In this document: in pieces, positions 1-52,528 of the stretch
Numbering within the stretch: position 1 is the stretch's first letter
Layout: each line of letters opens with the position of its first letter
IMG/VR virus record: IMGVR_UViG_3300032332_001158
Location: 1 to 52,528 of that record
DNA length: 52,528 bases
Reading direction: 5' to 3' (one strand)
From: a virus
Taxonomy: Duplodnaviria > Caudoviricetes
Translations under genes and position numbers: made by a program
The notes under the pieces: generated by a model
What the model was told of the DNA's origin: nothing
The model's input: the letters and a program-made list of their open reading frames with translations, nothing else
The model's database searches: none

Positions 1-74
1 CCATTAACATATTTAACAATGACTATACATTCATATGGATTAGTCATTTGATATTTATCATATTTGATTTCCAT
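1..74 (-). CDS. 5' part of a hypothetical protein (MEIKYDKYQMTNPYECIVIVKYVN...), runs off the window
   Basis: ATG at 74, 1 nt after the stop of 76..492; frame stays open to the window edge. Confidence 0.6.
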   Translation of the reverse strand, partial: MEIKYDKYQMTNPYECIVIVKYVN

Positions 75-75
75 A

Positions 76-492
76 TTAATAATCTCCTCCTACTGTTGTT
101 ACTTCAAATCCTGTTCCAGCTCCCGGTGCTGTACCTGAAACTCCATAAATAACGTAACTAGCTGGTATGGCTACATTAAGTGGGACTTCAAAATCATTTT
201 GTGCTAGTATAGACGATGATGTTATAACAGGAATGGATAACTCAGCATATAATGAATTATTAGCTCCATTAGTTGTAGCTGAACCATTATTTAAAAAAAA
301 TCTTAAAACAGTAGCTCCGGTTGAACCTGATGGTTTAACTCGTATTTTATTAACATAACTCCCACTAGTTCCGGCTACGAATAAAGAAGCACTAGTACCT
401 GTAGTCATGTCAAAAGTGTTATTGAGTGTGTTAATTGAACCAAAACCTAGGTTTGGTGTTTGTGTAAAAATTGGTGCTGTATTTTGAGCCAT
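76..492 (-). CDS. putative virion/tail fibre-associated beta-rich protein
   Basis: 138-aa ORF rich in S/T/G, in the fibre cluster, preceded by the ATATTTATA motif. Confidence 0.55.
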   Translation of the reverse strand: MAQNTAPIFTQTPNLGFGSINTLNNTFDMTTGTSASLFVAGTSGSYVNKIRVKPSGSTGATVLRFFLNNGSATTNGANNSLYAELSIPVITSSSILAQNDFEVPLNVAIPASYVIYGVSGTAPGAGTGFEVTTVGGDY

Positions 493-509
493 ATTTTTAT
501 TTTAATTTA

Positions 510-519
510 TTATAAATAT
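510..519 (-). promoter_or_regulatory. class 1 motif ATATTTATA (representative of 17 intergenic copies), putative late promoter
   Basis: plus-strand TATAAATAT at 511, 1408, 10466, 13979, 16992, 17559, 19746, 25854, 26574, 33525, 35443, 37231, 41018, 42404, 43130, 49086, 50172. Confidence 0.7.
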
Positions 520-521
520 TA

Positions 522-1400
522 TTAAGGCATAAAATAGCCTATTGAAACCGCATATACTAATCCTAAATTTGTACCTCCACCACCTCCACTACCCGCATTT
601 AAAGCATATGAAGCAGTTAAAGCATAAGAAGCTGATAAAGCTGGGTTGGAGCTGTTATGTATAGAACCTGTGACATATGAAGCAGTTGTAGCTTGAGAAG
701 CACTTTGAGCCCAACTGGAGGTTATTTGATATGTTCCTATTGGTAAGAATGAAGCTGTTAAAGCATAACTAGCTGATAATGCGTAACTAGCTGATAATAC
801 GGGGTTAGTATTTGTAAATATACTTCCACTCACATAACTCGCTGTACCTAGTAAACTACCTGTTAATGAACCTGATGCTCTTAATGATAAAGATGATGTT
901 AAAGCATTTCTAGCCCAACTTGCTGTTCCAAATAATCCATTACTAGCAGTAATATTATTTACTGTTAATGCTTGGGTATTATAATCATATGTTATATTAG
1001 CATTAAGTAATTGATTATTACCACCAAATCCTCCATCTGGATATACAGGTATGCTGTAAGTACCAGGTGATACATTTTCCGCTATATATATTTGATTAGC
1101 ATAAGTAGCTCCATTAGCAAATAAAGCATTTGATGCCCAACTTGAAGTTCCTTGTAGGCTCCCAGTTATACCTGCTGTTGCTCTTATACTTCCTGTTACA
1201 GTTAATGAACCAGTAATTATAGCTGAACCAGTGTAAGGAAAAGAAGATCCTCCACTACCTGTAAATTCTTTTACAACATTACCTGACCCACTACCATAGT
1301 ATAATTTTCCATCTTTAGTATTAATAGCTAATTCGCCTTGAACTAATGATGAAGGTACTACTCCTGAGCCTGTACTATTTTTTATTATTATTGTAGCCAT
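522..1400 (-). CDS. tail fibre-like protein with Mtd/hyaluronidase-type N-terminal motif
   Basis: LVQGELAINTKDGKLYYG N-terminal motif; repeated TGSLxGTAS and ASYALTAS segments. Confidence 0.65.
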   Translation of the reverse strand: MATIIIKNSTGSGVVPSSLVQGELAINTKDGKLYYGSGSGNVVKEFTGSGGSSFPYTGSAIITGSLTVTGSIRATAGITGSLQGTSSWASNALFANGATYANQIYIAENVSPGTYSIPVYPDGGFGGNNQLLNANITYDYNTQALTVNNITASNGLFGTASWARNALTSSLSLRASGSLTGSLLGTASYVSGSIFTNTNPVLSASYALSASYALTASFLPIGTYQITSSWAQSASQATTASYVTGSIHNSSNPALSASYALTASYALNAGSGGGGGTNLGLVYAVSIGYFMP

Positions 1401-1415
1401 TGTCTTGTATAAATA

Positions 1416-2438
1416 TTAAAAAGTACCTCCATTTATTATTCCATCAAAGTATGATGCTGTTAAAGCAAAACTAGCTGTTCCTTGTAAAGATCCTGTAAAT
1501 GAACCACTAAATGAACCTGTATTACTTAAAAATTGATCTACTCTATTTACTGTTAATATTACTGATGGTATTCCTGGATGTCCTCCTCCAGCAACTTCCG
1601 CTAATAGCCTTATAGCAGTGTCTGGTGAATACCATATCAATTGATAATAATCGTTTGCTGCGGAGTTAACAAAGAAATTCCAAGCTGCTACATTTTTAGC
1701 ATTATTACCTACTAAACTAATAGTAGTAGCAGTATCAGTAAGATCAACACCATTTTTTCTAAGCCAAATTACTATCTCATCTGTTCCACTATCTGTTTTA
1801 TCAAGTTGAGCTGAAAATTGAATATCATATACTCCAGCGTTTTCTATTTTAATATAAGTGTTAAAAGGATTTGTTGATCCAGATATTGATACCCCATTTG
1901 AAATGTCTGTTGTATTAAAAGACATTGAACGGGGAACATTACCTACTGGGTTAGTTTGGGTGGTTGTGTCATAGAAACTACCATAAGAACCAGTTGCAGT
2001 ATTAAACCCACCTCCTCCTCCTCCAGTTGAACTAATTGTCACTTGCCCGATCCCAGTAGTTGGTGATAATGTGATATTAGGTCCTGCTAGTAATCGAGTT
2101 ACACCTCCATTAGAGGCAAATGAAGCACTTACTGCTTGTATAGCATTATTAGCCCATGATGCTGTGCCTTGTAAACTACCTGTGAATGAAGTAGCTATCA
2201 AACTACCTGTTAAATTAACTATATTGTTAATCTTGTCAAAAGTAAAATTACCACTACCACTTGTAGTGTTAGCATCATTAAATTGAATTGATTGATTAGG
2301 ACCAGCAGGAGCTGCCACAGCAGTAACTGTGAATGCAGAACCAGTTCCATCAAATATATTTACACCATCCGGAGTTTGTAATACTCGCTGGTAGGTGTTT
2401 TCTATATTTTTGCCTGTAAGATCCCATTGATTAGGCAT
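1416..2438 (-). CDS. fibre protein with C1q/TNF-like (BclA C-terminal-like) domain
   Basis: YGSFYDTTTQ...FNTTDISNGVSI...NAGVYDIQFSAQL beta-sandwich pattern; ends INGGTF. Confidence 0.6.
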   Translation of the reverse strand: MPNQWDLTGKNIENTYQRVLQTPDGVNIFDGTGSAFTVTAVAAPAGPNQSIQFNDANTTSGSGNFTFDKINNIVNLTGSLIATSFTGSLQGTASWANNAIQAVSASFASNGGVTRLLAGPNITLSPTTGIGQVTISSTGGGGGGFNTATGSYGSFYDTTTQTNPVGNVPRSMSFNTTDISNGVSISGSTNPFNTYIKIENAGVYDIQFSAQLDKTDSGTDEIVIWLRKNGVDLTDTATTISLVGNNAKNVAAWNFFVNSAANDYYQLIWYSPDTAIRLLAEVAGGGHPGIPSVILTVNRVDQFLSNTGSFSGSFTGSLQGTASFALTASYFDGIINGGTF

Positions 2439-2451
2439 AACTTTTATTTAA

Positions 2452-3012
2452 TTATTTTTGTGGGAGTTTTTCTATAATCCCATTTATAATATCTTGAACT
2501 ACTTTTTGTTCAATTTTATTTTCATTTAAATAAGTACCAACTATATTATTTAATTTGTCTTTTTTAACTGTTAAGTTTTTAAGATTAATATCTTCTTTAA
2601 CTAACATTTTAACTAATCGAATAATATGTTCAGTTACTGGGTCTACTTCTTCAATTCCTGTAATTTGAATTTTAGGAGTATTTTCTTTTATAATCTCAGC
2701 ATCATTTGATTTAACTTCTACAGTTACTTTACGAGACGCTTCAACTACAAATTCTGACTTCCAAGGTGTAAAATACGTATCCTCTGCTATAACCTCAAGC
2801 TTTATTTGACCTGAGGTACTATCTTCTAAAAGACCTTTTAATTTTTTAATAGGTATTGAACACTTACCATCTTTATTAATGGTTCCTTCAAACATTAGAT
2901 TAACATCTTCTGATTCGATGATTAATCTTGCTTGACTGTTTTTTAATGAAGCTCCTTCAAGTTTAATATTACACTCAAATACTTCAGTTTTATCAGTAAA
3001 TAATTTATACAT
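2452..3012 (-). CDS. hypothetical protein, possible Ig/BppU-like N-terminal domain
   Basis: 186-aa ORF, TAATG-coupled; beta-rich N half and helical C half. Confidence 0.5.
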   Translation of the reverse strand: MYKLFTDKTEVFECNIKLEGASLKNSQARLIIESEDVNLMFEGTINKDGKCSIPIKKLKGLLEDSTSGQIKLEVIAEDTYFTPWKSEFVVEASRKVTVEVKSNDAEIIKENTPKIQITGIEEVDPVTEHIIRLVKMLVKEDINLKNLTVKKDKLNNIVGTYLNENKIEQKVVQDIINGIIEKLPQK

Positions 3013-3338
3013 TACATTTCTACTTTTATGTTTATACCTAAGACTTCCTTAGCTACTAAGGATACGTCCGATATACGTATTTTATGTTCTAGTACTTCTT
3101 TAGTTTCTTTATATTCTTTACCTTCTACTTTACAAAGCAATTTTATGAATTTCTTTTTCTTATCTGGATGTTTACCAAAGAAATCATCTGGTGTATATCC
3201 TCCACCTAATGCCTCTACTACCTCGGTTATAAGTGCGCAATCATCCCAGGTAAACGGATTTTTACTCTGGTTCGAAAATGGATTCGACTCCCAAAAGAAA
3301 TTTGCATTACCCCACTGAAATGGCGTTCTTACACTCAT
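3012..3338 (-). CDS. hypothetical protein
   Basis: 108-aa ORF coupled on both sides by TAATG overlaps. Confidence 0.6.
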   Translation of the reverse strand: MSVRTPFQWGNANFFWESNPFSNQSKNPFTWDDCALITEVVEALGGGYTPDDFFGKHPDKKKKFIKLLCKVEGKEYKETKEVLEHKIRISDVSLVAKEVLGINIKVEM

Positions 3339-3808
3339 TAAAATGTACCTCCATTAATGAATGAAGCGGTTTGAGCATTTAGTACACTCATAGAACTAGT
3401 AACATTACTAGCTATTAAAGTGCTACCATTCCAAGTAAATGATGACCCTGTTATAAAAACACTACCTGTAAATTGGTGAGTGTCATTTAAAGCATCTCCA
3501 AATATTGTAGATCCACTACTATATGAAGATGTAACTGCTATAACACTATTTAAATATGCTGTACCACCAACCGTTAAATTTCCTGTTATAGATACACTTT
3601 GAGTTAATGGTCTTACATATGAGGCTGTAGCTGCTAAAGAGACTGTAGTATCTAATGTACCAGGGATGATTTGTTGGTTTGAGTCAAATATTATCTCTCC
3701 ACTTGTTCCTAAAGCCCGGAATGAAGTTACAGTAGTAGCATTAAGAACCTTAGTCTCATATGAGTCTACATTTGTATTTAATTGATCAAATATAGTTTGT
3801 TCAGCCAT
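3338..3808 (-). CDS. short fibre-like protein
   Basis: SSGSTIFGDALNDTHQFTGSVFITGS motif; ends INGGTF like 1416..2438. Confidence 0.6.
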   Translation of the reverse strand: MAEQTIFDQLNTNVDSYETKVLNATTVTSFRALGTSGEIIFDSNQQIIPGTLDTTVSLAATASYVRPLTQSVSITGNLTVGGTAYLNSVIAVTSSYSSGSTIFGDALNDTHQFTGSVFITGSSFTWNGSTLIASNVTSSMSVLNAQTASFINGGTF

Positions 3809-4338
3809 TACTTATAATATTTTAAATAATCCATTTTTAAAAATTCATTTAATCCTAATACATCCTCTGTTGTTTCAGCTTTTTTAATTGAATAAAAATT
3901 ATAATCTGCTACAGTTTGTTTTTCACCTGTTAACATCCATTGAATAAAAAATGGATTATAAAGAGTAAACATTGGATTTTTAGAATTATTCAATTTATCA
4001 TATTGATCTTTTGTTAATTCTTCAAATAAATATTCATTTCTTTTTTTAGAAAAGTATCTAGTAAACATCCCATTTTTGTAATCTTGTTCAGTTGGATATA
4101 AAGGTGGAACAAAAGATGTCGTGAGTGATGGAATAGTAGGAGGAAATATTAAACCTTCATTAATTACACCAAGTAATTGATTTAATCCATCTCCAGGAAA
4201 TTTTCCAGTATATCTTTCACCATTATATAATTTATAATAGAAACCATAATATCTTACTCCACTGCTTAATATATATAAATTATTAAGTTCTGTAGCAATT
4301 TGGTTAGTTTTTATTTTATTTTTAGGGTAATAGGTCAT
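3808..4338 (-). CDS. hypothetical baseplate-region protein
   Basis: 176-aa Tyr-rich ORF, ATGA-coupled to the hub gene. Confidence 0.55.
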   Translation of the reverse strand: MTYYPKNKIKTNQIATELNNLYILSSGVRYYGFYYKLYNGERYTGKFPGDGLNQLLGVINEGLIFPPTIPSLTTSFVPPLYPTEQDYKNGMFTRYFSKKRNEYLFEELTKDQYDKLNNSKNPMFTLYNPFFIQWMLTGEKQTVADYNFYSIKKAETTEDVLGLNEFLKMDYLKYYK

Positions 4339-7300
4339 GATGCTATAGGGGCTTTAAATACTAAAAATGTATAACTATTTTGAGGATTTGTTTTTGGATT
4401 ACTATATACAAATCCTAAGCCATAGTTATTTTTTCTATCACATGCCCAATTAGAAGTATTCCAATCACCAACATATATTTGAGTATGGAATTTTTTATTA
4501 TCACTAGAATAGTATACTATAACATCTCCTTCTACCCAAGGTTGATTTGCACCTGAAGTATCTGGGACTCCATTACTTATGTAGTCTTTTACTTGAGTTT
4601 TTGTCAAATTATTTCCTACATTATATTGTGTGTATCCTAGTGCTATTAATTTATTCCAATAGTCACTACTATTAGCATTTCCACCAGCGCGAATATTTTG
4701 GCCTTGAGTAGCGCTTCTTCCTTTTTGTAATTCAACTAAATTTCGAGCTACATTATACGTTCCTCTACCACACATTGCAGGATCGGCATCATTTTGAGCA
4801 TCAGGAGGAGTATTAACATATGTTGCGTTCGCTGCCTGTTTGATTAAAGATTTTTGATTCTCAGTAGTTGATGAACCTGGAGGTAAAATTGTAGATGGGG
4901 ATGGTGATGGTGAAGTTGCTGGTTGTTGGGTTGTATTAGCGTTTGAGGTAAGTACTGTGATGTTTGGAGCTTCTTTAGCTACTATCCCATCCCATTTTGG
5001 TCCAGATATACTAGTAACTGTAGTTGTCCAATCATTATTTGCTATTTTATGGGACAATCCAGTTACAATAAATTGTATTCTATCTCTATAATTAATAGGC
5101 AATAGTCTATCATCAGCAGTGTATGATTCAAATAGTTTCATACCACTTAAACCATCCATTGTTAATTCTAGATCAATAGGAAGAAATCCAACTCCAGGAA
5201 TAATATCTTGATTAACAAATGTTCCTATTTCATATTTAAATAAATCAATACATGGGTTTTTCCAAGCATCAATTTGTTTTGAACCTATTATACCTTGATT
5301 TATTTCTCCATATAAACTTGTAAAAATATTTACATTAGATAAATAATCATTATCAGCTGTGCCTGTTGGTGTATTACCTGCTGCTCCTTTATCTTTATTA
5401 ATACGATCTATTAATCCTTTATTCCATTTGCTTAAAGCAGTAGCGTTTTCTCCTACTACATTACCATTAGCTTGAGCACCTACTGATACTTGGGTAGCAA
5501 AATTATTTGATAATTTAGTTTTAACAGTCGCATCTCTTACAAAACTTCCATTATCTATATCTAAAGTATGAGTTATGAATTTAGGAACAGTATTTTTAAA
5601 TAGATCAGGTTTATACTGATTCATTCCTGGGATAAATGTACGGTCTACTATTTTAAATGAATTTTTATTTTCGTCATATAATATATTAAAATTATTTATA
5701 TTACCTAAAGCATTTTGAATTCCTATTAATAATTTATCTAAAAAGTCATATAGTGAAATATTTCCTGTACTAATGTCAACATATCTTTCTAAAGTTTGAG
5801 CAATAAAATTTGTGTTAACAAGTATATTCATACTTTTACCTATATAATCATACTTAGCTATTCTAAAGTCTGAGTTTTCTATTCTTTTATATACATTAAC
5901 ATTATAATTAGGATCGTTATTTTCAGTTTTATCAGAATCTGCTGTTAATTGATCATCAACTGTGTTTCCAATCTTCCAATATGTTATAGAGTATGTGCTG
6001 ATAATAATTGTGATATTATGAATTTCACCCCCACCTTCATCACTAGCAAATGTTTTTTTAACTGAGGTTTTTGATGGTTTAGATACTAAAAATGTTTTTC
6101 CTACATCTCCAGATTGTAACTCATATTGCTTTTTAAATGTTGAGAACCCTCCAGCTTGAGCTGTTCCCCCATTAGTTATTGGAGTTAAGATGTTTATAAA
6201 ATCATCAGCATCTGTAGTTTTGCCTGAATAAACGTCTAATACTCCTTGAAGATCTGGGGCTGTGACATTTTGTTTAAAAATTTCAGGTATCTTATCATCA
6301 CCTAATATTACTTTTTCCCCTGTTGTTTTAGTCACTACATTAGATTTTATATTAGTGGCTAAAAAATTATTAGCTTCTGTTCTATTATTAGCTGTGTCTT
6401 CTTCAAAATCAGGAGCATCTCCTGTATATCCTATAAAAGATACATATAATGAAGCATAATAAGCATTTATGTCTTTTTCATCTCCACTAGAACCATCAGC
6501 ATATAATACACTTGATTTTAAAAATCTTTCACCTCTTGAAAATTCTAATCTATCATCTTGAAATTCTATAGCTTGCCAACTATAAGTAATAGGAATAGCA
6601 TAAAATCCATTTTTTTGTCTGTCAAATGTTGTTTCACTAGGATTAGCTAAGTTCTCAAATACTTTAGATGAAGGTTGAATTAAACATACTCTAGGATCTA
6701 AACTAATTTGACGTGGGATAGTAAACATAAAATTATCCTCTGGGTCAAAATCAAAATTAATTAATGCCTGGTTGTTATTGTCTTTGCTATAGTATAATAT
6801 AAAGTTTTGAATTGTTCGTAATAAACAACCTAGTTTCATATAATATTCACCTTTATATGCTTGATCATCTTCTACTCCGTTTAATTTATTAAATGGAAAT
6901 CGAGCTAAATCAATAGTTGAAGAGGTATTATTATTATTTTGGCTAGGTGTTAATCCTATACCTGCTCCTATTTTTGCAGCTTCAGTAAAACTTCCATTCT
7001 TAACAACCTCATTCATATTTGAGGTGCTAAATAATGATGTTAGGTAATATAATATTTTATTAAGAGTAGATTTATCTTTATTATATTCTATAGCTGTTTG
7101 ATCATTAGTAGCAGTAGTTGTTGCTGAGTTAGTATTATGAGTAGAATTTGATTTTATAGAATCAATGACTGATCCTACTGAAATTAAGGATAATGTAATA
7201 TTATAACTCCCATCTTTTTCTAAATTCCAAGAATAATTTTTAACTACTCCTACTAAAGCATCATAGTTACCATTTGAATTTTTTCTATCAACTTCGATTT

Positions 7301-7961
7301 CATTTAGAATAGATATATAATTTGAACTATTATTAAAGAAAAAATTATCAGTAGCTATATTATGATATGAATTTTTAAGTGTAGAATTAGCTACGCCATG
7401 TTGTCCTGGATTAGTAAAATACATTGCCCACCCCCATTCTAATAACATAGTATAACCTAGTCTTAGATATAGTTTTTCAATTATTTCAAATTGTTCCATA
7501 CTATGACATAAAATTTGTATAGTAGTATCTCTTAATGAACCTTGGTTTAATGATTTAATATCAGCTGAAACTAAACCTGGAGGAGGGACAAAACCATATC
7601 CCGATGTTGATTTCCATCCATATGCTGAGTTTGTGCCTAATTCTACTCCTGTAGCAAATTCAGATATATTTGAGTCTGGGTTAGGTGTAAATCGTGTTGA
7701 AAATAATTGGAATGATTTAGCTAACTTATTGCCTTGTAATTCTTCTGGTATACCTTTAACAACTGAGTCTATATTTACACCTGAGCTTAAGCGTAAAAAA
7801 GCTGTATTAGAATTTTGATATCTAAGAACATCATACTGATTAACTTCTTGTCCTTCTAATAAAGTTAATTTATTATTGGTTAATCTATTAAGTTTTTGTC
7901 TAACATCTATTTGTTTAGAAACCCATTCTTCAAAAGGTGGTCCTACTATTCCTCCAGCCAT
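4335..7961 (-). CDS. putative baseplate hub protein with C-terminal Cys/His (NlpC/P60/CHAP-like) hydrolase domain
   Basis: 1208 aa, follows the tape measure/tube-initiator/LysM-like genes; LRLGYTMLLEWGW and GVVKNYSW motifs; Pro/Ser linker then CGRGTYN...GDVIVY...HTQIY. Confidence 0.55.
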   Translation of the reverse strand: MAGGIVGPPFEEWVSKQIDVRQKLNRLTNNKLTLLEGQEVNQYDVLRYQNSNTAFLRLSSGVNIDSVVKGIPEELQGNKLAKSFQLFSTRFTPNPDSNISEFATGVELGTNSAYGWKSTSGYGFVPPPGLVSADIKSLNQGSLRDTTIQILCHSMEQFEIIEKLYLRLGYTMLLEWGWAMYFTNPGQHGVANSTLKNSYHNIATDNFFFNNSSNYISILNEIEVDRKNSNGNYDALVGVVKNYSWNLEKDGSYNITLSLISVGSVIDSIKSNSTHNTNSATTTATNDQTAIEYNKDKSTLNKILYYLTSLFSTSNMNEVVKNGSFTEAAKIGAGIGLTPSQNNNNTSSTIDLARFPFNKLNGVEDDQAYKGEYYMKLGCLLRTIQNFILYYSKDNNNQALINFDFDPEDNFMFTIPRQISLDPRVCLIQPSSKVFENLANPSETTFDRQKNGFYAIPITYSWQAIEFQDDRLEFSRGERFLKSSVLYADGSSGDEKDINAYYASLYVSFIGYTGDAPDFEEDTANNRTEANNFLATNIKSNVVTKTTGEKVILGDDKIPEIFKQNVTAPDLQGVLDVYSGKTTDADDFINILTPITNGGTAQAGGFSTFKKQYELQSGDVGKTFLVSKPSKTSVKKTFASDEGGGEIHNITIIISTYSITYWKIGNTVDDQLTADSDKTENNDPNYNVNVYKRIENSDFRIAKYDYIGKSMNILVNTNFIAQTLERYVDISTGNISLYDFLDKLLIGIQNALGNINNFNILYDENKNSFKIVDRTFIPGMNQYKPDLFKNTVPKFITHTLDIDNGSFVRDATVKTKLSNNFATQVSVGAQANGNVVGENATALSKWNKGLIDRINKDKGAAGNTPTGTADNDYLSNVNIFTSLYGEINQGIIGSKQIDAWKNPCIDLFKYEIGTFVNQDIIPGVGFLPIDLELTMDGLSGMKLFESYTADDRLLPINYRDRIQFIVTGLSHKIANNDWTTTVTSISGPKWDGIVAKEAPNITVLTSNANTTQQPATSPSPSPSTILPPGSSTTENQKSLIKQAANATYVNTPPDAQNDADPAMCGRGTYNVARNLVELQKGRSATQGQNIRAGGNANSSDYWNKLIALGYTQYNVGNNLTKTQVKDYISNGVPDTSGANQPWVEGDVIVYYSSDNKKFHTQIYVGDWNTSNWACDRKNNYGLGFVYSNPKTNPQNSYTFLVFKAPIAS

Positions 7962-7964
7962 AAC

Positions 7965-8264
7965 TTATGAATTTAATTTGTTGTAATTAGATAATATCTC
8001 ACTTACATTTGTTGGTATACGTATTTGTGTTCCTTCAGGAGGATATAAAGAATTTTGAGGTAGGTTATCATTTGCTATAGAAATAACCCACCATAATGTA
8101 TAATCATTATAGTATTGTTGAGCTAACCTATCATAACGATCTTCAGAGGTAGTTATTACCCATATATCATTTAATGATAAAGGGATAATAGGGTATTTAT
8201 TATCTCTATAATAAGTAATACCTTCTAAGTTTTTTATTTTTTTTATGTCTTGGTAACGGTTCAT
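7965..8264 (-). CDS. LysM-like baseplate wedge protein (P2 gpX / T4 gp53-like)
   Basis: DRYDRLAQQYYNDYTLWWVISIAN...GTQIRIP motif. Confidence 0.75.
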   Translation of the reverse strand: MNRYQDIKKIKNLEGITYYRDNKYPIIPLSLNDIWVITTSEDRYDRLAQQYYNDYTLWWVISIANDNLPQNSLYPPEGTQIRIPTNVSEILSNYNKLNS

Positions 8265-10171
8265 TAAATATTGTAGTTTAATCTAGATGTAGTGTCTAGT
8301 TTATCTGTTATAGCGTCTACTACGTCTTCACCTTGTGAATCTTTAAAGGTTTTTGTCTTCCATATTGACTTTCCAGTTAATGGTGGAATATATATTGAGT
8401 CTTGTCCAATAAATGCTTCTCCATATTGTGGAACAAAATTATGAAGTGGTGTAAAGTCAACTTGTACTCTAATTCCTTTAGGTAATTGCCCAACATATAA
8501 ATCATTATCTGTTGGGAGTATTTGACCTAATGTGTCTCGGTTTATATCCCAACCCATACCTTCTACCTCAGTATAATTAATACTTTTAATAATACAAGGC
8601 ATTCTTCGGAAATAGTTACCCATTGTAAAATTAACTATAGACCCCCTCATTAATCCTGGAATAGGTGTAGAGATATCAGAATATGATGGTGCTACAGCCC
8701 ACATTAAAGCATTTAACTTACGATAATTAGAGATCATATCTCCTCTAGATAAAGTAGGTACTACAAAAGTAACTGATCCTGCTCTAGAGAATCCATTATA
8801 TTTATAAAGATTTTCAGCACGACCCATATATTTTATACCATTCCATTCACCTTGAGCACTATCACTCCATGTTTCAATGTATGCTTTAAAATCAATTAAT
8901 CGATTTTGATCATCATTTGGATTATCATTAAGAATAAGAGTAAAATTAAAATCAACAATATCTTCACCCATCATGCCTAATTCATTTTGATCTAGTGATA
9001 TAGCTATGTTCGGATCAAGAATTCTTTCTCCGTTTTTAAAATTACCTTGATATGTTGTTACTGAGGTTTTGTACTTAGTTTCTCTATTAAATATAGAATA
9101 GTCTGTAGATGGAATTACGTTTTCTCCTTCGTTATCATTTATAGTTTGTCTAAAATCTTTAATACCTACTAAAGCAGTTGATTTGTAAGTAAATTTAGAC
9201 TCTTGAGAAAAAGATTGACTATAATCAAATAAATAAATATCATTATTAGTATCTACAGACGATGCGGGTATATCTTTTCTATTTAAAAGTAAATTAGTAC
9301 TGTCATCAGGATAAAATGGAGTTTGATTTTCTTCTAAATTTTGTTGAAATATAAAAGCATTTGATACTCCAGGATTTTCTATCCTTGGGTTATATTTCCA
9401 ATTTATAGATGGGCGTTTTCCATTACTAATTACTAAATATTTAGGGTCTTTTATATCAGTTGAAACATAAGATGGTTGAAATTTAGATTCTAGTTTTATA
9501 TTTTCAACATCTCTTGTTGGATTTTGTATTCTAATATTAGTTAATCCTATACCTAATGGAGCTCCTGGTCCTCCAGAATATGATAGTAATGTATTGTTTG
9601 TTATGTTAGTTATGCCAAATGGATTTATACTTAGTGGACCTAATTCTTGTTTAGCTATTTTAGCAGTATATGCTATTGTTAAACGATTTTCTATTGTTCC
9701 ATCTGATAATGTTTGTAATGATGGGGATGTACCAAAACCTCTAGTAGCGAAATAATAACCATATGTTCCACCTACATAATAACTTGGTTCATTTGGACTT
9801 ATACCTTGTTTATTTAAATGTCCTCCTGTGGATACTACACCTGCTTGAAGTATAGTAGAAAATGGGTTATACACCCTATTAATATTTACTAATTTAGGGT
9901 TTTGTCTTTCTAATAACTCTTGTTTAGTTGTGAATAAAATTCCATTTGGAGATTTAATATCAGTAAAATATTTTGTTAATCTACTAACATCCTCTAATGA
10001 ACTTTGAGGATTTAAATATCCATTTCGTAATAAAAAATCAGGAGAAGTCAATACCCTTTCCTCAGGTATTGGGATTTGGATATAAGGTTGATCACTAGAT
10101 GCTCCTCCAGGTCTGTCATCTCCATATCCTAAAGACTTTAAATTAGTTTTTAGGTCTATTAAGGCGGGCAT
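8264..10171 (-). CDS. putative baseplate tail-tube initiator (gp48/gp54-like C-terminal domain)
   Basis: FKAYIETWSDS...WNGIKYMGRAENLYKYNGFSR tube-like motif; lies between the tape measure and LysM-like genes. Confidence 0.55.
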   Translation of the reverse strand: MPALIDLKTNLKSLGYGDDRPGGASSDQPYIQIPIPEERVLTSPDFLLRNGYLNPQSSLEDVSRLTKYFTDIKSPNGILFTTKQELLERQNPKLVNINRVYNPFSTILQAGVVSTGGHLNKQGISPNEPSYYVGGTYGYYFATRGFGTSPSLQTLSDGTIENRLTIAYTAKIAKQELGPLSINPFGITNITNNTLLSYSGGPGAPLGIGLTNIRIQNPTRDVENIKLESKFQPSYVSTDIKDPKYLVISNGKRPSINWKYNPRIENPGVSNAFIFQQNLEENQTPFYPDDSTNLLLNRKDIPASSVDTNNDIYLFDYSQSFSQESKFTYKSTALVGIKDFRQTINDNEGENVIPSTDYSIFNRETKYKTSVTTYQGNFKNGERILDPNIAISLDQNELGMMGEDIVDFNFTLILNDNPNDDQNRLIDFKAYIETWSDSAQGEWNGIKYMGRAENLYKYNGFSRAGSVTFVVPTLSRGDMISNYRKLNALMWAVAPSYSDISTPIPGLMRGSIVNFTMGNYFRRMPCIIKSINYTEVEGMGWDINRDTLGQILPTDNDLYVGQLPKGIRVQVDFTPLHNFVPQYGEAFIGQDSIYIPPLTGKSIWKTKTFKDSQGEDVVDAITDKLDTTSRLNYNI

Positions 10172-10452
10172 TATTTAGGCTGGTTTAAAGTATAAGGTAG
10201 AGCTTGTCCTGTAGGTGAGATAGATGGGTTAACTCCACCTAAATCTAATTGTGATGGAGTTGGTAAAATGTTTAATGCTCCATCTAAATACTGTTGATAA
10301 TCAGCATTAACTGTTCCAGCATTTTGTCCTGTGATAGAATAACTATCATGCATTTTGGATTGAGCTGTTGCTAATGGGTTAGTAGGAGGTGTATTTCCAT
10401 TAAATGGAGTTAAATTTGAATCTCCTTGTTGTAATTTATCTATTAGTCCCAT
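10171..10452 (-). CDS. small hypothetical tail-associated protein
   Basis: 93-aa ORF with its own ATATTTATA motif, TAATG-coupled to the next gene. Confidence 0.6.
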   Translation of the reverse strand: MGLIDKLQQGDSNLTPFNGNTPPTNPLATAQSKMHDSYSITGQNAGTVNADYQQYLDGALNILPTPSQLDLGGVNPSISPTGQALPYTLNQPK

Positions 10453-10480
10453 AATTATAATTTATTATAAATATTAGATA

Positions 10481-12913
10481 TTATTGGGGTTTAACAGTAT
10501 TTGTTAAGTTTGTTTCATTCACAGCAGTAGCTATTTCTTTTTCATTTAACATTACATGAGTATGAATAACTATAGTTTGAGGTGAAGAAGCAGGTGCAGA
10601 TGAAGCGGTAGTTGGTTTATTAGTAGTAAGATATGCTTTGTCTTGTTTAATACCTTGCATAACTGGTTTTAATTCTCCTTGCTGGAATGAAGATACAACT
10701 GGTCCACCATTTGGGTCAAGTCCCATTGCTCCATCTTTTACTTGAGCGGCGCTACTTTCAGCTGAGTTAGAAGCAGAGTTCATAGCATATACCGCTGTTC
10801 CTATACCTGCTGCTATAGCTAATGCTCCTAAGCCTAAAGTTAAAGCAGATGCTGAGGCTATAGCTGCTATTGCTCCTTGAATCATTGAAAATGCCCATAA
10901 TCCTGCTAACCCACCTAATGCTCCTATAATTACTTTTATAGCTGTTGAGTTAGATAATATAGTAGCAAAAGCATTTAAAATTGAACTTATAGGGCCATCT
11001 GCTATGCTAACAAATATATCTTTTAATTTTTCAACAGCTTGATTAAAACGTTCTTGAACACTTTGTTGTTCATATTGTCTAGCTAAAGCATCATCGCCTA
11101 ACTTAGCAGCTGCTTCTTCAGCTGTCATAGTTTTACGATATTCCTCATATTTAGCTTTAGCTTCTTCAGCTGTTTTGGCTCCTACTTTTTGTAATGCTTC
11201 TTGTTCAACTAATGAAGCAGCCAATTCTTCTCTACTCATACCAACAGCTTTAGCAAATGCTTCTTGTTGAATACGATTCATTTTACTAAATTCAGCTGAT
11301 CCTCCAATTTGGTTATTGATTTCTTCTGCTACTGTTGCTATGTCTCCATTTAGGGCTGCTAATCTAGCTCTTTCAAGATTAATTTGCTTGCCAGTTAATA
11401 ATTCTGCTTCTAATTCAGCTGTGATACTATCTTCAAATTGAAGTAATGATCCTGCTATTTTATCTACTTGATCTAATGTTACACCTAATGCTTTAGCTTG
11501 AATAGCAGCTTCAGCTAATCCTTTTGCTCCTCCACCAATAGATAATTTCATAGCTGCAGAAGCATTTAATGTTTCTTTCATTAACTGTTTAACATTTATC
11601 GCTAAACCTTTTTGAGCCGCTAATGCTTCAGCTCCACCTAAAAATTCTTCGGATGTTTGTTCAACACTTTTACCTGTTACTAAAGACATTTTATACATAG
11701 CTGTTAATTCTTCATTAGTGAATCCAGCTTGTTCTCTTAATTTAGTAAAAGTAATTAAATCTTCTTTATTTATATCAGCGTTAGCTCCTAAAGCTTGTCC
11801 AATAGCCATATAACTTTCTTGAAGACCTTTAGTGTTAACTGCAACATCATTAGAAGAGGTAGCTATAGATGATAGTTGTTGTCTAAGACCTAAAGCTCCA
11901 CTATAAGACATATCCATGCTTTTAGCTAATTTACCTGCTCCCTCATCAATGGACTTAAATATATCTATTATACCTTTAAGTAAAAATCCTCCAAGAACTA
12001 ATGGATCTGTAAGAGCATTTTTTATAACAGGACCCATACTTTTAAAAGTTACTCCTAAAGCTTGTGCTCTATTAAGAGGTGCTTTTCCTTCTGCTTCTCG
12101 TTCTTTATTTATCCTTTTAATTTTTTCTTCAACCTCACCTAAAACATCAGACATTCCTGGTAAATCTTTTAATATTGGGATTTTGTTAACTCCTTTTAAA
12201 GCAGCTCCAGCTAATCCCATAGCTTTTTCTATATCTTTAACTTCTTTTTCAGTTACTTCTAAAGAACGATTTAAACCTTTAATGCCTTCATCATTTTCTT
12301 CAATAATAGCTTGATTGTTAGTATAAGCAGTATTAATATTTTGAAGTTCTTTTTCTATAGATTTATGTCGGTCTTTAATTACTTGAAGTCTACGATCTAA
12401 ATATCCAGTAAAAGCTCCTTGTTGTTGCGCTTGTCTAATTTGATTTTCAAGACTTGTTTGAATTGCTTCATTTCGAGCCTTTAAAGTTTCTTGTTCTTGT
12501 CTATTTAGATTTAATAAATTTTGAGTATTTTTTAACCTTAATTGCTCTTGTTTTACTTTATCTTTTAATTTTTCAACTTCTTTAGAAGATAAATTAGTAA
12601 TTCCTTGTTGATATTGTTGAATTTTTTCAGCTATTGATGTTAATCCTCTATATCCTTTTTTAGATTCATTTATACCTAAATTTTGTTTACTAATTTCTTG
12701 GGTAATTTGGTGAAAAATATCTAAAGCATTACTAACATCTGAGGCTAATTTAGCATATTCTCTACGTAGTCTTTCTAATTCTCCACGAGCTACACCAATA
12801 TTTTGGGCATTTAAAGCCGCTGCTTCAGCTTGAGATTGAGTATAACTATCAATATCTCGGTATAATTTTTTTAACTCTTCTAATTCTCTAGCGGATAATT
12901 GGTTATTTGCCAT
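10481..12913 (-). CDS. tape measure protein
   Basis: 810 aa, Ala/Leu/Gln-rich helical protein with a hydrophobic Gly/Ala stretch near the C-terminus; follows the tube and chaperone genes. Confidence 0.8.
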   Translation of the reverse strand: MANNQLSARELEELKKLYRDIDSYTQSQAEAAALNAQNIGVARGELERLRREYAKLASDVSNALDIFHQITQEISKQNLGINESKKGYRGLTSIAEKIQQYQQGITNLSSKEVEKLKDKVKQEQLRLKNTQNLLNLNRQEQETLKARNEAIQTSLENQIRQAQQQGAFTGYLDRRLQVIKDRHKSIEKELQNINTAYTNNQAIIEENDEGIKGLNRSLEVTEKEVKDIEKAMGLAGAALKGVNKIPILKDLPGMSDVLGEVEEKIKRINKEREAEGKAPLNRAQALGVTFKSMGPVIKNALTDPLVLGGFLLKGIIDIFKSIDEGAGKLAKSMDMSYSGALGLRQQLSSIATSSNDVAVNTKGLQESYMAIGQALGANADINKEDLITFTKLREQAGFTNEELTAMYKMSLVTGKSVEQTSEEFLGGAEALAAQKGLAINVKQLMKETLNASAAMKLSIGGGAKGLAEAAIQAKALGVTLDQVDKIAGSLLQFEDSITAELEAELLTGKQINLERARLAALNGDIATVAEEINNQIGGSAEFSKMNRIQQEAFAKAVGMSREELAASLVEQEALQKVGAKTAEEAKAKYEEYRKTMTAEEAAAKLGDDALARQYEQQSVQERFNQAVEKLKDIFVSIADGPISSILNAFATILSNSTAIKVIIGALGGLAGLWAFSMIQGAIAAIASASALTLGLGALAIAAGIGTAVYAMNSASNSAESSAAQVKDGAMGLDPNGGPVVSSFQQGELKPVMQGIKQDKAYLTTNKPTTASSAPASSPQTIVIHTHVMLNEKEIATAVNETNLTNTVKPQ

Positions 12914-12952
12914 AATTTAAGTATATATGATAAATATTTAAGAATTAAAGGA

Positions 12953-13273
12953 TTAATATTTAGGTGTTTTCCCCATCTTACCTTTATAATGTGATGGTAA
13001 GTCTATTTTTCCTTCTTTAATCTTTTGAGATTGAGTAGCTAAATCTTCATTTTGAGAAGCATTTTGTTTTTCATAATATTCTCTCATTTTATTAAAAGTA
13101 AATTTACGTAACCAAACAGGCATATTGTAGACTGTTTCCCAATCATAGCCACCTTGACCATGAAAAACTATTTCATGAATTTGAGAAAATAAATTAGCCC
13201 TTATTATAGGGATATTATCAGATGTCAGGCCAAAAAAAGCTAAGTCCAACTGGAATAGCGACTTTGAGATCAC
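12953..13273 (-). CDS. gp51-like / tail chaperone C-terminal frame, probably reached by frameshift from 13218..13949
   Basis: IHEIVFHGQGGYDWETVYNMPVWLRKF motif; no ATG before the conserved-looking part; overlaps the upstream gene at a T7 run. Confidence 0.6.
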   Translation of the reverse strand: MISKSLFQLDLAFFGLTSDNIPIIRANLFSQIHEIVFHGQGGYDWETVYNMPVWLRKFTFNKMREYYEKQNASQNEDLATQSQKIKEGKIDLPSHYKGKMGKTPKY

Positions 13274-13949
13274 TTCCTTCGGGAAAAAAGGTCAGATCAA
13301 CGTCTGGCTGAACCTCCTTTATGTACTCCCTTAACGCTCTGGAGTCACGAGCTAACAATTGATTATCAACAAATTCACGAATGTCTTTCATTTCTCTATT
13401 TCCTCCAACTGAGGTGATAATATATTTCATTCTTGTTGATAAGTCTGCTGAAGAATTTTTGTTTATTTTTTTAAGCCCTTCTAATTCAGCATTTATTTTT
13501 TTCTCATCTTTACCTGTTAATAATTTAAAGGTAATAGGAATACCTGAGTGAGGTAAAGTAAAATTAAAATCGTTTTGTCCTTTTTTAAATACTTTAGTAT
13601 CTAGAGGTTTGTTTTCAATTGTAGTTAAATCTACTTCTTGTGTCTCACCACCCCAAGTAAATGTATAATCTTTACCATATCCTAATATGCGAGCTGCTAC
13701 TAGAACAGCGTTTTTATCGCCTACAATTAGGTCTCCATAATCTACATCGGAAACAATGAGTGATTTGACTAACTCATCTAATACTGTACCTTTACTGATA
13801 TAATTTTGGTTGGTTAATATATCTTCTTCACGAGCTGTCATATATTTCATCTCAATTTTACCACTTGATAAAGGAGATGATTCTGAATAGACTAGACCTT
13901 GAGAAGGTAATTCGACAATTTCTGTCGGCATTTTAAATTGATTTTCCAT
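13218..13949 (-). CDS. baseplate hub assembly / tail assembly chaperone (T4 gp26-like)
   Basis: VELPSQG..Y, MKYMTAREEDIL, GDKNAVLVAARILGYG; ends SFFWP. Confidence 0.75.
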   Translation of the reverse strand: MENQFKMPTEIVELPSQGLVYSESSPLSSGKIEMKYMTAREEDILTNQNYISKGTVLDELVKSLIVSDVDYGDLIVGDKNAVLVAARILGYGKDYTFTWGGETQEVDLTTIENKPLDTKVFKKGQNDFNFTLPHSGIPITFKLLTGKDEKKINAELEGLKKINKNSSADLSTRMKYIITSVGGNREMKDIREFVDNQLLARDSRALREYIKEVQPDVDLTFFPEGSDLKVAIPVGLSFFWPDI

Positions 13950-13993
13950 AAATTTTATTTACTATAACTTTATTCTTATATAAATATATACAA

Positions 13994-16981
13994 TTACCTA
14001 GCTTCGTAATTTTCCTTCATAAAATTATAATATTTCTTTGTAGGAATCCATTCTTGTGAATATTGAGTTGGAGCTGAACCTAACTCACCTGTTACTTCAG
14101 GAGGATAAACAGTTATTGTATTTGGTGATGTTGTTGTAGTAACTTTATTAATATCTTCAATGTCTAAACCTGTTTGGCTTAATGTATTAGTTTGAGCACT
14201 TGGATTTGAATTTAAATAATAACCAAATCCTGGTCCCCATATTTGACTAAATAAGTTAGGTGCTCCGTTAAATTCTCCTTGAACAAATAAAGGATAAATT
14301 GTTGGGTCAATATTTTGAACTGTAGTTGGAGATGAATTGCTGTTACTATTATCTAAATCAGTTTGTCCTAAAGTATTAACTTGTTGATTACCAGCATTGC
14401 TAATAATAGCATTATAATTATCTAGGTAACTTTGTCCTGGATTTGGGTTATATAGTGGTGTAAATTGTGATGGTGCTCCTTGAAACTCACCTAAGTATGT
14501 TTGGGCAGGTTGAGGATAGTTTGTAGGAGCAGTTATAGTATTAGGTACAAAAGTAGTATTAAACGCTAGTAAATTTGTATTATCTAAACCTGTTTCACCA
14601 CCTAAAACAGTGTTAGGCTGTATATTAGGGTTATAATTAATAATATATTGATTAGTAGGCCCCCAAACTTGAGTATATTGGTTTGGAGCAGTATTAAATT
14701 CTCCTTGTACAAATTGTGGGTATTGAGTCACAGTTGAAGGAGTAGTTGTAGTAGAAACTAAGTTTTGATCCTCAATATCTAATCCAGTTTGATCTAAAGT
14801 ATTTGGTTGAGTATTAGGATTATAGTTAGCATCGTAAGTATTATTTGAACTCCATACTTGAGTATATTGATTAGATGCTCCTCCAAATTCACCTGTAGCT
14901 ATAGATGGATATTGAGTTATAGTACTTGGAGTTGTTGTTGTAGGAGCAGTTGTATTATCAGTATTGTCTAATCCAGTGAGTGAAAGTGTACTTGGTTGTA
15001 TATTAGGGTTATAACTAATAATATATTTGTTATTAAAATCCCATATCTGGTTAAATTGAGTTGGGGCCCCATTAAATTCTCCTTGAGTAAATTGTGGATA
15101 TTGAGTAAATACACCTGGTGTGGTAGTAGTTGGAGCGAAATTGCTATTAGTGTTATCTAATCCAGTTTGACCTAAAGTATTAGGTTGGGTAAGAGGATTA
15201 TAACCATTAATATATTGATTAATTGGATTCCAAATTTGAGTATATTGGTTAGATACACTTCCAAATTCTCCTGATGCTAAAGTAGGATAGGTGGTAGGAG
15301 CACTAATAGCATTAGGGGTAAATGTTATAGTATTGGGGTTTTCTACATCTAAACCTGTTTGGCTGAGTGTATTGACTTGAGCATTACCTGCTAAAGTAAT
15401 TATATTACTATAGGTGTTTAAATAACCAAATCCAGGATTATATTGAGGAGTAAAATTAGTGGTAGGTAATGCTCCATTAAATTCTCCTAAATTTGTTTGT
15501 GGGGGAGCTGGGTATGAAGTATTATCTATAGGTACTAAAGTAGTAGGAACAAATTGAGGATTTGTATTGTCTAAACCTGTTTCATCTAAAGTTGTTGATT
15601 GTAATGTATCAAAATTAACAGGACTATTAACATAAGCACTCTCATATGTGTTGTTAGGTCCATACTGTGAGATATATTGAGTAGATGCTCCTCCAAATTC
15701 TCCTGTAGCTTGATTTGGATAATTAGTAGGGGTTGAAGGTGTAGTTGTAGTAGGAGCAGATATAGGATTTATATTATCTAACCCTGTTTGGCCTTGAATA
15801 ATAGTATCAGATTGTATATTAGGGTTATAATTAATAATGTATTGATTATTAGGACCCCAAACTTGGCTATATAAATTAGGTCCACTATTAAATTCACCTT
15901 GAACAAACTGTGGATATTGAGTAGGATCAAAAGGAACAGTTGTTGTAGGAGCTGCATTAGAATTAGTGTTATCTAAACCTGTTTCATCTAATGTTGTTGG
16001 TTGTAGTGTGTCAAAGTTTATAGGATTATTAACATAATTATTTTCATAAGTATTGTTAGGTCCGTATTGTGAAGAATATTGGTTAGAATTAGATCTAAAT
16101 TCACCTGTTGATTGATTTGGATATTGAGTAGGATCTACTGGTGTGGTAGTTGTGGGAGCAGATGCTGGGTTAATATTGTCTAATCCTGTTTGGCCTTGAA
16201 TAATAGTATTAGGTTGGGTATTAGGATTAAATGTGTTTAAATAAGTACTAGTTGGAGTATATATTTGATTAAAGTTATCACTTTTACCTCCAAATTCTCC
16301 TGATGCTAAACTTGGGTATGAAGTATTAGTACTAGGAGAAATTGTTGTTGATATTAAACCTATATTTTCTACATCTAAACCGGTTTCATCTAAACTATTA
16401 GGTTGAACATTTGGATCATAAGTATTTAAATATGTGTTATTAGGACCATATATTTGAGAATATTGGTTTGAAACAGAGTTATATTCACCTGTAGCTAAAT
16501 TAGGATAACTAGTATTATTGATAGGTGATACTGTAGTTGGAACTGCATTTGGATCTGTATTATCTAATCCAGTCTCTGGTAATGATTGGGCTAATGGGCT
16601 TGTTGGAGCACCTACCACTACATCATTATAATTAATAACAGGAGACCATATTTGTAAAAATTGAACTGCACTTTGTCCTAATCCACCTACTGCTGTAGCT
16701 GGATAAACTGTTAAAGTATTAGGAGTAGTAGTTGAAGGTATAAAATTAGGATTATCTACATCTAATCCAGTTTCTGCTAGAGTTGAAGGTTGAATACCAA
16801 CATTTGTTCCCCCAGTGAATGAGTTTACATAAGTATTATTTGAATCCCATACTTGTTGAAATTGAGTAACACCTGTATTAAATTCTCCTGTAGGTGTTCC
16901 TACTGGGCCATTACCTTGAGTGGGTATTTGTTCTACATCTAATGTAGTTTTATTTTGAATGAATAAATCTAATAAACCCAT
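13994..16981 (-). CDS. 995-aa tandem-repeat protein (about 15 units)
   Basis: recurrent TGLD...YP...GEF...Y.Q unit; own promoter motif right after the tube terminator. Confidence 0.75.
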   Translation of the reverse strand: MGLLDLFIQNKTTLDVEQIPTQGNGPVGTPTGEFNTGVTQFQQVWDSNNTYVNSFTGGTNVGIQPSTLAETGLDVDNPNFIPSTTTPNTLTVYPATAVGGLGQSAVQFLQIWSPVINYNDVVVGAPTSPLAQSLPETGLDNTDPNAVPTTVSPINNTSYPNLATGEYNSVSNQYSQIYGPNNTYLNTYDPNVQPNSLDETGLDVENIGLISTTISPSTNTSYPSLASGEFGGKSDNFNQIYTPTSTYLNTFNPNTQPNTIIQGQTGLDNINPASAPTTTTPVDPTQYPNQSTGEFRSNSNQYSSQYGPNNTYENNYVNNPINFDTLQPTTLDETGLDNTNSNAAPTTTVPFDPTQYPQFVQGEFNSGPNLYSQVWGPNNQYIINYNPNIQSDTIIQGQTGLDNINPISAPTTTTPSTPTNYPNQATGEFGGASTQYISQYGPNNTYESAYVNSPVNFDTLQSTTLDETGLDNTNPQFVPTTLVPIDNTSYPAPPQTNLGEFNGALPTTNFTPQYNPGFGYLNTYSNIITLAGNAQVNTLSQTGLDVENPNTITFTPNAISAPTTYPTLASGEFGSVSNQYTQIWNPINQYINGYNPLTQPNTLGQTGLDNTNSNFAPTTTTPGVFTQYPQFTQGEFNGAPTQFNQIWDFNNKYIISYNPNIQPSTLSLTGLDNTDNTTAPTTTTPSTITQYPSIATGEFGGASNQYTQVWSSNNTYDANYNPNTQPNTLDQTGLDIEDQNLVSTTTTPSTVTQYPQFVQGEFNTAPNQYTQVWGPTNQYIINYNPNIQPNTVLGGETGLDNTNLLAFNTTFVPNTITAPTNYPQPAQTYLGEFQGAPSQFTPLYNPNPGQSYLDNYNAIISNAGNQQVNTLGQTDLDNSNSNSSPTTVQNIDPTIYPLFVQGEFNGAPNLFSQIWGPGFGYYLNSNPSAQTNTLSQTGLDIEDINKVTTTTSPNTITVYPPEVTGELGSAPTQYSQEWIPTKKYYNFMKENYEAR

Positions 16982-17004
16982 ATTATTTTATTATAAATAT
17001 TAAG

Positions 17005-17037
17005 AAAAGAAAAGCCCACATTACTGTGGGCCTTTTT
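17005..17037 (-). terminator. intrinsic terminator after the tail tube gene (possibly bidirectional)
   Basis: GCCCACA-4 nt-TGTGGGC hairpin with T-tracts on both strands. Confidence 0.8.
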
Positions 17038-17055
17038 ATGTTTAAATAGTGGATA

Positions 17056-17544
17056 TTAGAAGTTTAATACGCAATAATCCATTCCAACAGTCATTGTGAT
17101 ATTTACAGCTTGGTTTTCAGTATCCCAGTTATAATCACCAAAGTTAGCTTCTTTAATAAATGCGCCTTTTATAATCCATTCACTAACAACATCACCTACA
17201 GGTCCTAAAACGTCTAATACTAAGTCCTTTTTATAAAAGTCTGAGTAACCATCTCTACCTGTTACTGATTCGTGATGTAAACGTACCCATTCCATTACTG
17301 ATTGAGCTCCAGAAGGTGTGATTGGATCGAATAGGGTCATTTGAATATCACCCCATGTTGTTTTTCCTTTAACCTTTCTGTATACGTTAATATGGTTTAG
17401 TACTACTTCACCCTGTGATACAGTTACAGCGTTTACTCCTTTAACTAGGTAACTAGGAACACCATCCATATAAAGGATGAATCTGTTAGCCTGTTTTGGT
17501 TCGAAGGCTGTGAAGAATATTTCGTTTGCGTTTAATATTGCCAT
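17056..17544 (-). CDS. gp19: tail tube protein (T4 gp19-like)
   Basis: FEPKQANRF, KGKTTWGDIQMTLFDPI, GDVVSEWIIKGAF; directly after the sheath gene. Confidence 0.85.
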   Translation of the reverse strand: MAILNANEIFFTAFEPKQANRFILYMDGVPSYLVKGVNAVTVSQGEVVLNHINVYRKVKGKTTWGDIQMTLFDPITPSGAQSVMEWVRLHHESVTGRDGYSDFYKKDLVLDVLGPVGDVVSEWIIKGAFIKEANFGDYNWDTENQAVNITMTVGMDYCVLNF

Positions 17545-17581
17545 TGTCTTTTATTTATTATAAATATTCAATCTTTAAAAA

Positions 17582-19720
17582 TTATGCTGGGAAACTTGCT
17601 CCAGTTGGGGTAATATTGAAATCTAAGTAAATGAATTCAGCTGTTTTAGTTGGTTGTAAATAAATTTGACCTACTAATTCGTTTCTATCAATTACATCAG
17701 CTGTATTGTTAGTACTATCCATTACTACTTTGAAAGCATATAATCCTTGTCTTTGTTGAACGTTTTCTAAGTATGGGTTTACTTGAGCTAAGAAGTTATT
17801 TCTTGTAGCAATTGTATTTTGTTCAAATACTAATGTGTTAGCTACTTGAGAAATATAACTCTTAAGTGCAATTAACAATCTACGAACGTTAACACGATCA
17901 AGAGCAGAAGCTTGAGTTTGCAATGTTTTCTGACCATATACTACTACACCCTGTCCTGGGAATGTTGCGATCGGGTTTACTTTACCTTGATATAAACTAT
18001 CACGGTATGATTGAGGTAATTTTTGTTCTGTACGAACAACATTTCCTAATCCACCACGATTAATACCTGCTGGTGCAAACCATGGTTCAGAAACACTATC
18101 ATTGTAAGCATATACTCCTGCAATTACAGTTGAAGCTGGTACCCAAACTAAGTTACCTGTAGCTGGGTCACTTACTTGGCACCATGGCCAGTAAGCTGTA
18201 GCATAAGATGAATTTATCGCTGCCGCCTGAGCTGTTACAGTTGTAACACTTGAGCCATATGGTACTAAATCTGTTACATAAATGTTATCACCTCTATTTT
18301 GAGTATTTGTTATGATTGTAGAAATAGCGTTCGTATAATCAAAACGATATAAACCTGGTGTGAATAAAATATTGAATTGATAATCATCTTTATTATTCAA
18401 TAAGTTATACATGTTTATATAATCTGAAGCATATAATCCTTGAGTATTAGTCGCGTCTATTTTATCATAAAATTTTGCAGATGAATCTAAAAGTGAAGAA
18501 GTAAATGGATTACCAGTGGCTGTACCAAAAGCACCATTACTTGCTAATGGGATAGAGGCAGTATAAATTGTTTTAGCTACTCCATTATTATCTAAATAAT
18601 CTGGGGTTAATGAATTAACACTTTTAACTCTTACATATCTAGAAGCATTAACATAACTTCCACTATATTCCATTTGGTTAGTAGATGGATTATAATTTAG
18701 TGTAGAATCTCCTAATAATTTAGAAATAAAGTTGCTTGATTTAGGATCTAATGATAAGTTAGTCCATGTTTCTAACACAATAGGACTATTTGTAGTGTCA
18801 TTACCTTGTCTAATTAATAAATCAAATGTTCCATCTGCTGTGTTAGGATTAACTACTTGCCATCTTATATTATCTACTGATCCACTTGGTAATGCTCCAG
18901 CTGAATCAAGTGTACTCTCACTATTCATTACAATTCCTTCACCAATAGTCTCTAAAGTGAATGACGCTGTGTAATTACCTGTAGTTCCTCCTCCAAAAGC
19001 TGATCCTGACCAACTTCCTAATTTAGTAGTATTCCAGTTTGAAGCAGAAGCAAATACATATATGTTGTTATATGTTGCTACTTGAGATATAGATGAAGAT
19101 ATAGTTAAAGTTGCGGAGGAATTACTAGCTGATAGTCCATGATATATAAATGTATTATTTATCTTGATAGAGGCTGAAGCCGCTGTGTCAGCTGCATTAG
19201 AGCCACTAGGAAAGAAAAAATAAGAGACATTTGGAGTAATTTTATCAGCTGGGGCTCCTGAAGCAGTAGGTATAAAGATATACTGTACTAATGGAGATGA
19301 TCCACTATTTGAAAATACACCAAAAGCAGTTTGACTAGCTGTTACAGCAGTTATTGTTAAACTAGCTGTCGCTACTCTAGCTCCAGTTACTAACGCACTA
19401 TTTACAGATGCTGTTGCAGGAGTCCAACTTGTAGCGTCACGCACTGTTCTAGCTATTAATAATGATTTTCCACCATTTTGGAAATAATTATACGCCGCTA
19501 TTGAAGTAAAGTAAGTATAAGTATTACTAGCACTGATAATGGTTGTTCCAAATTTATTAACGAAGTCACTATAAGATGTAACTACGGTAGGTATTTCTAC
19601 AGGTCCTTTAGCTGTTGGACCTATAATAGCGGCACCTACAGATACCGGTCCTTGAGTTACAAATGAACTATCATTTTCTCTTGCTAGTACACCTGGGGAT
19701 AATAAAGTTTCTACTGCCAT
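17582..19720 (-). CDS. gp18: tail sheath protein (T4 gp18-like)
   Basis: LSPGVLAREND, PWFAPAGINRG, GQKTLQ, DRVNVRRLL motifs. Confidence 0.95.
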   Translation of the reverse strand: MAVETLLSPGVLARENDSSFVTQGPVSVGAAIIGPTAKGPVEIPTVVTSYSDFVNKFGTTIISASNTYTYFTSIAAYNYFQNGGKSLLIARTVRDATSWTPATASVNSALVTGARVATASLTITAVTASQTAFGVFSNSGSSPLVQYIFIPTASGAPADKITPNVSYFFFPSGSNAADTAASASIKINNTFIYHGLSASNSSATLTISSSISQVATYNNIYVFASASNWNTTKLGSWSGSAFGGGTTGNYTASFTLETIGEGIVMNSESTLDSAGALPSGSVDNIRWQVVNPNTADGTFDLLIRQGNDTTNSPIVLETWTNLSLDPKSSNFISKLLGDSTLNYNPSTNQMEYSGSYVNASRYVRVKSVNSLTPDYLDNNGVAKTIYTASIPLASNGAFGTATGNPFTSSLLDSSAKFYDKIDATNTQGLYASDYINMYNLLNNKDDYQFNILFTPGLYRFDYTNAISTIITNTQNRGDNIYVTDLVPYGSSVTTVTAQAAAINSSYATAYWPWCQVSDPATGNLVWVPASTVIAGVYAYNDSVSEPWFAPAGINRGGLGNVVRTEQKLPQSYRDSLYQGKVNPIATFPGQGVVVYGQKTLQTQASALDRVNVRRLLIALKSYISQVANTLVFEQNTIATRNNFLAQVNPYLENVQQRQGLYAFKVVMDSTNNTADVIDRNELVGQIYLQPTKTAEFIYLDFNITPTGASFPA

Positions 19721-19771
19721 GTTTTTAGATGTGTTTTATTTTAGTTATAAATATTCTAAGGGGTGTCGAAA

Positions 19772-20023
19772 TTATGAAGTAGGGATAAATTCTCCTTTTT
19801 CTAAATCAATACTTCCATCTCCATATTTTTGTTGGAGTTGTTTACCTATTTGTTCTTCTTCTTCAAGTTGTTTTTGAAGAGTTTGTTTTAATTTTTGTTT
19901 TTCTTTTTCTAAAATTAAAACTTTATATTCTAATAAACCTAATTGTTCAATTAATAATGATTGATTTGATTGAATTGTTTTTAAAGATTGAATTTCTTCT
20001 TGAGTTAAAACTTGTTTTTCCAT
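19772..20023 (-). CDS. small coiled-coil protein, possible fibre assembly chaperone
   Basis: 83-aa heptad pattern ending KYGDGSIDLEKGEF. Confidence 0.6.
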   Translation of the reverse strand: MEKQVLTQEEIQSLKTIQSNQSLLIEQLGLLEYKVLILEKEKQKLKQTLQKQLEEEEQIGKQLQQKYGDGSIDLEKGEFIPTS

Positions 20024-20045
20024 AATTTATTATTTGTAATAAATA

Positions 20046-20933
20046 TTATGTCTGATGTTTATATTTGGTAATTTGATAATTATTTTGGACTTCTTGAGGA
20101 GTAAGGCATACGTTATATATTAAAACTTGGGATAAATCTGCGTTCATCATATTAGCTGTTGAGGTCCAATTGTTTCTTCCTATTATTATTTGATTAGAAG
20201 TATAAGTAATACTATTAGTTAATATAGCTGAGTTCTCTAATTTTCCATTTATATATAAAGAAAGTACGTCTCCTGTGTTATTTCTGGTTAATGTAAAACC
20301 TACATTCCACCATGTATTAATTGTAAAAGTAGTTGTTGATAAAATAGATAATGAATTAGCATCTAAATATGATCCAGTATAAAATATAGCTGAGACAAAT
20401 TTTCCACTAGAACCAATTAGTTGCCATTGAGCCTGAGTTGTTCCTGTGTTTGGCCTTTTATTTATATACCAATTTTGCGCCTGTGTTATTGCTTTAGGTC
20501 GTACCCATAAAAATACACTTAATGGACCTGTTGTTTCTTGAATTGGGTTTAATCTAAAAGCATTATTTTGATTTGGGTTTGCAATTGCAGAAAATGTGTT
20601 TATAAAAACACTATTGTTTAAATAAGAAGATGATAGAGGAAAAGCTGAAGATGAAAAGCTAGTTATTTGTTGTGGGGTTCCACCTGCTACTACTGCTTTA
20701 ATTGGGAAGGCATGATTATTATTGCCAGATAAATCATTCCATCTTCCTGGCCATGTTAGTATAGATGAGCTATCGTTTGTTACAGAAAAGCTTCCTGAGT
20801 TAAAATCATAAGCAGTGTATGTTGATGGGGAAGCATCTAAATGTACTACTAAATTTCCTTTTCTAGCTAATTGATTAACTGTTAATCCTCCACTAACTAT
20901 TAAAGATCCACTAACTGTTAAAGTTGATATCAT
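20046..20933 (-). CDS. LamG/concanavalin A-like lectin domain virion protein
   Basis: LVVHLDA, WNDLSGNNN, WWNVGFT, LYINGKL, IYNVCLTPQEVQNNY. Confidence 0.8.
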   Translation of the reverse strand: MISTLTVSGSLIVSGGLTVNQLARKGNLVVHLDASPSTYTAYDFNSGSFSVTNDSSSILTWPGRWNDLSGNNNHAFPIKAVVAGGTPQQITSFSSSAFPLSSSYLNNSVFINTFSAIANPNQNNAFRLNPIQETTGPLSVFLWVRPKAITQAQNWYINKRPNTGTTQAQWQLIGSSGKFVSAIFYTGSYLDANSLSILSTTTFTINTWWNVGFTLTRNNTGDVLSLYINGKLENSAILTNSITYTSNQIIIGRNNWTSTANMMNADLSQVLIYNVCLTPQEVQNNYQITKYKHQT

Positions 20934-20934
20934 A

Positions 20935-22839
20935 TTATATACATCTTATCATTCCTTTTATAACCCAATTATTAGTAGCAGCACTCGCTGTTATTTGAAC
21001 AAATGAACTACTAAATCTAGTTACTAAAGTAATATTACTAGCAGGTACTGCCCCGGTATATGAACCTGTCACATCATTCCAACTAATATTAGAACCACTC
21101 CATGCTGAGTATAGAGTGCCCATTCTGCTATATGAACCAGAGAATACAACATAATCAAACCATAATGCGTTATATGAGCTAGTAAGATAACCAGGTACAG
21201 TTAAATTTTGAGAGGGTGATGCAAAAGAACTATTAGCAGTTGAATCATACATTCCTTGAAATGTATTACTTCCAATTAATGTTTGACCATTTGATCTAAC
21301 ATCTACTATTGCTGTGCCTGTATTGTTGTTTACTGAGAATAATGAGCCTGAATTAGAATCATATACTTGTACAAATCCTCCATTTTGACCAGCTATTTGA
21401 ACTAATGGATCAGAAGTTAAAGATCCAGTTCCTATTACACGGAGTACAGTTTGTCCATTCGCTGAGCTGGATATTGCTAAAGAACCTGATATTGATCCTG
21501 TTCCTATTACTTGTAATGAATTAGAGACAATAAGCGATCCTGTTACTCTACTAGTGCCTATAACATTAGATGAGCTAGAGACAATAAGAGAACCAGTTAT
21601 AGTTTCTGTTCCAATTATTTGAGATGAACTAGAAACAATAAGTGAACCGGTTATAGTTCCTGTTCCAATTGTTTGGAATGAATTAGAAACTATTAATGAA
21701 CCTGTTACTCTACTAGCACCAATTACTTGTAATGAACTAGAAAGTATTGTTGAACCAGTTACTATTAATGAACCACTAAGATTAACAACATTAGTGGTTT
21801 TATTAAATGTAAAATTACCTGAGCCGCTAAGTGCAGCACCACCATCGTTAAATTGGATTGTTGTATTTGCTCCACCAGGTGTTGCTCCTCCTCCTCCACT
21901 ACCGTATGCTCCAGTAACATATAGTTGTCCATTACTTAAAACAACTACATTAGCTGCAGCACCGTTAGCATTTGAAGATCCTGACCAAGATAATGAGCCA
22001 CTAAAAGTAGTTGAACCGCTTATTAAAAGGGAAGATGTTATATTTTGAGTAGTAGATACTAATTTTACATATCTTAAATCAGCTTGATCTTGATTAAGAG
22101 TAGATAATGGAAACCATTTACCTGCTCCTCCAACATCAGAACTTTGACTAACAAATATATAAGCTAAACCATTAGGATTAGGAGTACTACTATCCCCAGA
22201 CACCACCCATACCGTAGCATTAGCTATAGAGCCTGTTTTAGCTCCTGAAGATGACGCTATTAAGTTATTTGTTCCGGAGGCAGATGCTCCGGTTAATACT
22301 GCTGTTAAATTAACAGTTACATTACCATTAACCGGGTCTGATCCGTTAACTTGCCTTACTAATGCTTGTATTTTACTTGAACCATCAAATCCTAAACCAG
22401 CTCCTATGCTAGCACTTATGTAATTAGAATTAATATCTATGCCTGGGCCTTCTAGATATGTTTGTCCACTACCTGTATCTATTGTAACATAAAATTTAGT
22501 AGTACCATCTCCTTTAGTGAATTCAATTGTATTTAAGGTAGCAGATGCTGTTAATAACAATGATCCAGTATTTGTAATTCCTCCACTACCTGTATCAACT
22601 GTGATGCTAAATGTTGTTCCATTACTTTTAGAAAAATTAATAGTATTTAAATTAACTGAAGCTGTGGTTAATCCTACAAATGAAGTTCCCGCTGTAGCTA
22701 TAGAATTAGATAAAAATATTAAAGTAGTATCTAACTGTTGGAAGGATAATGTTTGTCCATTAGAATAATTGTCTCCATTAGCTAAATAATATTCTCGAGT
22801 AACAAATTGTAAATCACTAGGTTGTATAGGTTGACCCAT
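20935..22839 (-). CDS. neck/tail fibre protein
   Basis: 634 aa, S/T/G-rich; LSFQQLDTTLIFL N-terminal anchor-like motif; tandem GSLIVSxS repeats. Confidence 0.65.
   Translation of the reverse strand: MGQPIQPSDLQFVTREYYLANGDNYSNGQTLSFQQLDTTLIFLSNSIATAGTSFVGLTTASVNLNTINFSKSNGTTFSITVDTGSGGITNTGSLLLTASATLNTIEFTKGDGTTKFYVTIDTGSGQTYLEGPGIDINSNYISASIGAGLGFDGSSKIQALVRQVNGSDPVNGNVTVNLTAVLTGASASGTNNLIASSSGAKTGSIANATVWVVSGDSSTPNPNGLAYIFVSQSSDVGGAGKWFPLSTLNQDQADLRYVKLVSTTQNITSSLLISGSTTFSGSLSWSGSSNANGAAANVVVLSNGQLYVTGAYGSGGGGATPGGANTTIQFNDGGAALSGSGNFTFNKTTNVVNLSGSLIVTGSTILSSSLQVIGASRVTGSLIVSNSFQTIGTGTITGSLIVSSSSQIIGTETITGSLIVSSSSNVIGTSRVTGSLIVSNSLQVIGTGSISGSLAISSSANGQTVLRVIGTGSLTSDPLVQIAGQNGGFVQVYDSNSGSLFSVNNNTGTAIVDVRSNGQTLIGSNTFQGMYDSTANSSFASPSQNLTVPGYLTSSYNALWFDYVVFSGSYSRMGTLYSAWSGSNISWNDVTGSYTGAVPASNITLVTRFSSSFVQITASAATNNWVIKGMIRCI
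21480..21790 (-). repeat. coding tandem repeat (about 18-aa unit TGSLIVSxSxQxIGTxxx), beta-helix-like fibre shaft
   Basis: 5-6 consecutive imperfect units visible in protein and DNA. Confidence 0.6.
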
Positions 22840-22847
22840 AATTTTTA

Positions 22848-23741
22848 TTATAAGTTAGGATTATTTTTCAAATCATTTATATTAGTAACAACTTCACTAT
22901 TAACAACTAATTTATTTCTATTAGAAAATTTACTAATAAATGTAGTATCTTTTTGTAATGTATCTGGTACAATGTAACCAAATAATTTAATTGTAAAAGC
23001 ACTTCTTACAGATCTTTCACCATTATCTGATAATTCATTTGTAATAGGGAATGAATCTATATGTGCTCTAAATTTAAAACGTTCTGGGTCACCCCAGTAC
23101 GCGTCTGAAGCATATTGGACTGCCTCGATAATTTTATTTAATTGATCGTTATAGTAAGTGAATATTACACAATCATATGTTATTGTTAAATAATCAGGTA
23201 CAACTGATGCATATAATGTTTCTTCAGGTTTAATTCCATTTAAAATATTAAACTTACTATAAGCATTTTGTTTACTATATCTTTGACCAGTAACTATTAC
23301 ATTATGAGGATTATTAGCGTCTAATTTGTTAGTTAGATTTCTATTTTTTTCAATACTATTTTTTTTAAAGGCAATAAGTGGAGCCATTATTCTACCTTGT
23401 AAATCTCTATAATAACCATCTTTTTGGAATGATTTCCATTTTTCAGGTGAACCATAAATAATAGGTACTTCTACTCTTTCTCCATTTTGAATAACAAATG
23501 GTTTAATAACATTTTGAAAATAATACATTATAGCCCAATCTAAATCTTCTAATCCAATAGATAAAGGTTTTACTGTGTCATCTTTATATGAAAATTGATT
23601 ACCTCTATTAACTTTATCAGCGTCATTAGGATTACCTGTAGGAGAAAACCCAGGTGAACCAACTGGTGGCTCATAAGGTGTCTGTAAAGACTCACTTATT
23701 TCTTTTTGTGTTTTTGGTATTGGTTTTCTTCTTTTAGCCAT
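22848..23741 (-). CDS. tail terminator / sheath stabiliser (T4 gp15-like)
   Basis: VEVPIIYGSPEKW motif; position after the neck genes. Confidence 0.7.
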   Translation of the reverse strand: MAKRRKPIPKTQKEISESLQTPYEPPVGSPGFSPTGNPNDADKVNRGNQFSYKDDTVKPLSIGLEDLDWAIMYYFQNVIKPFVIQNGERVEVPIIYGSPEKWKSFQKDGYYRDLQGRIMAPLIAFKKNSIEKNRNLTNKLDANNPHNVIVTGQRYSKQNAYSKFNILNGIKPEETLYASVVPDYLTITYDCVIFTYYNDQLNKIIEAVQYASDAYWGDPERFKFRAHIDSFPITNELSDNGERSVRSAFTIKLFGYIVPDTLQKDTTFISKFSNRNKLVVNSEVVTNINDLKNNPNL

Positions 23742-24250
23742 TATAATCTTTGTTTAATAATATTTATTCTATCTGCTGGTATATAATGGGTTTCACAAAC
23801 TACACTAACATTATATCCAAAGTTACCTAAACCTGGGTTAAGAGGATTAGCTTCATATGGATAATCAGGATCTTTACCTGCAAAGAATTGTCTAATATTT
23901 GTGTTATCTATTTCAAAATAACTTTCTTGATATAAAATAACATCACCAACTTCAGGATGAACACTAGCGTCTACTAAGTCATCTCTTAAAAATGCCACAG
24001 TAATAGGCCAATTAAAATCTACTCCTAATTCACTTGTAGGAGAAGTATTATCACCTACTGTAATTAATCCATTTAATAATACAGGACCATCAAAAAATTT
24101 ACCTCCTGATGCTTCTCCGTACATATTTACTTTAGTTTTATCTAAGACATATTTGTAGAAAGCACACTGTTGGGTGATAACATCATGTAACAGTTCTCTG
24201 TTAACTTTTCTTATCATTGATATATCTCTCGCAGAGCCGAATATTGCCAT
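23741..24250 (-). CDS. head closure / neck protein (T4 gp14-like)
   Basis: NMYGEAS..KFFDGP and PEVGDVILY motifs; synteny. Confidence 0.7.
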   Translation of the reverse strand: MAIFGSARDISMIRKVNRELLHDVITQQCAFYKYVLDKTKVNMYGEASGGKFFDGPVLLNGLITVGDNTSPTSELGVDFNWPITVAFLRDDLVDASVHPEVGDVILYQESYFEIDNTNIRQFFAGKDPDYPYEANPLNPGLGNFGYNVSVVCETHYIPADRINIIKQRL

Positions 24251-25404
24251 TATCCTATAAAGATTGTCATTGGTACATTATTAATTTCTTGTTTTCTAAA
24301 ATCACTTTCTTGAGCACGTCTTTCTAATAAAGAACGTTTAGAAGTCTCATCAAAATATCCTCTTATTCTTTCAATTAAAGCTTGTTTTTCAGCTGTTGCA
24401 GCAGATAATAAATCAGCTTGATTTAAAGTCATATTTTGATCAGGAATAGGAACTGTTGAGTATTTTCCTCTAACATATCCTAACATTTCCTTACATAATG
24501 CTAAAGTATATTCAAATATCCATTGTCTACCAATAGAATTTATTTGGTTATAAGTTGGGTTACCATAAGGAGCATTTGATGGATTAGTAACTGTGTTAGT
24601 TTGTATTAAACCATTTGTATAGCGTTCTTCTGTTTTAATATAATTGAACCATAAAAAACCATCTCTAACATCTTGATCTGATGGGATAGGGAATATTCTT
24701 AGTTTATTATTTATAATATTGAATGTATAAGCTGATAGGCGGATTGTGTTGCTTAACTCTATACCTTGAATTACCCCAGCATCATATGCTACTGGCATCA
24801 TTAAGTATCCTCCTCCATATCCTCCACCGTATAATCCACCATATAAACCAGCGGCTGGAACTCCTCCTAGACCAGCAAATCCACCAAATGGAGCGTACAT
24901 TTGATTTACAGCTGGAAGATTTTGGTAAAATAGTTGTTTTACTTCTATACTGCCTGATATACTTTGGCTTATCGCCCATTCTGCTAAATCATAATCTTGA
25001 ACACCGGGTGTTAACGCTAGTGCTCCACTATAATAAGTTACATTTCCTCCTACACCAGCTTCTTCACCATATTGTTGTGACATACGTATTATAGTAGCCA
25101 TATTAGGTGTTATAAGTGCGTTATTTAAATTTGAACTTGTAGGTGCACCCTCTAATGATAACATGTTATCTCTTACTTGATACGCGTAGAGTTCATTACC
25201 ATATGTAGTAATAGCTTCTTCAAACGCGGCGTAAAAGTTTAAATCCTGTAATTCAACTTCCATAATAGGATAACCTAAACGACGAGCAACAAATGTAGTT
25301 ACCTTATCAGCGTCAGCTTGAAATTGAACATCATAGTCATAAAATCCAAATGGAGTATTTCCAGGGATAAATGAACTTGAACCAGGATAAATAGGTATAT
25401 TCAT
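24250..25404 (-). CDS. neck / head-tail adaptor (T4 gp13-like)
   Basis: RRLGYPIMEVEL, WIFEYTLALCKEMLGYVRGKY, C-terminal PMTIFIG. Confidence 0.8.
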   Translation of the reverse strand: MNIPIYPGSSSFIPGNTPFGFYDYDVQFQADADKVTTFVARRLGYPIMEVELQDLNFYAAFEEAITTYGNELYAYQVRDNMLSLEGAPTSSNLNNALITPNMATIIRMSQQYGEEAGVGGNVTYYSGALALTPGVQDYDLAEWAISQSISGSIEVKQLFYQNLPAVNQMYAPFGGFAGLGGVPAAGLYGGLYGGGYGGGYLMMPVAYDAGVIQGIELSNTIRLSAYTFNIINNKLRIFPIPSDQDVRDGFLWFNYIKTEERYTNGLIQTNTVTNPSNAPYGNPTYNQINSIGRQWIFEYTLALCKEMLGYVRGKYSTVPIPDQNMTLNQADLLSAATAEKQALIERIRGYFDETSKRSLLERRAQESDFRKQEINNVPMTIFIG

Positions 25405-25414
25405 TATTTGTTTA

Positions 25415-25840
25415 TTATGTAGTTGCTATAAAATATTCAATTTTAGCAGATGAACCTGATGGTTCTGCTTTTACAGACACTATATCCTTAAAAGTCATTC
25501 CTGTTAAACTGCCTGTAATTTTGCTAGTTGATATCATGTATGAACTACCTGTACTGATTAAGTAACTCATAGCCTCTGTTGATGATGATACTATAAGTTT
25601 AACAGGAGCATTAGTTGTAGAACTGTTTGTTAATCTAACATATTGTATGCTACTTGTTACAAATGTTCCTGCACTATTAGCATCAGATAAAGAAAATAAT
25701 GTTGTAACTGATCCAGTAGGGATAGTAAATGTTCTATTATCAATATAATTTATACCAGATATGGTTTGAGTAGTTAATATTCCTCTATCATTACCATCTA
25801 AGGTTATTTTTTCATTTATAAGTACTGTTAAGTCTGCCAT
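25415..25840 (-). CDS. hypothetical virion protein
   Basis: 141 aa, beta-rich and S/T-rich; preceded by ATATTTATA. Confidence 0.55.
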   Translation of the reverse strand: MADLTVLINEKITLDGNDRGILTTQTISGINYIDNRTFTIPTGSVTTLFSLSDANSAGTFVTSSIQYVRLTNSSTTNAPVKLIVSSSTEAMSYLISTGSSYMISTSKITGSLTGMTFKDIVSVKAEPSGSSAKIEYFIATT

Positions 25841-25862
25841 AGTGTGTTTTACCTATAAATAT

Positions 25863-26558
25863 TTAGTCTCTGTACTCTGAATAAAGATTAAGTATTGGCT
25901 CTACAATTTCGTGTCTATGGTTAGTCTTAAGAGTAATTACTTTAACTCCCCTAATTTCCGCTTCTAATCGAGTAAAAAATCCAATTCCAGAATCTTTTTT
26001 CTGTTTTAAATCAGTTTGAGTGATGTCTCCACAGAATATCATTTTACCGCCTTTACCTAAACGACCTAAAATCATTTCAGTTTGACCATGAGTGATATTT
26101 TGACATTCATCTACAATAACTACAGCGTCTGGGAATGTTCTACCTCTCATAAATGCAAATGGTACAATTTCAATTTGCCCATCAGCAACCATTTTTTCTA
26201 TTTTAACTTTATCATATAACATATGTAAGTTAGCATAGATAGGAGCTAACCATGGATCCATTTTTTCTTTTAAATCACCTGGTAGGAAACCTATTTCTTC
26301 TTTAGCAACTGTTGGTCTTGTGATAATAATTCTATCAATATCTTTTCTGAATATTAAATCTAAAGCAACTTGACATGCAACTAATGTTTTACCTGAGCCC
26401 GCCATACCTTTAAGTAATGTTACTGGGTGGTCTAGAATGACTTGTTTTGCTTCTTTTTGTTCATCATTTAAAGTTATTTTAAATGTGATTGGGTTTTTAG
26501 GCTTCCTCTTTTCTTTGAAGATATTTTTTGCCTCTTCACTTCTGTTGAAATCTGTCAT
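25863..26558 (-). CDS. phoH: PhoH-like ATPase
   Basis: GMAGSGKT Walker A, IGFLPGDLKEK, FMRGRTF, IVDECQN, GDITQTD. Confidence 0.95.
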   Translation of the reverse strand: MTDFNRSEEAKNIFKEKRKPKNPITFKITLNDEQKEAKQVILDHPVTLLKGMAGSGKTLVACQVALDLIFRKDIDRIIITRPTVAKEEIGFLPGDLKEKMDPWLAPIYANLHMLYDKVKIEKMVADGQIEIVPFAFMRGRTFPDAVVIVDECQNITHGQTEMILGRLGKGGKMIFCGDITQTDLKQKKDSGIGFFTRLEAEIRGVKVITLKTNHRHEIVEPILNLYSEYRD

Positions 26559-26583
26559 GACTTATTATTTGTGTATAAATATC

Positions 26584-26612
26584 AACAAAAAAGCCCAGAA
26601 TAATCTGGGCTT
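26584..26612 (-). terminator. intrinsic terminator after the major capsid gene
   Basis: AAGCCCAGA-4 nt-TCTGGGCTT followed by TTTTGTT on the minus strand. Confidence 0.8.
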
Positions 26613-26639
26613 AATTGTTAGATATTATCTAAGGTTATC

Positions 26640-28325
26640 TTATAGGGTGTTCAAACCGTTAATAAAGATCTTACCATAGAATTCAGGGCGTAACATCTTC
26701 TTAGCGAAACGAGTCAACAATCCTTTACGTGGAGTGAAGGTTGATGGATCGTAGATAAGAGGAGTCATGATCAATGGAATGTATGGAGCAAATACAGCAC
26801 CAGCCTCTAAGAATTGCTTACCACGGAAACCAACTAATATAACGTTTTCAGTCATATATGGGTTCTTGTAAACAGTATAACGGCTATTGAATTGACCAGC
26901 TTTCTGTACACCAAATGCATATTCCATATCTTCAGCACCGTTAGCATTAGCAGCAAATCCTGGGATTGACTCTAAAATAGTTGATACAGTTGGAGATACT
27001 ACCATAAAGTTAGCACCACCACGTAAAGTCAACTGGTGAATCTTGTTGCTGATTTTGTTAACTTTAGTACCTAAAGTTTGGAACCAAGCACCTTGAGTGT
27101 TGTAGAATCCTAAAGACTGAGTAGGAGGAGTTGTAGCATCAGCTGTAACGTTATTAATAGCTGACCAGTACTCGATGTTATTAGATGGAACATCTTGAAT
27201 CAACATATCTAAGATTTCTAAGTCAATCTCTAAAGAGATGTACTCACTCATGATATTAGTCAATTCAGCTTCAGCATCCAAGTTTTGGTAAGCGTTCAAA
27301 TCTTGTGCAAATTCTGGTGTCCATGCAGCCTTTAACTTTTTAGTTTTAGCTGTGATGGCTTGAGATTGCATTGAGATATTAATTTCTGGGATAGTAATCA
27401 CAGAAGTAGATTGAGCGTTAGGAACTGAGTAAGAGTTAGCACCCGTAGTATCTTCGAAATCACCGCGTTTGTTATCAGCAGTAGCTTTATTATAATAAAT
27501 TGTAACTGTTGATGCTTCAACTAAACCACCTGCAATAGAACCAGTAGCAAAGAATGTGATAGTTCCAGAAGCTAATTCAGCTTGTGTAAATTGTGGGTAG
27601 AAAGATGATGAGATATCATATCCACTTGAACCTGAGGCAATGATAAATCCACGGATTGCATCTGGATCGTAGTTTGGAATAGATGAAGTACCAATTGTAA
27701 TTGCTTTAATCTCACCACGAGCTACAGATGCTGATAATGCTGTATCATATCCTACGTTAAGCCAAGAGGCTGTGCTGATCTTACCAGCTGCAATTGTTTG
27801 GTTGTTACCGGCTAATGCAGAAGGAACAGATGAAGTTTGGTTTGTAGAATATGTAAAGCGGCCTGCACCATATAAACCACCAGCTGGAGCTGGAGTTGCG
27901 AATGGGTACTGAGCACTTGTACGGTTACCATATAAAGAGTTAGTAGCTGTAAATGGGTTCTTAGTAGTACCATATTGGAAATCTAAGAAGAATACAAGAC
28001 CAGAAGGTAAGTTCATTGGTTGAACGCTAACGAATTCTTTCGCTGCGATTTGGCCAAATACCTTACGTACTAATGGTAATGCGATACCAGCCCATTGTTC
28101 ACCTTGTCCTACAGTGAATGATGCTCCAGTACCAGTTGAAGAAGCTTCAACTACTAATTGCTTTGCTTGGTTTTCCAACATCAAAGCCATGTTGTTTTTG
28201 TTTACGTCTTCGCCTAAACCTTCTAAAAGACCGGTTTTGCTCCATTTGTTTGCTAATTTAGCAGCGTCACCTTGCAATGACTTCCATGGATTTGCAGACT
28301 CGACTAATGATTGAATTGTGTTCAT
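26640..28325 (-). CDS. gp23: major capsid protein (T4 gp23-like)
   Basis: VSVQPMNLPSGLVF, AKTKKLKAAWTPEFAQDLNAY, EAELTNIMSEYISLEID, APYIPL. Confidence 0.95.
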   Translation of the reverse strand: MNTIQSLVESANPWKSLQGDAAKLANKWSKTGLLEGLGEDVNKNNMALMLENQAKQLVVEASSTGTGASFTVGQGEQWAGIALPLVRKVFGQIAAKEFVSVQPMNLPSGLVFFLDFQYGTTKNPFTATNSLYGNRTSAQYPFATPAPAGGLYGAGRFTYSTNQTSSVPSALAGNNQTIAAGKISTASWLNVGYDTALSASVARGEIKAITIGTSSIPNYDPDAIRGFIIASGSSGYDISSSFYPQFTQAELASGTITFFATGSIAGGLVEASTVTIYYNKATADNKRGDFEDTTGANSYSVPNAQSTSVITIPEINISMQSQAITAKTKKLKAAWTPEFAQDLNAYQNLDAEAELTNIMSEYISLEIDLEILDMLIQDVPSNNIEYWSAINNVTADATTPPTQSLGFYNTQGAWFQTLGTKVNKISNKIHQLTLRGGANFMVVSPTVSTILESIPGFAANANGAEDMEYAFGVQKAGQFNSRYTVYKNPYMTENVILVGFRGKQFLEAGAVFAPYIPLIMTPLIYDPSTFTPRKGLLTRFAKKMLRPEFYGKIFINGLNTL

Positions 28326-28362
28326 TTTTGAGTTTTTTTGGTTTTTGTTAATTTTTAATTTT

Positions 28363-29328
28363 TTATTTACGTAAACCTGCTAATCTTTGCATACGAGCAA
28401 AAGCATCATTTACTTCAATAATTTGTTCTTGTTTTGGGGCAGCAGTTGCAATTGTTTTAGAAGCTGATCCTAATGATTCTTTAATTGGTGATTTCTTAGT
28501 TGTTGTTTTTAAAGATTCAGTCAATGTTTCGAATACTAGTTTTACTTCTTTAACGGTTTCTGCTTTGTCAAATGTGTTTAAAACCTTTACTTTTTCTGAT
28601 TCGGTAAGATTCTTAGCTTTGAAGATTTTGTTAGTGTAAAGAAGCTTAGCGTTTAAAAGATTTACTTCGTTAAGTTCAACTTTTAATTCAGCAATAGCTT
28701 TATAAGCTTCTTTTAACTCTTTTTCTTTGTCATCTTTTTTCTTGTTGTCCTTTTTCTTTTTAGCTTCTTCTAGTGTTTCATCACTATATTCTGCTAAAAT
28801 TTCAGCTAAAAGTTCATCAATTTCTTCAACTTCTTCTTCCTCTTCTTCTTCTCCTTCTTCACCCATGTCATCCATGTCGTCCATATCCATGTCCATATCC
28901 ATGTCCATATCCATGTCCATATCCATGTCCATATCCATGTCATCCATGTCTTCTTCATTTTCTTCACCTGCCATTAACTTACCAGATGCGATCATGTCGT
29001 CAATTACCTGTGTTACAAGTTCTTCGATGTCTTCGTCTGACATTTCTTCTAACATTAGATCTTCATCCATTGTTTCTGATTTGTCACCTTCTGCCATTAT
29101 TTCCTCTTCTTCGGTAACTCCTAACTCAGCTAAAATTTCTTCTAAGCTGAATGTTTCGTCCATTGTATCTGCTTCATCCATCTCATCCATTTCGTTTAGC
29201 TTTTCAGCAAACATAGCGGTAAGTTGTGGAGTAAAAGCTTCTTCAAGGGCGGCTTTTGCACTCGCGATGGCTGTTTCTTTAATGGTTTTAGCCTCAGCGA
29301 TTGCTTCTTTAAGCATTTCTCTGTTCAT
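28363..29328 (-). CDS. prohead core scaffold protein (gp22 analogue); start revised to MNREMLKEA
   Basis: acidic coiled coil with many [LI]xE sites directly before the capsid gene; LNEVNLLNAKLLY and RMQRLAGL; the upstream extension crosses a terminator. Confidence 0.8.
   Translation of the reverse strand: MNREMLKEAIAEAKTIKETAIASAKAALEEAFTPQLTAMFAEKLNEMDEMDEADTMDETFSLEEILAELGVTEEEEIMAEGDKSETMDEDLMLEEMSDEDIEELVTQVIDDMIASGKLMAGEENEEDMDDMDMDMDMDMDMDMDMDMDMDDMDDMGEEGEEEEEEEVEEIDELLAEILAEYSDETLEEAKKKKDNKKKDDKEKELKEAYKAIAELKVELNEVNLLNAKLLYTNKIFKAKNLTESEKVKVLNTFDKAETVKEVKLVFETLTESLKTTTKKSPIKESLGSASKTIATAAPKQEQIIEVNDAFARMQRLAGLRK
28862..28950. repeat. coding microsatellite, (TCCATATCCATG) x5 core, encoding poly-(MD)
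   Basis: direct reading of the sequence. Confidence 0.9.
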
Positions 29329-29468
29329 TTTGTCCTCAATTAAATTTGTTTTGGAAATACGTTTATTAGAAACGTAATAGATTTTTTTGTTTGTAAATGC
29401 TACATATAGATCAGGGGTAGCATATTTGAGCATACATATATATAGAGATATGTAAGGTCGCGTTTTGT

Positions 29469-29523
29469 AAAAAAGAAATGCCCCGCTTTTGCGAGGCATC
29501 GATCCTAAAATGCTATTTTAGGA
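29469..29523 (-). terminator. tandem hairpins with an intrinsic terminator before the scaffold gene
   Basis: TCCTAAAAT-3 nt-ATTTTAGGA, then ATGCCTCGC-AAAA-GCGGGGCAT followed by TTCTTTTTT. Confidence 0.8.
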
Positions 29524-29531
29524 GGGGTTAA

Positions 29532-29831
29532 TTATTTAAAAGCAAGTTTAAGAATATAATCTATGATTTCATCAGACTCATTAACTATGTTTAATTCTAC
29601 ATCTGTTAACGGAGTACCATCTTTCCATTTAGCATATACTACACGTGCACCTGTAGTATCAGGGTCTTCTGCATCTATATCTATGCTTCCTATTCCTTCT
29701 ACATCAACTGTAGAATAGTCTATGCCTACTTTTTTTAATTTTGCCATAATAGGCTTAAACATAGCTTTATATCCAGAGTGTTTTTTTACAACAATCTCTT
29801 TAATTAATTGTTTTAGCTGGGTTTTATTCAT
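29532..29831 (-). CDS. hypothetical protein with the shared leader (MNKTQLKQLIKE)
   Basis: 99-aa ORF between the protease and scaffold genes. Confidence 0.65.
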   Translation of the reverse strand: MNKTQLKQLIKEIVVKKHSGYKAMFKPIMAKLKKVGIDYSTVDVEGIGSIDIDAEDPDTTGARVVYAKWKDGTPLTDVELNIVNESDEIIDYILKLAFK

Positions 29832-29834
29832 ATT

Positions 29835-30446
29835 TTAGAATATAGGACAAGTTCCATTAGCACAAAGTATATCTGTAATGATAGAGTTTACACCTTGATA
29901 CTTATTAATTTGAGTTGGTAATTTAGATTCATTCATCATACCTACTTCTTTCATATATGAGCCTGGGTTAGAAGGTGTTGAAACAAAGTCCCAACATAGT
30001 AATTCAAAATCGTCTTGTACTTCCATAATTTCACCCATTTGTTTTAATGAGCCCATACCACGAGATGAAACACCTACTGGTATGTTATTTTGAAATAATG
30101 CTGCTAATATATTTCCAGATGGTGTAGGTAAAATTTCTATTGCTCCCATTACGTGATCTCCATCCCACCACATTTTTTTAATATTGTGAGATACATTTTT
30201 TAAGTTAATAATAGAAGAATCAGGATGATCTAACTCACCTAAAGCACGATTTGCTTTAACATTCTCCATATATTTTTCAATCTCACGCTCCCATAAGTCT
30301 TTTGAGTAGTAACGGCCATTACCGTTTTTTACTTCAGCAGTTGCTAAAATACCCTCAACTAGTGGATTACCAGTTGATGATTTTCCTTCAATTAATTTAA
30401 CAGGTTTAGCTGTAAATGTTTGGGTTTCTATTAATACTTGTTTCAT
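29835..30446 (-). CDS. gp21: prohead core protease (T4 gp21-like)
   Basis: NGNGRYY, ALGELDHP (His), GVSSRGMGS (Ser), WDFVSTPS (Asp). Confidence 0.95.
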   Translation of the reverse strand: MKQVLIETQTFTAKPVKLIEGKSSTGNPLVEGILATAEVKNGNGRYYSKDLWEREIEKYMENVKANRALGELDHPDSSIINLKNVSHNIKKMWWDGDHVMGAIEILPTPSGNILAALFQNNIPVGVSSRGMGSLKQMGEIMEVQDDFELLCWDFVSTPSNPGSYMKEVGMMNESKLPTQINKYQGVNSIITDILCANGTCPIF

Positions 30447-31108
30447 TATTTTAAATCAAATTTGACTACCCGTCTTACTGTGTCTTCTAGTATTTCGTAA
30501 CTTTCAATTATTTTTTCTAATTCTTCTATATATTCTTCTAATTGATTTTCATTACCACCTAGTTTATAATATATGTCGTCTAACTCAGTTACAGCATCCA
30601 TGTCTTTGGGGCTTAAGTATCTTTTTTCAAGTTCTATTTGTTCATACTCTTCCATAATACCCCTAATTTCATCTCTAAATTCTTCTAGTAATGATAAATC
30701 TTTTTTAACAGAACTAACAAATTCAGTTAACGCTAAAACTATATTTTGATATCCTTCATATTTTTCAAATATATCAATCAATTGTTTTCTCCAAGTAATT
30801 GGTTTAGAATCTAGTTTATTCATAAATTCTTCTAAACCTTGAATCATATCTGTTACTTTATTATAGATTCGAATTTGGCGTTCTTCCTCTAATTTAGAAT
30901 GATATGTTAGATTCCCTGTTTTTAAACGTTGCAGTGCATCTAATTGTTTAGATGTAGCCATTCCTCCTCTTTTCTTAACAGAATTAATTACAGATTGAAA
31001 AAATTGTTTATTAGAATTAGATAACCCATTACTCCGATCAAGTATCTGTTGATAATGATCAGTACTAACCTTTTGGTCTTCAAGTAATAAGTCAACTAAT
31101 TTAATCAT
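30446..31108 (-). CDS. hypothetical head-region protein with leader MIKLVDLLLE
   Basis: 220 aa, coupled overlaps on both sides, coiled-coil C half. Confidence 0.65.
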   Translation of the reverse strand: MIKLVDLLLEDQKVSTDHYQQILDRSNGLSNSNKQFFQSVINSVKKRGGMATSKQLDALQRLKTGNLTYHSKLEEERQIRIYNKVTDMIQGLEEFMNKLDSKPITWRKQLIDIFEKYEGYQNIVLALTEFVSSVKKDLSLLEEFRDEIRGIMEEYEQIELEKRYLSPKDMDAVTELDDIYYKLGGNENQLEEYIEELEKIIESYEILEDTVRRVVKFDLK

Positions 31109-32163
31109 TTTTTACCTTTAGCCAAGTTTTTCCACATTGCAGCTGCTGCTACTTTTTTACCTGCTTCTTCTGATCCGTATTCTTTTTCAGCAGCTTTAGC
31201 TACTTTTTCAAATCCTTTTCCTTTTTTACCAATATCTTTACCAGCGTGTGCTTTTTTAGACACCGCTGATTTTTCTTTTTTAGTTAATCCAGCTGATGGT
31301 TTTTTCTTTTCGTGGATTGGATTTGATTCAGCTTTGCTTAAAATATATTTTACAGCATCACTAGCTCCACCTTCAGATTTTTTATGATCAAAGTACTTTT
31401 TAGTAATTTCAGTTGAATGTTTTTCGAAATATTTTTTAGCCTCGTCGTTATTTTTTAATTTGGCTGTAACTCGAGTTTCAAATTCTTCTTCATCAGCATA
31501 TGCTTTTGGATCTCTTTGAACTTCTTTTAAAGCTTCTTTAATTAATAAATGAATTTGAGAACGCAATACTGATTCTTTTAAGTCACCATATCCTGATGAT
31601 TTAAATTTACCTTTAGGTTCTTTTGGTTCACCTAATCCAGGTGCTTCAGTTGTGTATCCTAATCCCTTAACTCCAAATTGACCATTTTTAACATAGTAAC
31701 TAATGTCTTTAGCTAAGTTTTTAGCTACAATATCTCTTAATTCTTCAACATCTTTATCAGCGTTTTTAGGATCTTTCATTTCAGTGTAATATCCTTTTAA
31801 GAACTCTTGACCAAACACGTTATCATAATTCTTTTTATCCTTATAATCATATCCACGAGTAGCCATATCTGTAACTTCTTTAGTGGTTTCTTTTTCTTCA
31901 GCTTTAGCTTCTTTTTCTTCTTTAAGAGCAGTCATGTTTTCATTAAAGATAGCATGCCAATCTTGTTTTTTACCTGTGGTTACTAGACCACCAATTCCTT
32001 CACTAATAACTCCTCTATTCTTAAGAATACGAGTTGTATCTTCAAATGTGTTAGTTTGTGATAACATATCTGGGAATAAGCGATAAGCTGATTTTAAGAA
32101 GTATGCTTTATCTCCTTTACCTTCTTTAATAAGGTTATATTGTGTTTGTAGTGTTTTTTCCAT
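31105..32163 (-). CDS. putative internal head protein (modular, basic C-terminus)
   Basis: 352 aa, multiple [LI]xE sites, Lys-rich C-terminal module. Confidence 0.6.
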   Translation of the reverse strand: MEKTLQTQYNLIKEGKGDKAYFLKSAYRLFPDMLSQTNTFEDTTRILKNRGVISEGIGGLVTTGKKQDWHAIFNENMTALKEEKEAKAEEKETTKEVTDMATRGYDYKDKKNYDNVFGQEFLKGYYTEMKDPKNADKDVEELRDIVAKNLAKDISYYVKNGQFGVKGLGYTTEAPGLGEPKEPKGKFKSSGYGDLKESVLRSQIHLLIKEALKEVQRDPKAYADEEEFETRVTAKLKNNDEAKKYFEKHSTEITKKYFDHKKSEGGASDAVKYILSKAESNPIHEKKKPSAGLTKKEKSAVSKKAHAGKDIGKKGKGFEKVAKAAEKEYGSEEAGKKVAAAAMWKNLAKGKK

Positions 32164-32165
32164 GG

Positions 32166-32651
32166 TTATTTTTTAAATAATTCTATTACATCATCTAATA
32201 AAGATGCTGCTAAATCGGTACCATAAATTGCTTTAAACTGAGGGTTTTCTCGGTATGTATTTATAGTTTCTTTTTTAGCGTCGCTTATTAGTTGAATAAG
32301 TTCTTTTAGTTTATCTGATAAGTTATTGTAATCGCCTAGTCGTCCTGCTATGTATTTTTTAATTTCTTCATTATCTGTAGGTAATGTAGAAATGTATGCT
32401 TCTATATCAAACGATGGTTGTCCTTCTTCTTCCCATAACTGTTTTACATCAACACCTTTAGCTTTTTTGTTTAAAGCTTTTTTATTAACAGGTTTAAATC
32501 CTAATTTATAATAGTAAATTGGAGCTTTACCTGCTACAGGAGTAGGGTAATTTTCTCCTTCACCAGCAACAAATGATGCCCCGGTTCCGGTAGCACTCAT
32601 TTCTTTAATTTTTTTTCTAATAGATCCTTTTATTTTATCTATTTTATTCAT
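32166..32651 (-). CDS. head-region protein carrying a capsid N-arm-like peptide
   Basis: IKE-MSATGTGASFVAGEGE resembles the capsid protein VVE-ASSTGTGASFTVGQGE. Confidence 0.6.
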   Translation of the reverse strand: MNKIDKIKGSIRKKIKEMSATGTGASFVAGEGENYPTPVAGKAPIYYYKLGFKPVNKKALNKKAKGVDVKQLWEEEGQPSFDIEAYISTLPTDNEEIKKYIAGRLGDYNNLSDKLKELIQLISDAKKETINTYRENPQFKAIYGTDLAASLLDDVIELFKK

Positions 32652-33505
32652 TTTGCTAATGTTTCTAATTCTTCAACTAATTGATAGTATTGTAACAAAT
32701 TTACTAAATTATCGTCATTTGGTTTATCATTTTTACCTAATACAGGTAAAATACTAATCACTTCATTGATTTTAATTTGAATTGCTTTATCAGTAACTGT
32801 TTTATTAAGATTAGCTAAATGATTTTTAATTTCATTTACTTTAGTATTGTAAAATTCTTTTAATTTAGGATTACTATCAACACTATTAATAAATTCTTTT
32901 AATACTACCTTTTGATTATGATTTAAATCAGCATATTTGCTATTAAATTTTTCTAACAACATTTTATATGCTAATGCTTGAACATCTTTATCTTGTTGTT
33001 TAAATTCCTCTAATACATTACTTTCAACCTCTTGCTTATCAATTGTAGATTTAGTTAAAAACTCTAATAAAACAGTTTTATTTTCTATAATTTGGCCAGG
33101 GCTTAAATCATTTTCTCCATTATATATTTCTAATAAAGAATATAATGCGGCTTGTGCTTTGTAATTAGGTAGTTTTGTTTTAAAGAAATCTTCAATATTA
33201 TAATGTTTTCTGATTTCGTTAACTAAATTATACTTTTGTCTTCTTAATGCTGAGCGGTTTAAATGTTTAGCACTTTCAACTATGGTGCTGATCACCATAT
33301 CTGCTTTGGCTTCACTAACATTTACATTCTTAAAGAAATTTTCGTATAACTTGTATTCTCTTCCTAATTCAGTTTTTGTAAAATATTTCTTTAGTATACC
33401 TGATGCCTTTGATTCTGCTCCAGACAGCGTATCTGCTGTAATCTGTCTCACAAGTAATTCAAAGAGGATGCCAGTATTTTTGTACTTTGAATGTTTAATA
33501 GTCAT
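32648..33505 (-). CDS. head assembly-region hypothetical protein
   Basis: 285-aa helical ORF directly after the portal, own ATATTTATA motif. Confidence 0.65.
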   Translation of the reverse strand: MTIKHSKYKNTGILFELLVRQITADTLSGAESKASGILKKYFTKTELGREYKLYENFFKNVNVSEAKADMVISTIVESAKHLNRSALRRQKYNLVNEIRKHYNIEDFFKTKLPNYKAQAALYSLLEIYNGENDLSPGQIIENKTVLLEFLTKSTIDKQEVESNVLEEFKQQDKDVQALAYKMLLEKFNSKYADLNHNQKVVLKEFINSVDSNPKLKEFYNTKVNEIKNHLANLNKTVTDKAIQIKINEVISILPVLGKNDKPNDDNLVNLLQYYQLVEELETLAK

Positions 33506-33544
33506 TCTTAGGTATATTTTTTATTATAAATATGTATAAAGATA

Positions 33545-35425
33545 TTATTCTCGTATTTGGGATTCATCTAATAGTGAGGACTCTTCTCTTTTTAATGAAA
33601 TTTTCTTTTCTAAACCTTCAAGTAAAGTTTTATTTTGAAGAGTTTCTAAAGCTAATGGTGAACCACCTTTAAAATTATTTCTTAAAGTTTTATCTTCGCC
33701 AGTATCATCACCTTTTTTCATACCCACTGCCCCCAATCTATCTTTACCAAATGGGTTTTCTTGTGTTCCAATATTGGTTGTTTTTTCTTTAGGACGACCT
33801 AATTTAAGATCTTCATCATATCCTGTAGGTAAGCCTCCATTTCTGCTAACTCCATACAATGTTGCTAAGTCATGAGGTGTACCATATGATTTACCTGACT
33901 CTAATGGGTCATTACCTTCGTTTTCAATTTGCTTTAATCTAAATGCGCGTTTTTGGTCTTCTGCAATTAAATCTCGGTATTCATCATATTGGTCTTCACT
34001 TAAATGGAATACATTATCATAAATCCAGTCTGTAGGTAATAATTTAGTTTCCATTAAGTTACGAGCTAGATCTACCTTTTCTTTCATTAACGCAATTCTT
34101 TCTTGATCATAAATGATAGAAGGAGTAGTTAATAATAATTCAAAATTAGTTAATTGTTCGTTTCTATATCCTTGAGTATACAAATGAACCAATGCAATTT
34201 TATTTAATTCAGATAATATAATTCTTTGAATACGATCAATTGTACGAGCAAAACGAATATCTTCTGCTGCTAATGTTGCTTTACCAGTTAAGTCTTTTTC
34301 ATAACCCATGAATGCTTTAGGTACTTTTAAAGCAGCAAATAATTTATCTCTTAAGTAAACTACATCATCTATTGCTGTATAGTCCATGCCTTTAGTAGGT
34401 TCAATCTTAGTAGCACTATCATTACCTCTTACAGGAATATAAAAATCTTCTAGTAAGTTTTGTTGGTTATACTTCATGTTATATTCACCACTTTGGGGAT
34501 CAATAAATGGAGTTTTCTTCATTGTATTGATAGTCTTTTGCATGAAGTTTTCTACTTCATTTGGTGGAATAGAACCAACATTAATATAGAAAATACGTTT
34601 TTCTGGGGCACGAACAATACGATGGATTAACATAGCATCTTCCATCAAAATATATTGTTTGAATAATTTACGAGCAGGTTCTAGATATGATCTACCATAT
34701 GGGAGATAGTTAACATCAGTAATTAATCTGAAGTGAGCCATCTCATAATTGTCAAAATAAATCTTATTATCTTGTTTGGTAGCAGAATAAGTACCTTGAC
34801 CTGTCACTCCATAATATCCTGTTCCACCTGCGTATCCATCTGGTGAAAAAGCATATCTAACAGCTGCTGGTGATTTTGGATCGTATCCTTCTTCACGAGC
34901 AATATGGTAAGCAGTGTATGGTATAACATTATATACACCAAACTTTTCAGCTATTTCTAATTTTAAGAAAAAGTCACCATACTTACACATTTGACGAATC
35001 CATGACCATAAATTAAACTCAATGTTTAATACATCATAAAATAAATTATATAAGATCTTTTGTGTATCTTCGTCACTACTTCTGATTTGAAGTACCTCTC
35101 CCATATCGTTCTTGAGAGTACATTCGTCTGCGATTATATCCAAAGCAGATGCGATGATAGCGTCTGTATCCATGGCATCATAATCAGAATAGATTTGAGT
35201 ACGTAAGTATCTCCAGTTAAGATTTAATTGAGCACCATAAAGTGAGGTACTATTACTTGAATATATGCGATTATATCTGTCTACAAGAGCGTTTGTTTGA
35301 AATTCTCCAGTTGATTGGATGCTATTAACATCCATTACTTTTAATTCATTTCCTCCAGCATTACGAATAATTACATCTGTTGAAAATAATCGTTGTAGCC
35401 TTGAAAATATACTAGTATCTGCCAT
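33545..35425 (-). CDS. gp20: portal protein (T4 gp20-like)
   Basis: MEDAMLIHRIVRAPEKRIFYINVG, LEDFYIPVRG, ALKVP. Confidence 0.95.
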   Translation of the reverse strand: MADTSIFSRLQRLFSTDVIIRNAGGNELKVMDVNSIQSTGEFQTNALVDRYNRIYSSNSTSLYGAQLNLNWRYLRTQIYSDYDAMDTDAIIASALDIIADECTLKNDMGEVLQIRSSDEDTQKILYNLFYDVLNIEFNLWSWIRQMCKYGDFFLKLEIAEKFGVYNVIPYTAYHIAREEGYDPKSPAAVRYAFSPDGYAGGTGYYGVTGQGTYSATKQDNKIYFDNYEMAHFRLITDVNYLPYGRSYLEPARKLFKQYILMEDAMLIHRIVRAPEKRIFYINVGSIPPNEVENFMQKTINTMKKTPFIDPQSGEYNMKYNQQNLLEDFYIPVRGNDSATKIEPTKGMDYTAIDDVVYLRDKLFAALKVPKAFMGYEKDLTGKATLAAEDIRFARTIDRIQRIILSELNKIALVHLYTQGYRNEQLTNFELLLTTPSIIYDQERIALMKEKVDLARNLMETKLLPTDWIYDNVFHLSEDQYDEYRDLIAEDQKRAFRLKQIENEGNDPLESGKSYGTPHDLATLYGVSRNGGLPTGYDEDLKLGRPKEKTTNIGTQENPFGKDRLGAVGMKKGDDTGEDKTLRNNFKGGSPLALETLQNKTLLEGLEKKISLKREESSLLDESQIRE

Positions 35426-35450
35426 TTTAAATTAATTATGTTTATAAATA

Positions 35451-37022
35451 TTACAATAACCAACTAATGTCCTCTTGTCCGTAGCCATAATTCATTTGAT
35501 ATGGGTTATTATACTGGTTTGGAGAATATGCTCCATTAAAATTTGGTTTTGGTGCTGAGATGTTATTTAACATGGCACGGGTTAAATCCATTCCTTGAGA
35601 TTTGAATTTTAAGGCTGTGTCTCTTACATACATTGCTGTTCCAAAACTCATTACTAAATCATCGTTGTATCCTTGTTGTGCTTCTGCTTTACCATTTTTC
35701 CAAACGAATACTTTCATTTCTTCTACTAAACGTTTAGATTGTATAATAACACTCTTATCCCCAATATACTCACGAAATTTATTAATGACAAGGGGTCTTG
35801 TTCTTAAATTCATAGTAAAACCAGGTACTAATTTAGATGGGTCATCTAATTTTTCTAAATAAGATTCAGCATTTACTGTTTCAGTTTTAGGAGAATAATA
35901 TAAATTTCTATATCCTCTTTCTTGAATAGCATCTAATGTTGCCCATCCAATATTATTATTTTCAACAACTAACAGTGCTTCATTATATTCAGTAGCAATA
36001 GCTACTAGTAAGTAACCAAATTCTTTTGGTGATAATTGTCCTTTATATTCACCTACTTGAGTATTTGTTTCAACGTCTATAATATGAAATGCAGAAAAGT
36101 CTTTACTATCACCTCGGGCAACATCTGCTACAACCATATAACTACGACTATAGTCAGCTGGTTCCCATATCCATAAGTTATGGTCAATGCCTCTTCTTTC
36201 TAGTGGTTCTTTAACATAGGTTTGAGTGATAAAATCTAGGTATTCAGTATAAAATACAACATCACCTGATGTATTAAAGTCACAGTCACACTCTTGTGCT
36301 GCTAATCTAGGATCGCCTAATAAATCATCTTGTCTTTTTCTCCAAACTTCATCTCGTTCAGGATGAACATACCATGGTAATTTAATAGGTAAAAAGTCAT
36401 TTTCACCAGCTTCTGCTTTAACCCATGTTTGGTGAAACCAGTTACCAGTACCAAATGGAGTAGATAATACAATTGCTCCTCCTCCAGTTGCTAATGTTTG
36501 TTGAGCAGAAGCCCATATCTCACTAATTCCATCAATAAACGCAGCCTCATCTATAATAAGAAGTGAAACTGCTTCTGATCGACCTGCGTCACCTGCTGCT
36601 GAGACTGCTTTAACTTGTGAGCCATTACTTAATCGTAATGTCAGTTTATTGTTTTCTTCAGCTGGTATTTTTAGCCATGATGGTAAATTTTCAAACATGA
36701 ATTTAACTTTCGTTACCATGTTTTTAGCTGTTTCTTGTTTAGTAGCTATACATAAGACGTTTTTATCTTTTTGAAACAACATTAACCATAATGAATAACC
36801 TGCTACTAAAGTTGATATACCTAATTGTCTTGATTTAAGTATTATATCATATGGATTATCTCTCCATAAATGTAATACTTTTTCTTGGAATGGGTATAAA
36901 TTGAATATAATTCTACCACGTTGCGGGTGCTGGATGTGGCAGTATTTTTTCATAAAGTGCGCTGGGTCTTGAGCGCACTTAAGATATTCCTCTCGGATTA
37001 TTTGTTTTATATCTTGAGACAT
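35451..37022 (-). CDS. terL: terminase large subunit (T4 gp17-like)
   Basis: KSRQLGIST Walker A, LIIDEAAF Walker B, LSTP coupling motif, ADVARG/NDDLVM nuclease motifs. Confidence 0.95.
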   Translation of the reverse strand: MSQDIKQIIREEYLKCAQDPAHFMKKYCHIQHPQRGRIIFNLYPFQEKVLHLWRDNPYDIILKSRQLGISTLVAGYSLWLMLFQKDKNVLCIATKQETAKNMVTKVKFMFENLPSWLKIPAEENNKLTLRLSNGSQVKAVSAAGDAGRSEAVSLLIIDEAAFIDGISEIWASAQQTLATGGGAIVLSTPFGTGNWFHQTWVKAEAGENDFLPIKLPWYVHPERDEVWRKRQDDLLGDPRLAAQECDCDFNTSGDVVFYTEYLDFITQTYVKEPLERRGIDHNLWIWEPADYSRSYMVVADVARGDSKDFSAFHIIDVETNTQVGEYKGQLSPKEFGYLLVAIATEYNEALLVVENNNIGWATLDAIQERGYRNLYYSPKTETVNAESYLEKLDDPSKLVPGFTMNLRTRPLVINKFREYIGDKSVIIQSKRLVEEMKVFVWKNGKAEAQQGYNDDLVMSFGTAMYVRDTALKFKSQGMDLTRAMLNNISAPKPNFNGAYSPNQYNNPYQMNYGYGQEDISWLL

Positions 37023-37036
37023 AACATTTTAAAATG

Positions 37037-37216
37037 TTAAAGTTTTTTTATAGATTTAACATTTTGGTTTTGGGATTTAAATTTAAGAGCCTCAGCATCA
37101 TTAGTAAATGATTGAGTAGTTTTACCAGTAACTCCTGTTAACTCATAAGCTACATTTTCATCTAATAACTCAGTAATTATTTCTTCAATTTGTTTTTTAA
37201 GGTCTGAACGTTTCAT
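37037..37216 (-). CDS. 59-aa protein missing from the ORF track (MKRSDLKKQIEEIITELLDE...)
   Basis: manual translation; ATATTTATA motif 14 nt upstream; shared leader. Confidence 0.7.
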   Translation of the reverse strand: MKRSDLKKQIEEIITELLDENVAYELTGVTGKTTQSFTNDAEALKFKSQNQNVKSIKKL

Positions 37217-37238
37217 ATTTAGGGTTTATATATAAATA

Positions 37239-37769
37239 TCAAAAACCTAAATGAAATTTAACCTGTTCAATACGATGTTCAGTAGTACCTGATATAATTC
37301 CAAAGTTTTTAAAATTACCTAAATTGTCTTTAACAATATATTTGATAGTTAAATCAATTAACTCACGATATTCAGCATTAGTTTCTCTAACTCCATTATC
37401 TTCAATTTCTACTCCAATAGGAGAAACATAGAATACATAATCATATTCTTTAATAAACATTGAAGCATATTTAATAAATTCTTCTTTATCTACTTTATCA
37501 ATAGATTTAGCACAATGAGTAAAAGCCATTACATCAATAATTGTTCTATCAGTAATAACATTTTCTCTCATTAATTCAGAACAACGTTCAGCTAAGAATA
37601 TTGTTTGACCTTTTAATGTACTATCAGTGTTTAATGGAATACCTAAATCACGTAAATATTTACTACGTTCAGTAACAAAATAATAATCTTTAAATTCAGG
37701 TAATTCCTTTAAAGCATTTACTAATGTTGATTTACCAACACTCATTGTTCCACAAAATCCTATTTTCAT
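37239..37769 (-). CDS. P-loop NTPase/kinase, AAA_28 (NadR/Ttd14-like)
   Basis: KIGFCGTMSVGKST, ITDRTIID, IEDNGVR. Confidence 0.8.
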   Translation of the reverse strand: MKIGFCGTMSVGKSTLVNALKELPEFKDYYFVTERSKYLRDLGIPLNTDSTLKGQTIFLAERCSELMRENVITDRTIIDVMAFTHCAKSIDKVDKEEFIKYASMFIKEYDYVFYVSPIGVEIEDNGVRETNAEYRELIDLTIKYIVKDNLGNFKNFGIISGTTEHRIEQVKFHLGF

Positions 37770-38320
37770 AATACTATCTTTTTTTCGTGACCTACTATAA
37801 TTGTAGGATCAATATACGATCTAAATCCTTTTTGCCTAGCTTTTTCTTGAAAAGTAAAATCTTCCCATTGGTCAGGATCTATAGGTTCGAATGGGTCTAT
37901 TATGTAATCTAGTACTTCACGTTTAACCAACATAAAACCCATTCCATTTGCTTTTACTTCAATTAAATTAGTTTGACCTTCAATATCATTAACAGTTAAT
38001 GTACGACCATCTACCCCACAACATGCAAATATGTCTGGTGTTTTTTTGTATATTCCTGATACTATGGGTAAATTGTGGTTTACTAATTTTTCAAGCATTT
38101 GGAAATTAAATACTTGATCACTATCAATCCACATATAGTGAGTTGGTCTTAGCATTTTGGCTCGATCAAGTAACGCTTGTCTATTGTAAAATACATTTGG
38201 AACATAACCTGTAACATGAAACCAATCCCATTCTTTAGGAATTGATTTTAATGTATTTGTCCAACTATTTAAAAATTTTTCCGAAAATTCTCTACCCGGA
38301 AGAATAAAACCTATTTTCAT
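37766..38320 (-). CDS. GT-A fold glycosyltransferase-like protein
   Basis: MWIDSD DxD motif, GMGFMLVKREV, ED..F, VGHEK. Confidence 0.75.
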   Translation of the reverse strand: MKIGFILPGREFSEKFLNSWTNTLKSIPKEWDWFHVTGYVPNVFYNRQALLDRAKMLRPTHYMWIDSDQVFNFQMLEKLVNHNLPIVSGIYKKTPDIFACCGVDGRTLTVNDIEGQTNLIEVKANGMGFMLVKREVLDYIIDPFEPIDPDQWEDFTFQEKARQKGFRSYIDPTIIVGHEKKIVL

Positions 38321-38321
38321 A

Positions 38322-38558
38322 TTAAAATCTAGCTTTAGCTACACTTGATTTATACCAAGGCAACCCATCACCACTTTTCTTTGCTTTCTTCCATTCATCC
38401 TTAGTATGCTCAAAACCGTTAATAAAATATTCTTCTTTACCATCTGGGTGGATTACAGCTGGGCCTTCCCAGTTATGTAATTTGCCATCTTTCATGTAAC
38501 GTACTGTGCCATCTGTTGATGTGTACTTTTTAACTTGTAATGATTGGTCTATTTCCAT
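38322..38558 (-). CDS. hypothetical protein with an LHxxxGPA motif
   Basis: GKLHNWEGPAVIHPDGKEEYFING. Confidence 0.65.
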   Translation of the reverse strand: MEIDQSLQVKKYTSTDGTVRYMKDGKLHNWEGPAVIHPDGKEEYFINGFEHTKDEWKKAKKSGDGLPWYKSSVAKARF

Positions 38559-38570
38559 AATTTTATTTTT

Positions 38571-38581
38571 CTGTAAATATA
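38571..38581 (-). promoter_or_regulatory. class 2 motif TATATTTACAG
   Basis: identical copies at 40921-40931 and 44305-44315, each before a non-structural gene. Confidence 0.55.
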
Positions 38582-38586
38582 CGACT

Positions 38587-39357
38587 TTATTTTGTTAAGA
38601 GCAAATCTTCAGCAACATAAATTCCTTGAGCTCCACTAACTGTAATTCCACGAGCAGATAAAGCATCTCCTACAAAATGTACATTGGGGTAATCAACTAA
38701 TGCTAAGTTTTTATAATCTACTAATGGTTCAGGGCTTAAATATTTTACCTCAGGAACATATATTCCATAATCACCACCAAACTCAAATATTTTATCCATA
38801 TCATTGATAAAGTTCTCAACATATGTAAAATATTCACCCATTACTTCTTTAACTGTAGTTAAATCAAATATTTGAGTAGTATTAATTAGTTCATGTTCTG
38901 ATGTTTTAGATGGATTTCTTAATGGGCTATAATATAAGCCTGTTCCACCAATTTGTAATTTATTAACAACATCTCTTGACCATTCAAATGGATTCTTAAT
39001 ACCTTTGATTTCCATTAGAATACCAAAGTTAGTCATATTGTTTCTAAATTCTTCACCTTTTTTAGCATGGCCATTATAACTAACATCACCATATGTTTCT
39101 TCTACTGCTACATAAGCTGCGTTATTGTTAGTACAGAATGAACGTAATGATACATTATCAAACTTTTGATATAGTTTAAAATCATAACTAACATCAATTA
39201 GTTTTTGGAAATATTTTTGTGGTGCTTCAAAACGTACTCCAATTTGTACTGATTTTGGTTCTGTAGGTAATTTATAATCGTTTGATAGTGATTGAGCAAA
39301 GTCAATACCTGATTTACCTACTGCGAAGATAAGAGAGTCGTATTTTATTTTTTTCAT
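38587..39357 (-). CDS. FAD-dependent oxidoreductase (COG2509-like), C-terminal half
   Basis: LIFAVGKSG, QIGVRFE, RSFCTN, YNGH, PEVKY, HFVGDALSARGITVSGAQG. Confidence 0.8.
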   Translation of the reverse strand: MKKIKYDSLIFAVGKSGIDFAQSLSNDYKLPTEPKSVQIGVRFEAPQKYFQKLIDVSYDFKLYQKFDNVSLRSFCTNNNAAYVAVEETYGDVSYNGHAKKGEEFRNNMTNFGILMEIKGIKNPFEWSRDVVNKLQIGGTGLYYSPLRNPSKTSEHELINTTQIFDLTTVKEVMGEYFTYVENFINDMDKIFEFGGDYGIYVPEVKYLSPEPLVDYKNLALVDYPNVHFVGDALSARGITVSGAQGIYVAEDLLLTK

Positions 39358-39368
39358 ATTATTTATTT

Positions 39369-39785
39369 TTAAAATTTAACCATAAAAATATCATCGTGTC
39401 CAAAATTTGATAGATCTGGTCTATTTTCAAATCCAAACTTTTTATAAAATTTAATCAAATCTTCTTGTGACATATTACTATTTGTATCATAATGCCCTCC
39501 TACGGATGCTCTTAATGCTACTGGTATTCTTTGTTCTTTAGCATATTCTATAGCACTTTGAATAATTTTAGAACCATATCCTTTTCCTTGAAATTCCGGT
39601 TTAATAGAAATATCATTAATGAATAATGCTTCTTCTCCGTCTGATAGTGTTTCTAGGCCAAACTCTATAATACCATAATCTTTATTTATGGTCACATAAT
39701 TACCAGTATCATAAAATTCAGATGCTCTACCCCAATTTATTGTTTCTTCTAATAAATCTATTAATTTAATTCTTTTATTTTCCAT
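39369..39785 (-). CDS. GNAT acetyltransferase with the shared leader
   Basis: ISIKPEFQGKGYGSKII acetyl-CoA motif A, LIKFYKKFGF motif B; N-terminal IKLIDLLEE. Confidence 0.85.
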   Translation of the reverse strand: MENKRIKLIDLLEETINWGRASEFYDTGNYVTINKDYGIIEFGLETLSDGEEALFINDISIKPEFQGKGYGSKIIQSAIEYAKEQRIPVALRASVGGHYDTNSNMSQEDLIKFYKKFGFENRPDLSNFGHDDIFMVKF

Positions 39786-40423
39786 CCTTTATACGTTTTT
39801 GCTTTATTTGTTATTAAATTATATATTCCTTTATATCTTAAATTATATTTCTTTTGAAAATCATATCTAATACCATTAAATTCTTCATTAGTATCTATAT
39901 TAATAAAAGAATAAATATTATTATCTACAAATTTATATTTTCCTTCTTCAGTATGTTTTGAACGTCCTTTCATTTTATTACTTAAATGTAATTTAAGTTC
40001 TTCGCTGTATCTAAATCCTTCAGGACGACCAATCTTAATACCTTGTTGTTTATTATGCTTTAATCCTTTATCTTTTCTAATTTTAGTTCTATTTTGTTTT
40101 ACACCTATTTTTTTAGATCTAATTTTTTCAATAGTTTCATCAGAATGAGTATTAGGACCGCCTCCACCTCTATTTTGATTTATTAAATTAAATCCCCATA
40201 TTTTAAACTGCTCAATCCAATAACATTCCCATTGTTTCCATTCTTCAATATTAACTTTATCTATAACATAAAAATTAATATTTTCTCCATATTCACGTTT
40301 CCAATCAGCTTCTCTAGATTTTACATTTTTTGTTTTACCTATATAAAATATATTATTATCTTTTTCTAAATAATATATAAAAGCTTTATTTTTTAGTTTT
40401 AACGGGTTTATATTCGATTTCAT
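39761..40423 (-). mobile_element. GIY-YIG homing endonuclease with NUMOD3-like repeats (ATG at 40423)
   Basis: FIYYL...FYIGKT...R, ECYWI, NLINQNRGG, HSDETIEKIR and YSEELKLHLS; C-terminal HTH-like YKGW. Confidence 0.85.
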
Positions 40424-40919
40424 TAGTTTCAAAATTTATGTCTATAACTTCAGTATTCCAAATGAAGTTAACTCCTTTCGATAATAAATATTGATACCAA
40501 GCAACTGCTATAAGAGAAAGATAATTACTTCCAATATGCCATACTGGGAATAAACGTAATCCAAAATATGGTTTGATGAAATCAGGTTCTGCTTGTGGGT
40601 CAGAGCAAAATATTTCTTTTGGTTTAGGATGGAAACGTCTAAAGTTACTGATAACTTGATCCATTAATTCCATTGCTTTCTCTTCACCACAATACTTTGA
40701 TAATACACCTCCGATAGCAGTATGATATGTTAATTTACCATCTGACCATCCACCAGCGCCTAGCATACCTGTCATTACTTCTTCAGGTAAACGATTATGT
40801 GGGTCATTTCCTTTGTCTATAATGGTGATTAATTCGCCTGGGTAGCCATTATCGACTAGTTTAGTTGCTGCGTTTATACCCGCTACTCCCGCACCTATAA
40901 TTACTATTTTCTTGTTCAT
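40386..40919 (-). CDS. FAD-dependent oxidoreductase (COG2509-like), N-terminal half; start revised to MNKKIVIIGAG
   Basis: IVIIGAGVAG Rossmann motif, GMLGAGGWSDGKL, WHIGS. Confidence 0.85.
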   Translation of the reverse strand: MNKKIVIIGAGVAGINAATKLVDNGYPGELITIIDKGNDPHNRLPEEVMTGMLGAGGWSDGKLTYHTAIGGVLSKYCGEEKAMELMDQVISNFRRFHPKPKEIFCSDPQAEPDFIKPYFGLRLFPVWHIGSNYLSLIAVAWYQYLLSKGVNFIWNTEVIDINFETNEIEYKPVKTKK

Positions 40920-40920
40920 G

Positions 40921-40931
40921 CTGTAAATATA
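40921..40931 (-). promoter_or_regulatory. class 2 motif TATATTTACAG
   Basis: 1 nt before the oxidoreductase ATG, after a terminator-like hairpin. Confidence 0.5.
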
Positions 40932-41012
40932 ATAAAGAAAGCTGTGACTTCCAAATGGAGCCACAGCTTCCTAATAATTTTTTTGTTAGCGACAGGCTAT
41001 GAATCTGTCTAT
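40931..41012 (-). ncRNA. candidate structured RNA / attenuator: short hairpin, A-rich linker, terminator hairpin
   Basis: GACAG/CTGTC stem; AAGCTGTG...CACAGCTT hairpin plus U-rich tail; lies between the ATATTTATA motif and the oxidoreductase. Confidence 0.4.
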
Positions 41013-41032
41013 ACTTCTATAAATATATTTGT

Positions 41033-41410
41033 TTATTGTATAAGACGTTTTTTTTCAAGATTATCCATACTTACTGACAAGTATGTTTCAAACTCATCTC
41101 CTTCATAATTATATGAACTTATGTTGTATGGGATGTTATACTGGTCTAAATATCCTTTCATTTCGTAGAATCCATCGTATCCTGGGTATTCAGGATCTTC
41201 TACTATTCCAAATACTACAGGGTTAGGATTAGATGGTTCTACAAATATGTTATCATCCTGGGAATAACCCTTTATAGTGGTGTTAGTGGAAGGTGATGTG
41301 TATATAATTGTTTCTTCATCAATCTTTTTAAATCGGCTACTTGGGAGTACTACTCGAATTTCTTGAAGTGCTATTTCTTGAATTAATTTTTTTAATTGAA
41401 ATTTATTCAT
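41033..41410 (-). CDS. hypothetical protein with the shared leader (MNKFQLKKLIQE...LQE)
   Basis: 125-aa ORF. Confidence 0.65.
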   Translation of the reverse strand: MNKFQLKKLIQEIALQEIRVVLPSSRFKKIDEETIIYTSPSTNTTIKGYSQDDNIFVEPSNPNPVVFGIVEDPEYPGYDGFYEMKGYLDQYNIPYNISSYNYEGDEFETYLSVSMDNLEKKRLIQ

Positions 41411-41413
41411 ATG

Positions 41414-42400
41414 TTATTTACATTTTACTAGATCATCTATGCGTGTAATATTAGTATCTTTTTTAAACGCAAAATATGTTGTATCTCCTATTTTTTGAGG
41501 GACATTATCTACTTTTAATTTATTTTTAAGAGATTCAATTGCTGGGTGGGTTGATGATACGTATAATACTCTGTTTCCACTTGAATTAGTTAAAGATTTA
41601 AAATACTTAGCATCTATGTTATCTAAACAAAATTTTTGTTTAATGGTACGAGATGCTTTAGTAGATGTTGCTCCTTCTCTTGGGAGTATAATAGATACAT
41701 AAAATGCTACTTGTTTTACTTCTGGGATGCTATTTTTAATATGTGCAAAATCTATACCATGTTGTGAATTATCATCTATAAATAGCATTTTTTCTCGCGC
41801 TAATATTTTTTCTAATTCATATTTGGGTTTAAAAAATTTTCTTGATTGAACATCATATCCTGAGCTTTTTATTTTACCACTTTCTGCATTCCACATTTTT
41901 TTAGCAGTGTTTTCTATTCTAGTTATCTGGGTTTGGCCTAAAGCTAATTCTTTATAATTATCAACTAACATGTTTTGCCAAGATGGGAATGTTTTTTTAT
42001 TTAGAGGTAAAATTTCTATTTTTGGATAATTATCTTTTATTACTTGAGCTATAAATGCAGATAAACCTTTAGAAGAACCTAAATAGTATACTACATCTGG
42101 GGTAAAACTTTTTGAAAACACTGAGCGGATTGAATTAAGAGTGATATTATATAATTCTTCTTCATTTATATTTTTTAAATTTTTTATATCGTCTGCTACT
42201 TTTTTAATTTCCTCTCCATTTTCATATTGGGGGTTATATTCAAAAGTATAATATATTGTGTTGCCTTCTCTTTGTGTGTCGCCATTAGTAGTAATTAGTA
42301 AATCTCCGGGATTGTTTGTTTGTATTAAAGTTAAACGGCCGTCTTTACTTCTAATAACTCCCTCATTAATAATTTCTTTTAATATATTAATTAATTTCAT
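41414..42400 (-). CDS. phosphoribosyltransferase-like protein with the shared leader
   Basis: MLFIDDNSQHG resembles a degenerate PRPP-binding loop; N-terminus MKLINILKEIINE. Confidence 0.5.
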   Translation of the reverse strand: MKLINILKEIINEGVIRSKDGRLTLIQTNNPGDLLITTNGDTQREGNTIYYTFEYNPQYENGEEIKKVADDIKNLKNINEEELYNITLNSIRSVFSKSFTPDVVYYLGSSKGLSAFIAQVIKDNYPKIEILPLNKKTFPSWQNMLVDNYKELALGQTQITRIENTAKKMWNAESGKIKSSGYDVQSRKFFKPKYELEKILAREKMLFIDDNSQHGIDFAHIKNSIPEVKQVAFYVSIILPREGATSTKASRTIKQKFCLDNIDAKYFKSLTNSSGNRVLYVSSTHPAIESLKNKLKVDNVPQKIGDTTYFAFKKDTNITRIDDLVKCK

Positions 42401-42412
42401 ACCTATAAATAT

Positions 42413-42438
42413 TAAAAAAGGCTCACTATTGTGAGCCT
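42413..42438 (-). terminator. intrinsic terminator
   Basis: AGGCTCAC-AATA-GTGAGCCT followed by TTTTT, directly before an ATATTTATA motif. Confidence 0.8.
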
Positions 42439-42462
42439 AATTTTAAAAATATGTTTTTAATA

Positions 42463-43113
42463 TTACTTAATAATACCAGCAATTTTTTGCATTCTAATGA
42501 ATGACTCATTCAGTGTTCCTTCTTCAAGTTGAGCATCATCATATAATTGGTCTGAGTTCCAAGATAAACCTCTTTGTCTATCATTCCAGTTAGAGGCTCC
42601 ACCCATTTTTTGTACTTTAGGCATGTCATCTTCATCTACTGGTTGGTGTTTTGTTTTACCTTTATCAAATGGGTTATCTTCTTCTCCAGCATCAATGTTA
42701 TCTACACCAAATGTGTTTTTTCTATTTTTACCTTTTTTCTTAGCTTCTTCTAAATCCATTTCTCCCATTACATCATTTTCATCAATTGGTGTGTCTTCAG
42801 TTACAGCATCAGTAGTTACTTCTTTTTTCTTACCTTTGTTAGCATGTTTACCTTGAAGTTTTTCTAGTTTACTGTGATACTTTTTAAGTTCAGCGATTTC
42901 TTTTTGAATTTCTTTTAACTTAGCACCATCAACCATTTCTTTTAATTCTTCATTCTCATCAATACTACGTAATTTATCTTCACGTTTTCTGATAGCTTCT
43001 TCACAAGCTGTTTTTTTAGCCTCGTACATAGCACCAGTACCTTGGTCATCAATTTCTTTGATATATTCGTTAATAGATTCACGAATTAAAGAGCGTAAAT
43101 TTTCTAATTTCAT
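42463..43113 (-). CDS. putative internal head protein with leader and scaffold-like C-terminus
   Basis: MKLENLRSLIRESINE...; ends LNESFIRMQKIAGIIK. Confidence 0.65.
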   Translation of the reverse strand: MKLENLRSLIRESINEYIKEIDDQGTGAMYEAKKTACEEAIRKREDKLRSIDENEELKEMVDGAKLKEIQKEIAELKKYHSKLEKLQGKHANKGKKKEVTTDAVTEDTPIDENDVMGEMDLEEAKKKGKNRKNTFGVDNIDAGEEDNPFDKGKTKHQPVDEDDMPKVQKMGGASNWNDRQRGLSWNSDQLYDDAQLEEGTLNESFIRMQKIAGIIK

Positions 43114-43144
43114 TTTAGTTATGTTTTATTATAAATATATGTGC

Positions 43145-43531
43145 TTATATAACTGTATATTCGTTTTTACCTATTTTTAAATTAGTGATAGTATTTATAG
43201 ATATCATTCTATATCCTTGACCGGTTGCATTGTGTGCTTTAGGATCCCATACTGGAATTAGTCCCTTTTCTTCTGCATCATATGCTAGCTGGCCACCACG
43301 TTGGTATACTTTTACTCCTAAGCGAGCATTCATTACTCTTTCAGTACCATCTTTTTTAATAAATGTTACTGTAAAGAATTTACCGTTAGTTGCTTTAATC
43401 AAGTCTTTAGCTTCTTCTTTACTAATCTCACCAGGGGGGGTTGAAGGGGTTTCTGCAGGGACTATTGGTCCGTCTTCTCCTTCGCTACCATTATTTTCAA
43501 AAATACGTGTTTTAGGGTAATTGATTTTCAT
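43145..43531 (-). CDS. WYL_2 / SH3-like beta-barrel protein (start probably MKINYPK)
   Basis: GKFFTVTFIKKDGTERVMNARL...WD...GYRMI. Confidence 0.65.
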   Translation of the reverse strand: MKINYPKTRIFENNGSEGEDGPIVPAETPSTPPGEISKEEAKDLIKATNGKFFTVTFIKKDGTERVMNARLGVKVYQRGGQLAYDAEEKGLIPVWDPKAHNATGQGYRMISINTITNLKIGKNEYTVI

Positions 43532-44291
43532 TTTCTTCTTTAGTTTGTAAATATTTTTGATATGTTCTTTCAGATACAGTATGGTATTTACCACACTCTT
43601 GGCATTGTGTTTGTATTCGAGCTAATCCTAAAGCTGATAAGCGTTTTTTAGAATAAGCCATATTGTCAGAACCACATTCAGGGCATGAACATTTCTCTCC
43701 ACCCATAGCTACACCATGGTGAGTTTTATTCGGAATATAATTTGCAAGTTCGTTATATACTTTTTCAAGTATAACAACGTCGTTCATACAGTACTCCGAC
43801 ATTTCTTTTAATGCCTCTGCGTCTTTATTTAAAACTATATTTTTCCACAAGTCATAACCTGTGTGAATTTTTTCTCCTACTCCTAAAAATTTAGCTATGT
43901 AATCTAATTTATTACTGTTAAAGTTAAATTTAGATCTAGCGTTTTTAAGTGTATCTAATGTTGTATAATTAGGGAATACTGGGATTCGATGATATAAGCA
44001 TCTTGTTCTGATCCATGGTAGATCAAATCTGTCTCCATTATGTCCTATTAATTCATCTGCTTCGTTAGCAATTTTAATAAATTTTTCTAGAAGAGATTTA
44101 TCGTTTTGATTTTTATCCCAAGTTAAAACATATGTTTTATCTTCATCAGCCCACTTATATGCTATACAAATAATAGCTCTTTCTTTAATAATGTTATCGG
44201 GGCTAATGGTTTTTTTAAAACCGGCTGACCAGAATAAGCCAATATTTGGGCTTGTTTCTATGTCAAAGAATAATCTTTTTATTTTACTCAT
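43512..44291 (-). CDS. RNase H-like (DnaQ-type, RNase_H_2) 3'-5' exonuclease with C-terminal Zn ribbon
   Basis: FDIET, GHNGDRFD, YCMNDV motifs; CPEC...CQEC. Confidence 0.85.
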   Translation of the reverse strand: MSKIKRLFFDIETSPNIGLFWSAGFKKTISPDNIIKERAIICIAYKWADEDKTYVLTWDKNQNDKSLLEKFIKIANEADELIGHNGDRFDLPWIRTRCLYHRIPVFPNYTTLDTLKNARSKFNFNSNKLDYIAKFLGVGEKIHTGYDLWKNIVLNKDAEALKEMSEYCMNDVVILEKVYNELANYIPNKTHHGVAMGGEKCSCPECGSDNMAYSKKRLSALGLARIQTQCQECGKYHTVSERTYQKYLQTKEENENQLP

Positions 44292-44304
44292 ATTGAGAAT
44301 TTTG

Positions 44305-44337
44305 CTGTAAATATAAAAAGGATTACTTAGTAATCCT
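44305..44337 (-). promoter_or_regulatory. terminator hairpin whose T-tract runs into the class 2 motif TATATTTACAG
   Basis: AGGATTAC-TAA-GTAATCCT-TTTT then ATATTTACAG. Confidence 0.6.
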
Positions 44338-44345
44338 AATTATTT

Positions 44346-44732
44346 TTACACTGTTGTTTTTTCTACGGGCTTATTTAACTTAAAATTTTTAACTCCTTCT
44401 ATATTTCTAATATCTCTTAAAAGTTGTTGTAAATCTTCATCTTGGAATCCTGACGGATATGGGTGAGGGTCTATTTTTACTTTAACTATAGAGTAATAGT
44501 TAGGGTTGTTAAATGCGAATACTTCTTGTCCTTGCATAGGATAATCCTTAGAAGATACAATTGTTACTCCAGGTAAAGAACGGATGTCAGACAAAATATC
44601 TTTTTGAGGACGACCCGTGTCTACAGAAGTGTCTGTTTGGAGGAGTCCCTCAAAATTATATTGAGTGGACTCCTCTTTTAAGACTAATTGTAGTTCTTCT
44701 CTAATTATTTCTATTAAACGAGAACGTTTCAT
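44346..44732 (-). CDS. hypothetical protein with the shared leader, possible ferredoxin-like fold
   Basis: MKRSRLIEIIREELQLVLKEE; DIRSLPGVTIV and DIRNIEGVKNF pseudo-repeat. Confidence 0.65.
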   Translation of the reverse strand: MKRSRLIEIIREELQLVLKEESTQYNFEGLLQTDTSVDTGRPQKDILSDIRSLPGVTIVSSKDYPMQGQEVFAFNNPNYYSIVKVKIDPHPYPSGFQDEDLQQLLRDIRNIEGVKNFKLNKPVEKTTV

Positions 44733-46111
44733 TTTTTGTATATTTTTAATACTAATTTGTCGTTTCCTTTAATTAAACGATGCCATTCGCCTTTTGGTAT
44801 AAATATTGATTCATTTATAGAAGTTGGTAATTGATTTTCTAATTGAATTTTCCAATCAGTTTTACCTACAATTTCTACAATACGATCTTCTTTATCACGA
44901 TGCCATTTTAATTCAGTAGGATCTACATTTTTACTAAATTCACGAATAATATAATCTTTAGTTTCTTTAAGATTTTTATAAGGTTTTTTATTTTCTTCTA
45001 AACCTAAATCAGCTAAACTAATATTATCAATATCATCATCTTCATTTTCGTCTGGGGCTGGCTCCATATGACTTTCAGCCCATTGTTTTTGAGATGCTGT
45101 TAATCTATTATTTAATAAACTTTCGATAAATGCTACAAATGCAGCAGCATCATCTTCGCGGTATAAGTTAGCTAAAAATAATTCAAATGAAATTTTATCG
45201 CGAACATTAGCTCCAGCATGTAATGCTTTTAAATCAGCTAATATATGAGTACCTGTACCAAAATCTTCTGGTTCATGCTCTAATTTATCAGCTGCTGCTA
45301 CTACGTCCATGTTTGTACTTGCATCTTTGGTAAATCCTTGAAGTGAAATGATTTCAAATAATCCTTTAATAATTTCGTGAACTAAAAATGGGAATATTAT
45401 ACCGGCTGCTCTAATTTTTAAGTTACCATCATCATCAAAATCTGCTTCAGATTCTCCACCCTTGCCAGATGCTGCTGCTCCTCCAGGATTTCCAGCTAGC
45501 ATAGCTAACAACATAGCTACTGCTTCTTTATCATAAAATATACCAAATACCTTTTTTAATGAATCACCATATTTAGTAACTGAGTCATCTAAGTTAGCCA
45601 TTACAGCGCTATATCTTTGTAATAGGTTATCATCTACATCATCTAAGAAATCCATAAATGGCCTATCTAATGAACCCTGGATTGATGCTCCTTGAGTAAT
45701 AGCGTTAATAAGGCGTCTTTTAGCTATCTCATCATTTTTAAGATCAGGTTGATCTTGTGATGGAATTTGAGGTTGCTCCATTCCTTCTTCTTCCTCTTCT
45801 TCATCTTCGTCATCATCTTTAGGAGGTAATTGACCCATCCCTAATGTAGCTTCAATTTCAATATTATATTCATCAATAATCGGGTACATGCTTTTTACCA
45901 TTTCTACAGCTAGATTTTCTAGTTCTGGAATGTATGGTGCTTCGGCTTGTACTAATTGACTAAGTAATGCTTGAGACTTTTGCATTATTTGCATTAATGA
46001 ATCATTACCTAATAAGCGAGCTCGAGCTTCAGCGTTTCTCCTCTCAATACCAGAAAGTGTTTCTGGGTCTTTAAAGATATCGCTGTATTTCATTTCGTGA
46101 AGTTTCTTCAT
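44729..46111 (-). CDS. helical hypothetical protein fused to a C-terminal cupin
   Basis: KRRLINAITQGAS core; acidic linker; WHRDKEDR...IFIPKGEWHRLIKG cupin motifs. Confidence 0.7.
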   Translation of the reverse strand: MKKLHEMKYSDIFKDPETLSGIERRNAEARARLLGNDSLMQIMQKSQALLSQLVQAEAPYIPELENLAVEMVKSMYPIIDEYNIEIEATLGMGQLPPKDDDEDEEEEEEGMEQPQIPSQDQPDLKNDEIAKRRLINAITQGASIQGSLDRPFMDFLDDVDDNLLQRYSAVMANLDDSVTKYGDSLKKVFGIFYDKEAVAMLLAMLAGNPGGAAASGKGGESEADFDDDGNLKIRAAGIIFPFLVHEIIKGLFEIISLQGFTKDASTNMDVVAAADKLEHEPEDFGTGTHILADLKALHAGANVRDKISFELFLANLYREDDAAAFVAFIESLLNNRLTASQKQWAESHMEPAPDENEDDDIDNISLADLGLEENKKPYKNLKETKDYIIREFSKNVDPTELKWHRDKEDRIVEIVGKTDWKIQLENQLPTSINESIFIPKGEWHRLIKGNDKLVLKIYKK

Positions 46112-46356
46112 TTTTTTAGTTTTTTGTACTTATTCATTATTCCTTTTACTAAAGTTTCTTCTCTAGTTTCTTTAACTTCTCCTTTAGCTTTTGGTTTAGT
46201 CTTTGGAGCGTCTTTAGGAGGAGTTAATGGACTTGGTTTGCCAGGTTTGGTAGTAGGCTTAGCAGGAGTTTTAACTGGTGCAGGTGCTGTTTCAGCTTCT
46301 GCTAATACTTTAGCTAACTCTTCTTTAATGATACGTTTTAAATCTTGGATTTTCAT
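46108..46356 (-). CDS. small Pro/Lys-rich protein with the shared leader
   Basis: MKIQDLKRIIKEELAKVLAE followed by a low-complexity PK-rich segment. Confidence 0.7.
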   Translation of the reverse strand: MKIQDLKRIIKEELAKVLAEAETAPAPVKTPAKPTTKPGKPSPLTPPKDAPKTKPKAKGEVKETREETLVKGIMNKYKKLKK

Positions 46357-46369
46357 TTTTATTTTGTTT

Positions 46370-49072
46370 TTAGGGTTTTTTAATCATTGATGGGTCATGA
46401 GCCATATGTAATCTAACTGTGACTTCTGTTAATTCCTCATTTAAGTCATTTTGTTGCAATGTGGCTGCTAAAGTAGATGGGTCTGTTAATCTTATATAGT
46501 TTCCATTTGGTCTCATTATTAAGTGAGCATTACCAGGTTGAATAACAATAGAAACTACTATTAATCCACTAGCTAATCTTATAACATATGCTTTACTTGG
46601 AGTATTAACAGATTCAAATACACCTATTACTCGACCTGCTCCTCGTAATAAATTATTACGACGAGATGCTCCTCTATCGTTATTCATAGGAACAGCATTT
46701 ACTCTAGTTAAAGGACGTTTAGCCCAAATAGGTAAACCATCAAATGAGGTAGCTAAAGCCTGGCCATATTCAGGAAGTCCTCCTATAGTAGTTGCAAATT
46801 CTACTCCTGCGTTTGCATCTACTCCTGCTGCCGCTGCTGGTTGAGGTGCGGCAACGTTTTGGCCTCCGGGACGTCTACCTCTTCTTGCTGGTTCAGCTGC
46901 TCCGGCTGCTGCAGGTCCAGCTGCTGGTGCTTCGGGTTGTGCTGCTCCTACTAATTGTCTAGCTAAAGCAGGAGGTATAGATGCTCTAATTAATGAGCCT
47001 CGTTTTCCTACTGCTCTACTATCTGATGGATTGCGTAAATTTATCAGTGTAGGAATTTCTTCTCCATTCTTTGTTATAAGAACTGGGCGGAAATTATTTG
47101 CTAGGTTTAAAGGTGGGTTGCTACTTATAAACATTCTTTTTCCAGCCATAGCCAGTGTATATCTGTGCGCGGCGTTATCTAACATATTTTCAAGAGCAGT
47201 GTCGTTATATGTTGCATTTTTACTTCTTAAATATTCAAAATACGCAGTCCAGTCTCCTTCTGTTAAAGGTTCATATCTATCAAATGAACGCCAATTATTT
47301 CCATTGTATCCAATTTCTGCTGCAGGAGCCGTAAGTAATACTGTATTACTTACCCAAAATAGTCTATCTCCTATCATTAAAACCAAGCTATTATCTCCTT
47401 GAAATCCTGTTCTTTCAGAATAAGGAAGAGCCCTTAATAGATTAAAAAATGGTTCTTTATCTATAGTTGAAGGAATCTGGCTCCCATTTTTTATCAAATC
47501 GTATGCTGCTCGTTTTAGCCCATCACTATTTTCAGATGCAGCCAATGCAGCTTGTGCTTCTTCACTATTAAAAGGAATAGATTCTATTGCATTTCCTTCT
47601 AATTTCCAAGCAGTAAATGTATTTCCATCTATAATAATTTGGTTTCCATTCTCTAATGTTTGAAGTGTAATAGCTGAGTCTGGGTCTTCTTTGGCTTTTT
47701 CTATTATTTTATTTATAAATGCTCTTCCAACTACTCCCTCTTTAAATAGATCCAAAGCAGTTTTAAATGGTATTTTATCTAGATCTGGGTATGCTAGTAA
47801 TAATTGGGCAGTGGTTTTATTTATCGCTACAGAGGGATAACTACCTCCGTCTTTATATACACCCATTGATATTTTTCCACTACCAGGATCAATTACTACT
47901 CGTACTATTATTTCATTACCTAATTTATCATTAACTAAATACACATCACCACCTTCTGAAGATGTGTCCCATATTTTATTGCGGGTTATTTCTTTTTTAA
48001 TAGAAAAGGGCAAATCGGGTGATGCAAGATTTTTTATGTTTATTTTTTGACGTACGTTCCCTTCTTCTCTATTTGTTAATTGATGAAGAATAGATCGTTG
48101 ATTAGTTGGGGTAAAAAAGTCTATGTAGTTTAATAAATCATTTAAATCTAATACTCCATAAGTTCTTGCTATTTCTTCAGCTACATCTTTTAAATTATTG
48201 CCAGGTAATTTTTTAGATAAAAACGCACCCATACTTAAATCAGTAAACGGACGGTCCTCTTTTTTATATTTAGTTAAATACTTTATTTTTTGATTTACAG
48301 GAAGTACTAACCACTGGTTATAGTCTAGTTTTAAGGATTTAACCCCTCTTCGTCTTTCTTCTTCAGGAGTAAAAGGTATCCATTTAATTATATTACGTAA
48401 ATTAGGAATTTCTGATAACCATGGAATTTCTTGATTAAGTTGAGACCAACTCATCCTCTCAGACATTCCTGGTCTATTTTCTCTATTAGTGTATCTGTAT
48501 TCTCCGTTTTGTAATATTTGAACAGCAACAAAACTTAATGGATTATTTGCTGGGAGATTTCTGTTTTTAATCAGGTAAAATGTAGGGTATCCATATTCTG
48601 CTCCGTATCTATAGTTTCCCCAAAATGATCCACCAGGTTGTGTAATACACCATCTGCTACCACCGCTAGTACCTTCTGGTTGGTCTACTCCATATCTTAC
48701 ACAATTTTCTTGTCTTGCTCCATTCCATGCAGTTATAGATCCGTCTTCGGATTGATAGGCTACATCTGAGAAATTAGTGTCGGGTTCATCCTCTTCAGGA
48801 GCAAATTTCTTTTTACTAGTTACTACTCTTATAAGATCATCTAAATCATATTGAGTAATATCGGATGGTGTAACTGCGCCTGATTGTCTAAGTTTATCAA
48901 AAAATTCAATATACTTTTTTAATTTTTCGTCTGTAATGTCCGGTATATTAAATGCGTCTGCTTGGGCTGTAAATTTCGTGACTAGTTTGTCAACTATATC
49001 TTTGCTATATGCTTCTACTAAAAAGTCATAATTTTTATTAATATGTTCTAATAATATAGAAACTTTCTTCAT
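46370..49072 (-). CDS. large hypothetical protein with a WCI (PcfJ-like) N-terminal domain
   Basis: CVRYG...WCIT...WGNYRY...PTFYLI motif; ATATTTATA upstream; Ala/Pro linker. Confidence 0.6.
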   Translation of the reverse strand: MKKVSILLEHINKNYDFLVEAYSKDIVDKLVTKFTAQADAFNIPDITDEKLKKYIEFFDKLRQSGAVTPSDITQYDLDDLIRVVTSKKKFAPEEDEPDTNFSDVAYQSEDGSITAWNGARQENCVRYGVDQPEGTSGGSRWCITQPGGSFWGNYRYGAEYGYPTFYLIKNRNLPANNPLSFVAVQILQNGEYRYTNRENRPGMSERMSWSQLNQEIPWLSEIPNLRNIIKWIPFTPEEERRRGVKSLKLDYNQWLVLPVNQKIKYLTKYKKEDRPFTDLSMGAFLSKKLPGNNLKDVAEEIARTYGVLDLNDLLNYIDFFTPTNQRSILHQLTNREEGNVRQKINIKNLASPDLPFSIKKEITRNKIWDTSSEGGDVYLVNDKLGNEIIVRVVIDPGSGKISMGVYKDGGSYPSVAINKTTAQLLLAYPDLDKIPFKTALDLFKEGVVGRAFINKIIEKAKEDPDSAITLQTLENGNQIIIDGNTFTAWKLEGNAIESIPFNSEEAQAALAASENSDGLKRAAYDLIKNGSQIPSTIDKEPFFNLLRALPYSERTGFQGDNSLVLMIGDRLFWVSNTVLLTAPAAEIGYNGNNWRSFDRYEPLTEGDWTAYFEYLRSKNATYNDTALENMLDNAAHRYTLAMAGKRMFISSNPPLNLANNFRPVLITKNGEEIPTLINLRNPSDSRAVGKRGSLIRASIPPALARQLVGAAQPEAPAAGPAAAGAAEPARRGRRPGGQNVAAPQPAAAAGVDANAGVEFATTIGGLPEYGQALATSFDGLPIWAKRPLTRVNAVPMNNDRGASRRNNLLRGAGRVIGVFESVNTPSKAYVIRLASGLIVVSIVIQPGNAHLIMRPNGNYIRLTDPSTLAATLQQNDLNEELTEVTVRLHMAHDPSMIKKP

Positions 49073-49100
49073 GAGAATAATTTGTTATAAATATATTTAA

Positions 49101-49556
49101 CTATTTGGTCTTCCCCCACTTTTTACCTTTACCCTTGGTTTTACATTGGGCTGGTGTAGGGCGACATGATGGGTATTTAGCTCGGTCTTCACCTTTTTTT
49201 CTACCACAAGGTTTACATTTACCATTACGGCATGTATTACAATCTACCCACCCACCTTCTTTACCTGGTGCTCCTCTACGTTTAAACCATTTATGCAATG
49301 ATTCATCTTCGTTTAATACTTTTTGGATTATTTCTTTAACTCTAGCATATCCTGATCCATATGGAGCTGCTTTGCCTGATTGAGGGTCATCTGTTTCTTT
49401 TAATCCTTTCCAAATTTTACCTTGACGACATCTAACAATAGAGCCTGATTTATAAGCAGATGGTTTATCGTATTTACGATCCGCAATACGTTTGCAACGA
49501 TCTGCTTTTTTCTTTTCCTCTTCAAGAATTTGTTCTATTAATTGTTTAAGTTCCAT
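49101..49556 (-). CDS. basic two-module protein with the shared leader
   Basis: PSAYKSGSIVRCR module and LHKWF...WVD...CGR...YPSCRP module separated by VLNE. Confidence 0.65.
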   Translation of the reverse strand: MELKQLIEQILEEEKKKADRCKRIADRKYDKPSAYKSGSIVRCRQGKIWKGLKETDDPQSGKAAPYGSGYARVKEIIQKVLNEDESLHKWFKRRGAPGKEGGWVDCNTCRNGKCKPCGRKKGEDRAKYPSCRPTPAQCKTKGKGKKWGKTK

Positions 49557-49557
49557 A

Positions 49558-50154
49558 TTACCAGTATCCTGAAAATGTTGTTTTAAATCCTAATAATTTC
49601 GCATAGCGAGGAAGACGACATGACCAGTAACTAGCTTTTGTTCTATCTTTCTTTTGAGCACACTTATGACGAGCTGCAAATGCTCTTCTAGCTTTAGGAT
49701 TGTTTAGTTTAGCAGACATACCTGCTTGACCAAATGATACTTTTTTAATACGTTTGGTTTTAGGGTCTTTAACGTAAACATAGAATTTTTTAGATCCACC
49801 ACGTTTTGGTTTTCCTAGAGCAGGTTGTTTTTTTTCTTCTTCTAAATCTTCTTCATTAATCATTTCCATTAATGGAAGATCTAAAGGAACTATTTTACCT
49901 TCATACAAACCTAATCTACCTAGGTCTGTATTTTCAAATAATCTTTTATCGGCGTCTTGTAATTGAATTACTCCTTGTACCCATAGTACTCGAGCTTCGT
50001 GAATTAAATCAACGTGTAATTTAGATCCAGGACGAAATATATTGTCATGTATTTGAATGCTGTTACTCAAATGATAACGCATTGCTTCAGTAATTGGAAC
50101 TTGATACTGTTTAGATTCGTTTAATAGTGGAGCCCCACAATCGCATTTATTCAT
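49558..50154 (-). CDS. two-module protein with a basic C-terminal domain
   Basis: C-terminal KKFYVYVKDP...KVSFG...FAARHKC...YWSC after INEEDLEE. Confidence 0.65.
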   Translation of the reverse strand: MNKCDCGAPLLNESKQYQVPITEAMRYHLSNSIQIHDNIFRPGSKLHVDLIHEARVLWVQGVIQLQDADKRLFENTDLGRLGLYEGKIVPLDLPLMEMINEEDLEEEKKQPALGKPKRGGSKKFYVYVKDPKTKRIKKVSFGQAGMSAKLNNPKARRAFAARHKCAQKKDRTKASYWSCRLPRYAKLLGFKTTFSGYW

Positions 50155-50179
50155 AGGTAAAATATTATACCTATAAATA

Positions 50180-50620
50180 TTATCGACTTATAATATATAT
50201 AAGAGTTCCATTAACTAAAAGTGACCCAACTGCTATTTTAATCCAAGTTCGTTTTTTGTCAATTTGGATTGTTAAAGCATTCTTAGTTTCTTGGTGTAGT
50301 CTAAATTCTTCTCTATATTTGTCTTCAAAATCTTTAGCAATACCTTCTAAAGCGATATATTCCTTCATTAAACGCTCATATGCTATTCTTTCTTCACCTA
50401 CTTGCTTATCAGCGTTATTACCATAAAGAATCCATTGTGCTTTTTCTTCCTGGCATGCTTCTAGTTGTTTTAATTTAACTAAAAGTCTAATTTCTTGAGT
50501 TGAAGTAAAGAATATACCTGTATCTTTTTCAAATACAATTCTCTTAGGGTTCAAATGTTGACCATAAGCTGTCGCGCTGATCAAAAGTGAGGCTAGGAAT
50601 ATTACTAATGTCTTTAGCAT
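50180..50620 (-). CDS. exported coiled-coil protein with C-terminal hydrophobic anchor (spanin-like partner)
   Basis: signal peptide MLKTLVIFLASLLISATAYG, coiled coil, C-terminal TM; 77-nt overlap with the upstream gene. Confidence 0.55.
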   Translation of the reverse strand: MLKTLVIFLASLLISATAYGQHLNPKRIVFEKDTGIFFTSTQEIRLLVKLKQLEACQEEKAQWILYGNNADKQVGEERIAYERLMKEYIALEGIAKDFEDKYREEFRLHQETKNALTIQIDKKRTWIKIAVGSLLVNGTLIYIISR

Positions 50621-50864
50621 TTTTTGTTCGAATATAAATTATTGAATCTTTTGTATTTTGTTGAACACTATCATAATCATGTCTTAATTTAACAATATGA
50701 CTATCAAGTGAATCAACTATGTGATGTAAACTATCAATACGATTGTCAGGAGGTAATGTTGTTATTTCTGGTTTAGGAGTAATGTTAGTTGCAATCAATA
50801 ACGATGATAGTAATACTACTAATAACCAAGGTAAAACTAACTTAAAAAATGTTTCCTTATTCAT
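50544..50864 (-). CDS. i-spanin-like membrane protein
   Basis: N-terminal TM helix followed by a coiled coil. Confidence 0.55.
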   Translation of the reverse strand: MNKETFFKLVLPWLLVVLLSSLLIATNITPKPEITTLPPDNRIDSLHHIVDSLDSHIVKLRHDYDSVQQNTKDSIIYIRTKNAKDISNIPSLTFDQRDSLWSTFEP

Positions 50865-51418
50865 TATACTGGTAATTCTTCAGGTACTTCTTCTGTTGGC
50901 GGAGGTGTTTCTGTTCCAGGTTCAGGAACTGTTTCATCTTCTGCTGGTGCTCCTCCGACTGGGACTGATGTTAAATCTGGGGCTGCTACAGTATCGTCTT
51001 CAGGTTTTGGTTCTTCTTTTTCTTTGCTACCATAAGATAATATACGAGAAATAGCATTGGATGCATTTTCTTCATCTGATATATTTTCCAAATAGTATTT
51101 TTTACCTTCTACTTTAGCAACCCATGAGCGTTCATTGTATATTAGATAGAAAAATTGGTCGTTAGCTAATACTATTTTAAATGTTGTTGGACGAGGAGCT
51201 ACCCACCAAATATCTTTAACAAAATCTCCATATTGGTCTGTAAGGAGATTTACAATTGTTGTTTTAAGAGTAGGAAATTTAATTAGTATAGGAAATAATT
51301 CTTTATCAAAATCAACATCTTTAGGTGATACACCCAATGTATTATCCTTAGTTTTAGCAGAATATACTCGTCTTGCTATAATTTCAATCTTATCTATTAA
51401 TTCCTGTTTACTTGCCAT
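50864..51418 (-). CDS. hypothetical protein with an acidic Pro-rich tail
   Basis: 184-aa ORF, TAATG-coupled. Confidence 0.65.
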   Translation of the reverse strand: MASKQELIDKIEIIARRVYSAKTKDNTLGVSPKDVDFDKELFPILIKFPTLKTTIVNLLTDQYGDFVKDIWWVAPRPTTFKIVLANDQFFYLIYNERSWVAKVEGKKYYLENISDEENASNAISRILSYGSKEKEEPKPEDDTVAAPDLTSVPVGGAPAEDETVPEPGTETPPPTEEVPEELPV

Positions 51419-51419
51419 T

Positions 51420-52229
51420 TTATTTATCTAAGTAATATACTAATTTTTCCTCTTCAATATTAGGAGAATGATGTGCTAGTGATTGGTATTCTAAATACTG
51501 TTCTACTGAATTGAGATAGTCTGTAGCTTTAGTTATTTTGCTTTGAACCCATGCTTCTAATTGAGTATCCTCATCTAGCATCATAAATAATTTTTCTGCG
51601 CTTTGGATAAGCTTGTATAATTCTGACTTAGCCATTTCACCTTCATAGTCCATTTCAGGAGAGTCACATGACATACATCCGTGATCTTCTTTTACAGGCT
51701 TTTTAGCGTCTTTAGCTGCCTTTTTCATAGATTCCTTTTTATCACCATCTTTGTCTAAATCAAGATAATCAGGTTTTGCTTTTTTTTCATCTATGCTTTG
51801 CTCTTCACCTTGACCTGTGCTTAGATAAATTTCTTGTTTAGTAATAGCGTCTTCGATTTTTTTCATTCTAGCTGTGTCTCCAGCTTTTTCAGCTTGTTCG
51901 TATGCTGTTTTAAGTTTAGCCATACGTGGTTCAGCATCAAGTAATGCTCTATTTCCAGCCATTAGTGCTGCGAATAAAGCTAGTCCGCCTAATACTCTAC
52001 CTGTCTTTCCTTCTTCAATTTCTTTAGGATTGGTAGATAATTTTTTCTTGATAATTTCTTTTAATCGATTTTCGTTCATAGTCTTAACTTGATTTTTAGC
52101 TGTGTTCATTGCACGACCTCGCATTACATTTTCAGCCTCTTTACCATATCGTTTTACGATATTCTTACGATTTTTTTTCATCGCCTGGTAAACGTCTTCT
52201 GCTCTATCTAATACTGCTTTTGATGGCAT
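51420..52229 (-). CDS. modular putative internal head protein (start probably MPSKAV)
   Basis: KRYGKEAENVM module, DLDKDGD EF-hand-like loop, DYEGEMAKSEL...WVQSKITKA module. Confidence 0.65.
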   Translation of the reverse strand: MPSKAVLDRAEDVYQAMKKNRKNIVKRYGKEAENVMRGRAMNTAKNQVKTMNENRLKEIIKKKLSTNPKEIEEGKTGRVLGGLALFAALMAGNRALLDAEPRMAKLKTAYEQAEKAGDTARMKKIEDAITKQEIYLSTGQGEEQSIDEKKAKPDYLDLDKDGDKKESMKKAAKDAKKPVKEDHGCMSCDSPEMDYEGEMAKSELYKLIQSAEKLFMMLDEDTQLEAWVQSKITKATDYLNSVEQYLEYQSLAHHSPNIEEEKLVYYLDK

Positions 52230-52243
52230 AATTTTAATTTTTA

Positions 52244-52278
52244 AAGTTATAAGGGGAACACTCCCGTTCCCCATAACC
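52244..52278 (-). terminator. stem-loop after the Hc1-like gene
   Basis: GTTATGGGGAAC-6 nt-GTTCCCC(TT)ATAAC followed by TTT. Confidence 0.5.
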
Positions 52279-52288
52279 TTTTGCTTAA

Positions 52289-52462
52289 TTATTGAGCTTT
52301 ACCTTCAGCAACAGAAGCTTTACGATATTCGTTAGCTACTTTCTTAACTTCGCCAGCAATTTTACGAGCACGTCCTTGTGCTGCTTTAGAACCTTTGGCG
52401 TGTTCTGCTGTTAGTGTTTCAAATAATTCATGCAACTTTTCTAATAACTCTTGAGTGTTCAT
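52289..52462 (-). CDS. histone H1-like Hc1-family protein (57 aa, missing from the ORF track)
   Basis: manual translation MNTQELLEKLHELFETLTAEHAKGSKAAQGRARKIAGEVKKVANEYRKAS...; GxKAAxxRARK...ExRKxS pattern. Confidence 0.75.
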   Translation of the reverse strand: MNTQELLEKLHELFETLTAEHAKGSKAAQGRARKIAGEVKKVANEYRKASVAEGKAQ

Positions 52463-52489
52463 AGATTTGATTTATTTATTTGGTTTATA

Positions 52490-52528
52490 TTATCCTTGAT
52501 CTCCTGTTGGGATTTGAGTCTTTAAGAA
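52490..52528 (-). CDS. probable 3' end of an upstream gene (...FLKTQIPTGDQG*)
   Basis: open frame from the window edge to TAA, followed by an AT-rich intergenic gap. Confidence 0.35.
   Translation of the reverse strand, partial: FLKTQIPTGDQG

What the first reader, a model, noticed from the sequence alone, without database searches (positions are those of the whole stretch)
32548..32610. A separate gene carries a mimic of the mature capsid protein N-arm
Seen: the 161-aa protein reads IKE|MSATGTGASFVAGEGEN and the capsid protein (about 28096-28152) reads VVE|ASSTGTGASFTVGQGEQ. They share E-x-S-x-TGTGASF-x-x-G-x-GE in the same register after a predicted protease site, while synonymous codons differ (ACCGGAACCGGG versus ACTGGTACTGGA). 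Known: the HK97-fold N-arm inserts into neighbouring subunits after maturation. Inference: this protein supplies an N-arm in trans where no capsid neighbour exists, for example around the portal vertex, whose gene is two upstream.
Basis: partly seen in the sequence, partly recalled or inferred. Interest (0 to 1): 0.7.

Follow-up and report, generated by a model that had tools for sequence, protein, structure and literature searches.

The report
Head protein copies capsid protein's N-terminus
A small, unnamed head-assembly protein of an uncultured T4-like phage carries, right after a predicted protease cut, a copy of the first 18 residues of the mature capsid protein, and the two peptides change together across related phages, which points to a shared binding site that is not yet identified.

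Summary
p161 (32166-32651, minus strand) and the gp23-like capsid protein share 11 of 18 residues directly after a hydrophobic-x-Glu site. The heptapeptide TGTGASF occurs only at these two places in the six frames.

The shared segment is the counterpart of the T4 "N-fist" (gp23* residues 66-91), not the N-arm proper.

Across 56 distinct related loci the two peptides co-vary:
- Permutation z = 11.4.
- In 27 phylogenetically independent pairs, 17 favour the cognate arrangement and 5 oppose it.
- The signal persists beyond P8'.
- Shared codons are at chance level (273 observed, 251 expected), so selection acts on the protein and recent gene conversion is excluded.

p161 sits in the T4 gp67/68 slot between portal and protease. 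It has a 17-residue propeptide like a capsid-targeting sequence, and belongs to a large family with no Pfam or PHROG match.

My best reading is a processed prohead protein whose new N-terminus is read by the same site as the capsid N-fist. Docking in trans into the lattice is plausible (about 0.35) but unshown, and placement at the portal vertex is untested. A docking handle used at the prohead stage is a serious rival.

The parts
32166..32651 (-). p161 gene (161 aa), a member of a large unannotated phage family. Its ATG overlaps the stop codon of the upstream 285-aa gene.
   Evidence: ORF. 967 homologs, none of the best 120 named. 131 representatives at 50% identity. No Pfam or PHROG family for any of 40 members.
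32601..32651 (-). Residues 1-17: predicted amphipathic helix ending I15-K16-E17. Putative propeptide resembling a capsid-targeting sequence, with the prohead-protease site.
   Evidence: AF2 helix 3-18. E17 conserved in at least 90% of 40 family members. P3 is L/I/M/V and P1 is E in 56 of 56 related loci. T4 targeting propeptides of 10-20 residues are described in PMC5694885 (passages).
32547..32600 (-). Residues 18-35, MSATGTGASFVAGEGENY: the copy of the capsid N-fist, beginning at the predicted new N-terminus.
   Evidence: Co-variation with the cognate capsid peptide. Predicted disordered on its own (pLDDT below 50).
32427..32546 (-). Residues 36-75: conserved x-T-P-x-A-F-like stretch, lysine-rich linker, conserved YYYKLGFKPV and KG-x-x-VKQLW. 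Together with the N-fist copy this forms the 'N-module'.
   Evidence: Family alignment. The N-module is a separate gene in many related loci.
32169..32426 (-). Residues 76-161: helical C-terminal domain ('C-module').
   Evidence: AF2 helices 83-88, 95-135 and 145-159 with pLDDT 84-90. No fold match at E <= 0.001 in PDB or BFVD. Encoded as a separate gene starting MYKYKL... in 17 related loci.
26640..28325 (-). Major capsid protein, gp23-like (561 aa).
   Evidence: PF07068, E = 3e-71. The family profile matches solved T4 gp23*, E = 3e-35.
28146..28325 (-). Capsid propeptide, residues 1-60, ending V58-V59-E60.
   Evidence: Three predicted helices, 2-10, 13-31 and 40-58. E60 invariant in 68 sequences. 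Positional counterpart of the T4 65-residue propeptide cut at L-T-E65|A66.
28092..28145 (-). Capsid residues 61-78, ASSTGTGASFTVGQGEQW: counterpart of the T4 N-fist. Hypervariable apart from F70, G75 and W78.
   Evidence: W78 aligns with T4 I91, the last N-fist residue. Conservation. Variability.
29835..30446 (-). Prohead protease, gp21-like. The presumed enzyme for both cuts.
   Evidence: PF03420 Peptidase_S77, E = 2e-30; phrog_207, E = 1e-56.
33545..35425 (-). Portal protein, gp20-like.
   Evidence: PF07230, E = 4e-67.
28363..29499 (-). Acidic scaffolding protein. The true start is probably at MNREMLKE. Its C-terminal candidate cut site, IKE|SLGSASK, does not follow the N-fist type.

Best explanation
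p161 is a component of the assembling head (prohead), in the class of the T4 internal and core proteins. A 17-residue N-terminal helix ending I-K-E would target it to the prohead and be removed by the gp21-like protease. The same enzyme removes the 60-residue propeptide of the capsid protein at V-V-E.

Both cuts expose almost the same 18-residue peptide: x-S-x-T-G-T-G-A-S-F-x-x-G-x-G-E-x-aromatic. In the capsid protein this peptide is the counterpart of the T4 N-fist, which after cleavage and expansion packs against four neighbouring subunits.

I propose that the p161 copy is read, after cleavage, by the same site that reads the capsid N-fist. It would either occupy an N-fist site that has no capsid donor or pair with an orphan N-fist. 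This would tether the lysine-rich linker and helical C-domain of p161 to the shell.

What is shown:
- the copy exists and begins exactly at the putative cut;
- it co-varies with the capsid peptide lineage by lineage, at the protein level;
- the gene lies in the head module.

What is inferred, with my odds:
- the mimic is under selection: 0.85;
- cleavage at E17: 0.7;
- post-cleavage docking to the lattice: about 0.35;
- location at the portal vertex: about 0.12.
For: 1. The copy is unique and significant. In 45 of 56 related loci p161 is the best non-capsid match of the cognate capsid N-fist among all six-frame ORFs, usually by about twofold in score. There is no third copy.

2. Co-variation over 56 distinct pairs. 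The summed cognate score is 2491 against a permuted mean of 1539 (sd 83, z = 11.4), and 0 of 10000 permutations reach it. The cognate capsid peptide ranks in the top 5 for 29 of 56 pairs. Clade-specific forms are shared by both genes, for example IASNSxFTSGGxGEN, TISSNSxFVS, TGxGTAGAAFxxGVG, TGGGAGSxxF and FSxNVGTGxQ.

3. In 27 phylogenetically independent pairs on a tree of the capsid body, cognate beats swapped in 17, loses in 5 and ties in 5 (sign test p = 0.008, Wilcoxon p = 0.0009).

4. The signal holds in the distal part, P9' to the end: z = 9.8, with 13 against 4 independent pairs. By inference this is further than an active-site cleft would read.

5. The similarity does not come from shared DNA. 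Of 554 identical residues, 273 share a codon against 251 expected (z = 1.9). Exact nucleotide runs exceed the codon-shuffled null at p <= 0.05 in 5 of 56 loci and at p <= 0.01 in none.

6. The likeness is confined to the part kept after cleavage. It begins at the cut in every clade, whether the propeptide has 10-26 residues (27 loci) or 97-195 residues (28 loci). The capsid P-side is invariant while the p161 P-side varies.

7. Head-module context: portal, 285 aa, p161, 352 aa, 220 aa, S77 protease, 99 aa, scaffold, capsid protein. This is syntenic with T4 genes 20-67-68-21-22-23.

8. T4 precedent from the passages read. The N-fist contacts two subunits of its own capsomer and two of the next one (PMC9958956). 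The N-fists of the five subunits facing the portal are disordered for lack of a neighbour (PMC7136217). After cleavage, gp24* residues 11-20 reach onto the neighbouring hexamer (PMC9546572).

9. The scaffold's conserved candidate site, [IV][KN]E|[SN][LM]G[SR]ASK, does not follow the N-fist type.
Against: 1. In 11 of 56 pairs (the 'short-form' clade plus immuto, L052 and L057) p161 keeps only about 10 residues, such as MSTSGGAGAY, while the capsid N-fist has 18-26. The cognate ranks there are 8-51 of 56. A 10-residue peptide can hardly replace a whole N-fist.

2. In the closest relatives the p161 peptide stays TGTGASF while the capsid peptide changes, for example to VNGGSATF in L001 and L003 (ranks 36 and 35 of 56).

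3. In T4 the N-fist ends up on the outer surface, whereas a protein delivered by a targeting propeptide is inside. A route outward for p161 is speculative.

4. There is no structural support. Both segments are predicted disordered in isolation (pLDDT below 50).

5. Neither cleavage nor presence in virions has been observed for any family member. No cultured phage carries a strong copy: tblastn of p161 finds nothing in GenBank phages. The immuto and Mel-JY01 homologs resemble their capsid N-fists only weakly.

6. Length co-variation is weak. Spearman is 0.36 without phylogenetic correction, and contrasts go 4 the same way against 2 opposite, out of 22.
Confidence: 0.35

Rival explanations
1. 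Prohead-stage handle. Before or at cleavage, the segment after the Glu in both proteins docks on the same element inside the prohead: the scaffolding core, the inner shell or a protease exosite. p161 would then be incorporated and released in step with the capsid protein. The mature peptide would have no lattice role.
For: In T4 the N-terminal region of gp23 lies inside the unexpanded head and probably contacts the scaffolding core. Head-length mutations map there, including A66D at the first residue after the cut (PMC9546572, passages). p161 occupies the slot of the T4 core proteins gp67 and gp68. The element most constant in both proteins is next to the cut: S at P2' in 53 of 56 p161 peptides and 43 of 56 capsid peptides, and G at P5' in 43 and 36 of 56. 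This part survives in the short-form clade.
Against: The mimicry excludes the capsid propeptide, which is the usual scaffold-binding part, and starts exactly at the cut in all clades. Co-variation reaches P9'-P25'. No scaffold segment was seen to follow the N-fist type; its C-terminal region is conserved across types.
Confidence: 0.3
2. Extended substrate recognition. The gp21-like protease of this lineage reads the prime side of its two key substrates, and the peptides co-vary because they follow the protease.
For: Both peptides start at the scissile bond, so the register is kept automatically. The residues nearest the cut are the most conserved. Proximal P1'-P8' co-variation gives z = 8.9.
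Against: Co-variation is at least as strong distally (z = 9.8). Other likely sites carry no such prime side: the scaffold IKE|SLGSASK, and in related loci the tags MYKYKLxLKE|RDE... and MANYKYKLKE|VEIGD.... In this window the 99-aa, 352-aa and 220-aa proteins have [LI]xE near the N-terminus without the motif. That these sites are cut is inferred.
Confidence: 0.12
3. Relic of a partial duplication of the 5' part of the capsid gene, kept alike by occasional gene conversion, with no function of its own.
For: There is a slight excess of shared codons (z = 1.9). Two loci have long exact runs: L076 with 20 nt (p = 0.02) and L102 with 16 nt (p = 0.03).
Against: Codon sharing is near chance overall, and no locus reaches p <= 0.01. 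Anchor positions are conserved in both proteins: Glu, S at P2', F, two G and the final aromatic, which is always W in the capsid protein and Y or H in p161. The copy persists across roughly 50% family divergence. Independent contrasts favour cognate pairs.
Confidence: 0.08

Closest known systems
T4 internal proteins IPI, IPII, IPIII and Alt, which carry a capsid-targeting sequence
   Same: A short N-terminal propeptide of 10-20 residues ending hydrophobic-x-Glu. It targets the protein to the prohead core and is removed by the gp21 protease (PMC5694885 and PMC9958956, passages). p161 has a 17-residue helical N-terminus ending I-K-E and lies in the head module.
   Different: No sequence relationship was found. 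The T4 proteins are not reported to copy the capsid protein's new N-terminus. Half of the p161 relatives have propeptides of 97-195 residues, more like the long propeptides of SPN3US and phiKZ.
T4 prohead core proteins gp67 and gp68
   Same: Same gene position between portal and protease. They are small proteins of the scaffolding core that gp21 processes. Gene 68 mutations alter head shape; only the title of Keller 1988 was seen, in a reference list.
   Different: No detectable homology. By eye and by local alignment, T4 gp67 and gp68 contain no copy of the T4 N-fist. T4 gp67 and gp68 are degraded to small peptides, whereas p161 has a folded C-domain.
T4 vertex protein gp24* N-terminus
   Same: It is the product of a different gene. 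After gp21 cleavage its N-terminus (residues 11-20) reaches onto neighbouring gp23* hexamers and contributes inter-capsomer contacts (PMC9546572). This is the nearest precedent for an arm supplied in trans.
   Different: gp24 is a full HK97-fold paralog that sits in the lattice. p161 is a 161-residue helical protein with no capsid fold. No second Gp23-family gene was found in four complete or nearly complete genomes of this lineage.
T4 gp23* N-fist (residues 66-91)
   Same: The capsid segment being copied is its positional counterpart. It lies directly after the maturation cut and ends where the N-arm helix begins.
   Different: It has 18-26 residues, is rich in Gly, Ser and Thr, and has no sequence similarity to the T4 N-fist. 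Its structure and contacts in this lineage are unknown.

Membership tests
T4-type prohead internal/core proteins with a capsid-targeting propeptide (functional class) | Gene inside the head-morphogenesis module, next to the portal, protease and scaffold genes | tested here: met
   Order is portal, 285 aa, p161, 352 aa, 220 aa, S77 protease, 99 aa, scaffold, gp23-like capsid protein. The same order is seen in immuto and Mel-JY01 and it parallels T4 20-67-68-21-22-23.
T4-type prohead internal/core proteins with a capsid-targeting propeptide (functional class) | N-terminal propeptide ending in a hydrophobic-x-Glu protease site | tested here: met
   The window has I15-K16-E17. P3 is L/I/M/V and P1 is E in 56 of 56 related loci. 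E17 is at least 90% conserved. Helix 3-18. The (L/I)-x-E consensus itself is recalled; the T4 gp23 site L-T-E65|A66 was read from the sequence.
T4-type prohead internal/core proteins with a capsid-targeting propeptide (functional class) | Actually cleaved by the prohead protease and present in proheads or virions | not testable with these tools
   No proteomic data exist for any family member. The papers found that mention phage immuto concern DNA modification and polymerases (listing only).
T4-type prohead internal/core proteins with a capsid-targeting propeptide (functional class) | Sequence homology to T4 gp67, gp68 or the internal proteins | tested here: not met
   No Pfam or PHROG hit for p161 or for any of 40 family members. 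No similarity to solved structures at E < 0.38.
   Exception: the short-form clade, 11 of 56 pairs.
   This needs a multi-capsomer model or cryo-EM. See Tried and rejected for the one modelling attempt.
   The only link is gene proximity, two genes from the portal.
gp23-like major capsid protein (PF07068) with maturation cleavage | Pfam Gp23 match and alignment to solved T4 gp23* | tested here: met
   PF07068, E = 3e-71. Family profile against 8t9r, 5vf3 and 6uzc, E about 1e-34 to 3e-35.

The most novel reading that the evidence does not exclude
p161* is an adaptor for the symmetry mismatch at the portal vertex. Its helical C-domain would sit on the portal or inner shell. Its flexible lysine-rich linker would let the N-fist copy plug the N-fist sites, or pair with the orphan N-fists, of the five hexamers that border the portal and have no capsid neighbour there. 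The fine co-variation would arise because N-fists are read by contacts that change with the N-fist itself.
Probability: 0.12. Interest if true: 0.8.

Novelty: new variant of a known kind. Interest (0 to 1): 0.6.

Why it matters
Head maturation in T4-like phages is a classic system, and the N-terminal arm of the capsid protein is thought to act only on its own lattice. A separate protein would be a new way of coupling an accessory protein to a capsid if three things hold: the same cut exposes the same peptide, that peptide follows the capsid's hypervariable N-fist through many lineages, and it does so without sharing DNA.

Such a protein would also give a natural handle for finding what reads the N-fist. 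The family is large (967 homologs at E <= 0.001) and wholly unannotated, so even assigning it to 'processed head protein' improves the annotation of many aquatic phage genomes. The two full-text searches I made turned up no description of such a mimic.

Tried and rejected
- Complex prediction of the capsid protein without propeptide and N-fist (residues 79-561, 68-row alignment) with p161 residues 18-80 (40-row alignment). The tool's verdict was 'no answer': ipSAE 0.01 and 0.00 against a mark of 0.32, and the controls were not run. This counts neither for nor against binding. A single subunit cannot offer the multi-subunit site that the T4 N-fist uses.
- Fold searches with the p161 model found nothing at E <= 0.001 in PDB or BFVD. 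The Atlas lists only unnamed viral clusters.
- tblastn of p161 against GenBank phages found no match.
I used a capsid-protein alignment instead.
- Gene conversion as the cause was rejected on codon and exact-run tests. A DGR-type repeat was dismissed for the same reason, that the DNA is not alike; this is inference.
- A third copy of the motif in other genes was not found.
- A mimic in T4 itself was not found. The best local match of the T4 N-fist in 27 kb around gene 23 lies in gp21 (score 40 against 36 for the next hit, which is in a non-coding frame). I regard this as chance.
- Capsid monomer model: mean pLDDT 63.7, with the N-fist region below 50. It is uninformative about docking.
Supplementary files were not consulted.

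Full report
WHAT IS THERE

The window is a 52.5 kb virus record estimated at 33% complete. All long ORFs lie on the minus strand. The region of interest is a T4-type head module:

| Coordinates | Product | Evidence |
|---|---|---|
| 35451-37022 | large terminase | Terminase_6N |
| 33545-35425 | portal | PF07230, E = 4e-67 |
| 32648-33505 | 285-aa protein | none |
| 32166-32651 | p161 | none |
| 31105-32163 | 352-aa lysine-rich protein | none |
| 30446-31108 | 220-aa coiled-coil protein | weak coiled-coil matches, all below the Pfam cut-offs |
| 29835-30446 | prohead protease | Peptidase_S77, E = 2e-30 |
| 29532-29831 | 99-aa protein | none |
| 28363-29499 | acidic scaffold | none |
| 26640-28325 | capsid protein | PF07068 Gp23, E = 3e-71 |

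This order parallels T4 genes 20-67-68-21-22-23. The nearest cultured phages by capsid protein are Flavobacterium phage immuto (54%), Microcystis phage Mel-JY01 (47%) and Rhodothermus phage RM378 (35%).

THE OBSERVATION

p161 reads ...IRKKIKE|MSATGTGASFVAGEGENY. The capsid protein reads ...AKQLVVE|ASSTGTGASFTVGQGEQW.

- The motif occurs only at these two places in six frames.
- BLASTP gives E = 1e-5.
- The two family profiles match only over p161 8-37 and capsid 51-80, at probability 87% and E = 4e-6.

WHAT THE COPIED SEGMENT IS

A profile of 68 capsid proteins aligns to solved T4 gp23* with E about 3e-35. Window W78 lands on T4 I91. T4 gp23 is cut at L-T-E65|A66, and residues 66-91 form the 'N-fist'.

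According to the passages I read, the N-fist:
- is disordered and internal in the unexpanded head;
- moves to the outer surface on expansion;
- contacts two subunits of its own capsomer and two of the next one;
- is disordered in the five subunits that face the portal.

Window residues 61-78 are therefore the counterpart of the N-fist, which precedes the N-arm helix (predicted helix 78-96). Within 68 capsid proteins E60 and W78 are invariant, and F70 and G75 are conserved in at least 90%. The rest of the segment varies greatly in sequence and length, although the protein body is 61-81% identical to the window's.

THE p161 FAMILY

There are 967 homologs at E <= 0.001, and none of the best 120 listed is named. 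There are 131 representatives at 50% identity. None of 40 diverse members has a Pfam or PHROG family.

The family plan, is:
1. a variable N-terminus;
2. a hydrophobic-x-Glu site (E17 conserved in at least 90%);
3. x-S-x-[TS]-G ... F ... G-x-G-x-x-[YH];
4. x-T-P-x-A-F;
5. a lysine-rich linker;
6. YYYKLG[FY]KPV;
7. KG-x-EVKQLW;
8. a helical domain of about 85 residues.

AF2 gives helix 3-18, a disordered stretch 17-48, and a confident helical C-domain with pLDDT 84-90. The C-domain has no fold match.

The stretch before the Glu has 10-26 residues in 27 related loci and 97-195 residues in 28. The site is thus internal in half of the family, as it is in the capsid protein. In 17 related loci the N-module and C-module are separate genes joined by TAATATG, and the C-module begins MYKYKL..KE. 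The tag M..[YF]K[YF]K[LI]KE also heads long forms, and in one clade it directly precedes the N-fist copy.

In this window the 99-aa, 352-aa and 220-aa neighbours also start with short stretches ending LIKE, LIKE and LLLE. All of this resembles the T4 capsid-targeting propeptides of 10-20 residues and the long propeptides of giant phages (PMC5694885, passages). Cleavage itself is inferred.

CO-VARIATION

I collected 100 IMG/VR loci. Together with three GenBank loci and the window this made 104 sources. A family HMM found a p161 homolog in 79 of them. It also hit the capsid N-terminus itself in seven loci, with E from 3e-5 to 5e-4.

61 loci gave both peptides. Before the count I dropped L016 and L087 (cut by contig ends), L020 and L043 (copy mostly lost), and L084 and L086 (tail not alignable). 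That left 56 distinct pairs.

Clade-specific forms are shared by the two genes. In each pair below the p161 peptide comes first:
- L053: ESTISSNSGFVSGGEGENH and QNTISSNSSFVSNGNGENW
- L074: MSMTGGGTAGAAFSPGVGMNY and SSQTGAGTAGAAFTAGVGEQW
- L091: MSTTGGGAGSATFSAGTGMQY and SSNTGGGAGSGTFTAGTGAQW
- L019: ISATGGSANFSSATGTGAQY and ASQTGGTANFTANVGTGAQW

The statistics are as follows.
- Summed cognate score 2491 against a permuted mean of 1539 (sd 83, z = 11.4). None of 10000 permutations reaches it.
- The cognate peptide ranks first (ties allowed) in 10 of 56 pairs and in the top five in 29 of 56. The median rank is 4.75.
- Relatedness inflates such permutations, so I also took 27 pairs joined by non-overlapping paths on a tree of the capsid body. 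Cognate beats swapped in 17, loses in 5 and ties in 5 (sign test p = 0.008, Wilcoxon p = 0.0009).
- The signal holds for P1'-P8' (z = 8.9) and for P9' to the end in the 44 long forms (z = 9.8; 13 against 4 independent pairs, sign test p = 0.02).

p161 is the best non-capsid match of the capsid N-fist in 45 of 56 loci, and no third copy exists.

NOT SHARED DNA

Of 554 aligned identical residues with degenerate codons, 273 use the same codon against 251 expected from local codon usage (z = 1.9). The longest exact nucleotide run exceeds a codon-resampled null at p <= 0.05 in 5 of 56 loci and at p <= 0.01 in none. Recent gene conversion is excluded. Ancient conversion at clade bases followed by purifying selection is not excluded, but that too would imply that likeness is selected.

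RESULTS AGAINST A SIMPLE MIMIC

- In 11 of 56 pairs p161 has only about 10 residues (MSTSGGAGAY, VSMSGAAGAY, ISTSAAAGAY and MSTTGAVGGY in immuto) while the capsid N-fist has 18-26. Their cognate ranks are 3 to 51.5.
- In the nearest relatives the p161 peptide stays constant while the capsid peptide varies (L001 and L003, ranks 36 and 35).
- Length co-variation is weak.
- Cultured relatives show only faint likeness.
- T4 shows none.

MECHANISM

The likeness starts exactly at the cut in every clade and excludes the propeptide side. The capsid P-side is invariant while the p161 P-side varies. The likeness also spans the whole N-fist. This favours a role for the free, post-cleavage N-terminus, which is what the capsid N-fist is.

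The scaffold's conserved candidate site does not follow the N-fist type, and other likely sites lack the motif. This argues against general prime-side specificity of the protease.

I therefore rank first a trans-acting N-fist copy read by the lattice site, or by an orphan N-fist (about 0.35). Four complete or nearly complete genomes of the lineage hold a single Gp23-family gene. The capsid protein probably also forms the pentons, which would leave the portal vertex as the obvious place with missing donors. That step is inference, and I put the portal-vertex version at about 0.12.

The main rival (0.3) is a handle used inside the prohead. In T4 the same region probably touches the scaffolding core, and A66D alters head length. 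p161 sits in the core-protein slot, and only the cut-proximal part survives in the short-form clade.

The one modelling attempt gave no answer and is not counted either way.

NOVELTY

The class is known: a processed head protein with a targeting propeptide. A co-evolving copy of the capsid protein's neo-N-terminus on a separate small protein is not described in what I could search. The searches returned only the T4 structural papers and review. Subscription journals and supplementary files were not seen.

Noticed in passing
L017-L019, L051, L059, L063, L068, L073, L078, L081, L085, L089-L091, L098, L101, L105: In 17 related loci the p161 family is split into two genes, an N-module with the N-fist copy and a helical C-module. 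They are mostly joined by an overlapping or adjacent stop and start (TAATATG). The window has the fused form.
   Followed up: partly
related loci, e.g. L050:6536, L053:5642, L018:6116, L075:3095: A short N-terminal tag, M..[YF]K[YF]K[LI]KE, heads 27 ORFs in 24 loci, and by eye all are p161-family modules. It ends in a hydrophobic-x-Glu site and may be a lineage-specific capsid-targeting sequence. The internal YYYKLGFKPV of p161 resembles it.
   Followed up: partly
window 28879-28941 (minus-strand scaffold gene): A perfect 12-nt tandem repeat, 5.2 copies, encodes (MD)n inside the acidic scaffold protein. The listed ORF start (378 aa) is probably too early: MNREMLKE at residue 58 matches the start of the immuto homolog.
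   Followed up: partly
window 29532-29831, 30446-31108, 31105-32163: The 99-aa, 220-aa and 352-aa proteins of the head module begin MNKTQLKQLIKE, MIKLVDLLLE and MEKTLQTQYNLIKE, which look like targeting propeptides ending in a protease site. The 352-aa protein has a very lysine-rich C-terminus and may be a DNA-binding internal protein.
   Followed up: no
window 32648-33505: The 285-aa protein directly after the portal has a strongly conserved N-terminus (M.IKHSKYKNTG..[FY]ELL..QI.AD) in immuto and Mel-JY01 as well. It has no Pfam or PHROG match. Its stop codon overlaps the p161 start.
   Followed up: no
immuto, Mel-JY01 and two IMG/VR genomes (G001, G002): There is only one Gp23-family gene per genome, so this lineage appears to lack a gp24-like vertex paralog.
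   Followed up: partly
L112 (T4) 5431-6087: The best local match of the T4 N-fist within 27 kb around gene 23 lies in the protease gp21 (IEGDHGPGDKLAANIRAG against EIGGDHGYNATNIAAG). The score is 40 against 36 for the next hit, so it is probably chance.
   Followed up: no
window 17582-19720 and 20046-20933: A tail sheath protein (Phage_sheath_1 and Phage_sheath_1C) and a 295-aa protein with a Laminin_G_3 / concanavalin-like domain lie downstream of the head module.
   Followed up: no

Follow-up and report, generated by a model that had tools for sequence, protein, structure and literature searches.

Organisation of the locus

The dehydrogenase gene described here lies on the minus strand of a 52,528-nt stretch of viral DNA (Caudoviricetes; IMG/VR record IMGVR_UViG_3300032332_001158), the whole of which is called the window. 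The gene is divided into two open reading frames (ORFs), the N-half and the C-half, between which are found a free-standing homing endonuclease gene and an acetyltransferase gene. From 5' to 3' on the coding strand, the features are:

40386–40919, minus strand: dehydrogenase N-half, 177 aa, from the ATG at 40919 (MNKK...) to the stop codon at 40386–40388; contains the dinucleotide-binding motif GAGVAG; its C-terminus reads ...NFETNEIEYK and then, before the stop, the tail PVKTKK
40386–40544, minus strand: tract specific to the split lineage, forming the last part of the N-half (about codons 126–177)
39761–40423, minus strand: free-standing gene for a GIY-YIG homing endonuclease, 220 aa when started at its ATG
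39369–39785, minus strand: GNAT acetyltransferase gene, 138 aa, overlapping the 3' end of the endonuclease gene by 25 nt
38587–39357, minus strand: dehydrogenase C-half, 256 aa, with its own ATG at 39357; starts MKKIKYDSLIFAVGKSG

The endonuclease ORF has an alternative, in-frame TTG start at 40432 (ORF 39761–40432); from the ATG at 40423, the gene overlaps the N-half by 38 nt. The stop codon of the GNAT gene is separated from the ATG of the C-half by 11 nt, and the interval between the halves is coding throughout except for this gap. An earlier note on this DNA had proposed the same four genes with the same overlaps (38 and 25 nt) and gap (11 nt), and all of them are in the sequence. The four ORFs probably form a single, closely packed unit that is co-transcribed. 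A search with TATAAATA, which we take to be the T4-type late promoter motif, gave no minus-strand match inside 38587–40964, a result that is uninformative; in the window, the motif has 27 matches versus 17.6 expected.

The source of the window is a T4-like aquatic myophage, the host of which probably belongs to the Bacteroidota. Its closest cultured relative, as judged by the terminase, is Flavobacterium phage immuto (62%), and megablast of positions 38000–41500 against cultured phages found no near-identical DNA. The record is about 33% complete, so that an intact second copy of the dehydrogenase elsewhere in the genome is possible. In the list of sequencing runs, the locus occurs mostly in freshwater or lake metagenomes and RNA runs hold 0.05–0.08 of the words, neither of which bears on expression or habitat.

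The dehydrogenase family and the site of the break

The two halves match consecutive parts of one family, as phrog_12409 ('dehydrogenase', 422 positions) aligns to the N-half over profile positions 2–166 (E 2e-5) and to the C-half over positions 185–418 (E 9e-9). In addition, the N-half matches Pfam Pyr_redox_2. The 120 best database matches to the C-half include 107 undivided proteins of 424–443 aa that are 80–98% identical and span both halves, which places the split far beyond chance. A set of 28 intact alleles, each a single ORF of 425–492 aa, was extracted. When compared with one intact homologue (P0003), the N-half is 88% identical to residues 1–168 and the C-half is 95% identical to residues 179–432. 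Distant relatives, including genes of Campylobacter phages, are single genes as well. Alignment with intact homologues, a check proposed in the earlier note, shows that the conserved residues are all retained across the break.

From its sequence, the gene product is assigned as a COG2509-like, FAD-dependent dehydrogenase of phrog_12409; the family name 'uncharacterized FAD-dependent dehydrogenase' is taken from a source record. The GxGxxG Rossmann motif is present as GAGVAG and phrog_12409 is covered by the two halves together. The best structural match of the P0003 model is PDB 3NLC (Foldseek E 1e-20, TMq 0.70), which is protein VP0956 of Vibrio parahaemolyticus. The FAD Rossmann fold with GxGxxG is common to this protein, to the HI0933-like flavoproteins and to the phage enzyme. 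However, 3NLC and the phage enzyme share 18% sequence identity, a phmmer search of the PDB with P0003 returned nothing at E ≤ 0.01, and 3NLC is a structural-genomics entry with a title that gives no function; neither the sequence search nor the structure search yielded a named solved relative of known substrate.

The P0003 model is confident overall (pLDDT 92.3, pTM 0.88). Using alignment-derived numbering, the break falls in the loop at residues 173–177, between the strands at 167–172 and 178–181; the block containing the loop is itself modelled with low confidence (73). Both strands of the hairpin are retained in the window, EIEYK in the N-half and KIKYD in the C-half. The proposal that the gene was broken at a surface beta-hairpin is thereby borne out, since the site maps to a loop between two beta-strands.

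Recurrence of the split, the endonuclease and the cargo slot

The split is a presence/absence polymorphism and is not unique to the window. At least nine other viral contigs have the same split with the same endonuclease (74–85% identity). All nine contigs with an endonuclease in this identity range carry the gene at this site; seven have both halves and two are cut by the contig end. Among the best 80 viral loci, 75 have adjacent N- and C-half matches, two have this cassette, one has another endonuclease and two are cut by a contig end. Every split allele seen has an endonuclease gene at the break. In addition, the protein database contains at least six more proteins that consist of a C-half only (P0037, P0039, P0041, P0042, P0043 and P0048).

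Phylogenetic trees show how the split alleles are related. In the tree built from the 93 nt adjoining the insertion, all seven complete split alleles fall into one clade (SH-aLRT 99), and 0 of 500 shuffles gave a value as low. Outside this tract, the split alleles scatter among the intact alleles in both halves: the N-core and C-half trees need six changes each, of which the starred branches force at least three and at least four, respectively. A junction tract in one clade with the rest of the halves scattered is the signature of homing with co-conversion. From codon 126 onward, the best identity of the split alleles to any intact allele drops from 0.93–1.00 to 0.53–0.87. Here, a glutamate that is invariant in 28/28 intact alleles is replaced by leucine (E136L) in 7/7 split alleles. 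The tract at 40386–40544 is read, from these sequence comparisons, as the co-converted flank and as the candidate region of the endonuclease target. Between split loci, the dS of the N-core is 0.85–2.19 versus 0.09–0.72 for the endonuclease, and mosaic, near-identical tracts are found between the window and two other loci (40135–39385 with L086 and 40551–40371 with L084).

The endonuclease had been called GIY-YIG in the earlier note, and this assignment holds at the level of the family: 13 of 15 aligned relatives match PF01541 (best E 1.8e-10), although the window protein alone is below threshold (E 0.0013; 19.4 bits against a Pfam cut-off of 22.6). The catalytic residues Y17, Y27, G29, E66 and N82 are invariant in the alignment, and at least 90% of the sequences keep R37. 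The NUMOD1 and NUMOD3 domains were each found in three of the 15 relatives, distant ones only, and neither the window protein nor its seven close homologues has a NUMOD domain. No DNA-binding family was matched by the C-terminal half of the window protein. Against solved structures, the sequence gave a chance match only (E 0.72) and the profile placed T4 endonuclease II (E 0.23) and UvrC (E 0.7) below the noise from repeat proteins, so that identity to solved GIY-YIG proteins is undetectable by sequence. The endonuclease resembles other free-standing GIY-YIG enzymes in its catalytic motif, in the location of its gene between or inside other genes and in the asymmetric co-conversion of its flanks. 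Over 28 pairs, its median dN/dS is 0.31.

The third ORF is a GNAT acetyltransferase by its Pfam matches (PF13508, E 1e-10; PF00583, E 4.6e-10). The earlier note had taken it to be a part of the cassette. Instead, it is one of at least eight different genes that occupy a variable slot behind the endonuclease. Homology between split loci ends at about 39765 and resumes at about 39371–39389; the slot is filled by a HYD1-type ADP-ribosyltransferase in one locus (L091) and by at least six further ORFs in others. The first codons of the GNAT gene (MENK) lie inside the 25-nt overlap with the endonuclease, and a 77%-identical GNAT found elsewhere, in another phage contig, is without the MENK prefix.

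Fate of the two halves and comparison with known split genes

Selection on split and intact alleles is similar overall, as the dN/dS analysis called for in the earlier note shows no general relaxation. The median dN/dS of the N-core is 0.079 for split–split pairs versus 0.085 for intact–intact pairs; for the C-half, the values are 0.198 and 0.160. When the window is compared with the nearest intact allele (L004), dN/dS is 0.089 and 0.103 for the two halves, and the flanks differ by a dS of 0.26–0.39. The window keeps 211 of the 213 columns that are invariant in the 28 intact alleles, including 132/132 in the C-half. Some split alleles break more of these columns: 10/132 in the C-half of both L084 and L087, and 7/71 in the N-core of L089. 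Intact alleles scored by leave-one-out break means of 0.57 and 0.43 (maxima 4 and 6), and the additional broken columns could represent mild relaxation or adaptation to the split. Both fragments thus appear to be under purifying selection within limited power: constraint after the split is weakly measured, because dS is near saturation (pS about 0.6) and because pairwise dN/dS mostly reflects time spent as intact alleles, the cassette having moved between backgrounds; recombination limits power as well.

The C-half has its own start codon. Seven of eight C-halves start with an ATG placed 3–5 codons before the conserved IK(Y/F)D; the remaining one (L088) has no ATG at the junction and its first in-frame ATG is 23 codons upstream. 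In the window, the 20 positions before the C-half ATG (-20 to -1) consist of A and T only (100% A+T). Only 3 of the 51 long ORFs in the window have a Shine–Dalgarno-like motif, so that start codons here normally follow an A+T leader.

Multimer modelling, a further check from the earlier note, predicts that the halves associate. The ipSAE is 0.85 (runs of 0.86, 0.81 and 0.85) versus 0.00 for the best control and passes a mark that is reached by 58/80 solved complexes and by 2/110 mismatched pairs, but the predictor may here be reproducing single-chain folds that it has learned from the superfamily (e.g., 3NLC) instead of detecting real affinity between the fragments. Contacts agree to at least 94%, with a partner pLDDT of 86 or more. 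In the model, residues 5–8 of the N-half contact residues 7–10 of the C-half, 13–21 contact 242–249 and 165–171 contact 1–17. The C-terminal GD(ALSARG) region of the C-half packs against the Rossmann helix of the N-half. Taken at the level of sequence and model, both halves look functional.

The view opposed to this is that the insertion recently inactivated the gene, leaving non-functional remnants that have yet to decay of an enzyme that is dispensable. The enzyme is indeed an accessory gene, as a search of the phage collection with the C-half gave no match in Flavobacterium phage immuto; the dS between the flanks of the window and L004 means that little time may have passed; and the additional broken columns in some split alleles point in the same direction. 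Inactivation is nevertheless unlikely. The earlier note had claimed that both halves are free of stops, and both are open in 7/7 complete split alleles, without stops or frameshifts. A start codon is positioned exactly at the junction in seven of eight C-halves, dN/dS in split alleles equals that in intact ones and nearly all invariant columns are kept in the window. In addition, endonuclease dS values of up to 0.72 and the existence of two types of N-half tail indicate that the split is not entirely recent.

The other alternatives concern how the split is resolved and how it arose. The 1 kb between the halves could be removed at the RNA or protein level, by a group I or II intron, a split intein or ribosomal bypass, to yield a contiguous enzyme. 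Joining ...EIEY to KIKYD... would restore a hairpin of plausible length, and group I introns or inteins are a frequent location of endonuclease genes that occur inside phage genes, as described in PMC10448857. However, a search of 38000–41500 (Infernal/Rfam, 4227 families, E ≤ 10) found four weak, unrelated matches and no intron family, the interval is coding apart from 11 nt, and the N-half has a stop codon while the C-half has its own ATG in 7/8 loci. As unrelated cargo reaches to within about 15–30 nt of the C-half ATG across split loci, a conserved 3' intron core could not be accommodated. Removal is hardly credible on these grounds, in agreement with the earlier claim that neither an intron core nor an intein is present. 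An intein was rejected since the extra residues at the broken ends number only 3–7 (N-half tail) and 3–5 (C-half head), far too few for intein halves. It is also very improbable that the split is ancestral or arose without the endonuclease, for example as an existing two-gene form that was later invaded, a possibility raised for gene 43 of Aeromonas phages 25 and 44RR (PMC2988022). In one locus (L003), a different GIY-YIG/NUMOD1 endonuclease gene directly precedes a C-half, which means that more than one endonuclease lineage uses the break. On the other side, a search for homologues split in the absence of the insert, the outcome that would have told against the earlier note, revealed none among the loci covered: adjacent N and C matches predominate in the best 80 viral loci and the distant relatives are undivided.

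The most likely explanation by a good margin of confidence is that a single-copy phage dehydrogenase gene was split by the insertion of a free-standing gene for a GIY-YIG homing endonuclease, with the halves being made separately and reassembling non-covalently. This interpretation, first put forward in the earlier note, is supported, as every refutation test that could be run came out in its favour. The insertion would have entered the loop of the surface beta-hairpin in the FAD-binding domain, and the C-half would have gained its own ATG (M-K-K), 11 nt past the stop codon of the cargo and behind a leader of A+T only. The two polypeptides would be translated separately. The N-half is predicted to contribute beta1, the GxGxxG motif, Rossmann helix A and one strand of the hairpin; the C-half is predicted to provide the other hairpin strand, the neighbouring strand of the sheet and the C-terminal helix, so that FAD binding would be possible only for the pair. 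The endonuclease is expected to cut uninterrupted alleles near codons 126–177. Through the ensuing repair, the recipient would acquire the cassette together with flanking sequence, about 150 nt on the left and about 30 nt on the right, and the gene in the slot behind the endonuclease, GNAT in this case, would travel along.

A more tentative extension, which we consider possible and somewhat doubtful, is that the cassette is a cargo-carrying homing unit, in which the junctions are fixed and the slot swaps unrelated, protein-modifying genes, each homing event delivering cargo to new phage genomes. The left junction would lie in the 3' end of the endonuclease gene, which would donate the first codons (MENK) to the gene that follows, and the right junction would lie about 15–30 nt before the C-half ATG. 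The host enzyme would survive because the insertion-derived tails and E136L stabilise the intermolecular beta-hairpin.

A split gene followed by functional reassembly has a precedent in Aeromonas phage Aeh1, where, as described in PMC3045599, nrdA is split by mobE and the fragments reassemble; assembly in the present case is predicted. In both loci, a free-standing homing endonuclease gene interrupts a T4-like phage's enzyme gene; the first of the resulting ORFs has its own stop and the second its own start, introns and inteins are absent, and the insertion has given each fragment a short tail. They differ in that mobE is of the HNH type (according to PMC2790892) and the present endonuclease of the GIY-YIG type; the gene that was split here encodes a non-essential flavoenzyme and not the large subunit of ribonucleotide reductase; a variable surface loop is broken and not a functionally critical region; the cassette bears a variable second gene; and split and intact alleles coexist across many natural contigs. 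The T4 gene 39/mobA/gene 60 and phage 25 gene 43A/seg-like/43B arrangements, given in PMC2988022, are T4-type genes also split at a homing-endonuclease insertion, the phage 25 endonuclease being seg-like (GIY-YIG type). In contrast to the flavoenzyme here, their host genes encode a topoisomerase and a DNA polymerase. The origin of the phage 25 split is ambiguous, whereas the junction-tract tree ties the present split to the cassette. 'Fractured genes' with split inteins (Dassa et al. 2009, as presented in PMC2677866) similarly have an endonuclease gene between the two parts of the host gene, but here there are 3–7 extra residues at each broken end and no intein halves.

The earlier note had claimed a new natural split enzyme. 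It stands as a new example but not as something peculiar to the window, given its occurrence in the other viral contigs, and the locus is a further case of a known phenomenon (the Aeh1 nrdA/mobE type), not a new kind. No printed description of this split was found in literature searches on COG2509 and on phage FAD-dependent dehydrogenases with homing endonucleases. Few published genes are split by a free-standing homing endonuclease and still encode a working enzyme: 'at least one instance' is the wording of a 2023 paper (PMC10448857), and a T4 review (PMC2988022) gives three cases.

The present locus provides a flavoenzyme example, with dozens of intact and about ten split alleles, and with two tail types, all from nature. 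These alleles make it possible to test which break points are tolerated, what role the insertion-derived tails have, how long the co-conversion tract is and whether target sites become immune. The locus also offers a natural template for split-flavoprotein complementation and hints that homing cassettes carry accessory genes from phage to phage.

Organisation of the interrupted gene

The FAD-dependent dehydrogenase gene of the window is broken into two half-genes with two further ORFs between them. All four are on the minus strand, in head-to-tail order:

ATG 40919 to stop 40386, minus strand: N-half, 177 aa; Pfam FAD/NAD Rossmann start GAGVAG; phrog_12409 positions 2-166
ATG 40423 to 39761, minus strand: endonuclease, 220 aa; sub-threshold Pfam GIY-YIG match
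39785-39369, minus strand: GNAT, 138 aa; Pfam GNAT match
39357-38587, minus strand: C-half, 256 aa; phrog_12409 positions 185-418

Here, phrog_12409 is the PHROG family "dehydrogenase", which has 422 positions. The ORF map reproduces the overlaps of 38 and 25 nt and the 11-nt gap reported in the earlier note, and an in-frame TTG at 40432 precedes the endonuclease ATG. A 78-aa ORF lies directly downstream of the C-half (38322-38558, minus strand) and contains …GKLHNWEGPA…YFINGFEHTKDEW…; look-alikes occupy the equivalent position in the IMG/VR loci L083, L089 and L091.

The record is a phage fragment of 52,528 nt, approximately 33% complete; its terminase shares 62% identity with the terminase of vB_FspM_immuto, a T4-like Flavobacterium myophage. 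Of the 51 ORFs with 120 aa or more, only 3 carry an SD-like 4-mer at -20 to -4, and the mean A+T of the leaders is 0.82 versus 0.68 for the whole window. Missing SD motifs are linked with Bacteroidota, and their scarcity here is consistent with a Bacteroidota-type host.

The earlier note had seen no obvious room for a group I or II intron core. A cmscan (Infernal) search of positions 38000-41500 with the full Rfam set (4227 families, E <= 10) matched no intron family and returned only four weak, unrelated hits. Homology between split loci ends at approximately 39765, at the 3' end of the endonuclease gene, and restarts just 15-30 nt ahead of the C-half ATG. As the interval is filled by unrelated genes in different split loci, a conserved 3' intron core is ruled out there. 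Split inteins are likewise excluded, because the broken ends add merely 3-7 residues (N-half) and 3-5 residues (C-half) beyond homology.

The break site and constraint on the halves

The C-half search returned 6144 relatives, and 107 of the best 120 are proteins of 424-443 aa, 80-98% identical, which include the N-half. The gene is likewise undivided in more distant relatives, at about 410-470 aa; Campylobacter phage genes with a dehydrogenase annotation are among them. In A1, the alignment of the window halves with intact relatives, the break sits in the sole hypervariable stretch of the protein, from ...INF to YDxLIFAVGKSG, where intact alleles differ from one another both in length and in sequence. 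The break costs the dehydrogenase no conserved residue, as the earlier note had supposed.

The placement of the break at a surface beta-hairpin is also upheld by a structure prediction for P0003, a close intact homologue (40 aligned sequences as input; pLDDT 92.3, pTM 0.88). In this model the break corresponds to loop 173-177, flanked by strands 167-172 and 178-181; across residues 171-180 the mean pLDDT drops to 73, lower than in any other block save the C-terminal end. The window N-half retains the first strand, EIEYK, followed by an extra tail, PVKTKK, and the C-half begins M-K-K, followed by the second strand, IKYD, and SLIFAVGKSG. The hairpin reading therefore holds in the model. The C-half ATG lies 3-5 codons ahead of the conserved IK(Y/F)D in 7/8 loci, the exception being L088. 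The closest structural match of the intact homologue model is VP0956 (PDB 3NLC; E 1e-20, TMq 0.70, 18% identity), itself uncharacterised. Among intact alleles the insertion-site hairpin is hypervariable (window 40386-40460, A1 columns about 165-195) and the adjacent tail has a dN/dS of 0.40 versus 0.085 for the core (intact-intact pairs); a loop under little constraint could explain this, as could diversification driven by the endonuclease.

The two halves were also predicted as a complex from alignments of natural sequences, 7 and 12 rows deep, with L088 dropped from the C-half set; the score was 0.85 (runs 0.86, 0.81, 0.85) versus 0.00 for the best control, in line with the split enzyme proposed in the earlier note. 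That mark is attained by 58/80 solved complexes and 2/110 mismatched pairs. Contact agreement reaches 94% or more, with a partner pLDDT of 86 or higher. In the predicted contacts, N-half 5-8 meets C-half 7-10 to restore the Rossmann sheet, the GxGxxG helix (N-half 13-21) lies against the C-terminal helix (C-half 242-249), and N-half 165-171 meets C-half 1-17 to bring the hairpin together again. As single-chain relatives have been solved (3NLC), this predicted pass shows halves compatible with the family fold and is not proof of binding.

Neither half has a stop or frameshift in the seven complete split alleles, and their median dN/dS is not relaxed relative to intact alleles.

Median dN/dS of the dehydrogenase halves
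Region; split-split pairs; intact-intact pairs
N-core; 0.079; 0.085
C-half; 0.198; 0.160

Between the window and L004, its nearest intact allele, dN/dS is 0.089 (dS 0.26) and 0.103 (dS 0.39). The window keeps 70/71, 9/10 and 132/132 of the columns invariant in 28 intact alleles. Other split alleles break more of them: 10/132 C-half columns in L084 and L087, and 7/71 N-core columns in L089. These losses exceed the leave-one-out control on intact alleles (means 0.57 and 0.43 broken columns, maxima 4 and 6) and weigh against functional halves. A second point on the same side is that much of the measured divergence is older than each insertion, because the cassette has moved between backgrounds.

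The endonuclease and its cargo slot

The window endonuclease alone scores under the Pfam cut-off for GIY-YIG; PF01541 is matched by 13/15 aligned relatives (best E 1.8e-10), and distant relatives carry NUMOD1 and NUMOD3 motifs. Y17, Y27, G29, E66 and N82 are invariant in the alignment and R37 nearly so; in the I-TevI literature these are the catalytic positions of GIY-YIG enzymes. The reading frame is open in 8/8 close copies and the median dN/dS is 0.31 (28 pairs), so the gene is maintained.

A distant GIY-YIG/NUMOD endonuclease gene, 37-53% identical to that of the window, lies directly upstream of an intact dehydrogenase gene in nine loci (L005, L019, L040, L046, L047, L048, L050, L053, L079), about 350-650 nt ahead of its start (e.g. 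L005:2802-3443). Endonuclease genes thus occupy two niches, one intergenic and one intragenic, for which the dehydrogenase gene serves as neighbour or target.

The gene behind the endonuclease, in the cargo slot, differs among split loci. The window and L086 carry GNAT genes 97% identical to each other; other occupants include:

L091, 577-1050: HYD1-type ADP-ribosyltransferase (Tox-ART-HYD1, E 1.3e-6)
L083, 880-1347: weak ART-like match (2CompART, E 0.001, below its cut-off)

Five cargo ORFs (L084, L085, L087, L088, L089) and a second L084 ORF have no Pfam match. The cargo gene starts with MENK in the window and in 7/8 other loci (L083-L089, L091), with MNNK in L087, and these codons sit inside the overlap with the endonuclease 3' end. 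On L099, another phage contig, a 77%-identical GNAT homologue (2498-2902) directly downstream of a 764-aa ORF starts MIKLIDIL, lacks the MENK prefix and has no endonuclease or dehydrogenase nearby. The GNAT gene has thus been captured into the slot as cargo.

Recurrence and spread of the split

Nine IMG/VR contigs carry a 74-85% identical endonuclease, inserted at the window's site in 9/9. N-half, endonuclease and C-half are visible on seven; L090 ends after the endonuclease gene and L091 starts inside it. Among the best 80 C-half loci, N and C matches are adjacent in 75 (single ORF verified in 28), a window-type cassette occurs in two, two are cut by the contig end, and L003 has another endonuclease, a GIY-YIG/NUMOD1 ORF (NUMOD1 match) ending at the C-half start:

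L003, 1-486: endonuclease, C-terminus ...AFGYKWKYKNN; the contig ends inside the ORF, leaving the N-half out of view
L003, 488-1249: C-half of "MRKIKFD" type; ATG 1 nt after the endonuclease ORF end

Six entries of the protein database, 253-254 aa long and of the same "MRKIKFD" type, consist of a C-half alone.

Trees were built from the 7 complete split and 28 intact alleles, leaving aside L083 (N-half cut) and the other intact loci. In the 93-nt tract adjoining the insertion, 7/7 split alleles form one clade (SH-aLRT 99; 0/500 label shuffles as low). Split alleles are scattered in the N-core tree (405 nt; 6 changes, at least 3 forced by starred branches; 176/500 shuffles as low) and in the C-half tree (699 nt; 6 changes, at least 4 forced; 210/500). 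Pairwise dS is 0.09-0.72 for the endonuclease versus 0.85-2.19 for the N-core of the same loci, and the endonuclease genes are younger than their host alleles. The window cassette is itself a mosaic: in 60-nt bins it matches L084 at 95-100% identity over 40551-40371 and L086 at 93-100% over 40135-39385.

The split-lineage tract covers N-half codons ~126-177 (window 40386-40544) and just ~10 codons on the C-half side; its long left and short right arms suggest a putative cleavage site left of the insertion. Residue 136 is Leu in 7/7 split alleles versus Glu in 28/28 intact alleles, which could be a target-immunity or compensatory change.

The closest known case is nrdA of phage Aeh1, broken by mobE, where insertion-derived tails are reported to be essential for activity (PMC3045599); further cases given in a review are T4 gene 39/mobA and Aeromonas phage 25 gene 43 with a seg-like gene (PMC2988022). 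The window locus has all the computationally testable features of the nrdA/mobE kind. It differs in its host gene and endonuclease lineage, in its variable-loop break and cargo slot, and in its many natural intact and split alleles, among which the split is a recurrent polymorphism, carried around by the cassette.
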